Shown: positions 1-24,000 of the stretch, piece after piece | Numbering within the stretch: position 1 is the stretch's first letter | Layout: each line of letters begins with the position of its first letter | NCBI GenBank assembly: GCA_027068365.1 | Contig: JAMOTQ010000014.1 | Location: forward strand, 1 to 24,000 | Length of the DNA: 24,000 nt | Origin: Methanocaldococcus sp. | Lineage (GTDB): Archaea > AGJL01 > Methanococci > Methanococcales > Methanocaldococcaceae | Direction of reading: 5' to 3' | The notes under the pieces: generated by a model | The model's input: only the letters and a program-made list of their open reading frames with translations | The model's database searches: none | Told to the model about the DNA's origin: nothing | Program-made: the position numbers and the translations under genes

Positions 1-35
1 AATACACTTTTTTCATAGTCCCACAAAAAATAAAA

Positions 36-124
36 CGGCGCAGGGGGGGAATCGAACCCCGAGGGCTCTCGCCCTCGACGGATCTGAAGTCCGCCCCGGG
101 CTACCAAGCCCGGTACCCCGCGCC
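36..124 (-). tRNA. tRNA-Sec (anticodon UCA), archaeal 9/4 fold
   Basis: The reverse complement reads GGCGCGGGG-TA-CCGGGCT-TGGT-AGCCCGG-G-GCGGAC..CTTCAGA..TCCGTC-GAGGGC-GAGA-GCCCTC-GGGG-TTCGATT-CCCC-CCCTGCGCC-G. This gives a 9-bp acceptor stem, a 7-bp D stem with 4-nt loop, a 6-bp anticodon stem, loop CU-UCA-GA, a long variable arm and a 4-bp T stem. It is strongly GC-rich against an AT-rich flank. Confidence 0.9.
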
Positions 125-296
125 ACGCTATATGACTTAAATTATTGGTATCAATGGGGGTATATAAATTTTTTCAATAAGAAAAGTAATTGGGATATTA
201 AAATATTAAATAGCAAATGCTGTTTTTCAGCTTTGAAATAAAGTAAAATATTCTTTATTTTTAAAAAATTTTGCTTTAAAAGAGTGGAATAATAAC

Positions 297-304
297 GTTT
301 ATAT
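297..304 (+). promoter_or_regulatory. Candidate TATA box (TTTATATA) for the cdhD-cdhE operon
   Basis: Exact match to the methanococcal TATA consensus as I remember it, about 65 nt upstream of the ATG at 368. No transcript data. Confidence 0.4.
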
Positions 305-367
305 ATGAAATTGGTAATAGAGATATCTTAATCTATAATGATTTATAATGACAAATTGGGTGAGGTT

Positions 368-1558
368 ATGGATTTAAATGCTTTAATAAAAATTATTGAG
401 AAAATTGGAAAGGTAGAGATTGAAAACATAACAATTACAGCGGATGAGTTAATTATAAACATCCCCTCAGCCCCTCCAATAGTTATCCCTCAAACACCAT
501 CAATTAAAGAGAAATTAGCAGATGAAGGGATTATAGAAATTAAAGATGTTCCAGAGTTAGATTGGGAGCCACCAATAGAGAAATACAAGAATTCTATAAG
601 GGAAGTTCAGTTTGGAAAACCAAAATCAGAAGGAGGAAGAGGAGTTGTTGTAAAGATTGGTGGACAGAGAGCTTTATATAGATTTGAAGAACCACAACCA
701 AACCCACCAGTTGTTACTTTCGATATATTTGATATTCCAATGCCTGGATTGCCAAAACCAATTAGACAGTTTTTCCAGGATGTTATGGAAGACCCTTGTG
801 AATGGGCAAGGAAGTGTGTTAAAGAATTTGGGGCGGATATGATAACAATCCACCATATCTCAACAGACCCAAAAATTAAAGATAAAAGTCCAAAAGAAGC
901 GGCAAAACTAATGGAGGATTTGTTACAGGCAGTTGATGTGCCATTTGTTATTGGAGGAAGTGGAAACCCTCAAAAAGACCCATTGGTCTTAGAGGCGTGT
1001 GCTGAGGTTACAGAAGGGGATAGATGCCTATTAGCTTCAGCAAACTTGGAGTTGGATTATAAAAAAATAGTTGATGCCGCTATGAAATACGACCACAATG
1101 TATTGGCATGGAGTATTATGGACCCAAACATGGCAAGGGACTTGAATAGAAAATTAATTGAAGCTGGCTTAGACCCAAATAGAATTGTTATGGACCCAAC
1201 AACATGTGCATTGGGTTATGGAATTGAGTTCTCAATTAATGCAATGACAAGATTGAGATTGAATGGATTAAAAGGAGATAAGTTGGTTAATATGCCAATG
1301 TCTTCTGGAACCACTAACGCTAACGGGGCAAGAGAGGCGTGGATGAACAATCCTGAATGGGGGCCGAGAGAGTATAGATTACCGTTGTGGGAGATAACTA
1401 CTGGAATTACGATGATGATGTGTGGAGTTGATTTATTCATGATGCTTAACCCTATTGCCGTAAGGACATTAAAGGAAATAGGAAAAACACTGACAACTAA
1501 ACCAGGAGAGGTTAAACTAAATACCAATAACTACGATTGGATAGTAGCAAAGGCATAA
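368..1558 (+). CDS. cdhD: Acetyl-CoA decarbonylase/synthase complex delta subunit (corrinoid/Fe-S protein small subunit)
   Basis: 396 aa from ATG 368, with GGTGAGG just upstream. The track ORF starts at ATG 338 but has no SD. The protein is recognisably CdhD-like, and the gamma subunit gene follows 31 nt downstream. Corresponds to MJ0113 from memory. Confidence 0.88.
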   Translation: MDLNALIKIIEKIGKVEIENITITADELIINIPSAPPIVIPQTPSIKEKLADEGIIEIKDVPELDWEPPIEKYKNSIREVQFGKPKSEGGRGVVVKIGGQRALYRFEEPQPNPPVVTFDIFDIPMPGLPKPIRQFFQDVMEDPCEWARKCVKEFGADMITIHHISTDPKIKDKSPKEAAKLMEDLLQAVDVPFVIGGSGNPQKDPLVLEACAEVTEGDRCLLASANLELDYKKIVDAAMKYDHNVLAWSIMDPNMARDLNRKLIEAGLDPNRIVMDPTTCALGYGIEFSINAMTRLRLNGLKGDKLVNMPMSSGTTNANGAREAWMNNPEWGPREYRLPLWEITTGITMMMCGVDLFMMLNPIAVRTLKEIGKTLTTKPGEVKLNTNNYDWIVAKA

Positions 1559-1589
1559 AAACATTTTTACTTAATTTAAAGGTGATAGA

Positions 1590-3062
1590 ATGCCAAAAAA
1601 GATTAGTGCAATGGACATTTATAAGTTATTACCAAAAGCAAATTGTAAAAAATGTGGCTACCCATCATGTATGGCATTTGCCGCTAAATTATTAGAAAAA
1701 GAGGCAACGCTTGACCAATGTCCTATATTGGACACACCAAAATTTAAAAAAAATAAAGAGAAAATTTTAGAACTCATTTCTCCACCAGTGAAAGAAGTTT
1801 GGTTTGGAAATGATGAAAGAAAGGCAGTTATGGGTGGAGACGAAGTAATGTATAGATATCAGTTGTCATTCTTCAATCCAACACCAATTGGTATTGACAT
1901 AAGTGATGAGTTGAGTGAAGAGGAGATTAAAAATAGAGCTAAGGAGATAGAAAACTTTGTATTTGAAAGAACTGGGGAAAAGCTAAAATTGGACTTTATT
2001 GTTATAAGGAATGCCTCTGGAAATGCTGAGAAGTTTAAAAAAGCTATTGAGATAGTTGAGAAAGAGACAAAAATGCCTATCTGCATTGCTTCACTAAACC
2101 CAGAGGTTATAAAAGAAGCTTTAAAAGTAGTAAAATCAAAACCAATGGTCTATGCCGCAACAAAAGAAACATTAAATGATTTCATAAAAGTTATTAAAGA
2201 GCTTAAAAAAGAGAAAGATGTTGTTTTAGTTCTATCATCAAACAATGTCAAGGACTTAAAAAACATGGCGGCAAAGTGCTTAGCCAATGGAATTGAGGAT
2301 TTGGTCTTAGAGCCCCATACCTATCCAGAAAATATTGCTGAAACGTTGGATTTAAATGTAATGATTAGAAGGAGTGCAATTGAGAGGGAAGATAAATATC
2401 TTGGATTCCCAATATTGAACCTACCAATCAACGCCTATTATTATGCCTTAAAAAATGATTGCCCAATCTCTGGATTCTTTGAGGATAAAGAAGTTGTTGC
2501 TAAAATGTTCGAGGCAACTATTGCGGCTACATTATTAAACAGATATGCAGATGCTTTAATTATGCATGGGATGGATATTTGGGAGTTAATGCCAGTCCTA
2601 ACATTGAGACAGTGTATTTACACAGACCCAAGAAAACCACAGGCAGTTGAACCCGGCTTGTATCCAATCGGCAACCCAGATGAAAACAGCCCAGTTATAT
2701 TAACAACGAACTTCTCATTAACGTTTTATACTGTTACTGGGGACTTTGAAAAGGATAACGTTACCTGCTGGCTATTGGTTATGGATACTGGGGGAAAGGC
2801 AGTTGATGTTTCAGTTGCAGGGGGACAATATTGTGGAGAGAATGCTAAAAAATTAATTGAAGAGACAGGAATAGCTGAAAAGGTAAATCATAGGATTATA
2901 ATTCTGCCTGCATTAGCGGCTTCGACAAGGGGAGATATTGAAGATAAGACAGGATGGACGTGTGTTATTGGAACGAGAGATTCCTCCCAAGTTGGAGAGT
3001 TTTTAAGAAAGAACTGGGATAGGATATTAAAAGAATGGAAAGAGAAAAATAAAATTAATTAA
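1590..3062 (+). CDS. cdhE: Acetyl-CoA decarbonylase/synthase complex gamma subunit (corrinoid/Fe-S protein large subunit)
   Basis: 490 aa with GGTGA 4 nt upstream. The N-terminal CX2CX4CX16CP cluster motif (CKKCGYPSCMAF...QCP) is typical of the gamma subunit. Operonic with cdhD. MJ0112 from memory. Confidence 0.9.
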   Translation: MPKKISAMDIYKLLPKANCKKCGYPSCMAFAAKLLEKEATLDQCPILDTPKFKKNKEKILELISPPVKEVWFGNDERKAVMGGDEVMYRYQLSFFNPTPIGIDISDELSEEEIKNRAKEIENFVFERTGEKLKLDFIVIRNASGNAEKFKKAIEIVEKETKMPICIASLNPEVIKEALKVVKSKPMVYAATKETLNDFIKVIKELKKEKDVVLVLSSNNVKDLKNMAAKCLANGIEDLVLEPHTYPENIAETLDLNVMIRRSAIEREDKYLGFPILNLPINAYYYALKNDCPISGFFEDKEVVAKMFEATIAATLLNRYADALIMHGMDIWELMPVLTLRQCIYTDPRKPQAVEPGLYPIGNPDENSPVILTTNFSLTFYTVTGDFEKDNVTCWLLVMDTGGKAVDVSVAGGQYCGENAKKLIEETGIAEKVNHRIIILPALAASTRGDIEDKTGWTCVIGTRDSSQVGEFLRKNWDRILKEWKEKNKIN

Positions 3063-3069
3063 TTTAAAC

Positions 3070-3075
3070 TTTTTT
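3070..3075 (+). terminator. Oligo-T tract after cdhE
   Basis: T6 run 8 nt after the cdhE stop. Archaeal terminators are oligo-T tracts. Confidence 0.35.
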
Positions 3076-3099
3076 AGCATATTAATTTTATTCTCAATT

Positions 3100-3431
3100 T
3101 AAAAACTTTTTAAAACTTATCTTTTATTTTTAGGATTTTTATCAAATTTCTAAGGGTAGGGTATTTTAATGATTTTATTTATTTGGATTTATTAAATTAT
3201 AGTGAGTTTTAAAAGAGTTTGATTAATTATTCTTAGTTTGATATTTACTCAATAAATAACTTAGATTTTAGTAATTAAATGTTTTAAAGTTCTTTTTATA
3301 ATTGTAGGGAAAAGTTTAAATATTAGTGAGGGTATATAAATAAAAGTGGTTACCTACCCTTCGACAAAAATGGTATAGAAAAGCTTAAATATTAGAAGTG
3401 AATAAAATAACAACATCTCGAATGATTGCCC
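3100..3431 (+). promoter_or_regulatory. CRISPR leader 1 (long repeat); left boundary approximate
   Basis: Homologous to 9550-9880. The 5' block TTTTTATCAAATTTCTAAGGGTAG(G/A)GTATTTTAATGATTTTATTTATTT and a ~150-nt 3' block are nearly identical, while the middle has diverged. Contains TATATAAATA (3333-3342) and two copies of AAG(T/C)TTAAATATTAG (about 3312-3326 and 3381-3395). Ends directly at repeat 1. Confidence 0.85.
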
Positions 3432-4415
3432 GTTAAAATCAGACCGTTTCGGTATGGAAACAAGATTTTAAAGCTTGCTGATTTTGGTAATGTTAGTTTG
3501 TTAAAATCAGACCGTTTCGGTATGGAAACCCATTCTTGCAGGTATAATTATTATTGTTTTATAAACATAAATGGTTAAAATCAGACCGTTTCGGTATGGA
3601 AACTGAATTTTTGTTGAATTCTACTTATTTAGCTTTCCAATGTGTTAAAATCAGACCGTTTCGGTATGGAAACATGCAAAAGAAACTTACGAAGCTTAAA
3701 AAACAATTAAAAAGTTAAAATCAGACCGTTTCGGTATGGAAACGCAAAGAAAGTAGCAAAGGAAAAAGAACTGGTAGAATATTCGTTAAAATCAGACCGT
3801 TTCGGTATGGAAACTGAATTTTTGTTGAATTCTACTTATTTAGCTTTCCAATGTGTTAAAATCAGACCGTTTCGGTATGGAAACTACTGTCTTTTGGTTA
3901 TCACCCCCGTTATTTGTTGTGTTAAAATCAGACCGTTTCGGTATGGAAACTTAACTTTTATATTGAATACTTTCACTTGGAACTGTTGAAATGTTAAAAT
4001 CAGACCGTTTCGGTATGGAAACTACTGTCTTTTGGTTATCACCCCCGTTATTTGTTGTGTTAAAATCAGACCGTTTCGGTATGGAAACTTAACTTTTATA
4101 TTGAATACTTTCACTTGGAACTGTTGAAATGTTAAAATCAGACCGTTTCGGTATGGAAACTTTCTTAAAAACACTTCTCCTTCAGTTCTACTACGTTAAA
4201 ATCAGACCGTTTCGGTATGGAAACGAACTTTTTATTAAGCTTATTAAGTCATCTAAGTCATTGTTAAAATCAGACCGTTTCGGTATGGAAATATCTATTC
4301 TTAAAATTTTTTTCATTTTTCATATCTCCGTTAAAATCAGACCGTTTCGGTATGGAAATTATGCAGATATTTTCACAATCCTCAACATTAAAAATCTTAA
4401 CGTTAAAATCAGACC
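3432..4415 (+). CRISPR. CRISPR array 1: 14 full 30-nt repeats, 14 spacers (11 unique), plus a 14-nt start of a 15th repeat
   Basis: Repeat GTTAAAATCAGACCGTTTCGGTATGGAAAC. Repeat starts: 3432, 3500, 3574, 3644, 3714, 3785, 3855, 3921, 3993, 4059, 4131, 4195, 4263, 4330, and partial at 4402. Spacers are 34-44 nt. Repeats 13-14 end in T instead of C. Orientation follows from the upstream leader, the ATGGAAAY 3' handle and the degenerate distal end. Confidence 0.97.
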
Positions 4416-4656
4416 TCTTGGGGGTTAAGGTTTAGACATTAATTGGGGCTGAAAGCCCCAACTTAATGGATGTCGGGTATACACACCATAGAGGGGCTAT
4501 GCCCCTCTATTGGGATACTCCCCGTAATTTACACCTCCGAGCGTAAGCGAGGAGGTGTTAGGTTTTGATGAAACTTTTTCTAAAAGTTTCATAACAATAG
4601 GGCGGAGCCCTATGGAATTCAGACCTCTTGGGGGTTAAAGTTTAGACATTAATTGG
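4416..4656 (+). repeat. Array-1 terminal GC-rich hairpin module with a nested 112-bp insertion and a partial second copy
   Basis: 4416-4482 matches 11340-11406 at 60 of 67 positions by hand alignment. 4595-4618 corresponds to 11407-11432. 4483-4594 is extra sequence absent from the array-2 copy. TCAGACC occurs at 4409-4415 and 4619-4625. 4626-4656 repeats 4416-4446 with one mismatch. Confidence 0.8.
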
Positions 4657-4696
4657 AATAATCAAAATAAGTTGTTAAATAAGAAATAGTTATTTT

Positions 4697-5137
4697 TTAT
4701 GTTGTAGATTGGATAATCTTGGCTATTTTGTATGGGATTATTGCTAATATCCCCAATATTAAATATACATTTAAATTGCTAAAAATACTCCAATCTTCCC
4801 AATCCTCAAAACCCAACAGAAATCCCATGGCATTAGATATTAAAAGCAAAAAGGCAATAATTCCAATACCCAAGCCAACAATGGAAGCAGTAAATAAGTA
4901 AGAAACAGCTCTTATATCCTCACTTAAAGCTTTTTTTACCCCTAAAAAGTAAGTTATACCAATTGCCAATAAAGATAATCCACCAAATGCATCCCCTGCA
5001 AATAGTGGTAATTTGATTTCAAATCCCAGTATTGAGCAAATCCCAATTGTTATCTCAATAATTCCAGAAATTGTAAATAAAAGTCCAAATATTAAAGACA
5101 ATGTAGTTATTTTACCCTTTATATCCTTTATATCCAT
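4697..5137 (-). CDS. Small integral membrane protein, function unknown, last gene of the feo operon
   Basis: 146 aa with about four hydrophobic helices. GGTGA lies 6 nt upstream, and the start is 10 nt after the feoB stop. I recognise no family. Confidence 0.6.
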   Translation of the reverse strand: MDIKDIKGKITTLSLIFGLLFTISGIIEITIGICSILGFEIKLPLFAGDAFGGLSLLAIGITYFLGVKKALSEDIRAVSYLFTASIVGLGIGIIAFLLLISNAMGFLLGFEDWEDWSIFSNLNVYLILGILAIIPYKIAKIIQSTT

Positions 5138-5147
5138 AGGAAATCAC

Positions 5148-7157
5148 CTAAAATATTAAATTTCCAATAATTGTGATTGTCAAAGCTACTATGTATGCTA
5201 AAACCATCTCATAGGCAAGAGCAAATACTGCCCATTTCCAACCAATCTCTTGCCTTATAACCCCCAATGTTGCAATGCATGGGAGGTAGATTAAGGAGAA
5301 TGCCATAAATGCATAGGCAGAGACAGGAGTAAAGGCATTAACAATTATATTGGATAAGTTCTCTTCACCAACCCCATAAAGTATGGCTAAGCTTCCAACT
5401 ACTACCTCTTTGGCTATAACTCCAAATAACAGGGCTGAACATGCCTTCCAATCCCAACCCATTGGAGCAAATAAAGGAGCTAATGCTTTTCCAATAACTG
5501 CCGCCCATGAGTTTGATAACAACTCAGGATTTGTTAGAGCTTCTGCCCCTAAGTATCCGGAAGGTCCATAAACTGATAACAACCAAACCAGTATAACTCC
5601 AAATACAATTATAGTTCCTGCCTTTTTTAAAAAGTCATAAACCCTCTCCCAAGTATTTTTTAGAACTACCTTTAAATGTGGAATTTGATATGGAGGAAGT
5701 TCAACAATCAGATATGATGGAGATTCTTTGAATATAAACTTTCTAAATATCTTGGCTATAATTAAAGCTAAAACTACCCCAAGTGCATACATACTTAAAA
5801 CTACAAGCCCTTGATATGCTGAAAAAAATGCTCCGGCAAATAGGGCATAGATTGGCAACCTTGCAGAGCATGACATTAAAGGATTTATTAATATAGTTAA
5901 AATTCTATCTTTTTCATTTTCTATAGTTCTTGTAGCCATTATTGCAGGAACATTACAACCAAAACCCATAACTAATGGTATAATTGCCTTTCCTGGCAAA
6001 CCAAATTTGTTCATAAATCTATCTGCTATATATGGAATCCTTGCCATGTATCCGCTGTCCTCTAAGAATGATATTGCAAAGAATAGGAATGCCAATATTG
6101 GGAAAAACACTAAAACAGCCCCAACTCCTCTAATAATCCCATCAGCCAATAAAGAGGCAATAAATTCATTAGATATGGATGATTTTATAACATCCCCTAA
6201 CAATGAGAATATATAATCAATCATAGCTGAAAATGGAGCTGAAACATCAAATGTAAATTTAAATAACATCCATAAAAATGGAATTAACAGTAAAATTCCT
6301 ACTTTTTCGTCAGTTAAAACATCGTCAAGCATCTGAGTTGTTGTTAGCTTTCCAGATTTCTTTTTAACAACTTCTTTAACAATATTATCAATAACCTTAT
6401 AACGCTCTTCAATTATTCCCAAATCTGCTTCTCCATATTTTTTGGACAACTCTTCCCTTATACTATCTAAAACTGGATTTAATTCATTCCAAATTTTACT
6501 TTTTTTTATTATATCTTCAACATATTTATCATTTTCAAGTAATTTTATAGCCAAATACCTTAAATTATATTTCTTTAAATTTTCATCCTTTTGCAAGATT
6601 GAGATAATCTTTTTAATGTATGGTTCAAAATGTGGATACTTAATATTGTATTTTCTTTTATTTTTTACTTCCTCAGATATTGCCTTTTTTAAATCTTCAA
6701 TGCCAACTTTTTTAATGGCTGAAATTGGAACTACTCTAATCCCCAAAATTTTCTCTAATTTATCCACATCAATGTCTATCCCCAAAGTCCTGGCTAAATC
6801 CATTTTATTTAACGCTAATAATATATTAGCCCCCATTTCCATTAGTTGTAAGGTTAAATATAAATTTCTCTCCAAGGCAGTAGCATCAACAATATCAACA
6901 ACTAAGTCAGGTTTTTCATTTATTATATAATCCCTTGCAACAATTTCATCAATAGAATTGGCTGTTAAGCTATAAACTCCAGGTAAATCAACAACTTTAA
7001 ATTTTTTACCATTATATTCAAATTCCCCCTCTTTTTTTTCAACAGTTACGCCGGGCCAATTACCAATATAAACATTTTCTCCGGTTAGAGTATTAAATAA
7101 GGTAGATTTACCAACATTTGGATTGCCAATTAAGGCAATTTCATATCTATCGCTCAT
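5148..7157 (-). CDS. feoB: Ferrous iron transporter FeoB
   Basis: N-terminal G domain (GNPNVGKST, DLPG, NKMD) followed by a polytopic membrane domain. I place the start at ATG 7157 (MSDRYEIALIG), preceded by GAGGGAGA. The track start at 7175 is a TTG. MJ0566 from memory. Confidence 0.93.
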   Translation of the reverse strand: MSDRYEIALIGNPNVGKSTLFNTLTGENVYIGNWPGVTVEKKEGEFEYNGKKFKVVDLPGVYSLTANSIDEIVARDYIINEKPDLVVDIVDATALERNLYLTLQLMEMGANILLALNKMDLARTLGIDIDVDKLEKILGIRVVPISAIKKVGIEDLKKAISEEVKNKRKYNIKYPHFEPYIKKIISILQKDENLKKYNLRYLAIKLLENDKYVEDIIKKSKIWNELNPVLDSIREELSKKYGEADLGIIEERYKVIDNIVKEVVKKKSGKLTTTQMLDDVLTDEKVGILLLIPFLWMLFKFTFDVSAPFSAMIDYIFSLLGDVIKSSISNEFIASLLADGIIRGVGAVLVFFPILAFLFFAISFLEDSGYMARIPYIADRFMNKFGLPGKAIIPLVMGFGCNVPAIMATRTIENEKDRILTILINPLMSCSARLPIYALFAGAFFSAYQGLVVLSMYALGVVLALIIAKIFRKFIFKESPSYLIVELPPYQIPHLKVVLKNTWERVYDFLKKAGTIIVFGVILVWLLSVYGPSGYLGAEALTNPELLSNSWAAVIGKALAPLFAPMGWDWKACSALLFGVIAKEVVVGSLAILYGVGEENLSNIIVNAFTPVSAYAFMAFSLIYLPCIATLGVIRQEIGWKWAVFALAYEMVLAYIVALTITIIGNLIF

Positions 7158-7380
7158 TATTCTCCCTCTCAACAATTATCTTCATTGCCAAACCCCTGCC
7201 TATTGCTATATTACTACCTCTTGCTGATACTATAACAGGACCATTCTGATTTCTTACAACTTTTATTTTACTTCCAATATTTATTCCCATACTTGTTAAT
7301 CTCTGCATAGCTCCATAGCCAGCATTAATCTCTTTAACAATAACTTCCTCTCCTTCCTTTGCAAATGCTAATGGATACAT
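7147..7380 (-). CDS. feoA: FeoA family small iron-transport protein
   Basis: 77 aa from ATG 7380 (the track uses GTG 7389). FeoA/SH3-like sequence. Its stop overlaps the feoB start by 11 nt. Confidence 0.8.
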   Translation of the reverse strand: MYPLAFAKEGEEVIVKEINAGYGAMQRLTSMGINIGSKIKVVRNQNGPVIVSARGSNIAIGRGLAMKIIVERENNER

Positions 7381-7425
7381 AACCACCACAATATTTATAT
7401 ATGATTAAATGATGATTTAATTATA

Positions 7426-7440
7426 GTTAAAAATTTTAAC
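7426..7440. promoter_or_regulatory. Perfect 15-bp palindrome GTTAAAAATTTTAAC, candidate metalloregulator operator
   Basis: Lies in the 114-bp divergent region between feoA and the DtxR-family gene. A second dyad TTAAAT-N4-ATTTAA is at 7405-7420 and a TATA-like ATATTTATATAT at 7391-7402. Confidence 0.4.
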
Positions 7441-7494
7441 CTCAGTTAAAATAAGATAATACATATAGGAGTATAAAAACTTTTCGGTGACATT

Positions 7495-7872
7495 ATGTCT
7501 AAGAGCATTGAAGATTACTTAGAAAAAATTTATTTATTTACTAAAAAAAATAATAGACCAATAAAAACAACAGAATTGGCTAAATTATTAGATATAAAAC
7601 CATCAGCAGTAACAAACATGGCAAAAAAACTCCAAGAGTTGGGATATGTTAATTATGAGCCATATGTTGGAATAACTTTAACTGAGAAAGGAGAAGAAAA
7701 AGCTAAAAAAGTTTGGGATAAGCATAAAACAATTAAAATGTTTTTAGTTGAATGTTTGGAATTGGATGAAAAAACTGCCTCTGAGGAAGCTTGTAGATTA
7801 GAACACGTATTATCAAATGGAACATTAGAGAGATTAAAGATTTTCATGGAGAAATTAAAAGATAAAGTTTAA
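7495..7872 (+). CDS. DtxR/MntR-family metal-dependent transcriptional regulator (two-domain form, no SH3 domain)
   Basis: 125 aa. The N-terminal SIEDYLEKIY...TTELAKLL...PSAVTNMAKKL winged-HTH is typical of the family. GGTGA lies 5 nt upstream. Divergent from feoAB. MJ0568 from memory. Confidence 0.88.
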   Translation: MSKSIEDYLEKIYLFTKKNNRPIKTTELAKLLDIKPSAVTNMAKKLQELGYVNYEPYVGITLTEKGEEKAKKVWDKHKTIKMFLVECLELDEKTASEEACRLEHVLSNGTLERLKIFMEKLKDKV

Positions 7873-8756
7873 TTTTTTAATTTTAACCCAATTTTCTTCC
7901 CCAATTCAACTGCCTTATCAATCTCATCAATCCCACACTCTATTTCCCCAGATGCCTCTTTTAACTCATCATTTATAACAACCCCTGCTTTTAATTTTAA
8001 TAACTCATTTTTTCCATCATAAAATGCCAAAGCTCCAAATGGAACGCTACAACCTCCTCCAAACTCATTTAATGCAGTCCTCTCACATAAACTCTCTAAG
8101 TATGTCTTTTTATGATTAATATTTTTTAATATTTCCTTCATTTTTTTATCATCCCTTCTACAAGCAACTGCTATAATTCCCTGAGCAGGCGCTGGAAGGA
8201 TATTTAACCTCTTATATCTAAAATAATCATCTAAATTAATCCCCAACCTTATTATTCCCGCCTCAGATAAAACAATGGCATCATAAAAACCTTCCCTCAA
8301 CTTTCTTAACCTTGTATCTACATTCCCCCTCAATAGTTCAAATTTTGCATTTGGGTAGATAAACTTTAAAAAAGCCCTTCTTCTTAAACTTGAAGTGCCT
8401 ATAACTACCTCACTATCTTCATCAAAATCAATATCTTTACCTTTATTCCAAATTAATAAATCATAATAACTATCCCTTTCCAAAACAGCACCAACCATTA
8501 AGTTTTCATTCCAAATAGTTGGAATATCCTTTAAACTATGAACCGCTATATCAATCTCGTTATTTAGCATAGCCAAATCCAATTCTTTTGTAAATACACC
8601 AATGCCAATATCTGAAAGCTTTTTATTTAAAACTCTATCCCCAGTAGTTTTAATTATTTTTATCTCAACATCATAACCAAGATTTTTTAACATCTCAGCT
8701 ACTTTATTTGCTTGATACAACGCTAATTTACTCCCTCTTGTTCCTATCCTAATCAT
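7869..8756 (-). CDS. hemC: Porphobilinogen deaminase (hydroxymethylbilane synthase)
   Basis: MIRIGTRGSKLALYQ N-terminus and overall HemC-like sequence. Start taken at ATG 8756; the track start at 8774 is a TTG with no SD. Its stop overlaps the convergent regulator stop within TTAA. Confidence 0.92.
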   Translation of the reverse strand: MIRIGTRGSKLALYQANKVAEMLKNLGYDVEIKIIKTTGDRVLNKKLSDIGIGVFTKELDLAMLNNEIDIAVHSLKDIPTIWNENLMVGAVLERDSYYDLLIWNKGKDIDFDEDSEVVIGTSSLRRRAFLKFIYPNAKFELLRGNVDTRLRKLREGFYDAIVLSEAGIIRLGINLDDYFRYKRLNILPAPAQGIIAVACRRDDKKMKEILKNINHKKTYLESLCERTALNEFGGGCSVPFGALAFYDGKNELLKLKAGVVINDELKEASGEIECGIDEIDKAVELGKKIGLKLKN

Positions 8757-8760
8757 AATA

Positions 8761-9432
8761 TCATTCCTTATCAACTAATTTTGCCTTTTTTATATTATAA
8801 ACTCCCCATATCTCATGCCATTCAACCTCTGCCTCAACAACTTCTATCCTCTTTTTAAACACCGGGGAGTCAAAAACGAATGTTTCCGCCTCCCCTCCTT
8901 CAAACGCCTTATTTATACCATACTTTTCACAAATATTTAATAATTTATCTATATTATCTTTTGTTATTCTTTTTCCCAACCACTCTTTTCCTAAGCCATA
9001 GGCATAAACTCCTACAATTCTCACGTCAAAAAGAGAACTTGCAGTTCTTAAAACCCATTCAGCATCTTTATGCCACAATGGAGAGAAAGATTTTAATCCA
9101 AGCTCTTTACATATTCTTTCAATCCTTGATTTTTGATAAACGCTCGCAATAGCTCCCGAAACAATTCCCTCAACATCCAACTTTTCAATTCCTTTTTTTA
9201 AGTCCTCCACTTCCTTCTCTTTCTCCCCTTTGGTGTATATTTTTATTAATGGGATATCCACTGCCTTAGAGCAAAGTTCAGTTAAATGCACATTTGGAAT
9301 GTGAAACATATAACTTTCTTTATTTTCACTTTCAACATTTACAAGGTATTTTACATCAAAACCTTCTTTTAACGCCCAGTATAATGCATAATTTGAATCC
9401 TTACCCCCAGAATATAAAACGGCAACTTTCAT
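8761..9432 (-). CDS. PP-loop N-type ATP pyrophosphatase, diphthine-ammonia ligase (Dph6-like)
   Basis: 223 aa with the SGGKDS PP-loop at residues 8-13. Resembles MJ0570 from memory. Confidence 0.8.
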
Positions 9433-9549
9433 ATAATCACCATAACATTATAGCAACTTTAAAAAATATATAGTTTTAAACTTAGATTTTATTATCAACT
9501 TTTAGAGTTAGAACTTTATCTCGTTAGATATAATTTAAAATTAGAAAAA

Positions 9550-9880
9550 CCATTTTAAAATTCGATATACTTCTTTTTAAGCTTTTTTATCAAATTTCTA
9601 AGGGTAGAGTATTTTAATGATTTTATTTATTTAGATGCGTTAAATTATTGGGATTTTTAAAAGATTTTAATTAAATGCTTTCAGTTGATAATTTCCACAA
9701 CAATTAATTTTTATTTTGAAAATTAGAGGTTTTAAAGTTCTTTTTGTAATTGTAGAGAAAAGTTTAAATATTTGTGAGGGTATATAAATAAAGGTAGTTA
9801 TCTACCCTTCGACAGAAATGGTATAGAAAAGCTTAAATATTAGAAGTGAATAAAATAACAATATCTCGAATAATTACCCT
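9550..9880 (+). promoter_or_regulatory. CRISPR leader 2 (long repeat); left boundary approximate
   Basis: Homolog of leader 1, with the same TATATAAATA (9781-9790) and AAGCTTAAATATTAG boxes at the same offsets from repeat 1. Confidence 0.85.
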
Positions 9881-11455
9881 GTTAAAATCAGACCGTTTCG
9901 GTATGGAAATTATACAAACAAAACTAATTACTAAAAACGAGTGGCAGTTAAAATCAGACCGTTTCGGTATGGAAATAATGATATGAAGGATTTTATGAAT
10001 GATGCTTTGAGTCAAATGCCTGTTAAAATCAGACCGTTTCGGTATGGAAATTACGTGGTTTTTAAGTTAGGATAATTGACTAATAAGTTAAAATCAGACC
10101 GTTTCGGTATGGAAATCTTTATTTTTTTATCTTCTTTAAGTTATTTTTTATCGTGTTAAAATCAGACCGTTTCGGTATGGAAATTGGTTTTTATTAGTTG
10201 ATTGTATAGTTCTTTTGCATCATTAGTTAAAATCAGACCGTTTCGGTATGGAAATTTGGAACATAAAAAATTAGTTTTAGATGCTTATAAGGAGTTAAAA
10301 TCAGACAGTTTCGGTATGGAAATTTATAAAATAATATCTTTTTTAATCACAAACTATTTTGAGTGTTAAAATCAGACCGTTTCGGTATGGAAATACTCTA
10401 ATTTTTGGAATTTGATACAATTGCCTCCAGATGTTAAAATCAGACCGTTTCGGTATGGAAATACTCACCGAACTAAAAGACCAATACATAACAGAATTAG
10501 GTTAAAATCAGACCGTTTCGGTATGGAAATTTTATAATTACATAAAAACTATGCTCGATATTCCATTCGTTAAAATCAGACCGTTTCGGTATGGAAATAC
10601 ATTAGAAGAAATTTGTGGATGTCAAGTTTGGGATGTTAAAATCAGACCGTTTCGGTATGGAAATTACTTGATAATGCAAAATCAACCAACTCCATAAAAC
10701 CGTTAAAATCAGACCGTTTCGGTATGGAAATTTTTGTAAAATCTTAGCTAATTTATTTTTACACATTTCGTTAAAATCAGACCGTTTCGGTATGGAAATA
10801 TCGGCATAGAATCCACAATCAAAGCAATACATTAGCCTCGAGTTAAAATCAGACCGTTTCGGTATGGAAATAATTTTCAAAATGGATAGGAAATTTAATC
10901 ATAAAATTTGTTAAAATCAGACCGTTTCGGTATGGAAATAAAATTTCAGAAGTTTTAGAACAATATGCAACTATTGAAGAGTTAAAATCAGACCGTTTCG
11001 GTATGGAAATTACTGGAAGGTTTATACAATGATAGTTACAGTATTATTATCTTTGTTAAAATCAGACCGTTTCGGTATGGAAATTAGTTTGTGGCAGAAT
11101 ACTTTAAATCTTGCGTTAATTGGTTAAAATCAGACCGTTTCGGTATGGAAATATAAATATTGATTATTTAATAAGAAATAATCAAGAAAGTTAAAATCAG
11201 ACCGTTTCGGTATGGAAATCACAAAATACTAAGGAAGAATATGAGGTTTTGAATGGAGTTAAAATCAGACCGTTTCGGTATGGAAATTAGCTTCCAATAC
11301 TGCCTGGTGAGCATCTTTCTTTAATGTTAAAATCAGACCTCTCGGAGGTTAAAACTTAGACATTAATTGGGGATGAAAGCCCCAACTTAATGGATGTGGG
11401 GTATACCAATAGGGGGTCTCCCCCTATGGAATTCAGACCGTTTCGGTATGGAAAT
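9881..11455 (+). CRISPR. CRISPR array 2: 21 full repeats, 21 unique spacers, plus a 22nd repeat split by a 93-bp module
   Basis: Repeat GTTAAAATCAGACCGTTTCGGTATGGAAAT. Repeat starts: 9881, 9947, 10022, 10087, 10155, 10226, 10294, 10365, 10433, 10501, 10569, 10635, 10702, 10770, 10842, 10910, 10981, 11055, 11123, 11190, 11258, and 11326 (split). Spacers are 35-45 nt. Repeat 7 carries C to A at 10307. No spacer is shared with array 1. Confidence 0.97.
11340..11432 (+). repeat. Array-2 terminal GC-rich two-hairpin module inside the last repeat
   Basis: Located between the repeat 5' part (11326-11339) and TCAGACC plus the repeat 3' part (11433-11455). Stems at 11361-11392 (13 bp with one bulge) and 11409-11427 (8 bp). 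Confidence 0.8.
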
Positions 11456-11479
11456 AAAAGTTGTTATCTTATAATATGC

Positions 11480-11485
11480 TTTTTT
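11480..11485 (+). terminator. Oligo-T tract downstream of array 2
   Basis: T6 run 25 nt after the last repeat fragment. A second run TTTGTTT follows. Confidence 0.3.
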
Positions 11486-11528
11486 ATGATTTGTTTAAAA
11501 AATTACTTAAAAAAAGAAAAAGTGAATT

Positions 11529-12719
11529 TTAAAACTTTTTAAACATATTCTCAATGATTCTTGCATACGCAGGTCTTGTTATAAATATTCCTATTAAAAC
11601 CCCTGCTATTGTAGTTATTGCAAATCCTTTTAACATTCCAACCCCAAGCACAAATAAAGGCAACATAGCGGCAATAGATGTTGATGCTGAGGCAAATATT
11701 ATAAAGAAAGCTCTTTTAATACTTGCTCTTATTTTTCCAGCTCCTTTCTTTAAAGCTTCATCAGTTATAACTATTTGGTTATCCACTCCCGTCCCAACTG
11801 CGGCAATAATCCCAGCTATTGAAGGTAAATCCAATTTCCAACTTATTAAAGATGCGAAGCCCAATATAATGATAATTTCTGATAAGCAGGTTATTAAAAT
11901 TGGTAGTGCTATCTTTGGCTGTTTGTATCTTACACTGACAATTATTCCAACAGCAACAAATGCCAATAATAAAGCAATGGCAGTTCCTTTTAAGAATTCC
12001 TTACCAAATTCTGGGGATACAGTTGAGATATATTCGATATTCAGTTTTACAGGTAAAGCTCCGGATTTTAGAGCTGAATAAATAGCCATTGCCTCATCAA
12101 TTTCCTCTTTTGTTGGAGGGTAGCCACCAACGGTAATAACCTGTTTTGGATGAGGTCTTCCATCTGCTAAGTCAGGGGATAAGACAGGAGCTGAGATTAG
12201 CTTTCCATCCATATACAACTCAACTTTATGATATGCCTTTCCCTTAGCAACTTCGGCAAATTTCTTAGCTCCTTCTAATGTTAATTCAAAAGGAACACCA
12301 TAAGCCCAGTTATCTCCTTGTGGAATCTTTGTTGGGGGTTCAACAGATTTAACATCTTTTCCAGTATAAGCGGTTATATTATCAATTTTTGCTTCAAAGA
12401 CCCCCTGTTCCATTAGAACTTTTTTTATTCTATCAACGTCGCAACTCTTAGGAATCATAACAACAATTTCATCATTTCCTCTTGGATAAACGGTTATATC
12501 GCTTAAACCATTTGCATTTAACCTCTTTTCAATAATATCAACAGTTAATTGTATCTCCTCATCAGTCATTGGTCGCTCTGCTTTTAAGACAATAACTGTC
12601 CCTCCACTTAAATCAATCCCATAATCAAGCCCTTTAAATACGATTAAAAGCACAGATAAAGTAACGAATAATATTAATAGTAGTATTCTTTTATCTTTTA
12701 GTAATTTTGATATTTCCAT
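11529..12719 (-). CDS. secD: Protein-export membrane protein SecD
   Basis: 396 aa. N-terminal TM helix followed by GIDLSGGT, a periplasmic-type domain, and a C-terminal six-helix region with VGTGVDNQIVITDE. GGTGA lies 5 nt upstream. Confidence 0.82.
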   Translation of the reverse strand: MEISKLLKDKRILLLILFVTLSVLLIVFKGLDYGIDLSGGTVIVLKAERPMTDEEIQLTVDIIEKRLNANGLSDITVYPRGNDEIVVMIPKSCDVDRIKKVLMEQGVFEAKIDNITAYTGKDVKSVEPPTKIPQGDNWAYGVPFELTLEGAKKFAEVAKGKAYHKVELYMDGKLISAPVLSPDLADGRPHPKQVITVGGYPPTKEEIDEAMAIYSALKSGALPVKLNIEYISTVSPEFGKEFLKGTAIALLLAFVAVGIIVSVRYKQPKIALPILITCLSEIIIILGFASLISWKLDLPSIAGIIAAVGTGVDNQIVITDEALKKGAGKIRASIKRAFFIIFASASTSIAAMLPLFVLGVGMLKGFAITTIAGVLIGIFITRPAYARIIENMFKKF

Positions 12720-12780
12720 CTATCTCACCTAATCCATAAGTTTAGCAAATTTTAACAAAAATCCTTTAAAATTTACAAAG

Positions 12781-12832
12781 ATTTGTGGTGATTAATATGG
12801 ATTTTGATATAACTATTATTGGCTATATTGCC
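12781..12832 (+). pseudogene. Duplicated 5' fragment (SD, ATG and 12 codons) of the SemiSWEET gene
   Basis: 52 nt that are near-identical to 12911-12962 (two single-nucleotide indels and three substitutions by eye). The ATG at 12797 opens a 24-codon frame that runs into the hairpin element and stops at TGA 12869-12871. Confidence 0.7.
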
Positions 12833-12910
12833 ATAGGGCTTCGCCCTATTGGGATACCCAGGATGCGTTGATTAGCTAAAAGCTAATCAACGTCTCTTAG
12901 TAAAATCTAT
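12833..12910 (+). repeat. GC-rich palindromic hairpin element (head plus 12-bp-stem hairpin plus TAGTAAAATCT tail)
   Basis: ATAGGGC-TTCG-GCCCTAT (12833-12849), TGGGATACC, CGTTGATTAGCT-AAA-AGCTAATCAACG (12866-12892), tail TCTCTTAGTAAAATCTAT. Same family as 17768-17820, 21890-21970 and 4488-4520. Confidence 0.75.
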
Positions 12911-12926
12911 ATTTGGGTGATTAATA

Positions 12927-13208
12927 ATGGATTTTGATATAACTATTATTGGCTACATTGCTGGAACTTTAACAACGTTTGCATCTCTCCCTCAATTAAT
13001 AAAGTCATTGAAAGAGAAGGATATGAGCAACATATCATTAGCTTTTGTTATAACATTCACAACTGGACTAACACTCTGGCTAATATATGGGATATTAAAG
13101 AATGATTACCCCATAATAGTATTTAATATTTTGTCTTTAATGTTTTGGATTCCAATAACTTATTTAAAGGTTAGGGAGGAGATTGTAAGGAGGAAGAAAA
13201 TTTTATGA
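12927..13208 (+). CDS. SemiSWEET / PQ-loop (MtN3 family) three-helix membrane transporter
   Basis: 93 aa with three hydrophobic helices and an LPQ motif in the first helix (TTFASLPQLIKSL). GGTGA lies 6 nt upstream. Confidence 0.72.
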   Translation: MDFDITIIGYIAGTLTTFASLPQLIKSLKEKDMSNISLAFVITFTTGLTLWLIYGILKNDYPIIVFNILSLMFWIPITYLKVREEIVRRKKIL

Positions 13209-13217
13209 GATGAGAAA

Positions 13218-13976
13218 ATGAAATGGGATGAGATTGGGAAAAAGATTGCAAGAGAGATTGAAAAAGAAATTTTACCATATTTTGGAAGAAAGGATAAATC
13301 TTATGTTGTTGGAAAATCACCAAGTGGTGATGAAACAGAAATTTTTGACAAAATAAGCGAAGATATTGCTTTAAAACATTTAAAGCTATTTAATGTTAAT
13401 ATTGTGAGTGAGGAGTTGGGAATTATTGATAATGGTAGTGAATGGACTGTTGTTATAGACCCTGTTGATGGTTCATTTAATTTTATAAATGGGATTCCAT
13501 TTTTTGCATTTTGCTTTGGAGTATTTAAAAATAACAAGCCACATTATGGATTAACCTATGAATTTTTAACTAAAAGGTTTTTTGAAGCATACTCTGGGAG
13601 AGGGGCTTATTTAAATGGAAAAAAGATTAAAGTTAAGGATTTTAATCCAAAAGATATAACTATAAGCTATTATCCAGATAAAAAAATAGATTTGGAAAAA
13701 TTGAGGAATAGGGTTAAAAGAGTGAGGATATTTGGAGCTTTTGGTTTAGAGATGTGTTATGTAGCTAAGGGGGTTTTAGATGCTGTTTTTGATGTGAGAC
13801 CAAAAGTTAGGGCTGTTGATATCTCTTCCTCCTATATCATTTGCAGGGAGGCAGGGGCTTTAATAACAGACAATAATGGAGAAGAGCTGAAATTTGAGCT
13901 GAATGCAACAGACAGGTTAAAGATTGTTGTAGCAAATAGTAAGGAGATGTTAAATTTAATTTTAGACCTTCTATAA
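13218..13976 (+). CDS. suhB: Inositol monophosphatase / fructose-1,6-bisphosphatase family protein
   Basis: 252 aa with motifs VSEE and WTVVIDPVDGSFNF. Resembles the bifunctional MJ0109 enzyme from memory. Confidence 0.88.
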   Translation: MKWDEIGKKIAREIEKEILPYFGRKDKSYVVGKSPSGDETEIFDKISEDIALKHLKLFNVNIVSEELGIIDNGSEWTVVIDPVDGSFNFINGIPFFAFCFGVFKNNKPHYGLTYEFLTKRFFEAYSGRGAYLNGKKIKVKDFNPKDITISYYPDKKIDLEKLRNRVKRVRIFGAFGLEMCYVAKGVLDAVFDVRPKVRAVDISSSYIICREAGALITDNNGEELKFELNATDRLKIVVANSKEMLNLILDLL

Positions 13977-14020
13977 GTTTTTAAAGATTTTATCGCAAAT
14001 AATATCAAAAATTAAAAAAA

Positions 14021-15355
14021 TTAAATGCTCTCAACTTTTATAGTGTTTGTTTTCTTTTGACCTATTGGATGACCTAATGTTATTAAATAAATCCCCTTTC
14101 CAATTTCTTTTTTAGCTATACTTTTAGATGTGTTAATTATACTCTCCACATCATTAAACTCCTTCATTAAACAGCTTTCAACTCCCCAGACCAACCTCAA
14201 CCTTTTTAAAGTTTTTATATTTGGTGTTGGAGCAATTATTTTACTACCTATTCTTAATTTTGATATCAATTTTGCAGTTCTTCCAGAGTAGGTTGGAGTT
14301 ATAACCAACTTGACATTTAATTTTTTATATAACTCATAAACGGCATAAACTAAACCCTCATCAATACTCTTAACTCCTAAACAAACTTTGTCTCCAAACT
14401 CCTCATAATGTTTATCTGCTACCTCTGCAACTTTATTTAAAACTTTTATTGCCTCTATTGGATATTTTCCAATAGTTGTTTCGTTGGAGAGCATTAAACA
14501 GTCAGTTCCATCGTATATGGCATTGGCTATATCGGTAATCTCAGCCCTCGTTGGATATGGATTATTTACCATAGAGTCCAATATTTGCGTGGCTGTTATT
14601 GACAAAATTCCATATTTATTGGCTGTTCTCAATATATTCTTTTGTTCAATTGGAATGTTTTCAATTGGAATCTCAACACCCAAATCTCCCCTCGCCACCA
14701 TCACCCCATCACTTTCTCTTGCTATCTCTTTTATATTTTTTAATCCTTCTTTTGTCTCTATTTTTGATATAACTTCACAATCTCCATTATATTCATTTAT
14801 AATGTCCTTCAACTCTTTAACATCCTCTTTATTCCTAACAAAAGATAGGGCAATATATTCAAAATCATTATTTACAGCAAATTTTATATTTTTTAAGTCA
14901 GTTTCATCAATTATTGGAAGTTCTATCTTTGTATCTGGGAGATTAACTCCCATCCCCTCTTTAACTTCTCCACCAACCTCTACAACGGCTATAATCTTGT
15001 CTCCCTTATTTTTTACAACCCTCAGCTTAATCTTTCCATCATTGATTAAAATAAAATGCCCCTCTTCAATTGTGCCTATGTTATAATTAAACTTTATATC
15101 CTCTCCAATAACAACCTTGTCCCCCACCTTCAATATTTTATTTTTTAATTTAACCTCTTTAATCCTTATTTTTATTCCCTTCAAATCCATAACTTTGGCA
15201 ATGTTATTTTTTTCCAAAATATTTAAAAATCTCTTGCAATAATCTGTTGTAGCGTGTGACATGTTAAACCTAACTCCATCTATTAAATTTATTGCTTTAT
15301 CTAATTTATCCTCTAATGAGGGACCTAATGTAACTAAAATTTTAGTTTTTCTCAT
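14021..15355 (-). CDS. pyk: Pyruvate kinase
   Basis: MRKTKILVTLGPS, NMSHA, ISKIET and MVARGDLGVEIP motifs. Start at ATG 15355, overlapping the upstream stop within TAATG. The track start at 15367 is a non-ATG extension. Confidence 0.92.
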   Translation of the reverse strand: MRKTKILVTLGPSLEDKLDKAINLIDGVRFNMSHATTDYCKRFLNILEKNNIAKVMDLKGIKIRIKEVKLKNKILKVGDKVVIGEDIKFNYNIGTIEEGHFILINDGKIKLRVVKNKGDKIIAVVEVGGEVKEGMGVNLPDTKIELPIIDETDLKNIKFAVNNDFEYIALSFVRNKEDVKELKDIINEYNGDCEVISKIETKEGLKNIKEIARESDGVMVARGDLGVEIPIENIPIEQKNILRTANKYGILSITATQILDSMVNNPYPTRAEITDIANAIYDGTDCLMLSNETTIGKYPIEAIKVLNKVAEVADKHYEEFGDKVCLGVKSIDEGLVYAVYELYKKLNVKLVITPTYSGRTAKLISKLRIGSKIIAPTPNIKTLKRLRLVWGVESCLMKEFNDVESIINTSKSIAKKEIGKGIYLITLGHPIGQKKTNTIKVESI

Positions 15356-16938
15356 TATTCCCACCAAAACTCATTATAAAATAAATCAAAATCTTGGCTG
15401 TATTTTTTTCCTATTCTTAAAGCAATCTCTGCCTTAGCCAACTCCCTACCAAAATAAGCTGAGTGGTCTAACTTTTTTATTAAATTTAATCTTATCGCGG
15501 TCTCATAAATTTCTTTTGGTTTTTTCCCCCTAATAATTAAAGTTGGTTCTCTCCTCTTATTGAAGTATATAACTACAATCTCTTTATTTTTTCTATCAAT
15601 CTCTATTTTAAAACTACCCTCATCCAATATTTGCCTTTCATTCTCCTTAGCTTTAATAACTGGAACTTTATAATTGTTGAATGTTATTTCCTCTTCAAAT
15701 CTCTTATCCTTATAATTTATTAAGTTAAATCCCACATCTTTTGGTAAAGAATTCCTTTTTTTAGCTAAAAACATCATCTTTGAGGCAATTTTTAACTCTT
15801 TTATTGAAAATTTGCATTTTGCACTTGCTTCTGGCGTAAATAATATATTGGCGTTGATTTCAGACGCAATGGCAGTTAATAGGGCATTAACTCCATTACT
15901 GTCAGCATCAAAAAGCTCTGTAACATTTCCAACACCAAAAAATAATGGAATTTTATTCTTTTTTTTAAATTCCCTACATGCAATAACACTCTCTATAAAA
16001 TTACATCCAGCATTATTTATTGGCTCCAAAATTGGGTCAGCAACTATTTTTTCAATTCCAGCATCAATCAATTTTTTTATATTTTCCTCCAATGACTTTA
16101 TTTTTCCTTCAATTGTTTCTGGAACATAGTTTGTTTTATAGTTCGTTGGCAAAACAACAACCGCTGTGTCAGAATCTTTTAAATAAGGTATTAACTCATC
16201 CATATTTCCAGCATCAACGCTTAAAATCATATCCGCCCCTAAATTTATCGCCGTAATCAACTCTTTTGTGTTTAAAGTATCTACGCTGATTGGATTGTCA
16301 GTTAAATCCCTCGCTATTTTTAACATCTCTTTAATTTTGTCTGCATTATTTTCATTACTAACCATTCCCAAATCAATCATATCAGCCCCGCTCTCTAAGT
16401 AGTATATTATTTTTTCCTCCAACTCCTTTTCTTTTAGCCATGGAGTATGAACTATCTCCCCTAAAACCCTCATTGGAAACCTATCCCCAACCTTTAACTT
16501 GCCTATTTTTATATCTCCCTCTCCCAACTCCTGCTCCTCTGCTTTTTTAATCTCCTCCTCACATTTCTTTTTAATAATCTCCAATAGTTGCAAATCAGCA
16601 TACTCTTTGGTTGATAATTTTATTTTGTCCAAATTTTCAATTAATATTGGAATATCTGATGCCTCTCTTGTAGATTTGAAGCATTTTATTCCTGTTTCCT
16701 CTTCAACTTTCTTTAAATCATGTCTTATCAATCCAGTCACCAAAACAAAATCGTAAATGTCCTTTAATTTTTTTCCAAGTTTTTCCTCTAATTTTCTAAT
16801 CTCTCTAATTATTAAATTTGGTGTTAAAAAAGCCGCCACTGATATGTTTGCTACATGCACATCAACAAAATTGTATTTTTCCACGGCTTTTTTAACTTTC
16901 TTTTCAGCTAATTTTCCAGTTATTATTAAAATTTTCAT
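15355..16938 (-). CDS. Two-domain protein with a dihydropteroate-synthase-like pterin-binding domain
   Basis: 527 aa from ATG 16938, with GGTGA 5 nt upstream. The central region (GADMIDLG...ISVDT...GADMILSVD) looks like a DHPS/pterin-binding TIM barrel. MJ0107 from memory. Exact activity not asserted. Confidence 0.7.
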   Translation of the reverse strand: MKILIITGKLAEKKVKKAVEKYNFVDVHVANISVAAFLTPNLIIREIRKLEEKLGKKLKDIYDFVLVTGLIRHDLKKVEEETGIKCFKSTREASDIPILIENLDKIKLSTKEYADLQLLEIIKKKCEEEIKKAEEQELGEGDIKIGKLKVGDRFPMRVLGEIVHTPWLKEKELEEKIIYYLESGADMIDLGMVSNENNADKIKEMLKIARDLTDNPISVDTLNTKELITAINLGADMILSVDAGNMDELIPYLKDSDTAVVVLPTNYKTNYVPETIEGKIKSLEENIKKLIDAGIEKIVADPILEPINNAGCNFIESVIACREFKKKNKIPLFFGVGNVTELFDADSNGVNALLTAIASEINANILFTPEASAKCKFSIKELKIASKMMFLAKKRNSLPKDVGFNLINYKDKRFEEEITFNNYKVPVIKAKENERQILDEGSFKIEIDRKNKEIVVIYFNKRREPTLIIRGKKPKEIYETAIRLNLIKKLDHSAYFGRELAKAEIALRIGKKYSQDFDLFYNEFWWE

Positions 16939-17061
16939 AATTTTCACCATGAGGTTTTACGGTGACAATTAAGATTATATAAATGATTCAATAAAATTTA
17001 TCTATTAAATTTATTAAAATTAAAATTTAAAATTAGTTTAGCCGGGTTTTTGGTGAGGAGT

Positions 17062-17766
17062 ATGAAGTTCGTAGAAAAGACAAAAATAAACTTTGAAAAT
17101 CCCATAGTTATTGAAGCGTTTCCTGGAACTGGATTGGTTGGTAGTATTGCTGGATTTCAAATAATAAAGGAATTAAAATTGAAATATTATGGATACTTTG
17201 AAATTGAAGGGATTCCTCCACTTACGACAATAGAAAAAGGAATTCCCTATCCACCAGTTAGGGCTTATGCAAATGAGGATATAGTTATTTTATTTTCAGA
17301 TGTAATAATTCCACCAATTAAAATAAATGAATTAGCTGAAATTATAGTTAAAACATTTTCAAATAAAAACCCCAAACTGTTCATCTCCCTTGGAGGGGTT
17401 ATGGCTGGAAAATCAGAAAAAGTATTTGGTATAGCCAATAAGGAAGATTTAATAGATAATTTAAAAAATTATGTTGAAATATTTAATTTTGGAGTTGTTG
17501 GGGGCATGGGAGGGAATTTATTAATAAAATGCCAAGATAATGGGCTTGATGCCATTGGCTTGTTGGCTGAAACCGTTGGAATTAGACCAGACCCAAGAGG
17601 AGGGGCTAACCTATTAGAGGTTTTAAATAAGATGTTCAATTTGAATGTAAATATTGAAAATTTACTTAAAGAGGCAGAAGCCATTGAAAATAAACTTAAA
17701 GAATTAGCAGAACAGCATTTAAAAATGATGTCAAAGAGTAGAAAGGAATATCCAATGTATATTTAA
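17062..17766 (+). CDS. PAC2-family (proteasome assembly chaperone-like) protein
   Basis: 234 aa from ATG 17062, preceded by GGTGAGGAG. The EAFPGTGLVGSIAG N-terminal motif is typical of the family. MJ0106 from memory. Confidence 0.7.
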   Translation: MKFVEKTKINFENPIVIEAFPGTGLVGSIAGFQIIKELKLKYYGYFEIEGIPPLTTIEKGIPYPPVRAYANEDIVILFSDVIIPPIKINELAEIIVKTFSNKNPKLFISLGGVMAGKSEKVFGIANKEDLIDNLKNYVEIFNFGVVGGMGGNLLIKCQDNGLDAIGLLAETVGIRPDPRGGANLLEVLNKMFNLNVNIENLLKEAEAIENKLKELAEQHLKMMSKSRKEYPMYI

Positions 17767-17767
17767 C

Positions 17768-17820
17768 CCATGGGGCTTCGCCTATTGGGATGCATTACGC
17801 TCAACCTTTTAGTAAAATCT
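17768..17820 (+). repeat. Short or degenerate member of the GC-rich hairpin element family
   Basis: CCATGGGGCTTCGCC-TATTGGGATGC...TTTTAGTAAAATCT shares its head and tail with 12831-12908. Starts 2 nt after the PAC2-family stop. Confidence 0.65.
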
Positions 17821-17910
17821 TGACCAAAATATGTATTTACATCCTAACGGAAGTAAATGCCTCTTAATTATAATTCGATACTGTTAAAACTTTCAAATTT
17901 TGGTGGTATT

Positions 17911-18255
17911 ATGAGAGTTTATGGATTGTTTGGAATTAACGAGAAGGCAATAAATGATTTCATAGAAAATCATGTCAAAACATTTACTATAATCAATGCA
18001 TTGAACTTAGAGACGGTTAAAAATCTAAAAGAGGGGGATTTAGTTTTTATAACATCAACACTTAGGGAGGATTTAAGAAATGGAACTGAGGGGGTTTTAG
18101 GAAGAGTTTTAAATGTTAAATTATCTCCTCAACTAATAAATGGATTTGAAGAAAAGGAAGTAATAGCTGGGAGGGTTCAATTTGAGATGTTGGGCTTTGC
18201 TAAATGTGTTAATGTTGAAACAATCCATGTTGAGGTAGCATTTAGAATGTATTAA
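17911..18255 (+). CDS. Conserved hypothetical protein
   Basis: 114 aa from ATG 17911, with GGTGG 5 nt upstream. The track ORF from 17857 has no SD. I recognise no domain. MJ0105 position from memory. Confidence 0.6.
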   Translation: MRVYGLFGINEKAINDFIENHVKTFTIINALNLETVKNLKEGDLVFITSTLREDLRNGTEGVLGRVLNVKLSPQLINGFEEKEVIAGRVQFEMLGFAKCVNVETIHVEVAFRMY

Positions 18256-20378
18256 TTCTTTATTTTAGCTAAATCTTTACTTATATCTTTTTTATCGTTA
18301 TTTTGAGTAGTTTCTTCATTTCTTTTGTTAGTTCCATTATCAATGTTATTATTATTTTCATTATCTCTTCTACTCTCACATTTTTTACTCTCACATTTTT
18401 GTTTATCATCATCAATTTTACTATCTTTTTTATTGCTTTTATAACTCTCTTCAACTGATTTAGCCCACTGTATCATCTCATTATAGACCTTATCCTGCTC
18501 CAATAAGTTTTTATTGCCTATCAGTATAAGCTTCCTTTTAGCCCTTGTTATTGCAACATTCAACCTTCTCAAATCTTTTAAAAATCCAAAGTTTTTTGTT
18601 CTAACAAATGAAATTACTATTGCCTCGTTCTCCCTACCTTGGAACCCATCAACAGTATTAACCTCCACATCTATATTATGCTCTTCAAACAACCTCCTCA
18701 AATATCTAACTTGGGCATCATAAGGAGTTATAACGTTCGTTGGTATCTTATACTTTACAAGTTTTTTAACAACATCTAAAACCTTCTCTGCCTCCTCTAT
18801 ATTATAATAAGATGGAGATTCCTTATCTCTCCTCTCAACTCCATCAACATTTATAAACTGGACTGGAATTTCATTTATAATATCTCTATCAATCTCATCA
18901 ATCTCCTCCTCTTTAACTAAATCCAACAAGGTTATATTTTTAACGCTCTCATCTGCCTTCAACTTGTTATCATAAAACATCCTATTTGGGAATTCCATAA
19001 TTTTTTCATTCATCCTATATTGAATTTCCAAGATTGAAGAGAACTCAGGGTATTTTTTAATTAACCTCTCAAACAATGTCTTTTTTAACTCTTCATTTTC
19101 ACTCAATACTGTTGGAGGTAGTTGCTTATGGTCTCCTGCCATAATTAACTTTTTTCCTTTAACAATTGGGATTAAGCAGGATGGTTCCATCGCTTGACTT
19201 CCTTCATCTATAACAACCACATCAAATTCCCAGCCCTTTAAAATCTCTGAGCCAGCCATTGAGTTCGTTGATACAATAACATCCGCCTCTGCTAAAATTT
19301 CATTGGTAATTTTTTCAACTATCTCATCCAAATTTTTTATAATTTTACTAATCCTCCTATTTCTTATAATCCACTCTGCCATGCTTATGATTTTTTCCTT
19401 TGGAACTCCCCTATAATCCTTCTTTTTCTTAGCCACTTTTAGAATTTGCTCGTCACTCATTCCCCTCCTCCATCTTGGGGATGGCTTTAAAAATTTATCC
19501 CTCTGCTCCTTAATCTCTTTAATTTTTTCTTTTAGGGATAAAATTTCTTGATACTTCTCATGGTTTTCAATTAAATATGGTAGAGAATGCTGTATTAAAT
19601 CCTTTGAAATCCTTGTTGGATGTCCAACCCTAACAACCTTTAAATCAGGATATTTTTTAATTAGATACTCTAATATGTTATCAGCCGCTATGTTTGAGTC
19701 AGCAGTTGCTAAAACCTTATGCTTGTTAAATCTAACCTCCTGAACAATAACCTCAGTCAAAGTCCTCGTTTTTCCAGTTCCCGGAGGACCATGGATGAGA
19801 TATAAATCTTTACTTAAAACTGCCTTTTTAACAGCCAATTTTTGGGATTCATTCAAATGTTTATCATAAAACTCTAATTCAATATCTTCCCTCAACGGCT
19901 TTTCTGGATGTTCAATGCCCAATATTATGTAAGCTAATTTATCCCTTTTTCTTGCAAATTCCTTTAACGCCTCTTTCATTCTTTTAAATGTTATGTCATT
20001 AACATACAAATCAACCCTCACTCTCTCCTTATAAACCCATTTTGGAACATCAACATCAAAGGCAACATCTATAAAGTTCTTTCCTACATAAATGACATTT
20101 GCATATAAATCACTCTGTAATGGGTTTTCTTTGCTGATTAAAACAACATCTCCCGGTGAAATTTCCGTTTTAAATGGCTTCTTTCTCCCAAATCTTACAA
20201 TCGTGCATCCTAAGCTCTCTCCCAAGAACTTTCCCTTTAAATTTAAAATTGCCCTTCCAACATTTTCCCTCTTTTTTCCCAACCTAATTATCTCATTTTT
20301 GTGAAAATCCATCTCACATTTTCTCTCAATCTCAATCAAATCCCTAAATTTTTTTACGTATAAATCCACTAAATTCAA
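18252..20378 (-). CDS. Superfamily-1 helicase, Upf1/Dna2/IGHMBP2-like
   Basis: 708 aa with GPPGTGKT (motif I), VIDEGSQ (II), VDGFQGRE and NVAITRAK (V/VI). Apparent TTG start at 20378 with GGTGA 4 nt upstream and no nearby ATG. MJ0104 from memory. Confidence 0.88.
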   Translation of the reverse strand: MNLVDLYVKKFRDLIEIERKCEMDFHKNEIIRLGKKRENVGRAILNLKGKFLGESLGCTIVRFGRKKPFKTEISPGDVVLISKENPLQSDLYANVIYVGKNFIDVAFDVDVPKWVYKERVRVDLYVNDITFKRMKEALKEFARKRDKLAYIILGIEHPEKPLREDIELEFYDKHLNESQKLAVKKAVLSKDLYLIHGPPGTGKTRTLTEVIVQEVRFNKHKVLATADSNIAADNILEYLIKKYPDLKVVRVGHPTRISKDLIQHSLPYLIENHEKYQEILSLKEKIKEIKEQRDKFLKPSPRWRRGMSDEQILKVAKKKKDYRGVPKEKIISMAEWIIRNRRISKIIKNLDEIVEKITNEILAEADVIVSTNSMAGSEILKGWEFDVVVIDEGSQAMEPSCLIPIVKGKKLIMAGDHKQLPPTVLSENEELKKTLFERLIKKYPEFSSILEIQYRMNEKIMEFPNRMFYDNKLKADESVKNITLLDLVKEEEIDEIDRDIINEIPVQFINVDGVERRDKESPSYYNIEEAEKVLDVVKKLVKYKIPTNVITPYDAQVRYLRRLFEEHNIDVEVNTVDGFQGRENEAIVISFVRTKNFGFLKDLRRLNVAITRAKRKLILIGNKNLLEQDKVYNEMIQWAKSVEESYKSNKKDSKIDDDKQKCESKKCESRRDNENNNNIDNGTNKRNEETTQNNDKKDISKDLAKIKN

Positions 20379-20393
20379 TTTATCACCACACTT

Positions 20394-21695
20394 TTAAATT
20401 AACTCTCCGACTATTATATTATCCTTATTCCTTAAAATTCTCACTTTAACAACCTTTCCCATTAAATTTTGTTCATTATTGCAGTTAATTATCTGAATAA
20501 CTCTATCCCTACCAACTCCCAAAACTTCTCCTTTAACTCTACCATCTAAAACTACTTTTACTTTTGTTATCTCCCCAACTTTAAAAGGATATGGCAACCT
20601 CTTCCTCTTATGCGTTCCAAAATCCTTTGGGGATGTTATAAGCTTAACATCTATGCCCTTCTTTTTATATTCAAACTCATATCTCCTCAACAAATCATAA
20701 AACTTATTAAAATCCCAAATCTTCATTTTTTTAGGTCTTCTACCCAATTGATAAACCCTACACAATTGGCATCCTAAAATAGGGTCTCTTTTTCCAGTTA
20801 AAGGATTAATGATATTTTGCTTAACCTTCAAATCTAAATCAATAGCATAATCAATAACCCTCTTAAATTCCTCATCATTTATATTTGGCAATAAAAGAGG
20901 GGCTATAAGTAGATGAATCTTAGAGTTTTTTATATATTCAGCAATATCCAAAATCTTCTCAATCTTGTAATCTTTCCTACCTGAGAGCATTTTAGCCATC
21001 TTTTCATCTAAGGCATTGATAGAGAGGTTTATCCTATGTAATCCCGCCTCCTCCAACTCATCAATTAATTTATAATCTAAGACAGTTCCATTTGTTTGCA
21101 TGGAGACAATGCCTTTACCTTTTTTATTTATCTCAGCTAACTCTTGAACTAAATCAACCAACGGATAATAAAGAGATGGCTCTCCTTGCCCGTCTAAATG
21201 TGCCTCAATAAATTTATTTCCTTTAAAATCAACTATTTTTTTATAATTCTCAATTAAATAATCTAAATCAACATAGTAATCATTTTTTCTTGTTTTTGAG
21301 AACTCGCCTTCATCTACCGAGCAAAAAATACAATTTAAATTACAGCCACAATGCCCTCTAACTTGTATAATGTTCCTACCTCTCTCAATTAAACCAAAGG
21401 CAGTATGCCCAATCAAAGGAATTGGTTCATTTATATAGATAACCCTTCTTTTTGTTATCTTACTCTTTAAATTGTTGGCTATGCTGTAAGATATTAGATT
21501 TAAAATCCCAACCTTTATATTTTCAGCTCTTTTTGGATGGGCATTAATCAGTAATATTGAGCCGTCAATTTCAACCTCTTCATAAGGAATTTCAACCTCA
21601 ACCTCATAGATTTTGTTTATTTCTAAAATTAGTGTGTTGTCTTTATTTTTAACATCCGTTATCATCCTATATTGTGATAAATCTAAGTATGTCAT
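20394..21695 (-). CDS. Radical SAM protein with a C-terminal TRAM/OB-like domain
   Basis: 433 aa from ATG 21695. CNLNCIFC (CX3CX2C) cluster motif. The C-terminal ~60 aa (PFKVGEITKVKV...VKVRILR) resembles a TRAM fold. MJ0103 from memory. Confidence 0.8.
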   Translation of the reverse strand: MTYLDLSQYRMITDVKNKDNTLILEINKIYEVEVEIPYEEVEIDGSILLINAHPKRAENIKVGILNLISYSIANNLKSKITKRRVIYINEPIPLIGHTAFGLIERGRNIIQVRGHCGCNLNCIFCSVDEGEFSKTRKNDYYVDLDYLIENYKKIVDFKGNKFIEAHLDGQGEPSLYYPLVDLVQELAEINKKGKGIVSMQTNGTVLDYKLIDELEEAGLHRINLSINALDEKMAKMLSGRKDYKIEKILDIAEYIKNSKIHLLIAPLLLPNINDEEFKRVIDYAIDLDLKVKQNIINPLTGKRDPILGCQLCRVYQLGRRPKKMKIWDFNKFYDLLRRYEFEYKKKGIDVKLITSPKDFGTHKRKRLPYPFKVGEITKVKVVLDGRVKGEVLGVGRDRVIQIINCNNEQNLMGKVVKVRILRNKDNIIVGELI

Positions 21696-21889
21696 AGTTC
21701 CACGCAATATTTAAATATTCACATTAATTAGAAAAATTAGGAACAATTTAAACACTCTTACTGTTTAATTTGTTTGCCAATTATAAAAGAAAAATTTTGC
21801 AGTTAATTTTTTTTGTAGTTAGTTATTGCTATAATAATTAAAAATTAAAAAAAGCTCAAAATATCTGGTGCAAGGTCTGAGATTTAAAG

Positions 21890-21970
21890 CATAGGGCTTC
21901 GCCCTATTGCTATACCTCCAAAGGATGCATTGCCTCGCTAACGCTCGGCAATGCCTCTTCTAATTAGCTA
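21890..21970 (+). repeat. GC-rich hairpin element next to the tRNA-Leu 3' end
   Basis: ATAGGGC-TTCG-GCCCTAT (21890-21906), TGCTATACC, GCATTGCC-TCGCTAACGCTC-GGCAATGC (21926-21953), CTCTTCTAATTAGCTAT. Flanked by AAATATCTGGTGC at 21858-21870 and 21973-21985. Confidence 0.72.
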
Positions 21971-21979
21971 TCAAATATC

Positions 21980-22067
21980 TGGTGCGGGGGACGGGATTTG
22001 AACCCGCGAACCCCTACGGGACCAGACCCTCAATCTGGCGCCTTTGGCCAGGCTTGGCGACCCCCGC
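21980..22067 (-). tRNA. tRNA-Leu (anticodon GAG), CCA encoded
   Basis: The reverse complement reads GCGGGGG..GCCAAGCCTGGCCAAAGGCG-CCAGA-TTGAGGG-TCTGG-long variable arm-GCGGGTTCAAATCCCGT-CCCCCGC-A-CCA. A TTTATAAATA TATA box lies about 20 nt upstream on the same strand (22084-22093). Confidence 0.9.
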
Positions 22068-22106
22068 CCTTAAAGGCAAATTTTATTTATAAACCCTCTC
22101 TATTTC

Positions 22107-22194
22107 GGGCTTTACGCAGAAATAATATTTCTATTGAACAATGAGCCATGAATGGCTCAAAATACAATTTTGCATAATAAAATGCATAAAGCCC
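22107..22194. repeat. 88-nt nested palindrome cluster (outer 8-bp stem enclosing three hairpins)
   Basis: Outer stem GGGCTTTA (22107-22114) / TAAAGCCC (22187-22194). Inner AGAAATA-A-TATTTCT (22118-22132), TGAGCCA-TGAA-TGGCTCA (22142-22159) and TGCAT-N6-ATGCA (22171-22186). Lies between the divergent tRNA promoters. Confidence 0.55.
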
Positions 22195-22218
22195 ATATAT
22201 AAAACTTACGCCGAAAAG

Positions 22219-22228
22219 TATATATATA
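22219..22228 (+). promoter_or_regulatory. TATA box for tRNA-Met
   Basis: AAAAG-TATATATATA lies 26-35 nt upstream of the mature 5' end at 22254. Confidence 0.5.
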
Positions 22229-22253
22229 AGTTTTTAATATTAAGGTATTGCGT

Positions 22254-22364
22254 GCCGAGGTGGCTTAGCTGGTTATAGCGCCCGGCTCATACGGATATCC
22301 CAGCCCAACGGCTGGGTCCTGGGAAACCGGGAGGTCGAGGGTTCGAATCCCTCCCTCGGCACCA
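22254..22364 (+). tRNA. tRNA-Met (anticodon CAU, elongator type) with a 34-nt intron at the canonical 37/38 position, CCA encoded
   Basis: GCCGAGG acceptor pairing with CCTCGGC-A-CCA. Anticodon stem CCCGG/CCGGG, loop CU-CAU-A, then the intron 22292-22325, then A. T arm GAGGG-TTCGAAT-CCCTC. The intron holds a 7-bp hairpin CCCAGCC-CAAC-GGCTGGG. A CAU anticodon could alternatively be tRNA-Ile2. Confidence 0.85.
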
Positions 22365-22541
22365 TTTTATTCCCGGAGGTTTAAAATTTTTTGATGGAAC
22401 TTTTTCTAAAAGTATAGTTTCTTTGGAATCATTTTTTATTTTAGATATTATATTTATATATTTGGATGTTTAGATTGACTATTTTTAAATAACACTATTT
22501 TTAAAACATAAAATATGTCCAACAATTTTAGTGGTGAATTT

Positions 22542-23120
22542 ATGAAACTTATAGTTTGCATAACTGGGGCGAGTGGGGTTATCTACGCAAAAAGATTATT
22601 GGAAGTTTTAAAAGATAAAAACATTAATGTTAGTTTAATTATTTCTAACTCAGCTAAGAAAATCATTAAAGAGGAGCTAAACATTGATTGGGAAGAATTA
22701 AAAAAGTTAGCATCAGAGTATTATGATAACGATGATTTTTTTAGCCCAATTGCCTCTGGTTCAAACAAATTTGATGCCGTTATAGTTGTGCCTTGTTCAA
22801 TGAAAACACTCTCAGCTATCGCCAATGGATACTCAGCAAATTTAATAGTTAGAGTTTGCGATATTGCCTTAAAAGAGAGAAGGAAATTAATAATCATGCC
22901 AAGGGAGATGCCATTAAACAGCATACACTTGGAGAATATGCTAAAACTTTCTAACTTGGGAGCTATAATAATGCCCCCAATTCCTGCTTTCTATAATAAA
23001 CCAAAAACTGTTGATGAGATAGTAGATTTTGTTGTTGGGAGGGTTTTGGATATTTTAGGAATAGAAAATAATTTATTTAAAAGATGGAGAAATAATAATG
23101 GTGATATTGATGCTCGATAA
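22542..23120 (+). CDS. ubiX: UbiX-family flavin prenyltransferase
   Basis: 192 aa from ATG 22542, with GGTGA 4 nt upstream. [13 protein letters not shown]-terminus and a [14 protein letters not shown] motif. MJ0102 from memory. Confidence 0.88.
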
Positions 23121-24000
23121 ATTAGGAGAAAACTTAAACAAGGCATTAAATAAACTAAAAATTGCCACATTTGTTGATAAAAAATTAATAAAGGAAGTTA
23201 TTAAAGATATCCAAAGGGCTTTAATACAGGCAGATGTTAATGTAAAATTAGTTTTAAAGATGAGTAAAGAGATAGAGAGGAGAGCTTTGGAGGAAAAGAC
23301 ACCAAAGGGTTTATCTAAGAAAGAGCATATAATAAAAATTGTTTATGAGGAATTGGTTAAGTTGTTGGGAGAAGAGGCAAAAAAATTGGAGTTAAATCCA
23401 AAAAAACAAAATGTTATATTATTAGTTGGAATTCAAGGTTCTGGAAAGACAACAACAGCGGCAAAGTTAGCCAGATATATACAAAAAAGGGGATTAAGAC
23501 CAGCTTTAATTGCCGCTGATACATATAGACCAGCGGCTTATGAGCAGTTAAAGCAGTTAGCTGAAAAAATCCACGTGCCAATATATGGAGATGAGACAAG
23601 AACAAAATCACCAGTAGATATTGTTAAAGAGGGAATGGAGAAATTTAAGAAGGCAGATGTTTTAATTATAGACACTGCTGGAAGACATAAAGAGGAAAAA
23701 GGCTTATTGGAAGAGATGAAGCAAATTAAAGAAATAACAAATCCTGATGAGATTATTTTAGTTATAGATGGGACTATTGGACAACAGGCAGGAATTCAAG
23801 CCAAAGCATTTAAAGAGGCAGTTGGAGAGATTGGAAGTATAATAGTAACCAAGTTAGATGGTTCCGCTAAAGGAGGAGGAGCGTTAAGTGCAGTTGCCGA
23901 GACAAAAGCTCCTATAAAGTTTATTGGAATTGGGGAAGGAATTGATGATTTAGAGCCATTCGACCCTAAAAAGTTCATTTCAAGATTGTTGGGAATGGGA
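23110..24000 (+). CDS. srp54: Signal recognition particle protein SRP54, 5' partial (runs off the window)
   Basis: Not in the ORF track because no stop is reached. An open frame of 297 codons runs from ATG 23110 ([16 protein letters not shown]). N domain, then G domain with [16 protein letters not shown] and [14 protein letters not shown]. Overlaps the ubiX stop by 11 nt. MJ0101 from memory. Confidence 0.93.

What the first reader, a model, noticed from the sequence alone, without database searches (positions are those of the whole stretch)
3152..3361. Both CRISPR leaders carry a 9-bp inverted repeat 201 bp apart, with a compensatory double substitution
Leader 1 has AAGGGTAGG (3152-3160) and CCTACCCTT (3353-3361). 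Leader 2 has AAGGGTAGA (9600-9608) and TCTACCCTT (9801-9809). The ninth position changed G to A in one arm and C to T in the other, which preserves complementarity. The start-to-start spacing is exactly 201 nt in both leaders, even though the sequence between the arms has diverged substantially. The downstream arm lies 11-20 nt after the TATATAAATA box, roughly at the expected transcription start, so the upstream arm is probably not in the same transcript. This favours a DNA-level explanation: paired binding sites for a dimeric or looping factor (a leader-binding protein for adaptation or array transcription control), or cruciform or looped architecture. An RNA stem is less likely.
Basis: partly seen in the sequence, partly recalled or inferred. 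Interest (0 to 1): 0.62.

Follow-up and report, generated by a model that had tools for sequence, protein, structure and literature searches.

The report
Inverted motif pair in CRISPR leaders
The two complementary 9-mers are real, but the "compensatory" change is a coincidence; what is conserved is a 10-bp motif (TTCNAAGGGT) present twice in opposite orientation inside a length-locked CRISPR leader, most likely a pair of DNA sites read by protein and not an RNA stem.

Summary
The sequences and coordinates are exact. The finder's key argument, a compensatory G-C to A-T change at arm position 9, fails. In the 14 leader copies of this genome only 4 keep 9/9 pairing, and positions 8-9 vary independently. 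In 117 leaders from 13 congeners those two pairs are unpaired in 63 and 69 of 115 distinct rows.

The 201-nt spacing is not specific to the arms. Every landmark in the leader keeps its distance across species.

A shifted motif pair is conserved: TTCNAAGGGT ... ACCCTTNGAA, 218 bp outer to outer, at about -284 and -67 from repeat 1. It occurs in two genera. A strict pattern gave 37 leader copies in 8 genomes and none for the reversed control. Complementarity as such is not selected: 74.3% of cells pair against 73.1% after shuffling, G.T roughly equals A.C among mismatches, and RNAalifold finds 0 pairs.

The best reading is two copies of one protein-read DNA motif in a folded, length-constrained leader. 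The proximal copy overlaps a predicted promoter-proximal element and start site. A 2026 paper catalogued Methanococcales leader motifs and noted inverted motif pairs in Pyrococcus leaders.

The parts
3063..3431 (+). CRISPR leader 1 (Methanocaldococcus 'long repeat' type), directly upstream of array 1
   Evidence: Homologous to 13 other leader copies in the genome at 82-90% identity. Repeat 1 starts at 3432.
3148..3157 (+). Distal copy of the conserved leader motif TTCNAAGGGT (here TTCTAAGGGT). The finder's upstream arm 3152-3160 overlaps it by 6 bp.
   Evidence: Read directly. It is the most conserved block of the leader across 13 genomes, with information content 1.4-2.0 bits at every position except N. 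It lies 284 bp before repeat 1.
3356..3365 (+). Proximal copy of the motif in inverted orientation (ACCCTTCGAC; the genus consensus is ACCCTTNGAA). The finder's downstream arm 3353-3361 overlaps it by 6 bp.
   Evidence: Outer-to-outer span 3148-3365 is 218 bp, the same span as in the strict pattern matches in 8 other genomes.
9596..9605 (+). Distal motif copy of leader 2 (TTCTAAGGGT)
   Evidence: Offset of 6448 from leader 1 (family D4).
9804..9813 (+). Proximal motif copy of leader 2 (ACCCTTCGAC), inverted
   Evidence: Span 9596-9813 is 218 bp.
3307..3322 (+). P1: BRE-like GGGAAAAG plus TATA-like TTTAAATA. Predicted TSS about 3346, which would place the proximal motif at about +11 to +20 of that transcript.
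   Evidence: Sequence. Spacing rule of 23+/-2 nt from the TATA 3' edge to the TSS, from Zhang, Li & Olsen 2009 (PMC2699501). Prediction only.
3333..3340 (+). P2: TATATAAA box (the finder's TATATAAATA), with a poor BRE. Predicted TSS 3364+/-2, so the proximal motif would cover the proximal promoter element and initiator (about -8 to +2).
   Evidence: Prediction only.
3377..3391 (+). P3: AGAAAAG plus CTTAAATA, the best BRE+TATA match. Predicted TSS about 3415, 17 nt before repeat 1. Probably motif M5 of Patel et al. 2026.
   Evidence: P1 and P3 form a roughly 20-nt direct repeat, GAAAAG[T/C]TTAAATATTAG.
3432..4359 (+). CRISPR array 1 (14 repeats of GTTAAAATCAGACCGTTTCGGTATGGAAA[C/T])
   Evidence: Rfam CRISPR-DR13 hits.
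9511..9880 (+). CRISPR leader 2
9881..11287 (+). CRISPR array 2

Best explanation
The two 'arms' are two copies, in opposite orientation, of one conserved 10-bp DNA motif, TTCNAAGGGT. They sit at fixed positions, about -284 and -67 from the first repeat and 218 bp outer to outer, inside a CRISPR leader whose whole length is locked.

Shown: the motif, its inverted duplication, its conservation in two genera of Methanocaldococcaceae, its restriction to leaders, and the absence of selection for base-pairing as such.

Inferred: the same DNA-binding factor, or the same surface of a folded leader-protein complex, reads both copies. The fixed spacing reflects a leader that works as a folded, probably histone-wrapped, piece of DNA. 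This would resemble the Pyrococcus furiosus leader, where histones and up to about 400 bp of leader promote Cas1-Cas2 integration, and type I-F leaders, where two inverted motifs flanking an IHF bend dock the integrase.

The proximal copy also overlaps the predicted promoter-proximal element and start site of one of three tandem leader promoters. The pair could therefore serve transcription control instead of, or as well as, spacer integration.

The G-C to A-T 'compensatory' change between leaders 1 and 2 lies in the variable flank of the motif and is coincidental.
For: Own-genome paralogs: the core AAGGGT/ACCCTT is nearly invariant in 14 leaders, while positions 8-9 of the finder's arm vary independently.

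Genus-wide (117 leaders, 13 genomes): both arms give the same logo, T T C N A A G G G T, with low information at N and from +7 outward. The information profiles mirror each other with r=0.56, against -0.38 to 0.43 in slid registers.

The strict pattern TTCNAAGGG-N(185-210)-CCCTTNGAA gave 37 leader copies in 8 genomes of genera g1 and g3, nearly all spanning 217-218 bp. The reversed control gave 0 in all 40 genomes. Genus g3 leaders keep the pair and the spacing although BLAST aligns only their first ~90 nt.

The motif is essentially confined to leaders: TTCTAAGGGT occurs 15 times against 2.7 expected.

The whole leader is length-locked.

The genome encodes three histone-fold proteins and at least two Cas1.

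Literature: conserved Methanococcales leader motifs reach about 300 bp upstream, most without an assigned function. P. furiosus leader motifs T22 and T3 are inverted repeats of each other. Histones fold that leader for integration, and inverted motifs in I-F leaders dock the integrase (PMC13748974).
Against: G010 and G011 keep the distal copy but have GGGGGGTCGTA at the proximal position, so the pair is dispensable in some lineages.

In the M. jannaschii-sized genome G009, 10 of 17 leaders carry ATCCTT in the proximal copy. In this genome the proximal copy ends in GAC instead of GAA.

No 10-10.5-bp sequence periodicity, such as strong histone positioning might give, was seen (a weak test).

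Patel et al. found that scrambling distal P. furiosus motifs had only modest effects on integration.
Confidence: 0.55

Rival explanations
1. Independent constraints. The proximal block is conserved only as the promoter-proximal/initiator region of a leader promoter, and the distal block for an unrelated reason. Their complementarity is a frozen accident, or the relic of an ancient inverted duplication (for example two back-to-back promoters), with no present interaction or shared reader.
For: Pairing is explained by column conservation alone: 74.3% paired against 73.1% after shuffling. The proximal copy coincides with the predicted -8..+2 region of promoter P2. The distal copy is retained in G010/G011 without its partner. 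A TATA-like AAATA block lies about 20 nt inside the distal copy on the minus strand.
Against: A G/C-rich inverted match of 9-10 bp between two blocks of one leader is improbable by chance (P about 0.0014 for a 9-mer). The two logos share the same free position N and the same boundaries. The M. jannaschii proximal promoter element carries little information (1.84 bits over 10 nt; PMC2699501), far less than the near-invariant ACCCTT seen here.
Confidence: 0.25
2. RNA helix. A transcript spanning both arms folds so that they pair and close a roughly 190-nt domain.
For: The arms are the most G/C-rich part of the leader. A few lineage-level double changes exist: T-A vs G-C at the N position, A-T vs C-G at +7, and 4 leaders with G-C at +1. 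A weak TATA-like TTTTTATC lies just upstream of the distal arm.
Against: RNAalifold predicts 0 pairs on 117 leaders and Rfam finds nothing in the leaders. Covariation score is 0.131 against 0.123 after shuffling, reached in 56/500 shuffles. Within genomes the 'covarying' positions change on one side only. G.T mismatches (41) roughly equal A.C mismatches (39), so there is no wobble tolerance (summed). All three good promoters lie downstream of the distal arm. A 21% G+C segment is unlike the G+C-rich structured RNAs of hyperthermophiles (my own knowledge: Klein, Misulovin & Eddy 2002).
Confidence: 0.04
3. Invertible promoter switch (inverton, fimS-like). A site-specific recombinase flips the 198-bp promoter-bearing segment between the inverted repeats and so turns array transcription on or off.
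For: Short inverted repeats flank a segment that contains promoters P1 and P2 pointing at the array. The arms are conserved as sequence, as recombinase core sites would be.
Against: All of about 130 leader copies examined in 15 genomes are collinear across both arms, and none has the inner segment inverted. Promoter P3 lies outside the segment and would not be switched.
Confidence: 0.04
4. Terminal inverted repeats of a small mobile element (MITE-like) embedded in, or forming, the leader.
For: A 218-bp unit bounded by 10-bp inverted repeats. Leaders are multi-copy and dispersed, with 14 or more per genome.
Against: Homology between leader copies runs about 80 nt beyond the distal arm and 67 nt beyond the proximal arm up to the repeat, so the arms are internal to the repeated unit. 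The motif pair was never found apart from a leader in genera g1 and g3.
Confidence: 0.03

Closest known systems
Conserved Methanococcales CRISPR leader motifs M1-M14 (Patel et al., Nucleic Acids Res 2026, PMC13748974)
   Same: Same kind of leaders: 193 non-redundant Methanococcales leaders, with motifs up to about 300 bp upstream in the order M3, M1, M7, M2, M5 (BRE-TATA), M6 (repeat-adjacent). Most have no assigned function. The distal copy at -284 and the proximal copy at -67 fall inside that range and very probably lie within two of these motifs.
   Different: The motif sequences are in supplements that are not held, so the correspondence is unverified. The main text does not say that any two Methanococcales motifs are inverted copies of each other.
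Pyrococcus furiosus / Thermococcales leader motifs T22 and T3
   Same: [quoted passage not shown] Their CGAAA/TTTCG cores loosely resemble the outer part of the arms here (AAATTTCGAA / TTCGAAAAT in several species).
   Different: They lie at -472 and -316, about 156 bp apart, and each is itself palindromic. Scrambling T3 had no clear effect on integration. Homology to the motif here was not tested.
Inverted-repeat motifs flanking the distal IHF site in type I-F CRISPR leaders (Santiago-Frangos et al., as cited in PMC13748974)
   Same: Two leader motifs in inverted orientation are brought side by side by protein-induced DNA bending, forming 'parallel DNA pillars' that recruit the integrase. The phasing is fixed.
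   Different: These are bacterial and use IHF, not histones. The motifs are within about 130 bp of the array and much closer to each other. No structural or biochemical data exist for the archaeal pair.
'Long repeat' (LR) leader elements of Methanocaldococcus jannaschii (Bult et al. 1996; summarised in Haft et al. 2005, PMC1282333)
   Same: The leaders in this window are members of that family (68-76% identity to copies in G009, whose chromosome length equals that of M. jannaschii).
   Different: Haft et al. describe the LR only as a unit. I did not read Bult et al. 1996 and saw no mention of the internal inverted motif pair in the papers I read.

Membership tests
CRISPR leader (Methanocaldococcus LR type) | Lies directly upstream of the first repeat of an array and is shared by the arrays of the genome | tested here: met
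   14 homologous copies, each ending at a repeat GTTAAAATCAGACC...
CRISPR leader (Methanocaldococcus LR type) | AT-rich and carries a BRE/TATA promoter pointing at the array | tested here: met
   21% G+C. Three BRE/TATA-like elements at 3307-3391, by sequence only; no TSS data.
Paired inverted leader motifs that act in folded leader DNA (I-F IHF-flanking motifs; Thermococcales T22/T3) | Two conserved motifs that are inverted copies of each other | tested here: met
   TTCNAAGGGT / ACCCTTNGAA with mirrored logos
Paired inverted leader motifs that act in folded leader DNA (I-F IHF-flanking motifs; Thermococcales T22/T3) | Fixed spacing/phasing across divergent leaders | tested here: met
   217-218 bp outer span in nearly all strict matches in two genera. 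But all leader landmarks are equally fixed.
Paired inverted leader motifs that act in folded leader DNA (I-F IHF-flanking motifs; Thermococcales T22/T3) | A DNA-bending or wrapping protein binds between or over the motifs | not testable with these tools
   Histone-fold genes are present. The sequence periodicity test was inconclusive.
Paired inverted leader motifs that act in folded leader DNA (I-F IHF-flanking motifs; Thermococcales T22/T3) | Mutating the motifs lowers site-specific spacer integration | not testable with these tools
   Needs in-vitro integration assays
Conserved RNA helix | Compensatory changes keep pairing more often than chance | tested here: not met
   Covariation 0.131 vs 0.123 (56/500 shuffles); 74.3% vs 73.1% paired; variation is one-sided within genomes
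Conserved RNA helix | Consensus fold predicted from the alignment | tested here: not met
   RNAalifold: 0 pairs
Conserved RNA helix | Both arms lie in one transcript | not testable with these tools
Predicted start sites lie downstream of the distal arm.
Inverton (fimS-type invertible promoter) | Inverted repeats flank a promoter-bearing segment | tested here: met
   P1 and P2 lie between the arms
Inverton (fimS-type invertible promoter) | Both orientations of the segment occur | tested here: not met
   About 130 assembled leader copies are all collinear. Reads were not examined.
MITE / terminal inverted repeats | Inverted repeats sit at the ends of the repeated unit | tested here: not met
   Homology extends about 80 nt and 67 nt beyond the arms
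Cruciform-forming palindrome | Short spacer between the arms | tested here: not met
   The spacer is about 190 nt. That extrusion needs a short spacer is established knowledge, not tested here.

The most novel reading that the evidence does not exclude
The two TTCNAAGGGT copies, held exactly 218 bp apart, are brought side by side by histone wrapping of the leader. Together they form the docking platform for the Cas1-Cas2(-Cas4) integrase or a dedicated leader-binding protein. This would be an archaeal, histone-based counterpart of the IHF-made 'DNA pillars' of type I-F leaders, and it would couple spacer integration to the promoter that the proximal copy overlaps.
Probability: 0.2. Interest if true: 0.6.

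Novelty: new member of a known kind. Interest (0 to 1): 0.33.

Why it matters
If both copies are read by one factor in a folded leader, they give a precise handle for dissecting how archaeal leaders direct spacer integration or array transcription. There are two 10-bp sites and one fixed distance to mutate. M. jannaschii-type genomes, with 15-25 near-identical leaders each, would be a natural system for this. The question was opened experimentally only recently for Pyrococcus. As it stands, the finding is a refinement of known conserved leader motifs and not a new mechanism. The specific covariation claim that made it look special does not hold.

Tried and rejected
Smollett et al. 2017 (M. jannaschii TSS and ChIP) is not held under its DOI or PMC id. 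Li/Olsen 2008 has nothing on leaders.
2. RNAalifold on 117 leaders gave 0 pairs. Rfam with permissive thresholds on 2900-11600 found only CRISPR-DR13 repeats and noise.
3. Periodicity of G/C, AA/TT, AAA and TTT along 110 leaders showed no peak at 10-10.5 bp. This is inconclusive, because homologous sequences amount to a single sample.
4. Genome-wide search for extra motif copies, for example at cas promoters, found no excess outside leaders.
5. Supplements of Patel et al. 2026, which hold the motif logos, are not held, so the arms could not be assigned to named motifs.
6. Considered and rejected: cruciform (spacer too long), MITE termini (arms are internal to the unit), inverton (no flipped copy among about 130), and a helix with G.U tolerance (G.T roughly equals A.C).
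7. The g2 hits of the strict pattern (G017, G031, G032, G038) lie in G/C-richer sequence that is conserved between those genomes and does not look like a leader. I treated them as unrelated and did not follow them up.

Full report
WHAT IS THERE

The window is contig C14:1-24000 of a 1.38-Mb, 31% G+C draft genome. It carries two CRISPR arrays with the repeat GTTAAAATCAGACCGTTTCGGTATGGAAA[C/T] (Rfam CRISPR-DR13). The leaders are about 370 bp long and homologous.

The genome is a Methanocaldococcus. One relative, G009, has a chromosome of 1,664,970 bp, which I recognise as the length of the M. jannaschii chromosome. The control genome M. jannaschii also rings in the family searches. These leaders are the 'long repeat' (LR) elements first described in M. 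jannaschii (Bult et al. 1996, as summarised by Haft et al. 2005, PMC1282333).

THE OBSERVATION

On chance, a perfect inverted repeat of 9 bp or more is expected in 87-90% of simulated leaders of this composition. Both leaders also hold 11-bp AT-rich inverted repeats. So an inverted 9-mer as such means little here. One with five G/C is rare (about 0.0014 per leader, a post hoc figure).

THE COVARIATION CLAIM

- The core AAGGGT/ACCCTT is almost invariant.
- Positions 8 and 9 of the arm are not. Position 9 reads G-C once (leader 1), A-T 8 times, G.T 3 times, T.T twice and A.C once.
- Only 4 of 14 leaders pair 9/9.
- C at the downstream position occurs in two leaders, one facing G and one facing A. 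The chance of at least one G/C meeting under independence is 0.51.

I then collected 106 further leaders from 12 congeners and aligned 117 in all (A1). On the 13 possible pairs, 74.3% of cells are paired against 73.1% after shuffling partners within columns. The covariation score is 0.131 against 0.123, reached in 56 of 500 shuffles. The finder's two outer pairs are unpaired in 63 and 69 of 115 distinct rows.

Double changes exist at three other positions:
- T-A against G-C at the position I call N.
- A-T against C-G at +7.
- Four leaders with G-C at +1.

They separate whole clades, which means very few events. Within genomes the same positions change on one side only. G015, G006 and G008 show T/G/A facing a fixed C. 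G001 shows T/C/A/G facing a fixed T. G012 has A.C in half of its leaders. Mismatches of the G.T kind (41) and the A.C kind (39) are equally common (my sum of the per-position counts), so wobble pairs are not favoured.

THE SPACING CLAIM

The spacing of 201-202 holds in all 14 own-genome leaders and stays within 201-205 in almost all other copies. But leaders 1 and 2 are 85% identical without a gap. Every landmark I measured keeps its distance from the upstream arm across species: +56, +96/97, +187 (TATA), +209 (downstream arm) and +283 to +286 (first repeat). The whole leader is length-locked, and the arm pair is not special in this respect.

WHAT IS CONSERVED INSTEAD

The conserved inverted repeat is shifted outward by four bases relative to the finder's arms: TTCNAAGGGT ... 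ACCCTTNGAA.
- It is perfect over 11 bp in G005, G012 and G016 (TTCGAAGGGTC/GACCCTTCGAA).
- It is perfect over 10-11 bp in G001 and G009 (TTTCTAAGGGT/ACCCTTAGAAA).
- In this genome it is interrupted: TTCTAAGGGT faces ACCCTTCGAC.

With genomes weighted equally, both arms give the same logo. Information is low at N and from +7 outward. The two information profiles correlate at r=0.56 in register, against -0.38 to 0.43 when slid.

The strict pattern TTCNAAGGG-N(185-210)-CCCTTNGAA gave 37 leader copies in 8 genomes of two genera, almost all spanning 217-218 bp. The reversed control pattern gave none in 40 genomes. In genus g3, only the first ~90 nt of the leader still align by BLAST. Even so, both copies, the spacing and the TATATAAAT box 15 nt before the proximal copy are kept. 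In this genome TTCTAAGGGT occurs 15 times against 2.7 expected, essentially only in leaders.

Limits on this picture:
- G010 and G011 keep the distal copy but have GGGGGGTCGTA at the proximal position.
- 10 of 17 G009 leaders have ATCCTT in the proximal copy.
- Overall, only 34 of 117 leaders have a perfect run of 9 bp or more through the GGG/CCC core.

Two copies of a sequence motif are therefore what is kept, and complementarity is not.

POSITION RELATIVE TO PROMOTERS

In M. jannaschii the TATA box is TWTATATA, and its 3' edge lies 23+/-2 nt before the start site in 94% of mapped promoters. A 10-nt proximal promoter element (PPE) lies just upstream of the start (Zhang, Li & Olsen 2009, PMC2699501).

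The leader has three tandem BRE/TATA-like elements:
- P1, 3307-3322, predicted start about 3346.
- P2, 3333-3340 (the finder's box), poor BRE, predicted start 3364+/-2.
- P3, 3377-3391, the best BRE+TATA match, predicted start about 3415, 17 nt before repeat 1.

P1 and P3 are a 20-nt direct repeat. If P2 fires, the proximal copy (3356-3365) covers about -8 to +2 of P2. If P1 fires, it covers about +11 to +20. It lies upstream of P3. The distal copy lies upstream of all three. These are predictions only.

HOW IT MOST LIKELY WORKS

RNA pairing is disfavoured by the points above, by RNAalifold finding no pair at all, and by the 21% G+C of the segment in a hyperthermophile. A cruciform needs a short spacer. 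Terminal repeats of a mobile element are excluded because homology between copies runs well beyond both arms. An invertible promoter is not supported, because about 130 assembled copies are all collinear.

That leaves a DNA-level reading, in which one factor or one complex reads the same 10-bp motif twice at a fixed distance in a leader that functions as folded DNA. This fits recent work (Patel et al. 2026, PMC13748974):
- Methanococcales leaders have conserved motifs up to about 300 bp upstream (order M3, M1, M7, M2, M5 = BRE-TATA, M6), most without a known function.
- P. furiosus leader motifs T22 and T3 are inverted repeats of each other.
- Histones bind the P. furiosus leader, and up to 403 bp of it promotes Cas1-Cas2 integration.

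This genome encodes three histone-fold proteins and at least two Cas1. Whether the pair serves integration, transcription control or both is inference. A rival I cannot dismiss (0.25) is that the two blocks are conserved for unrelated reasons and are complementary only by descent from an old inverted duplication.

NOVELTY AND VERDICT

Its headline argument is not supported. The general conclusion, DNA and not RNA, is supported for other reasons.

The conserved inverted motif pair probably lies within published but functionally unassigned leader motifs. The inverted relation is not mentioned for Methanococcales in the main text of that paper, and I could not check its supplements. I rate it a new member of a known kind and of modest interest. 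Earlier notes of this scan on the same window concern the array ends and hairpin elements, not the leaders.

Noticed in passing
window 3307-3391 (leader 1); same layout at 9755-9839 (leader 2): There are three tandem BRE/TATA-like elements in the leader. P1 (GGGAAAAG+TTTAAATA) and P3 (AGAAAAG+CTTAAATA) form a roughly 20-nt direct repeat, GAAAAG[T/C]TTAAATATTAG, 69 bp apart. Which of the three fires is unknown.
   Followed up: partly
window about 9518-9524 and 9863-9869; also in most other leader copies (alignment): TATCTCG occurs near both ends of the leader unit (TTTATCTCGTTAGAT at the distal end, ATATCTCGAATAAT about 12 nt before repeat 1). This is a short direct repeat bounding the roughly 350-bp unit. 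Its meaning is unknown.
   Followed up: no
L047-L065 (G010) and L061, L064, L069, L086 (G011), at the position homologous to window 3356-3366: In two congeners, 11 nt at the proximal-motif position read GGGGGGTCGTA instead of ACCCTTCGAAC. Both flanks stay collinear and the distal motif stays intact. The new G-run could pair with a CCCC 11 nt downstream.
   Followed up: partly
L101, L112, L123 (G005), G012 and G016 leaders, downstream of the proximal motif: These species replace the P3 module (GAAAAGCTTAAATATTAG) with a different one (TATAACCCCTATATAAAGGAG). Leaders are therefore modular downstream of the proximal motif.
   Followed up: no
L132 (G008:C1:935624-936088): One leader carries an 11-nt tandem duplication of the TATA region (TATAAATGAAT twice), which lengthens the arm spacing to 214. 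Two G006 leaders (L059, L068) have deletions of 9-10 and 19 nt near the distal motif. These are rare exceptions to the length lock.
   Followed up: no
G017:C1:181428-181637 and matches in G031, G032, G038: The strict motif-pair pattern also hits one conserved, G/C-richer locus in genus g2, with a span of about 210 bp. It does not look like a leader and was not examined.
   Followed up: no

Follow-up and report, generated by a model that had tools for sequence, protein, structure and literature searches.

The stretch of DNA analysed here (24,000 nucleotides, positions 1 to 24,000 of Methanocaldococcus sp. contig JAMOTQ010000014.1; hereafter the window) has a G+C content of 31-37% and carries a typical Methanocaldococcus set of housekeeping genes, encoding CdhD, FeoAB, an iron repressor, HemC, a diphthamide synthase, SecD and an MJ0565-family protein. 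Comparison of HemC identified M. bathoardescens and strains 16A, 28A and 10A as the nearest named relatives (87-89% identity), and metagenome contigs encode proteins that are identical or 99% identical to those of the window. For SecD, which adjoins array 2, no protein record was found. Two CRISPR arrays are present, each 3' of a conserved 300-nt leader (Table 1). Neither a transposase nor a cas gene was found within the window, and no usable cas gene lay beside the array ends that were compared. Two tRNA genes were also noted. One, at 37-124 (minus strand), encodes selenocysteine tRNA; the other, at 22254-22361, has the anticodon CAT and an anticodon loop interrupted by 36 nt that are probably an intron, and was detected by Rfam and missed by ARAGORN.

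Table 1. Positions of the CRISPR arrays, their terminal modules and related hairpin elements in the window.
Feature	Position	Strand	Description and basis
Array 1 leader	3118..3417	+	85% identical to 9566-9865; aligns with M. bathoardescens and L013 leaders
Array 1	3432..4359	+	14 regular repeats GTTAAAATCAGACCGTTTCGGTATGGAAA(C/T), Rfam CRISPR-DR13
Split old repeat, left half (array 1)	4402..4424	+	GTTAAAATCAGACC+TCTTGGGGG, DR39-type stem; weak DR39 match 4402-4432
X, 5' part including hairpin 2 (ATTAATTGGGGCTGAAAGCCCCAACTTAAT)	4425..4482	+	BLAST, copy alignment, profile search
Nested 112-nt mosaic, three parts	4483..4594	+	Same piece at other array ends
Nested part 1	4486-4518		Family hairpin in opposite orientation, CCATAGAGGGG..CCCCTCTATTGGGATAC
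Nested part 2	4531-4558		Hairpin ACACCTCCGAGCGTAAGCGAGGAGGTGT
Nested part 3	4567-4594		Hairpin GATGAAACTTTTTCTAAAAGTTTCATAA
X, 3' part	4595..4618	+	Hairpin 1 (CAATAGGGCGGAGCCCTATGG), then AAT; hairpin scan, copy alignment
Second, decayed unit	4619..4659	+	TCAGACC+TCTTGGGGG, X truncated after TTAATTGG, then AAT; strain comparison
Array 2 leader	9566..9865	+	Leader comparison, 85% identical to 3118-3417
Array 2	9881..11287	+	21 regular repeats, DR13
Split repeat, left half (array 2)	11326..11348	+	GTTAAAATCAGACC+TCTCGGAGG
Simple X copy, without nesting	11349..11432	+	nhmmer E 2.4e-23 against X profile; identical in strain L017
Right partial repeat	11433..11455	+	TCAGACCGTTTCGGTATGGAAAT, DR13-type stem, without GTTAAAA
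Family relative at PQ-loop gene start	12787..12961	+	Element 12832-12915; 45-nt duplication 12787-12831 / 12916-12961
Family relative by tRNA-Leu	21859..21985	+	Hairpins 21890-21916 and 21927-21954; 13-nt duplication including tRNA-Leu 3' end

Both loci are CRISPR arrays, with 35 DR13 matches that reach the Rfam gathering score and with conserved leaders; the leader of array 1 is kept with that of array 2 and with the leaders of other Methanocaldococcus. The 14 spacer positions of array 1 hold 11 distinct spacers because of exact internal repeat-spacer duplications. These comprise a 100-nt block (3574-3673 = 3785-3884, spacing 211 nt) and a tandem duplication of 138 nt that spans two units (3854-3991 = 3992-4129). 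In addition, GGAAAC terminates repeats 1-12 of array 1, GGAAAT terminates its last 2 repeats and all repeats of array 2, and the array-2 repeat at 10294 carries a C>A change in its stem.

Beyond the regular repeats, both arrays run into a shared terminal module, whose core we refer to as element X. That the two array ends are truly homologous, as proposed in the initial annotation, was borne out: positions 4416-4482 and 11340-11406 are identical at 60 of 67 sites, and BLAST aligned 4402-4482 with 11326-11406 at 91.4% identity (E = 4e-25). The stretch said to restart the module in array 1 (4626-4656) matches 4416-4446 at 30 of 31 positions, and the direct repeat around the array-1 block is actually 38 nt long (4409-4446 and 4619-4656, 37 of 38 identical). 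A 38-nt target duplication was considered at this site and rejected, since 22 of these nucleotides belong to the beginning of an older X copy. The piece described as extra in array 1 (4483-4594) is exactly 112 nt long and is indeed a nested insertion of hairpin modules, one that recurs at array ends L026, L041 and L030/L034. Modules related to it also occur outside CRISPR, at L051:4980-5240, at L021:1-130 and in the window at 22389-22413, where a copy of its TTTTGATGRAACTTTTTCTAAAAGT module lies 3' of the tRNA gene with the putative intron.

The hairpins described for the two modules are present, the distal one reading ATAGGGCGGAGCCCTAT at 4597-4613 and ATAGGGGGTCTCCCCCTAT at 11409-11427, and the junction stem reading ACCTC/GGGGT in array 1 and ACCTC/GAGGT in array 2. 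In an alignment of 15 X copies, 95.5% of pair cells were paired; pairing is kept by two-sided change at pair 94-100, which is C-G in 10 copies and G-C in 5, and three hairpin-2 pairs are swapped in the M. lauensis copy. Folding prediction gave MFE z-scores of -7.4 for the array-1 end and -2.4 for the array-2 end. The predicted fold of the array-2 end consists of four independent local hairpins with no helix that joins the junctions, which argues against an archaeal bulge-helix-bulge intron, and the order of boxes is wrong for a C/D-box sRNA. In L018, L033, L038 and L048 the hairpin-2 loop is inverted (GGGGCTTTCAGCCCC instead of the usual GGGGCTGAAAGCCCC), a palindrome flip; such an inversion (CTGAAAG versus CTTTCAG) points to events at the DNA level.

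The trailers had been offered as further evidence of common ancestry. Both do contain the string AAGTTGTTA, but when the 120-nt trailers were aligned locally with each other the result was no better than expected by chance, its score being reached by 191 of 1000 shuffles, and the string is therefore not evidence of homology.

A separate origin was found for the junction hairpin (ACCTCTYGGRGGT), which had been counted as part of the module. Its stem is that of an older repeat class, Rfam CRISPR-DR39, to whose reverse-complemented consensus, ATTAAAATCAGACCTCTTGGAGGATGGAAAT, the left part of the module, GTTAAAATCAGACCTCTYGGRGG, shows a weak match. The array of M. bathoardescens consists of seven DR13 repeats and then a plain terminal repeat, GTTAAAATCAGACCTCTTAGAGGATGAAAAT, with a DR39 score above the gathering threshold, and entire DR39 arrays occur in the population of the window (L028 and L047). 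Since plain DR39 repeats exist, ACCTC...GRGGT is the stem of the repeat and lies outside the inserted module. The uninterrupted repeat is present in a sister species, and the M. bathoardescens and M. vulcanius arrays that were examined end without X. At the two window positions themselves, arrays are absent from M. bathoardescens, strains 10A and 16A and M. lauensis (L019-L021, L051). In the module, repeat-derived sequence is confined to the 23 nt at either end, the 77-nt core has non-CRISPR homologues, and the module as a whole is not an array repeat.

X is a non-coding, GC-rich element of ~77 nt with two hairpins, bounded by TTAGAC...CCCTATGG and containing core strings such as GCCCCAACTTAATGGATGT. 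A scan for the hairpin-2 pattern, which covered one genome per species and in which the window's own genome was not among the matches, returned a sole relevant match: contig L005, from a Methanocaldococcus metagenome-assembled genome (MAG), where the core lies within a methyltransferase gene with no CRISPR nearby. An nhmmer search with a profile built from the 15 copies found X in five genomes. Outside CRISPR, it recovered full-length homologues in the methyltransferase genes of L005 (E = 3e-22) and of M. vulcanius (L052:10631-10700, E = 3e-17), as well as in M. lauensis (L021:1-73, E = 1e-17) and strain 16A (L051:5090-5160, E = 2e-14), the last directly 3' of a tRNA gene. The homologues in M. 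lauensis and strain 16A lie within intergenic strings of hairpin modules, and these strings also hold relatives of the pieces found in the 112-nt nested segment. Because the X core occurs outside CRISPR, the module is not the CRISPR-specific terminal cassette that had been proposed but contains a dispersed element.

An alignment of methyltransferase orthologues showed the insertion to be in frame and 38-50 aa long in the MAG, in M. vulcanius and in one JGI metagenome contig, and to be lacking from orthologues of 202-205 aa, including those of M. fervens and strain 16A. It is bordered on both sides by GTYAAAGA(T), and this X copy ends in CCTATGG(A), without the repeat stem or TCAGACC. Next to the methyltransferase gene, the helicase gene of M. 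vulcanius (L052 10761-13652) contains a LAGLIDADG intein; in L005, the methyltransferase and helicase genes are separated by a hairpin element, with the start of the helicase gene duplicated over ~30 nt. Searches of Rfam 15, by gathering score and by E-value, returned no family for X, the only match in 4300-4800 being to the CRISPR repeat and all others falling far below threshold. A tRNA/tmRNA scan found nothing at the module site, no match to the module was found among viral contigs, phage records or plasmid records, and simple X copies contain no T-runs.

On sequence comparison, X belongs to a family of palindromic mosaic elements that extends across Methanocaldococcus. The module, when read on the minus strand, shares the layout of two other window elements, at 12832-12915 and at about 21872-21972: a conserved hairpin, CCATAGGG..CCCTATTGG-ATACC, is followed by a variable second hairpin. 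The first of these is an insertion whose site is empty and single in strain 10A (L020). Its 45-nt duplication covers the ribosome-binding site and the first 12 codons of the PQ-loop gene, and a short ORF begins in the upstream copy of the gene start and continues into the element. The second stands beside a tRNA-Leu gene (21980-22067, minus strand). Duplications also border family members of strain 10A (about 22 nt) and of the MAG (about 30 nt). The direct target duplications that flank family members thus vary from 8 to 45 nt, an unusual property, and indicate that these elements insert at unrelated targets and leave long duplications of variable length. Two known modes of insertion were rejected: an IS200/IS605-type element, since the copy in the methyltransferase gene stops at the foot of its hairpin and the targets, which are unrelated, are duplicated, and spacer-like integration by Cas1-Cas2, since the duplications are not of repeat length.

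We then compared array ends across the vent population, the species being present in vent metagenomes Ga0256836-8. A scan of metagenome contigs for the junction returned 29 contigs, which came from three related JGI samples and represent at least 12 distinct trailers. Its pattern required a DR39-type left half, such that arrays without X or with other junctions lay outside its reach, and every array end recovered in this way carried X or an X remnant. At all scanned ends, of the DR13 and DR39 classes alike, X was located in the last or second-to-last repeat, and no insertion was seen in internal repeats. Many of these ends also showed nested elements, deletions or tandem copies, one fresh and one decayed. 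The DR39 arrays read GTTA(AAATCAGACCTCTTGGAGG)-X-(AAATCAGACCTCTTGGAGG)ATGGAAAT, with two copies of AAATCAGACCTCTTGGAGG around X, a structure that appears to result from insertion into one repeat with a duplication of 16-19 nt. In L047, both halves bear the stem variant of their own array. At the end of window array 2 and a few others, the left half has a DR39 stem and the right half a DR13 stem, so that a simple target duplication would require that recombination subsequently brought in a DR13 repeat; the alternative is a model in which 7 nt, TCAGACC, were duplicated.

The end of array 1 differs among strains, as a check suggested by the initial annotation revealed. Strains L010 and L013 have only a truncated unit, which corresponds to 4402-4415 fused to the sequence from 4626 on. 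In strains L011 and L014, X is cut after GGGGCTGAAA, and L014 has the last spacer of the window; L027 has a full X copy upstream of a remnant of the L011/L014 type. The 210-nt block 4416-4625 is therefore polymorphic among strains, and what had been read as a restarted second copy is rather an older, decayed copy, the sole copy in L010 and L013. Fresh copies also lie upstream of decayed ones at L029/36 and L041, and at the array-1 locus X is truncated to 22-32 nt in several strains. A ~125-nt MITE with perfect 16-nt inverted ends (TAACCAATTATCAAAG...CTTTGATAATTGGTTA) was observed nested at CTTA^ATGG of X hairpin 2 in L029/L036, L030/L034, L023, L018 and L027, with further nested hairpin elements in L030/L034. 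Array 2 is identical in a second strain, L017, where it was read from the longer flank of the array-1 contig. In L018 (about 5240-5461, minus-strand reading), a deletion has removed array 2 along with ~85 nt from the end of its leader, and the leader remnant is joined directly to an X-bearing repeat.

Strict co-inheritance of the module with its array was not supported. Across 11 arrays, divergence of X was uncoupled from divergence of the leader (Mantel r = 0.12, p about 0.25), and the ends look recombined. One array lineage, with 18 spacers in common, has either a truncated end or a full X copy, and a single last spacer occurs with two different trailers. CdhD lies upstream of array 1 in the window and in L013, and GlyA in L017, with synteny breaking exactly at the array. 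Many array pairs (L022-L050) were also seen to share only the spacer beside the X-bearing repeat, all other spacers being different, which shows strong conservation of the spacer at the trailer end. These observations are consistent with arrays recombining via their repeat halves and X, and X seems to be a recombination point between dispersed arrays, given that the array-1 neighbour varies by strain and identical oldest spacers lead into different ends (L040 versus L022/L024, and L017 versus L038/L048). Some of the contig joins across X could be assembly chimeras.

Elements known as MJRE are reportedly about 100 nt long and palindromic, mostly extragenic, with some in frame in protein genes. 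X shares with MJRE1-3 its genus and an in-frame copy in a gene (the methyltransferase), and is likewise a palindromic Methanocaldococcus element able to lie in frame in coding regions. The X-type family is probably of the kind described as MJRE. We know of no described link between MJRE and CRISPR repeats, and our literature search found neither an account of such an element at CRISPR ends nor an MJRE-CRISPR link. MJRE1-3 of M. jannaschii are the subject of Suyama, Lathe & Bork 2005 (FEBS Lett 579:5281), a work cited in PMC2229807 and PMC2996958.

Like REP/BIME and the Rickettsia palindromic elements (RPE), X consists of short, GC-rich, non-coding hairpin units that are dispersed and arranged in mosaics, and like RPE it is able to sit in frame in genes. 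REP hairpins, however, are tagged at the foot with GTAG or CGTC (PMC3733652), whereas X has ATAG...CTAT in all copies. No RAYT-type gene was found in the window, flanking duplications of 8-45 nt are a feature of the X family and not of REP, and the host of X is archaeal; we therefore do not class X with REP/BIME. As with MITEs and IS elements inserted in CRISPR arrays, X is small and non-autonomous, interrupts a repeat and is associated with target duplication, and the X family has both target duplications and dispersed copies as expected of MITEs, albeit with duplications that are unusually long and variable. In contrast to MITEs, the ends of X (TTAGAC... and ...CCCTATGG) are not inverted copies of each other, its symmetry being internal and residing in two hairpins. 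Moreover, X occupies the same trailer-end repeat in many arrays of one population, whereas MITE and IS insertions in arrays are sporadic. Finally, X-bearing ends resemble degenerate terminal repeats in that the last repeat deviates, here and in M. bathoardescens by being of the DR39 class within DR13 arrays, but differ from them in that the deviation is mainly an insertion of 77 to >300 nt and a partial repeat duplication instead of point degeneration.

Such degeneration was nevertheless considered as an explanation of the whole, namely that there is no inserted element and the ends are scrambled repeats with low-complexity similarity. Terminal repeats are often degenerate, and parts of the junction do resemble repeat fragments (GGTTAAAAC, TATGGAAT). 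Conservation of about 77 nt across at least 12 arrays, non-CRISPR matches in four other genomes with E down to 3e-22 and the intact empty-site repeat in the sister species leave this explanation exceedingly improbable, and the 15-copy alignment and the profile search refute it. More serious is the possibility that the module works as an end-piece of the array transcript, which would end transcription, shield the last crRNA or block trailer-derived crRNA. The presence of X at all ends recovered from the population, the strong predicted structure and the conservation of its hairpins through two-sided and G-U-compatible changes could indicate such a function. Against it stand the arrays of M. bathoardescens and M. 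vulcanius that do without X, the strains in which X is cut to a short remnant at the same locus, the interruption of X by nested elements of 112-125 nt, the occurrence of the same element in a protein-coding gene and in intergenic mosaics, and the lack of T-runs in simple X and of an Rfam match. A role in the array transcript is disfavoured on these grounds, and we judge it quite unlikely.

We instead favour the view that the module is probably X, a selfish palindromic element lodged in an old trailer-end CRISPR repeat with a DR39 stem and remodelled by recombination between arrays. One or a few original insertions would have been spread and reshuffled among arrays by recombination via the repeat halves and X itself. 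Unequal crossing-over may then have generated tandem fresh-plus-decayed copies such as 4416-4659, microhomology deletions the truncated states, and additional small elements may have nested within X. Its persistence at the trailer end may be explained by a broken last repeat being cheap for the cell. Points against this view include that no transposase or other mobilising enzyme was found in the window, that X has no terminal inverted repeats and that the mixed DR39 and DR13 halves call for an additional recombination step. A more active element was also contemplated, in which X together with the flanking repeat stem (TCTYGGRGG...GGAAW) homes repeatedly to TCAGACC in CRISPR repeats with a 7-nt duplication and pushes older copies trailer-ward. 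Homing would account without extra steps for the DR13-type right halves (window array 2, L035, L039/42/44, L032), and is in keeping with the order of fresh and decayed copies at window array 1, L027, L029/36 and L041 and with the uncoupled divergence of X and leader. It is nonetheless unlikely in view of the methyltransferase copy, which lacks both stem and TCAGACC, of family members at unrelated targets, of the DR39 stem that M. bathoardescens has without X, of the two L047 halves with their array's own stem variant and of the absence of insertions from the internal repeats that were seen. It is likewise doubtful, to a similar degree, that X and its repeat-derived arms form a selfish element specialised on CRISPR repeats, which would take the repeat as its site of attachment or homology, re-enter the trailer-end repeat to build a decaying stack and act as the main crossover point for swapping array ends and adjacent chromosome segments among the many dispersed arrays of Methanocaldococcus; Cas6-processed RNA or the CRISPR integrase might take part in such a process.

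With X as a selfish element, the module is junk DNA that colonises and reshuffles CRISPR array ends, and not a new CRISPR component. An apparently dedicated CRISPR end-structure can hence be a hitch-hiking repeat element, which bears on array annotation and on the reading of terminal repeats. Here, a small palindromic element has gone to fixation at the trailer ends of what appear to be all the arrays in one archaeal population, and the states of the array ends provide sensitive strain markers. In M. vulcanius, the degenerate last repeat of the array on L052 (minus strand, about 950-2110 in plus-strand coordinates), ATTAAAATAGGTTTTTAGATGTTAAATTAAC, is loosely like a truncated X remnant, TTTAGACATTAATT, which may be due to chance. 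The same array displays a third stem variant, ATTAAAATCAGCACGGATCGTGATGGAAAC.

Follow-up and report, generated by a model that had tools for sequence, protein, structure and literature searches.

MJRE1-3 are palindromic repetitive elements of Methanocaldococcus jannaschii, reportedly described by Suyama, Lathe, and Bork in FEBS Lett in 2005. They are said in that work to be about 100 bp long on average and mostly extragenic, with occasional copies in open reading frames (ORFs). The report on MJRE1-3 is referenced in PMC2229807 and PMC2996958, and the accessible parts of the literature citing MJRE are silent on duplications. As far as we found, the mechanism of these repeats has never been explained since their publication in 2005.

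Other small dispersed DNAs share some features with the elements analyzed here. REP, BIME, and REPIN sequences are likewise short imperfect palindromes with covarying stems that form intergenic mosaics in both orientations and occur in tens to hundreds of copies, but REPs need a RAYT gene (encoding a Y1 HUH transposase) and do not duplicate their target. In contrast, the elements here occur in genomes lacking a Y1 transposase, namely the source genome and G009, which we take to be M. jannaschii DSM 2661. MITEs are defined by terminal inverted repeats of 10-15 bp or more and target duplications of 2-10 bp (PMC11602168). Our elements are similarly small, non-coding, non-autonomous, polymorphic among relatives, and associated with target duplications, but their ends are different hairpins rather than mutual inverted repeats and their duplications are variable and span 25-64 bp. 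We found no parent insertion sequence for them, and a MITE survey did not mention Methanococcales. To our knowledge, IS1634 is the only prokaryotic precedent for long target duplications of variable length. Long, variable-length direct repeats are attributed to IS1634 of Mycoplasma mycoides in PMC2266710 and PMC1798306. IS1634 is, however, a DDE insertion sequence that is autonomous and bounded by inverted repeats, whereas the elements here are hairpin-ended and no DDE gene correlates with them.

Target-primed insertion of LINEs and SINEs also yields variable duplications, one precise and one ragged end, and polarity relative to target nicks. This likeness is geometric only, as reverse transcriptase (PF00078) was detected in none of the 17 genomes examined across the genus. 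PATEs derived from IS200/IS605 elements insert 3' of a fixed tetra- or pentanucleotide without duplication, whereas the elements here lack a target motif and have long duplications. A separate 300-nt IS200/IS605-like repeat in the source genome does fit the PATE insertion feature. Finally, spacer integration by Cas1-Cas2 duplicates a fixed 30-bp repeat, in contrast to the 25-64 bp duplicated here.

We analyzed a 24,000-nucleotide stretch of a Methanocaldococcus sp. draft genome, hereafter the window, together with related genomes. Considering our findings together, the elements are probably non-autonomous mobile DNA repeats confined to Methanocaldococcus and close kin, very probably MJRE, and not RNA genes. 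In the accessible literature, we found no description of their target duplications, A/B architecture, polarity, precise loss, or copies at CRISPR ends, and the long duplications and polarity appear to be undescribed.

A dispersed hairpin family with a two-part architecture

The GC-rich head hairpin CCATAGGG-loop-CCCTATTGGKATAC was detected by nhmmer in 6 copies in the window and about 41 copies in the 1.38-Mb draft genome, and about 65 module clusters were found genome-wide outside CRISPR arrays. These counts bear out a dispersed modular family of GC-rich hairpins, as proposed in the earlier note made from the window alone. A pattern search of the window for the head gave six matches on both strands at three sites, with 0 expected from 100 shuffles. 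All four head copies listed in the earlier note were recovered, at 4486-4518 (E=3e-5), 12831-12857 (E=2e-7), 21890-21915 (E=7e-4), and 17768-17791. The last is degenerate and not significant alone (E=1.9), and its intergenic site carries intact heads in two relatives. The terminal modules of both CRISPR arrays also contain a member, because the supposed relative of the head, CCAATAGGG..CCCTATGG (4595-4615 and 11401-11429), is the head itself on the minus strand.

Eleven Methanocaldococcus genomes contained 13-48 heads each, compared with 0-5 in six others of the genus and about 0 in the sister family. The other A-type module, an AT-rich palindrome termed M5 that we searched for in 40 Methanococcales genomes, and the loop motif of the B hairpins had distributions that were wider than that of the head and different from it. 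Because G009, taken as M. jannaschii, contains 39 heads (along with 12 M5 palindromes and 31 B-loop motifs), the link to MJRE raised earlier is very likely, and the hairpin family probably corresponds to MJRE1-3. Both are short palindromic dispersed repeats in M. jannaschii, with MJRE compared here by description rather than by consensus. One H-M3 copy in the source genome lies within a 357-aa open frame representing a putative gene (C15:5807-6880).

The minimal element is 60-80 nt long and consists of two hairpins, one A and one B. The A hairpin marks the sharp end of the element and is either the head CCATAGGG..CCCTATTGGKATAC or the AT-rich palindrome GAAACTTTT-N-AAAAGTTTC. B hairpins occur in several classes with variable stems but conserved flanks (GGATGC...GCCTCTTA) and a conserved apical mini-hairpin, a 12-nt motif reading TCGCT(N)ACGCTC or GAGCG(N)AAGCGA. 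Thus, second hairpins are present after the head at three loci as had been noted, but these common parts contradict their description as unrelated sequences. Similarly, the two tails distinguished previously are one module, with TAGTAAAATCT being a remnant of the decayed palindrome, and the loop interpreted as a C(UUCG)G tetraloop is a 3-nt loop within GGGC-TTC-GCCC. Larger copies result from nesting of further modules, which are combined in many orders and orientations across the genome. The A and B hairpins at the two element ends are unrelated to each other and do not constitute terminal inverted repeats. Tails of 8-28 nt separate the B hairpin from the duplication. These junction tails are unique in the genome except one, which resembles an unrelated gene at 34 of 40 nt, and 3' transduction found no support.

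The covariation check suggested for the second stem gave a clear result, with 99.4% of cells paired and changes on both sides in 7 of 8 pairs, a level reached in 0 of 500 shuffles. Elements had a GC content of 0.40-0.56 versus 0.27-0.34 in their flanks and folded strongly (z of -4.5 to -10). As single-stranded DNA, both strands folded equally (z of -8.7 and -10.0; -6.1 and -6.8). We also observed loops flipped relative to their own stems and, between orthologues, loop-to-stem changes and replacement of modules at the same site. Loop flips and loop-to-stem changes are typical of DNA palindromes.

Elements of the window

At the end of CRISPR array 1, one element is nested within another. The outer H-M3 element is on the minus strand and consists of a head at 4595..4615 (nhmmer E=2e-4), broken after CCCTATTG by the nested composite, and the B-type hairpin M3 at 4435..4482 (GACATCCATTAAGTTGGGGCTTTCAGCCCCAATTAATGTC on the minus strand). 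The nested H + B + M5 composite is 112 bp long and on the plus strand. Its first module is an A-type head at 4486..4518, a long-stem variant CCATAGAGGGGC-TAT-GCCCCTCTATTGGGATAC identified by nhmmer and folding. This head is followed by the B-type hairpin M2 with its flanks (4526..4562), identified by folding and belonging to a hairpin class that covaries, and by the A-type M5, an AT-rich palindrome TTTTGATGAAACTTTTTCTAAAAGTTTCAT at 4563..4592 identified by folding. M2 has an 8-bp stem, ACACCTCC/GGAGGTGT (4531-4558), and its apical motif GAGCGTAAGCGA forms a GC-GTAA-GC mini-hairpin. A direct repeat of 38-41 bp, with a left copy at 4409..4446 and a right copy at 4619..4656 at the end of array 1, brackets the 169-nt composite (score of 36 versus a control 99th percentile of 27). 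In CRISPR array 2, an H-M3 element on the minus strand lies between the last two repeat-like units (11359..11429; nhmmer E=1e-5). The head had no exact match among viral contigs, and the composite had no match among plasmid or phage records.

The element at 12831..12910 (plus strand), defined by sequence and folding, contains a head at 12831-12859, a B hairpin at 12861-12899 whose stem is 12 bp long and whose flanks are of M1 type, and a decayed M5 with the remnant TAGTAAAATCT at 12898-12908. It is absent in five relatives, each of which has a single target copy. In the window, the target duplication is 50-52 bp long. An orphan copy at 12781..12830 adjoins the A end and duplicates the start of the downstream gene (ribosome-binding site, ATG, and the first 12 codons); the gene-bearing copy at 12911..12960 adjoins the B end and starts a 93-aa ORF (12927-13208).

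An H + M1 element beside tRNA-Leu (21890..21972, plus strand) comprises a head at 21890-21916 and a B hairpin at 21923-21959 with the stem GCATTGCC/GGCAATGC. This element is present in G007 and G009 and absent in G015, G011, and G001. The functional duplication copy is the 3' end of tRNA-Leu itself (21973..22003; gene at 21980-22067 on the minus strand) and adjoins the B end. At the A end, a decayed orphan copy of this 31-bp duplication (21859..21889) is better kept in G007 and G009. In an old, decayed element at 17768..17866 (plus strand), recognized by sequence and folding, the head is degenerate and the M5 (CAACCTTTTAGTAAAATCTTGACC) has decayed; the element also includes a hairpin GTATTTAC..GTAAATGCCTCTTA, and it has no recognizable duplication. 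At the same intergenic site, G015 carries H+M1, G009 a composite of five modules, and G007 a hairpin unrelated to these; G011 and G001 have nothing there. A solitary, slightly degenerate M5 palindrome is found at 22389..22413 (plus strand), downstream of an intron-containing tRNA (22254-22361).

Insertions duplicate one defined flank

We detected target duplications at 31 loci, ranging from 25 to 64 bp with a median of 40 and no mode at 30; those in G009, taken as M. jannaschii, ranged from 21 to 67 bp. At heads, the best flank repeat scored a median of 21.5; scores at 1500 random sites averaged 9.8, with 13 as the 95th percentile. The left duplication copy stopped 0-6 nt before CCATAG. In an unbiased scan of close direct-repeat pairs, 25 of 39 pairs enclosed the hairpin modules. 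The two copies of a duplication were often 80-95% identical, and those of the newest elements were identical (34/34 at C110 and 36/36 at C161). Apart from AT-richness at the B junction, we found no target motif. A host duplication process with occasional element capture was ruled out because the genome contains no insert-free tandem duplications of 20-90 bp outside CRISPR arrays. The long duplications occur only around the elements.

The copy bearing the gene was at the B end of the element at 20 of 20 loci (p=1.9e-6) and at 10 of 10 loci in G009, taken as M. jannaschii (p=0.002), two counts that are partly dependent since some loci of the source genome (G000) and M. jannaschii are orthologous. 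The duplicated segment is always the B-side flank, re-copied beyond the A end. Therefore, the B junction, which is AT-rich and G-poor, falls in intergenic DNA rich in AT, and duplicating the starts and stops of genes or the 3' ends of tRNAs does no harm. Since the same element end faces both gene starts and gene stops, an element at a start and one at a stop run in opposite orientations relative to transcription. Polarity could in principle derive from orientation-dependent selection instead of the mechanism of insertion.

All well-preserved copies are insertions: their target is duplicated, and relatives show the site empty. None was observed at the moment of insertion, the nearest genome for comparison being only about 91% identical. 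Across 26 loci in five relatives, 66 sites were contiguous and empty with one target copy, and 31 were occupied. G007 is the sister of the source genome (support of 100/100 at one locus) and is empty where the source genome, G009, and G001 have common insertions with identical boundaries. This misfit between presence and the tree implies precise loss.

Alternative explanations

We considered whether the elements might encode structured non-coding RNAs or act in cis as RNA modules, such as UTR stabilizers or protein-binding motifs, with their dispersal being secondary. An RNA role is consistent with the GC enrichment, strong folding, covarying stems, and GNRA/GNA-type apical loop, and with two biases, 7 G-T versus 1 A-C pairs on one strand of the B stems and, in tandem gene contexts, 15 heads antisense versus 6 sense, but both biases are weak (p of about 0.07 each). 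The apical GNRA/GNA loop, which the earlier note took as an RNA hallmark, belongs to the GCGAAGC type. Because loops of this type are very stable in DNA too, the apical loop is not a hallmark of RNA. At the gathering score, Rfam detected only tRNAs and CRISPR repeats in the window, and E-value searches of the window and five more element loci gave nothing credible; no family, Hgc included, matched any copy at E values up to 5. The source genome contained no match to HgcC of Klein and Eddy and one sub-threshold match to their HgcG (C164:5062-5195), away from all elements. Together with strands that fold alike, loops that flip, opposite orientations to transcription at gene starts and stops, copies gained and lost between close relatives, differing module content at one site, and the insertion nature of all well-preserved copies, these results make the RNA reading improbable. 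We regard as somewhat less improbable, but still unlikely, that the elements are filler captured during repair or recombination at out-of-register joints, with each apparent duplication being an overlap of two alleles. Filler could explain why duplication copies are often imperfect at 80-95% identity, why presence and absence misfit the tree, why one site holds different modules in different genomes, and why no transposase correlates with the elements; the junction tail with 34 of 40 nt in common with an unrelated locus is also what templated filler would produce. However, filler does not predict an A boundary precise to 0-6 nt or the recurrence of one 60-80 nt two-hairpin unit across dozens of sites that are unrelated to each other. 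Moreover, the perfect duplications at C110 and C161 are as fresh in-situ duplication would leave, insert-free out-of-register joints are absent, and the strict polarity requires a directional process.

Two further alternatives are enzymatic. Cas1-Cas2 or a Cas1-like integrase might insert the cassettes as oversized spacers, the target duplication then being a repeat duplication. Members do occur inside the terminal repeats of both window CRISPR arrays and of other arrays, cas1 has an H-M1 element about 100 nt away in both the source genome and M. jannaschii (G009), and the 30-bp repeat duplicated by spacer integration is inside the observed range. Cas1, present in 15 of 17 genomes, correlates weakly with the elements, and G002 and G003, the only genomes of the genus without it, have 0-1 heads. 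But G013 and G008 have Cas1 and yet only 0-2 heads, duplications vary over 25-64 bp without a 30-bp ruler, targets have no common repeat-like or leader-like motif, and the majority of copies are distant from CRISPR arrays, so that we give this possibility marginally less credence than the RNA reading. The least probable alternative, and a very improbable one, is that the elements are MITEs or PATEs mobilized in trans by an IS4/IS1634-type DDE transposase or an IS200/IS605 Y1 transposase. Transposases of the former type can make long variable direct repeats, as the literature cites for IS1634, and Y1 transposases recognize hairpin ends; the source genome has DDE_Tnp_1 genes and about 10 copies of the 300-nt IS200/IS605-like element, which insert 3' of TGC. 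Against mobilization by these enzymes, DDE_Tnp_1 occurs in 7 of 17 genomes without correlation to the elements and is absent in G006, G016, G001, G012, G011, and G007, which have 13-37 heads each. Y1_Tnp (PF01797) was found in just 3 of 17 genomes, which include neither the source genome nor M. jannaschii (G009). Furthermore, the two element ends form no terminal inverted repeats, and Y1 transposition leaves no duplication.

A tentative model for insertion

Among the reverse transcriptase, Y1, DDE_Tnp_1, and Cas1 families searched, we found no mobilizing enzyme. One possibility, which we offer tentatively, is that the two-hairpin cassettes represent an undescribed type of mobile DNA that uses a single-stranded hairpin intermediate and asymmetric insertion at a nick, without reverse transcriptase, Y1, or DDE_Tnp_1. 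Integration would be asymmetric, with 25-64 nt of flank re-copied on one defined side during insertion. Our best guess is that one element strand, whose 5' end is fixed at the A hairpin and whose 3' end is ragged and lies past B, may be captured where AT-rich intergenic DNA is nicked, after strand displacement of 25-64 nt; an equivalent pair of widely staggered cuts could substitute for displacement. Host replication or repair enzymes, or an unrecognized integrase, might perform these steps. The long repeats would later permit precise loss by recombination, and palindrome-templated repair may keep stems perfect while loops flip and modules swap.

If this model is true, the long duplication would render insertion beside genes in a compact genome both harmless and reversible, and the tolerance of an 88%-coding genome for dozens of insertions would be explained, as insertion copies gene ends and does not break them. 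Directional integration of this kind does not characterize MITEs, REPs, or IS200/IS605 elements and would represent a new form of DNA movement in archaea. Any mechanism is constrained by the minimal A+B unit, the sharp A end, the ragged B end, the 25-64 bp duplications seen solely with the elements, and the strict flank rule, as well as by the finding of no reverse transcriptase and, among the transposase families searched, none whose distribution follows the elements. M. jannaschii has a genetic system, which makes these proposals testable. The elements also confuse annotation through the pseudo gene starts, pseudo tRNA ends, and altered CRISPR ends to which they give rise, and they mimic the GC-rich islands used in non-coding RNA prediction for AT-rich hyperthermophiles.

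Anatomy of the hairpin elements

The window lies in a draft Methanocaldococcus genome (1.38 Mb in 168 contigs, 31% G+C, 89% complete) and contains two CRISPR arrays, tRNA-Sec, tRNA-Leu, and a tRNA with an intron. The GC-rich hairpin beginning CCATAG (the head, H) was found at every position where an earlier note had placed it. A pattern search of the window gave six matches over both strands, representing three sites, and none in 100 shuffles. With a profile built on 22 exact copies from the genome, we detected 41 nonoverlapping heads genome-wide, six of them in the window: at 4486, 12831, and 21890 on the plus strand, at 4615 and 11429 on the minus strand, and a weak, degenerate copy at 17768 on the plus strand. 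A proposed relative of the head is indeed present at both CRISPR array ends, but it is the head itself on the opposite strand rather than a separate module, since the profile places minus-strand heads at 4615 and 11429. The head forms a stem of 7 to 10 bp with a single bulged T, which gives it an orientation, and its fold shows a 3-nt loop instead of the suggested C(UUCG)G tetraloop.

Mapping of ten seed modules across the genome revealed, apart from the CRISPR arrays, about 65 clusters in which the modules vary in order and orientation. It also resolved two hairpin classes. A-type hairpins, either H or the AT-rich palindrome M5 (TTTTGATGAAACTTTT-N3-AAAAGTTTC), occupy a sharp element boundary, and B-type hairpins (M1 to M4) lie at the opposite end. 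M1 and M2 have their flanks in common, as well as a 12-nt apical motif, TCGCT(N)ACGCTC, whose complementary strand, GAGCG(N)AAGCGA, folds into a GC-G(N)AA-GC mini-hairpin atop the stem. The stems beneath this motif are wholly different (ACACCTCC, GCATTGCC, GCACTGCC, GCACTACC, GCATCACC, and others). In an alignment of 22 hairpins with this motif, 99.4% of cells were paired and both sides had changed in 7/8 pairs, a covariation whose level was reached in 0/500 shuffles.

Without exception, a simple element consists of one A and one B hairpin in 60 to 80 nt (H-M1, H-M2, H-M3, H-M4, M2-M5, M3-M5, or M1-M5), and longer copies carry additional modules nested within loops or between hairpins. The region at 4483-4594 is a 112-bp H-B-M5 composite that interrupts, after CCCTATTG, the head of an outer H-M3 element; this outer element lies where CRISPR array 1 ends. 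The two distinct tails previously recognized collapse into a single module, TAGTAAAATCT being the remnant of an M5 (AACCTTTTAGTAAAAGGTT type) that has decayed.

Elements are insertions with long target duplications

We aligned 80 nt upstream of each head to 330 nt downstream, with 1500 random sites as a control. The best score had a median of 21.5 at heads, versus a mean of 9.8 and a 95th percentile of 13 at random sites. The upstream copy of the duplication stops 0 to 6 nt ahead of CCATAG, and headless elements are likewise bracketed by duplications. Clear duplications at 31 loci measured 25 to 64 bp (median, 40), and the longest detected by BLAST, at one locus, was 78 bp. When close direct repeats were scanned for without bias, 39 pairs emerged outside CRISPR arrays, and 25 of them contained element modules. 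Most of the other pairs were spaced by 170 to 414 bp and enclosed DNA with no stronger folding than the flanking sequence; these are probably repeats within coding sequence. Because insert-free tandem duplications of 20 to 90 bp are absent from the genome outside CRISPR arrays, the duplication is tied to the element.

Empty sites were reconstructed for 26 loci and searched in five relatives, where 66 sites were contiguous and empty and 31 were occupied with both duplication copies present. Base-level alignments showed clean insertions, for example 34/34 at the radA end. At the 12831 site, five relatives lack the element and carry a single copy of the 50- to 52-bp target. The 21890 element duplicates 31 bp of the tRNA-Leu 3′ end and is present in G007 and G009 (the latter we take to be M. 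jannaschii DSM 2661) and missing from G015, G011, and G001. The composite at the 17768 site differs among four genomes, and in two others the site is empty. Thus, the elements are insertions with long target duplications.

Integration polarity and a proposed intermediate

At 27/31 loci, the duplication overlapped a gene within a few dozen bases of its start or end, and tRNA 3′ ends and CRISPR repeats were also among the targets. Writing each locus as X - L - [B ... A] - L' - Y, we scored polarity by which copy is continuous with the gene body. The gene-continuous copy adjoined the B end in 20/20 informative loci (p = 1.9e-6). Among 40 loci fetched from M. jannaschii, 22 had clear duplications of 21 to 67 bp, and the same polarity held in 10/10 informative loci (p = 0.002), a count partly dependent on the first, as some loci are orthologous. 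At the empty site, the position later joined to B is always AT-rich, G-poor intergenic DNA, and that later joined to A is inside the gene. The B boundary is ragged, with unique tails of 8 to 28 nt, and the A boundary is sharp.

If a symmetric staggered cut had been followed by selection that kept genes intact, both orientations would be expected in equal numbers, whereas all informative loci showed a single polarity. The elements had also been read as structured RNAs. The GCGAAGC-type mini-hairpin is very stable in DNA as well as in RNA. No element copy matched an Rfam family, even at E values up to 5. For the Hgc families suggested for comparison, HgcC had no match in the genome, and the sole HgcG match (C164:5062-5195; 49.5 bits versus a gathering score of 77, E=8.6e-13) was subthreshold and unrelated to the elements. 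As single-stranded DNA, the two strands of each element fold equally well (z = -8.7/-10.0, -6.1/-6.8, and -4.5/-4.9). The apical motif is inverted relative to the stem and flanks in a few copies (C30:797, C32:28206, and C53:4861), and conversion of a loop to additional stem sequence was seen between orthologous copies, both usual behaviors of DNA palindromes. Furthermore, gene starts and gene stops obey one polarity rule, so that elements at starts and elements at stops face opposite ways with respect to transcription; this speaks against a simple explanation at the RNA level. An RNA identity for the elements is not supported.

In the simplest reading, integration would be anchored at a single point in intergenic DNA, and the B-side flank of 25 to 64 nt would be recopied beyond the A end. 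Because a sharp A boundary and a ragged B boundary fit it, we infer a single-stranded intermediate whose 5′ end would be fixed at A.

Two tails at the B boundary had further features. Behind radA (C110:3144-3185), a unique 19-nt tail separates the B hairpin from the duplication; with its neighbors, this tail matches 34/40 nt in an unrelated endonuclease III/GIY-YIG gene (C116:1540-1577), which may reflect templated filler or chance. At a gene start behind H-M3, the 28 nt between element and duplication (C161:13742-13769) provide both an ATG and a ribosome-binding site that are new (AAAGGTGTGAATATTATG), and the orphan duplication copy retains the ancestral start.

Distribution and turnover

Eleven genomes of the genus contain 48, 39, 37, 33, 31, 28, 22, 21, 17, 15, and 13 heads, six others have 0 to 5, and the sister family has almost none. 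M5 occurs in 11 copies in the headless G013 and extends to three further genera of the order, and the B-loop motif occurs in four of the five genera. These differing distributions indicate that the modules have separate histories and that, of the conserved parts, the B apical motif is the oldest.

A tree of one 2.2-kb locus placed G007 as sister to the source genome (support, 100/100), yet G007 is empty at C158:1895, C128:2255, and C29:11371, where the source genome, M. jannaschii, and G001 have insertions with identical boundaries. No single tree accommodates the presence patterns of the different loci, which implies either precise element loss, for which the long flanking repeats offer an obvious route, or allele exchange between lineages. 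At orthologous sites, C29:11371 carries M4 in the source genome and M1 in M. jannaschii, and the C158 site has an additional module within M5. At C15:10434, and likewise at C128:241 (inverted in G007), separate insertions had targeted one and the same gene start.

Relation to known systems and candidate enzymes

Among known families, the closest is MJRE1-3 of M. jannaschii, reportedly 141 palindromic elements in three groups, totaling 14.3 kb, a few of them within genes. In size, palindromy, and occurrence in M. jannaschii, our elements agree with that description and probably belong to this family. REPs and IS200/IS605 derivatives leave no duplication, in contrast to the long ones here. IS1634 makes long variable repeats, yet it is an autonomous DDE element. 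MITEs have inverted-repeat ends and, by definition, duplications of 2 to 10 bp (PMC11602168), as opposed to 25 to 64 bp. The literature we reached contained no description of the long duplications, polarity, or A/B architecture. We conclude that the elements are mobile, palindromic repeats of DNA whose family has probably been published, and their integration geometry does not fit any described class.

Among 17 genomes of the genus surveyed by Pfam family, reverse transcriptase (PF00078) occurred in none. Y1 transposase (PF01797) occurred in three, which do not include the source genome or M. jannaschii, and DDE_Tnp_1 (PF01609) in seven, being absent from six genomes with 13 to 37 heads. Cas1 (PF01867) was present in 15, lacking only in G002 and G003 (0 to 1 heads); G013 and G008 have Cas1 and 0 to 2 heads. 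The composite had no match among plasmid or phage records, nor the head an exact match among viral contigs.

Other repeats and loci

The start of cas1 (C39:8118-8918) has an H-M1 element (C39:9009) about 100 nt away, and M. jannaschii has one at the corresponding place near its cas1 (343,834-344,748). An H-M3 copy within a 357-aa open frame (C15:5807-6880) may represent a coding insertion that preserves the reading frame, as has been reported for MJRE2.

Outside the window, a 300-nt repeat (GTTTGAAACAG...GACCCCTCTTAG) is present in about ten copies in the genome (C39:9070-9400, C29:4553-4862, C134:1731, C72:3922, C18:5143, C6:5034, C22:996, C107:3116, and C160:3736). An AT-rich, TATA-like start precedes a GC-rich structured part of about 230 nt with GATGA/CTGA motifs, and the repeat had no Rfam match. 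It always sits directly 3′ of ..GC (often TGC) without duplication, a placement resembling that of IS200/IS605-derived elements, and in two cases it is located within an M1 hairpin, in the 3′ arm.

The seemingly degenerate last repeat of both window arrays (GTTAAAATCAGACCTCTYGGRGG...; 4402-4432 and 11326-11356) resembles a second repeat type of the genome, GTTAAAATCAGACCTCTCGGAGGATGGAAAT, better than a decayed copy of their own repeat; this type builds its own arrays at C105:229-685 and C133:21720-22392. C152 carries a third repeat type (GTTTAAGAAGAACAGTATTGTATGGAAAC) close to a second cas1. Finally, the window tRNA at 22254-22361, found by Rfam and missed by ARAGORN, has a 36-nt intron and is followed by a solitary M5 palindrome at 22389-22413.

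Follow-up and report, generated by a model that had tools for sequence, protein, structure and literature searches.

The second CRISPR array (array 2) in the 24,000-nt stretch of Methanocaldococcus sp. DNA analyzed here (the window) ends in an interrupted unit, which raises the question of what kind of DNA occupies its terminal repeat and how it came to be there. Unit 22 starts at 11326 with GTTAAAATCAGACC (11326-11339), and 93 bp (11340-11432) separate this part from the other, in which a second TCAGACC (11433-11439) is followed by GTTTCGGTATGGAAAT (11440-11455). These coordinates, given in an earlier note on this DNA, were all reproduced, as was the count that makes the unit repeat 22, with 21 canonical repeats (9881-11287) preceding it. 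The insert was also confirmed to be richer in GC (45.2%) than every one of the 33 spacers (mean 26.4%, maximum 40.5%), the margin over the richest spacer being small; the window as a whole has 32.3%. On balance, and with somewhat better than even confidence, we consider the module to be a copy of a small hairpin repeat, modular and non-coding, that is dispersed in the genomes of Methanocaldococcus and Methanotorris.

What had been described as a single repeat split at a 7-bp TCAGACC duplication proved to be two different repeat pieces bracketing an element of about 81 nt (Table 1); the TCAGACC attributed to target duplication by a mobile element is merely the part of the repeat common to both flanks. 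With the Rfam model of the array's own repeat type (CRISPR-DR13, gathering score 37), canonical repeats scored 43.4 bits, the right flank (11426-11455) 28.0 bits, below the gathering score, and the left flank (11326-11355) 19.4 bits. CRISPR-DR39, the model of a sister type with a CCTCTTGGAGG hairpin, gave 32.9 bits for 11326-11356 (E = 0.0018; gathering score 39). Nucleotides 1-23 of the left flank carry one mismatch relative to the normal repeat of the L126 and L135 arrays (GTTAAAATCAGACCTCTTGGAGG) and are identical to the first 23 nt of the L158 array repeat. After position 23 the sister-type repeat of these three arrays continues with ATGGAAAT, and the 8 nt found there in the window are unrelated to that repeat end. 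The flanks of the array 2 element differ in type, the left being of the sister type and the right of the array's own, and the left one is devoid of the 8 nt from which the 5' handle of the crRNA derives. As Cas6 enzymes leave an 8-nt 5' tag (PMC3479195), the left junction in the window, in M. lauensis and at locus L165 lies at about the cleavage position. Because the left flank keeps the hairpin and the 5' part of the repeat and lacks the handle, an RNA released from the module would not resemble a crRNA. That the left junction is the full hairpin of a related repeat type had been overlooked in the earlier note.

Table 1. Arrays, flanks and element copies in the window.
Feature	Position	Strand	Remarks
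Array 1, left flank: handle-less sister-type repeat (GTTAAAATCAGACCTCTTGGGGG)	4402..4424	+	
Array 1, element, long form	4425..4615	+	
Array 1, tandem restart: handle-less repeat piece (positions 5-23) and truncated element start	4616..4656	+	
Array 2, leader	9566..9880	+	85% identity with array 1 leader 3118-3417 (family D4)
Array 2, 21 canonical 30-nt repeats GTTAAAATCAGACCGTTTCGGTATGGAAAT (Rfam CRISPR-DR13)	9881..11287	+	spacers 34-45 nt
Array 2, left flank: sister-type repeat nt 1-23 (GTTAAAATCAGACCTCTCGGAGG)	11326..11348	+	CRISPR-DR39 match; L126/L135/L158 arrays
Array 2, element, short two-hairpin form	11349..11429	+	CM R1, 92 bits over 11349-11430
Array 2, right flank: repeat positions 5-30 (AATTCAGACCGTTTCGGTATGGAAAT), array's own type	11430..11455	+	CRISPR-DR13
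Non-array copy, interval of secD and PQ-loop genes	12832..12904	-	CM R1, 83 bits (sequence in training set)
Degenerate old copy between PAC2 and DUF473 genes	17765..17870	-	ortholog: M. fervens L166 3850-3960
Non-array copy directly 3' of tRNA-Leu(GAG), same strand	21886..21971	-	covariance model and flanking duplication

The copy that ends array 1 had likewise escaped notice, as had those outside arrays. An 86-nt stretch of the array 2 end is 91% identical to the array 1 end (family D9). From 5' to 3', the short form in array 2 consists of an AT-rich part with TTAGAC, a hairpin H1 (11361-11392), the linker GGATGTGGGGTATACC and a hairpin H5 (11409-11427) that ends in CCCTATGG. Five hairpins make up the long form in array 1: H1, one that resembles H5 in inverted orientation, one whose apical motif is GAGCGTAAGCGA, one that is AT-rich, and H5; the restart that follows is 95% identical to 4406-4446 (family D7), and the terminal module overall (4402-4656) is longer than the array 2 form. 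Six copies or fragments of the element were found in the window.

The element core measures about 75-85 nt. Its AT-rich 5' part ends in AAGAG or TTAGAC; H1 varies at its top, has the conserved base C-R-T-T...A-A-Y-G and is followed by GCATCC or GGATGT and then by GGGTATCC, and H5 reads ATAGGG-loop-CCCTAT, followed by GG. Units span 81-191 nt across forms, and their make-up varies with the species: H1 plus H5 in some, H1 plus the AT-rich hairpin twice in M. igneus, and the five-hairpin long form. A 21-base pattern taken from the module matched 41 metagenome contigs, each with repeats and spacers upstream, and homologues were present in five named species, the complete named genomes being sampled through their cas2 and secD neighborhoods. 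A covariance model trained on 10 copies (CM R1) gave matches to untrained sequences of M. sp. FS406-22 (61 bits), M. fervens (44 bits) and a metagenome contig (35 bits).

Searches of the whole window against Rfam 15 returned only tRNAs and CRISPR-DR13 and no element family, permissive Rfam scans of both modules gave chance-level matches only, and the 15-mer TTAGACATTAATTGG, too short a pattern, had only chance matches in unrelated bacteria among the genome contigs. Known RNA families (Hgc RNAs of hyperthermophiles, K-turn and C/D-box RNAs) were rejected for want of an Rfam match; in addition, the tandem G·A motifs come without a 3-nt bulge, and no partner D box accompanies the UGAUGA of the AT-rich hairpin. 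A viral or plasmid origin was likewise discarded, with no match in viral contigs (two patterns) or among 72,556 plasmids, as was a role of the element as a target of host CRISPR, none of 635 distinct spacers matching any element beyond 12 nt. In the literature we found neither the element nor any cassette at array ends of Methanococcales described, nor a link between a repeat element and CRISPR array ends; overlap with the candidates of Klein et al. (2002), who reportedly described GC-rich RNA genes in M. jannaschii, is possible.

RNAfold resolved the array 2 module into three hairpins, all of which had been proposed on paper. The one at the left junction, ACCTC-TCG-GAGGT, was recovered as such; the stem at 11361-11392 is indeed bulged, with 12 bp and one bulged C instead of the 13 bp claimed; and the 8-bp stem at 11409-11427 was recovered with an extension by CC/GG. 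The fold of this module had a z-score of only -2.1 (8 of 200 shuffles were as stable), and that of the longer array 1 copy a z-score of -7.2 (0/200). Double changes were observed in four of the seven basal pairs of H1, with 98% of pairs maintained, a score reached by none of 500 shuffles. Among 19 array copies, variable positions amounted to 1/24 in the H1 stem versus 6/20 in loops and linkers (p = 0.035), and three compensatory pairs differ between the orthologous copies of the window and M. fervens. The low variation of H1 and its compensatory pairs point to constraint in place. Single variants that break stems are present in L118, L135 and L146. RNA-like motifs recur, namely tandem G·A pairs and GNRA-type loops in GAGCGUAAGCGA, and the strand choice indicated by wobble pairs is mixed, with sense-strand U·G in H1 of the window type and of M. 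igneus and A·C in L135 and L118. When leader and module were compared for long-range pairing that could form a processing helix, short AT-rich matches alone emerged.

The simplest alternative, that an ordinary degenerate terminal repeat happens to lie beside GC-rich sequence, could appeal to the frequent degeneracy of terminal repeats and to the low z-score of the array 2 copy taken alone. It is refuted by the 91% identity to the array 1 end, the 41 metagenome matches, the homologues in five named species, the covariation of the H1 stem and the copies detected by the covariance model, and we give it practically no weight.

The proposal that the module is a conserved trailer cassette held in part. 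Besides both arrays of the window, the element forms the end of 20 or more distinct arrays from three metagenome samples. The cas2-adjacent arrays that end in it belong to M. bathoardescens, M. lauensis, another Methanocaldococcus and Methanotorris igneus, four species of two genera whose repeat sequences differ. It is neither universal nor exclusive to arrays: the arrays seen in M. sp. 28A, M. indicus and FS406-22 are without it, that of FS406-22, which occupies the same secD locus, ending in a plain degenerate repeat, and copies also exist outside arrays. Where present in an array, the element is located between the last two repeat copies and always in the orientation of array transcription. 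The upstream repeat copy is cut near the expected Cas6 cleavage position, with its 8-nt 5' handle gone, and little is missing from the downstream copy; M. bathoardescens has an intact upstream repeat, and that of M. igneus retains the handle and has an internal deletion. In sequence not selected for the element, six of nine array ends carried it, versus seven loci in about 185 kb elsewhere, an enrichment with a Poisson P of about 2e-12 computed over events that are not independent. Neutral random insertion cannot explain the excess at array ends: either the element inserts preferentially into repeats, or a function keeps it there.

Retention for a function would make the module a cassette of the array end, a hairpin module recruited by CRISPR, co-transcribed with the array and excised by Cas6 at the handle-less and final repeats. 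Its product would be a stable non-guide RNA or RNA structure. Such a product might define the 3' terminus of the pre-crRNA or shield it, act as an insulator between the array and the genes that follow (cas2, for example), or serve as a binding partner of Cas6 or some other protein. The strong enrichment at array ends, the constant sense orientation and the recurrence in cas2-adjacent arrays of four species despite differing repeats are in favor of such a cassette, as are the compensatory changes and low variability of the H1 stem relative to loops and linkers, the RNA-like motifs, and the GC-rich stems, which would answer the need for a stable RNA structure in a hyperthermophile of 32% GC. We nevertheless regard it as possible but unlikely, given the three arrays without the element, among them FS406-22 at the same locus, the copies that lie at unrelated sites and face either way with respect to neighboring genes, the variation in module make-up between species and the stems broken in L118, L135 and L146. 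True MITEs with 16-bp inverted termini are, moreover, nested within some element copies, and both these insertions and the inversion of a loop are tolerated.

Copies outside arrays, which the earlier note had suggested looking for, were found with duplications of local sequence as their flanks. The copy between secD and the PQ-loop gene is bounded by a direct duplication of about 52 bp (12780-12831 and 12910-12961, 49 identities) that covers the ribosome-binding site (RBS), the ATG and the first 11 codons of the PQ-loop gene; the corresponding sites of M. fervens, M. vulcanius and FS406-22 (L166, L167 and L168) are empty and contain that sequence as a single copy each. For the copy next to tRNA-Leu(GAG), the flanking duplication is 15-16 nt long (21856-21871 and 21971-21985) and takes in the tRNA 3' end. 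At locus L123 an inverted pair of copies is accompanied by a duplication of about 36 nt. Non-array copies lie in either orientation relative to neighboring genes, L166 carries a cluster of them, and several older copies have no flanking duplication. Duplication lengths at non-array sites range from 13 to 52 bp; with arrays included, the measured cases are 15-16, 19, 24, about 36 and about 52 bp. The idea of a mobile element thus stood as far as it concerns a dispersed element with target duplications, one insertion being backed by empty sites in three species. A restriction of the copies to array ends, which according to the earlier note would have refuted this idea, is not what was seen, because copies occur elsewhere.

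Duplication was also apparent within arrays. In those with the normal repeat GTTAAAATCAGACCTCTTGGAGGATGGAAAT, the left flank is identical to the repeat over 23 nt and the duplication spans 19 nt; it spans 24 nt in M. lauensis and L165. Left and right flanks are identical at 23/24 positions in M. lauensis, 22/24 in L165 and 18/19 in L126, and in M. igneus both flanks carry a variant hairpin that is absent from the remaining array.

These duplications would also be accounted for if the adaptation machinery, Cas1-Cas2 or a related integrase, had inserted the element like an oversized spacer by staggered attack at repeat ends, and the same events off target would explain the repeat-flanked copies elsewhere. 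The element does occupy a spacer position, with a repeat copy on each side; the right copy begins at repeat position 1 in M. lauensis and L165, where the 24-nt duplication is near repeat length, both M. igneus flanks include the handle, and duplications of 13-52 bp at other sites are unlike those of ordinary transposases. Canonical spacer integration, however, occurs on the leader side and copies the repeat in full, whereas here the left copy lacks 8 nt; duplication lengths vary four-fold, the insert of 80-190 nt is much larger than a spacer (34-45 nt here), and marks of spacer-like processing are not visible. We consider this route very improbable.

Among known systems, REP/BIME and REPINs (and BOX, ERIC and Correia-type repeats) are likewise short, non-coding, imperfect palindromes that are mostly intergenic, and the element shares with REP/BIME its occurrence in both orientations and in inverted pairs (L123), its mosaics of a few hairpin modules and the maintenance of stems by compensatory change. 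Bacterial REPs go with a RAYT (IS200-like) gene and cause no target duplication. The element differs from them in that it is archaeal, comes from a hyperthermophile, is strongly tied to the last CRISPR repeat and is flanked by long, variable duplications. Like MITEs, which are also known in archaea, the element is small, non-autonomous, multi-copy and polymorphic for presence or absence, with flanking duplications; it differs from them in having no terminal inverted repeats, an AT-rich and variable 5' end, a fixed 3' end (CCCTATGG) and no fixed duplication length (13-52 bp), and the true MITEs nested in it look quite different. CreA of CreTA and the atypical guides of CRISPR-associated transposons are also non-spacer units at the margin of a CRISPR locus, enclosed by repeat-like sequences of which one is atypical. 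Those units are, in contrast, spacer-sized, unstructured, base-pairing guides, whereas the element is 81-191 nt long and highly structured, has its 5' handle replaced and also occurs far from any CRISPR locus. PATEs derived from IS200/IS605 share subterminal imperfect hairpins with an extrahelical base and the lack of an ORF, but have a fixed 4-5-nt target, no duplication and similar end hairpins, whereas the element has duplications and its two hairpins, H1 and H5, bear no relation to each other. Finally, a casposon or Cas1-type product would have inverted termini, a duplication of 14-15 bp or of repeat length, and cas1, in contrast to an element without inverted termini or ORF and with varying duplication lengths.

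The history that we find a little more probable than not is that of a hairpin element in the terminal-repeat slot, with the flanking repeat pieces as target duplication and with subsequent spread among arrays by recombination. The two repeat pieces would have arisen by duplication upon insertion of the element into a terminal repeat, and the block of old spacer, handle-less repeat, element and repeat may then have passed between arrays through recombination within repeats or array duplication. For array 2, whose flanks do not match, simple duplication therefore requires later recombination. Since new spacers enter at the leader end, the element would keep its position at the trailer end. It would be transcribed as the tail of the pre-crRNA, and its RNA, with the handle missing, could presumably not be loaded as a guide, which would avoid self-targeting of the other genomic copies. 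Untypically for a transposon, the element has neither terminal inverted repeats nor a fixed duplication length; we also counted against this history the enrichment at array ends, the constant orientation within arrays, the constraint on H1 and the different junctions of M. bathoardescens and M. igneus.

Quite improbable, in our estimation, is the combined proposal that the cassette is a true CRISPR component of Methanococcales, with preferential integration or retention in the terminal-repeat slot through staggered cuts (hence duplications of 13-52 bp), and is released as a handle-less non-guide RNA. If it were, it would represent a new class of CRISPR-array cargo and a living example of a target-duplicating insertion that creates a repeat-insert-repeat unit, with bearing on how arrays originate and multiply, the arrays here having closely similar leaders. 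Transcription and cutting by Cas6 would by themselves make the cassette a natural structured RNA expressed from a CRISPR array.

CRISPR finders would report array ends of this kind as "degenerate terminal repeats", overlooking a conserved cassette of 80-190 nt, and may set array boundaries and orientation wrongly there. The features of the family (neither inverted termini nor ORF, a fixed 3' end and long, variable duplications) fit no known prokaryotic transposition chemistry; the duplications cover the RBS and first codons of a gene in two cases and, in others, a tRNA 3' end or CRISPR repeats. The cassette, the handle-less repeat and the adjoining old spacer together provide a marker of array ancestry, according to which loci have exchanged array ends or acquired duplicates of them: the last spacer before the element is identical at no fewer than four different genomic loci, and long and short forms of the element occur at one locus in two strains.

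The window contains two CRISPR arrays in the same orientation, whose leaders share 85% identity and which are built from a common 30-nt repeat, GTTAAAATCAGACCGTTTCGGTATGGAAA[C/T], corresponding to Rfam CRISPR-DR13. The final base of the repeat changes from C to T in the last two canonical repeats of array 1 and is T throughout array 2. Array 1 also harbors internal duplications (3574-4129), with the same spacer at 3604 and again at 3815, and a tandem 138-bp block of two repeat-spacer units (3854-3991 and 3992-4129). At the end of array 2, after the 21st canonical repeat and one further spacer, we found the layout described in the earlier note, two repeat pieces separated by a GC-rich module. 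This insert has 45% GC, compared to a mean of 26% and a maximum of 40.5% for the spacers, and RNAfold recovered the three hairpins previously drawn in it; the fold z-score of this copy alone was only -2.1. Array 1 is terminated by a longer form of the same module.

Positions of the arrays and of the hairpin element in the window, and composition of array ends in other species (H1, one of the two core hairpins)
Feature	Position	Strand	Description
Array 1, repeats	3432-4359
Array 1, variant repeat	4402-4424
Array 1, module	4425-4615		191 nt, five hairpins; fold z = -7.2
Array 1, restart	4616-4656		TCAGACC, then truncated restart of variant repeat and module
Array 2, repeats	9881-11287
Array 2 end, left piece	11326-11339		GTTAAAATCAGACC, then 93 bp
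Array 2 end, TCAGACC	11433-11439		after the 93 bp
Array 2 end, right piece	11440-11455		GTTTCGGTATGGAAAT
Non-array copy	12832-12904	minus	between 52-bp direct duplicates (49 identities)
Decayed copy	17765-17870	minus	orthologous to an M. fervens copy, from its flanks
Non-array copy	21886-21971	minus	directly 3' of tRNA-Leu(GAG); 15-16-nt duplicates including the tRNA 3' end
M. lauensis (L164), array end			GTCTAAAATCAGACCCCTAAGGGG, element, GTTTAAAATCAGACCCCTAAGGGGATGGATAT
Another Methanocaldococcus (L165), array end			M. lauensis plan, made from its own repeat
M. bathoardescens (L160), array end			long five-to-six-hairpin module; complete repeat before, decayed repeat after
Methanotorris igneus (L169), array end			two tandem units (H1 + AT-rich hairpin) bracketed by two decayed repeats

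The earlier note had interpreted the end of array 2 as one repeat split at a 7-bp duplication. This interpretation does not hold, as the flanks are different portions of the repeat. Nor is the arrangement unique, array 1 ending alike. The right flank comprises repeat positions 5-30, and TCAGACC is merely repeat sequence present in both flanks. Cas6 cleavage turns the last 8 nt of the repeat into the crRNA 5' tag (PMC3479195), and because the 8 nt missing from the left flank are those that become this tag, the left flank is a repeat that ends roughly where Cas6 would cleave. The left junction (11326-11356) matches another Rfam repeat family, CRISPR-DR39, with 32.9 bits.

A scan of metagenomes with a 21-base module pattern yielded 41 contigs from three samples, with 36 distinct module copies, 20 of them complete. 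Normal repeats and spacers precede every match with upstream sequence except one (L125), which is a tandem restart copy like that at the end of array 1. In some of these arrays GTTAAAATCAGACCTCTTGGAGGATGGAAAT is the normal repeat, and there the "split repeat" is identical to it over 23 nt and departs only in the last 8 nt, from ATGGAAAT to TTAAAACT. At three loci (L135; L146/L149/L151; L153) the array goes on past the right flank for an extra spacer and a decayed repeat; the module therefore occupies a spacer-like slot near the array end and is not strictly terminal. In M. igneus, both decayed repeats carry a variant hairpin not seen in the remaining array. Not every array ends in the module: among nine array ends in sequence not selected for the module, six carry it and three do not. 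The module is absent from the array ends of M. sp. 28A, M. indicus and the secD locus of FS406-22, which have plain degenerate repeats instead. The latter array (L168, 11310-11890) has body repeats GTTAAAATAAGACC... and a terminal degenerate repeat GTTAAAATCAGACC..., a further case of a last repeat keeping an older repeat variant.

Copies also exist beyond arrays, where the full two-hairpin architecture recurs with the conserved 3' unit GGGTATCCCAATAGGG-loop-CCCTATGG, and a covariance model built from ten copies finds untrained copies at 35-61 bits. The duplicates around the copy at 12832-12904 consist of the ribosome-binding site, ATG and 11 codons of a PQ-loop gene; in M. fervens, M. vulcanius and FS406-22 the PQ-loop-start sequence is single and the element absent. 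This copy is a genuine insertion with target duplication. At the position equivalent to the decayed copy, the intergenic gap in FS406-22 measures only 24 bp. More copies occur in M. fervens, where several modules form a cluster, and in FS406-22, M. bathoardescens and two metagenome contigs, L123 and L133. In L123, units of the second core hairpin, H5, form an inverted pair bracketed by duplicates of about 36 nt that span the ribosome-binding site and initial codons of a gene. At both protein-gene insertion sites (window 12780-12961; L123 4860-5030) the duplicated target is thus the translation start region (ribosome-binding site, ATG and the first 9-11 codons), so that a decoy start now precedes the real one. 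The sequence adjoining the tRNA-Leu copy on its 3' side (21872-21890; minus-strand CTTTAAATCTCAGACCTT) looks like the opening 14 nt of the CRISPR repeat (GTTAAAATCAGACC), and a non-array copy of M. bathoardescens (L160, about 3990) likewise has a repeat-like stretch after the element; because of this repeat-like sequence, some non-array copies may derive from array-end copies or decayed arrays. Against a background density of about 7 loci in 185 kb, finding the element at six of nine array ends far exceeds expectation (Poisson P about 2e-12); as the cas2-adjacent arrays may be orthologous, these occurrences do not count as independent.

Covariation in H1 was assessed with 14 family members, seven basal pairs and 500 shuffles. 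These pairs are 98% paired across the members, four of the seven have both sides changed, the observed score was matched by none of the shuffles, and pairing was lost when the partner was shifted by 1-3 columns. In H5, paired insertions and swaps of G-C to C-G leave the stem intact. Among 19 distinct window-type array-end copies, variable positions are rarer in the H1 stem (1/24) than elsewhere (6/20; p = 0.035). At least three unrelated versions of the upper part of H1 exist; one of them has the apical motif GAGCG-(2-3 nt)-GCGA, which also caps a long-form stem of wholly different sequence. The seven-base H1 loop occurs in two orientations on an unchanged stem, CTGAAAG or CTTTCAG (L133, L139 and L145/L155 versus other array-end copies), amounting to a small inversion at the tip of the hairpin. 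In some cases a single variant disrupts a stem, and several copies hold nested true MITEs with 16-bp inverted termini. The two loop orientations, the stem-breaking variants and the nested MITEs count against a strict RNA function.

The MITE of about 105 nt, with terminal inverted repeats TAACCAATTATCAAAG...CTTTGATAATTGGTTA, is nested in the H1 3' arm of five array-end copies (L136, minus strand, about 670-860; L130/L142; L133; L127), inserted at CCCCAACTTA^ATGG, and its central hairpin loop is found both ways round (GCCCAAAGGGC / GCCCTTTGGGC). A non-array copy in L133 (3900-4040, minus strand) has a second MITE type, with inverted termini CACAGGACTTTCACAG...CTGTGAAAGTCCTGTG, between GGGTATC and H5.

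No Rfam family, viral sequence or plasmid sequence matches the module, and no spacer targets it. Full-text literature searches yielded no account of the element; some copies may already figure in a 2002 study that screened the GC-rich regions of M. jannaschii. The simplest and most likely account is that the modular hairpin repeats form a dispersed, non-coding family, one member of which occupies the terminal-repeat slot. The family is closer in kind to bacterial REP/BIME or BOX elements than to classical MITEs; it is unusual in its association with the ends of CRISPR arrays and does not amount to a new category.

The flanking repeat pieces behave like a target duplication: the left flank agrees with the right at 23/24, 22/24 and 18/19 nt, and in M. 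igneus a private variant is common to both. Staggered integration of the Cas1 type is a tempting analogy, but three features contradict it: the insertion lies distally in the array, the left repeat is incomplete and the duplication length is variable. Inverted termini are absent, the 3' end is fixed, the 5' end is variable and duplications range from 13 to 52 bp, and we know of no nameable transposition chemistry that accounts for this set of features. After insertion, the cassette would have been transferred between arrays: four or more different loci have an identical last spacer before it, and at one locus long and short forms alternate between two strains. The left flank in the window is of a sister repeat type and both window arrays use the other type; in array 2 the right flank has undergone conversion to the type of that array. 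Spacers are acquired at the leader-proximal side, and the cassette would thus remain at the trailer end. Damage to the upstream repeat varies, the handle (the 8-nt crRNA 5' tag) being replaced in the window and M. lauensis and the hairpin deleted in M. igneus, which is consistent with selection against turning the element, present elsewhere on the same chromosome, into a guide RNA. Neutral insertion does not explain the array-end enrichment, the constant sense orientation or the cas2-adjacent persistence across two genera; either the element prefers CRISPR repeats as its target, or there is a reason for the cassette to be retained.

In the metagenome contig L137, the array end and the cas2 gene downstream of it are about 110 nt apart, and the cas2 neighborhoods of other species were therefore compared. 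In several Methanocaldococcus and Methanotorris genomes (L137, L160, L164, L165, L169) the array runs directly into a lone cas2, with cas1, cas4 and the interference genes on the opposite strand (type I-D in four loci). Given this opposite orientation, cas2 may be expressed by array read-through past the hairpin cassette.

Elsewhere in the window, a tRNA-Sec is located at 36-124 (minus strand), and Rfam detected an intron-containing tRNA at 22254-22361 that is missing from the ARAGORN output. The SecD protein of the window shares 85-87% identity with those of M. fervens, M. vulcanius and FS406-22, and exact matches to it were found on metagenome contigs only.

Follow-up and report, generated by a model that had tools for sequence, protein, structure and literature searches.

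In the 24,000 nt stretch of Methanocaldococcus DNA analyzed here (referred to as the window), the start of a SemiSWEET-like gene is present twice, on either side of a short insert rich in hairpins. This arrangement raises the question of how a sequence could enter a reading frame and leave the gene intact, and whether the additional gene start is a scar of that event or a regulatory device. The two direct copies are 51 nt long (ATTTGTGGTGATTAATATGGATTTTGATATAACTATTATTGGCTATATTGC in the upstream copy) and contain the ribosome-binding site, the ATG and the first 12 codons of the gene (Table 1). The downstream copy differs from the upstream copy by the loss of a T (TTTGTGG to TTTGGG), the gain of an A (TTAAT-ATG to TTAATAATG) and a T-to-C substitution (TAT to TAC), exactly the three differences listed in a preliminary description of the locus. 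The repeat search found GGTGATTAATA at both 12787 and 12916, and a 35-mer at 12797-12831 that recurs at 12927-12961 with one mismatch (97% identity); this core was matched twice in the window and not once in 100 shuffles. The preliminary description had extended the repeat to 12832 and 12962. The repeat is real, but C12832 and T12962 differ, and the duplication stops one base earlier. The copies bracket the insert as had been described; its length, however, is 79 nt and not 78 nt, or 80 nt if the ambiguous C12831, which can be assigned to the target or to the element, is counted.

The insert contains the 12-bp stem recognized earlier, which the repeat search recovered as a perfect inverted repeat with a 3 nt loop, and a second hairpin, ATAGGGC-TTC-GCCCTAT. 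The fold energy of 12770-12970 is -57.8 kcal/mol (z = -5.1 versus shuffles), and a search of 12400-13400 against Rfam matched no family at E <= 10. The upstream copy opens the 24-codon frame that had been pointed out before, here called the decoy ORF; codons 1-12 are derived from the gene and the last 12 from the element, and the TGA stop (12869-12871) lies inside the 5′ arm of the long stem. Downstream of the decoy start and the hairpins, the 93-aa ORF is whole, in agreement with the claim that the gene was left intact, and matches PQ-loop (1.5e-10) and MtN3_slv (2.9e-8). The neighboring genes are a SecD/F-like gene on the other strand and a gene of the inositol-monophosphatase family.

Table 1. 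Features of the SemiSWEET locus, in window positions.
Feature	Position	Strand	Remarks
Intergenic spacer between the divergent SecD/F-like and SemiSWEET genes	12747-12774		two TATA-like boxes, AAATTTTAAC (12747-12756) and TTTAAAATTT (12765-12774)
Upstream (decoy) target copy	12781-12831	+	begins 6 nt 5′ of the ribosome-binding site, ends within codon 12
Decoy ribosome-binding site GGTGAT	12787-12792	+	identical in relatives
Decoy ORF, 24 codons, MDFDITIIGYIA + IGLRPIGIPRMR	12797-12871	+	no Pfam match
Inserted two-module hairpin element, 79 nt	12832-12910	+	missing at 13 orthologous loci; family copies elsewhere
Head module H, CCATAGGGC-TTC-GCCCTATTGGGATACCCA	12831-12860	+	hairpin 12833-12849; small TGGG-ATA-CCCA hairpin 12850-12860
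Right module G: GGATGC, stem 12866-12877/12881-12892, TCTCTTA	12861-12899	+	conserved flanks
AT-rich tail GTAAAATCTAT	12900-12910	+	common to subfamily copies in other genomes (AAAATCAT)
Downstream (working) target copy	12911-12961	+	bears all three derived differences
Ribosome-binding site GGTGAT of the intact gene	12916-12921	+	sequence
Intact 93-aa PQ-loop / MtN3_slv (SemiSWEET-like) gene	12927-13208	+	ORF call and Pfam

We searched for orthologues across 30 related genomes and found the SemiSWEET gene throughout the genus. The two halves of the query gave matches that overlapped on the subject in the closest relatives, indicating that these relatives carry a single copy, and the rebuilt empty site was matched in one piece by G007, G009, G010, G011 and G015. 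The preliminary description had looked to related genomes for an empty site and had held that a duplication without the element, or the element without the duplication, would uncouple the two. All 13 orthologous loci that were read have a single gene start and lack the element, and neither of the uncoupled states occurs among them. These comparisons support the view that the element is an insertion and that the target was duplicated along with it. A single event both inserted the element and duplicated the target, and thereby rescued the gene: the 51 bp that begin 6 nt upstream of the ribosome-binding site and end in codon 12 were duplicated, the head of the element was joined to the inner end of the upstream copy, and the tail is followed by a complete new gene start, which leaves the gene intact downstream and a decoy running into the element upstream.

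The sequences of the two copies also bear on their origin. In a three-way alignment, the upstream copy has the state of the relatives at 3/3 differing sites. GATTTTGATATAACTATTATTGGC is common to both copies, and each relative differs at 2-4 of these positions. Both copies thus share lineage-specific bases, unlike all relatives, which argues that the duplicate was made from the lineage's own DNA and was not imported. A working gene start that was brought in with the element by recombination, or a duplication and an insertion that happened separately, might be invoked as G007 too has the additional A that precedes the working copy's ATG. However, the two copies are closer to each other than either is to any relative, the changes across 20 loci show no one-sided excess of foreign-looking ones, long insert-free tandem duplications are rare, and the intermediate state was seen in no relative; we consider import or two separate events very improbable.

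A 27-mer spanning the junction was absent from the other reference genomes and present in one metagenome contig, Ga0256836_1002613 (L163), which is 99.24% identical to window 12272-18865 over 6.6 kb and carries the insertion and the three differences in identical form. As this contig is independent, the structure is not an assembly artefact. The contig also places a close relative of the strain in a public metagenome. Judged from these sequences, the insertion postdates the split from G007 (~90% identity) and predates the divergence of the two strains that carry it, which are 0.76% apart. The empty state of some relatives could stem from later precise loss between the direct repeats. In G001 (L030), the same spacer upstream of the SemiSWEET ortholog is ~110 bases longer; the extra, unrelated sequence separates the SecD/F-like gene from the conserved promoter boxes and may be a different insertion. 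Taken alone, the SemiSWEET locus is an ordinary, recent, strain-lineage-specific insertion of a repeat family.

Copies of the element in this genome were listed by BLAST. The first 36 nt has ~25 further occurrences, the head motif CCATAGGG-N3-8-CCCTAT is found in 28 copies, and the element regions number 73. The head motif occurs in 1-37 copies in 13/16 genomes of the genus, with 30 in G009 and 37 in G015, and in 0-2 copies in other genera of the order, and the reversed control pattern gives 0-1; the family appears to be restricted to the genus. Its members have a two-part architecture, with H or an AT-rich hairpin (T) as the left module and G, P, Q or R as the right module, and this order is kept in a single orientation at 22/26 loci. 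Within module G, GGATGC and CTCTTA are constant, and the stem varies by copy and subfamily while always remaining complementary. Full-length relatives of the SemiSWEET copy are located at the starts of other genes in G015 (93%) and G010 (88%); their GTTGATTAGCT stem is the same apart from compensated changes, and the duplication on either side of each comprises the ribosome-binding site, the ATG and the first codons. The SemiSWEET copy is of the H + G type and has unrelated ends without terminal inverted repeats, and H...H′ doublets represent only some members of the family.

The repeat family itself is already published. The element probably belongs to the MJRE palindromic repeats of M. jannaschii. 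Suyama, Lathe and Bork reportedly introduced MJRE1-3 in FEBS Lett in 2005 as palindromic repetitive elements of Methanocaldococcus jannaschii. This family likewise consists of short palindromic repeats with many copies in Methanocaldococcus genomes. In the excerpts of two citing papers (PMC2229807, PMC2996958), the MJRE are palindromic repeats with coding potential, and only in-frame coding insertions are treated. As portrayed in these excerpts, MJRE1-3 resemble the present family in being short GC-rich palindromes that are mainly intergenic and in some cases lie within proteins, but long flank duplications, a two-module architecture or polarity are not mentioned there. A full-text literature search, which had the founding 2005 MJRE paper outside its scope, retrieved no account of long, variable, polar, gene-end-anchored duplications for this repeat family.

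The duplication at the SemiSWEET gene is not peculiar to that gene. In this genome, flank duplications of 13-78 bp directly adjoin the element at 26 non-CRISPR loci, and for 24 of the 26 a relative matches the rebuilt empty site, a few of these relatives being filled at the same site. The earlier suggestion to look genome-wide for such copies was thus rewarded with dozens of them. Among low-copy direct-repeat pairs (at least 20 bp, 35-250 bp apart), 28/58 enclose an element, with elements making up <1% of the DNA; for pairs of at least 25 bp, the share is about three quarters. Insert-free tandem duplications with a period of 25-90 number only about five. The duplication is therefore tied to the element. 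The 48 head motifs of G009 and G015 yielded 31 clean cases with duplications of 21-70 bp, and long duplications flank ~24/30 head-type copies in G009. In the pooled set of 55 loci from three genomes, the duplications span 13-78 bp with a median of 36 and show no peak at the 30-bp length of the CRISPR repeat. Low-score element regions devoid of a long duplication are mostly pieces of larger clusters with wrongly drawn boundaries.

The two junctions differ in precision. In 20/31 cases from G009 and G015, the upstream copy reaches exactly to the head's first base, and in five more it overlaps the head by 1-4 nt, whereas on the tail side CTCTTA is followed by 1-24 nt of variable AT-rich sequence. 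Derived changes are distributed evenly, with 40 in left and 45 in right copies, or 39 in working and 30 in decoy copies; an error-prone or imported copy was dropped as an explanation owing to this lack of asymmetry. The 20 nt beyond the outer edge of the duplication, in which a decayed continuation was sought, were no more alike than shuffled pairs (p = 0.10). No cleavage motif was found at the duplication edges, only AT-richness at the outer edge, and BLAST of three tail-plus-junction segments against the genome, in search of a donor flank, returned no second copy.

The orientation of the elements relative to genes is biased. With simple ORF calls in place of annotation, the gene that had been duplicated into was located on the tail side at 34 loci and on the head side at 9 (p = 1.7e-4, a value that is too optimistic as three related genomes share insertions). 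Manual reading of this genome gave 16 on the tail side versus 2 or 3 on the head side. The outer edge of the duplication is also anchored. At gene 3′ ends, its position relative to the stop codon's end is between -7 and +5 nt in 17/26 cases, and often it coincides with that end; at gene 5′ ends it is located 1-21 nt before the ATG, at or just 5′ of the ribosome-binding site. The SemiSWEET locus obeys both rules, with the outer edge 6 nt before GGTGAT, the head adjoining the decoy and the tail adjoining the intact gene. These results show that a long variable duplication, an exact head junction, a tail pointing toward the intact gene and an anchored outer edge are the normal behavior of the family.

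Anchoring and polarity might instead be what selection has left in a compact genome after random insertion with duplications of any length. Insertions within genes would survive only where the duplication rebuilds the gene end, intergenic spacers are short, and the even numbers of derived changes in left and right copies are those expected of neutral scars. However, a distribution falling with length predicts mostly short duplications in spacers, in conflict with the predominance of long ones in G009, and selection would permit an outer edge anywhere outside the gene, not the observed pile-up at or just inside the stop codon. Avoidance of terminators was ruled out as the cause of the polarity because oligo-T runs are equal on the two strands of head-type elements, and so it does not help this explanation either. 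We regard survivorship as an unlikely source of the pattern.

Several other copies illustrate the range of the family. In the window, a second H + G copy (21859-21985; element 21872-21972) lies beside tRNA-Leu, and its 13-bp duplication, AAATATCTGGTGC, includes the 3′ end of the tRNA. The head of this copy is preceded by 18 nt, AAGGTCTGAGATTTAAAG, that resemble the 3′ end of a CRISPR repeat, so the 5′ limit of the copied unit is not always the head; the sequence suggests that this copy may have been derived from an element lodged at an array end. In G016, eight loci (L046-L049, L052, L053, L057 and L063) have a copy of the same H + G subfamily exactly between two CRISPR repeats, at the array end and in the place of a spacer. 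Two ~380-bp elements of this genome (L002, C39:8957-9447; L012, C29:4452-4891) begin with H + G, after which come an AT-rich stretch that resembles a promoter and a structured segment rich in GC. The flanking duplications, of 52 bp for L002 and 31 bp for L012, each include a gene start, and neither element has an Rfam match; L002 is located directly upstream of cas1, and related genomes likewise have an element adjoining cas1. At one gene start (MIKELFRK / MMKELFRK), the head is joined at the same position in three species while the right modules differ (C128:336-357 in this genome, L132 in G009 and L044 in G015), which reflects either a module swap by recombination at a fixed site or repeated hits. 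At C161:13639-13805 of this genome, a perfect 36-bp duplication begins 3′ of the start codon, and a new ribosome-binding site (AGGTG) and an in-frame ATG come from the element tail, so that the protein would be two residues shorter.

One possibility is that the decoy ORF and the hairpins were retained because, as a structured leader or an upstream ORF, they regulate the SemiSWEET gene. Both TATA-like boxes of the 78-bp divergent spacer are kept in relatives and lie upstream of the duplication, so that the duplicated part holds none in front of the downstream gene copy. The promoter that had been proposed near 12765 corresponds to TTTAAAATTT, which is present but is only one of the two boxes, and may serve the SecD/F gene on the other strand. 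As the working copy has no TATA-like boxes of its own, transcription of the SemiSWEET gene probably starts at the old promoter and crosses the decoy ORF and hairpins, provided that the boxes act as promoters as their sequences suggest. A regulatory role would agree with the unchanged ribosome-binding site and ATG of the decoy, with the stable predicted structure, with the location of all three differences in the working copy, two of them around its ribosome-binding site, and with the sharing of the arrangement by the two strains. On the other hand, the arrangement is absent at 13/13 related loci and hence is not a conserved device, and the same geometry is found at dozens of unrelated genes, at 3′ ends and beside tRNAs, which points to a by-product of insertion. 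Selection for regulation therefore appears improbable to us, and a conserved regulatory upstream ORF or leader was rejected on the absence from the orthologous loci and from Rfam.

Which enzyme, if any, moves the element was approached with a survey of four Pfam families over 17 genomes of the genus. Reverse transcriptase RVT_1 (PF00078) was found in 0/17 genomes and was matched in the control genomes, and on this ground a SINE-like retroelement spreading by target-primed reverse transcription was rejected. Y1_Tnp (PF01797) is present in 3/17 genomes and absent from this one. DDE_Tnp_1 (PF01609) is present in 7/17 and missing from G016, G001, G012 and G006, which have 15-25 head copies each. 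Neither transposase is co-distributed with the repeats. Cas1 was found in 15/17 genomes, namely all 13 with elements and 2 of the 4 without. An autonomous partner was also discounted, as the element-bounded ~1-kb units in G015 hold hisA-like and ferredoxin-like genes and no mobility enzymes. One of these (L118, G015:C1:131300-133100) has the hisA-like gene between two inverted 155-nt composite elements that are 97% complementary, and the other (L119, G015:C1:145200-147000) has the ferredoxin-like ORF between two identical 228-nt direct copies; the layout is that of a composite transposon without a transposase. A transposase or integrase beyond the four Pfam families that has gone unrecognized is possible.

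The main rival to a copy-in by the host is therefore an enzyme acting in trans, a transposase or integrase of the DDE type known from IS1634/IS1549 or Cas1, that makes far-apart cuts at variable distance, followed by gap filling, with the repeats as non-autonomous passengers. According to PMC2266710, IS1549 and IS1634 insertions are flanked by direct repeats 8-514 bp long, and members of the IS1634 family are frequent in Euryarchaeota. Integration by Cas1, which is encoded in every element-bearing genome, duplicates the whole CRISPR repeat; element copies sit exactly between two CRISPR repeats in several arrays, and the exact head junction would also suit an enzyme. Against this stand the element-rich genomes without DDE_Tnp_1, the two element-free genomes with Cas1, the lack of an enzyme gene in the element-bounded units of G015 and the inexact tail junction, and a Cas1 ruler would give ~30 bp rather than 13-78. 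We thus see a staggered-cut enzyme as possible but rather doubtful.

Because no matching enzyme was found, we favor a polar copy-in, a model consistent with the precision of the head junction, the looseness of the tail junction and the varying duplication length. In this model, host replication or repair enzymes would carry out the insertion. A growing 3′ end would depart from the chromosome at a gene boundary, copy a free element from tail to head and run off at the head; re-priming 13-78 nt behind the departure point would then cause that stretch to be copied twice. Replication slippage, put forward in the preliminary description, does not suffice, as by itself it leaves the exact head junction, the fixed polarity and the anchoring at gene ends unexplained. 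No intermediate, donor molecule or enzyme for copy-in was seen in the genomes analyzed. For the SemiSWEET locus, we consider it likely that a genus-specific, non-coding H + G repeat was inserted 36 nt inside the reading frame, that the 51 bp were duplicated in the same event and that a polar copy-in by the host accounts for both. As a general rule for the family, it is only a tentative proposal, which may well prove wrong, that the repeats spread without a transposase, and that a polar host process at the edge of translated regions inserts the repeat, re-copies 13-78 bp and thereby rebuilds the gene end.

Each of the known systems shares some features with this family and differs in others. 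The duplication had been described as far longer than that of a classical transposase; it is indeed long, but it has a precedent in IS1634/IS1549, whose direct repeats are likewise long and variable and for which no mechanistic model was proposed (PMC2266710). The IS1634/IS1549 elements are 1.5-2 kb in length and encode their own transposase, whereas the present element is 80 nt long, non-coding and mostly without terminal inverted repeats, and a DDE transposase occurs neither within it nor consistently in the genomes that harbor it. The bacterial REP/BIME and REPIN sequences are similar in being mosaics of short hairpin modules between genes, whose stems keep pairing while the sequence changes. 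They are accompanied by the RAYT (Y1) transposase and make no target duplication; here, Y1 (HUH) transposases are absent from this genome and 14/17 overall, and long duplications accompany most copies. MITEs are also small, non-coding, multi-copy elements with target duplications and empty sites in relatives, but they end in inverted repeats, have a parent insertion sequence and duplicate a short target of constant length, none of which applies to the SemiSWEET copy; no parent with the same ends was found, as the element-bounded units hold housekeeping genes.

In spacer integration by Cas1-Cas2 and in casposons, a staggered attack duplicates tens of bp, in the former case the repeat, and members of this family occupy the position of a spacer at array ends. 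The duplication is 14-15 bp for casposons and of repeat length for CRISPR, in both cases set by a ruler, unlike the variable duplications at the non-CRISPR sites here. Integrative elements at tRNA or protein genes similarly leave the interrupted gene whole and a displaced partial copy behind; they bring their own gene end and use a site-specific integrase at one site, whereas in this family the copy comes from the local target and many sites are used.

The classification of prokaryotic mobile elements relies on their enzyme and on a target duplication that is short and constant in length, and this family differs on each point. If the proposed mechanism is true, it represents an insertion route that repairs the gene it enters, and would account for the spread of selfish repeats to the starts and ends of genes and the ends of tRNAs in a genome of 1.4 Mb that has hardly any DNA to spare. 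The insertions yield decoy starts, new C-termini and structured leaders as raw material. If the transposase-free reading is also true, compact hyperthermophile genomes would have a mode of mobile-DNA insertion of their own that spares genes, and the repeat-insert-repeat units that it generates could seed or extend CRISPR-like arrays.
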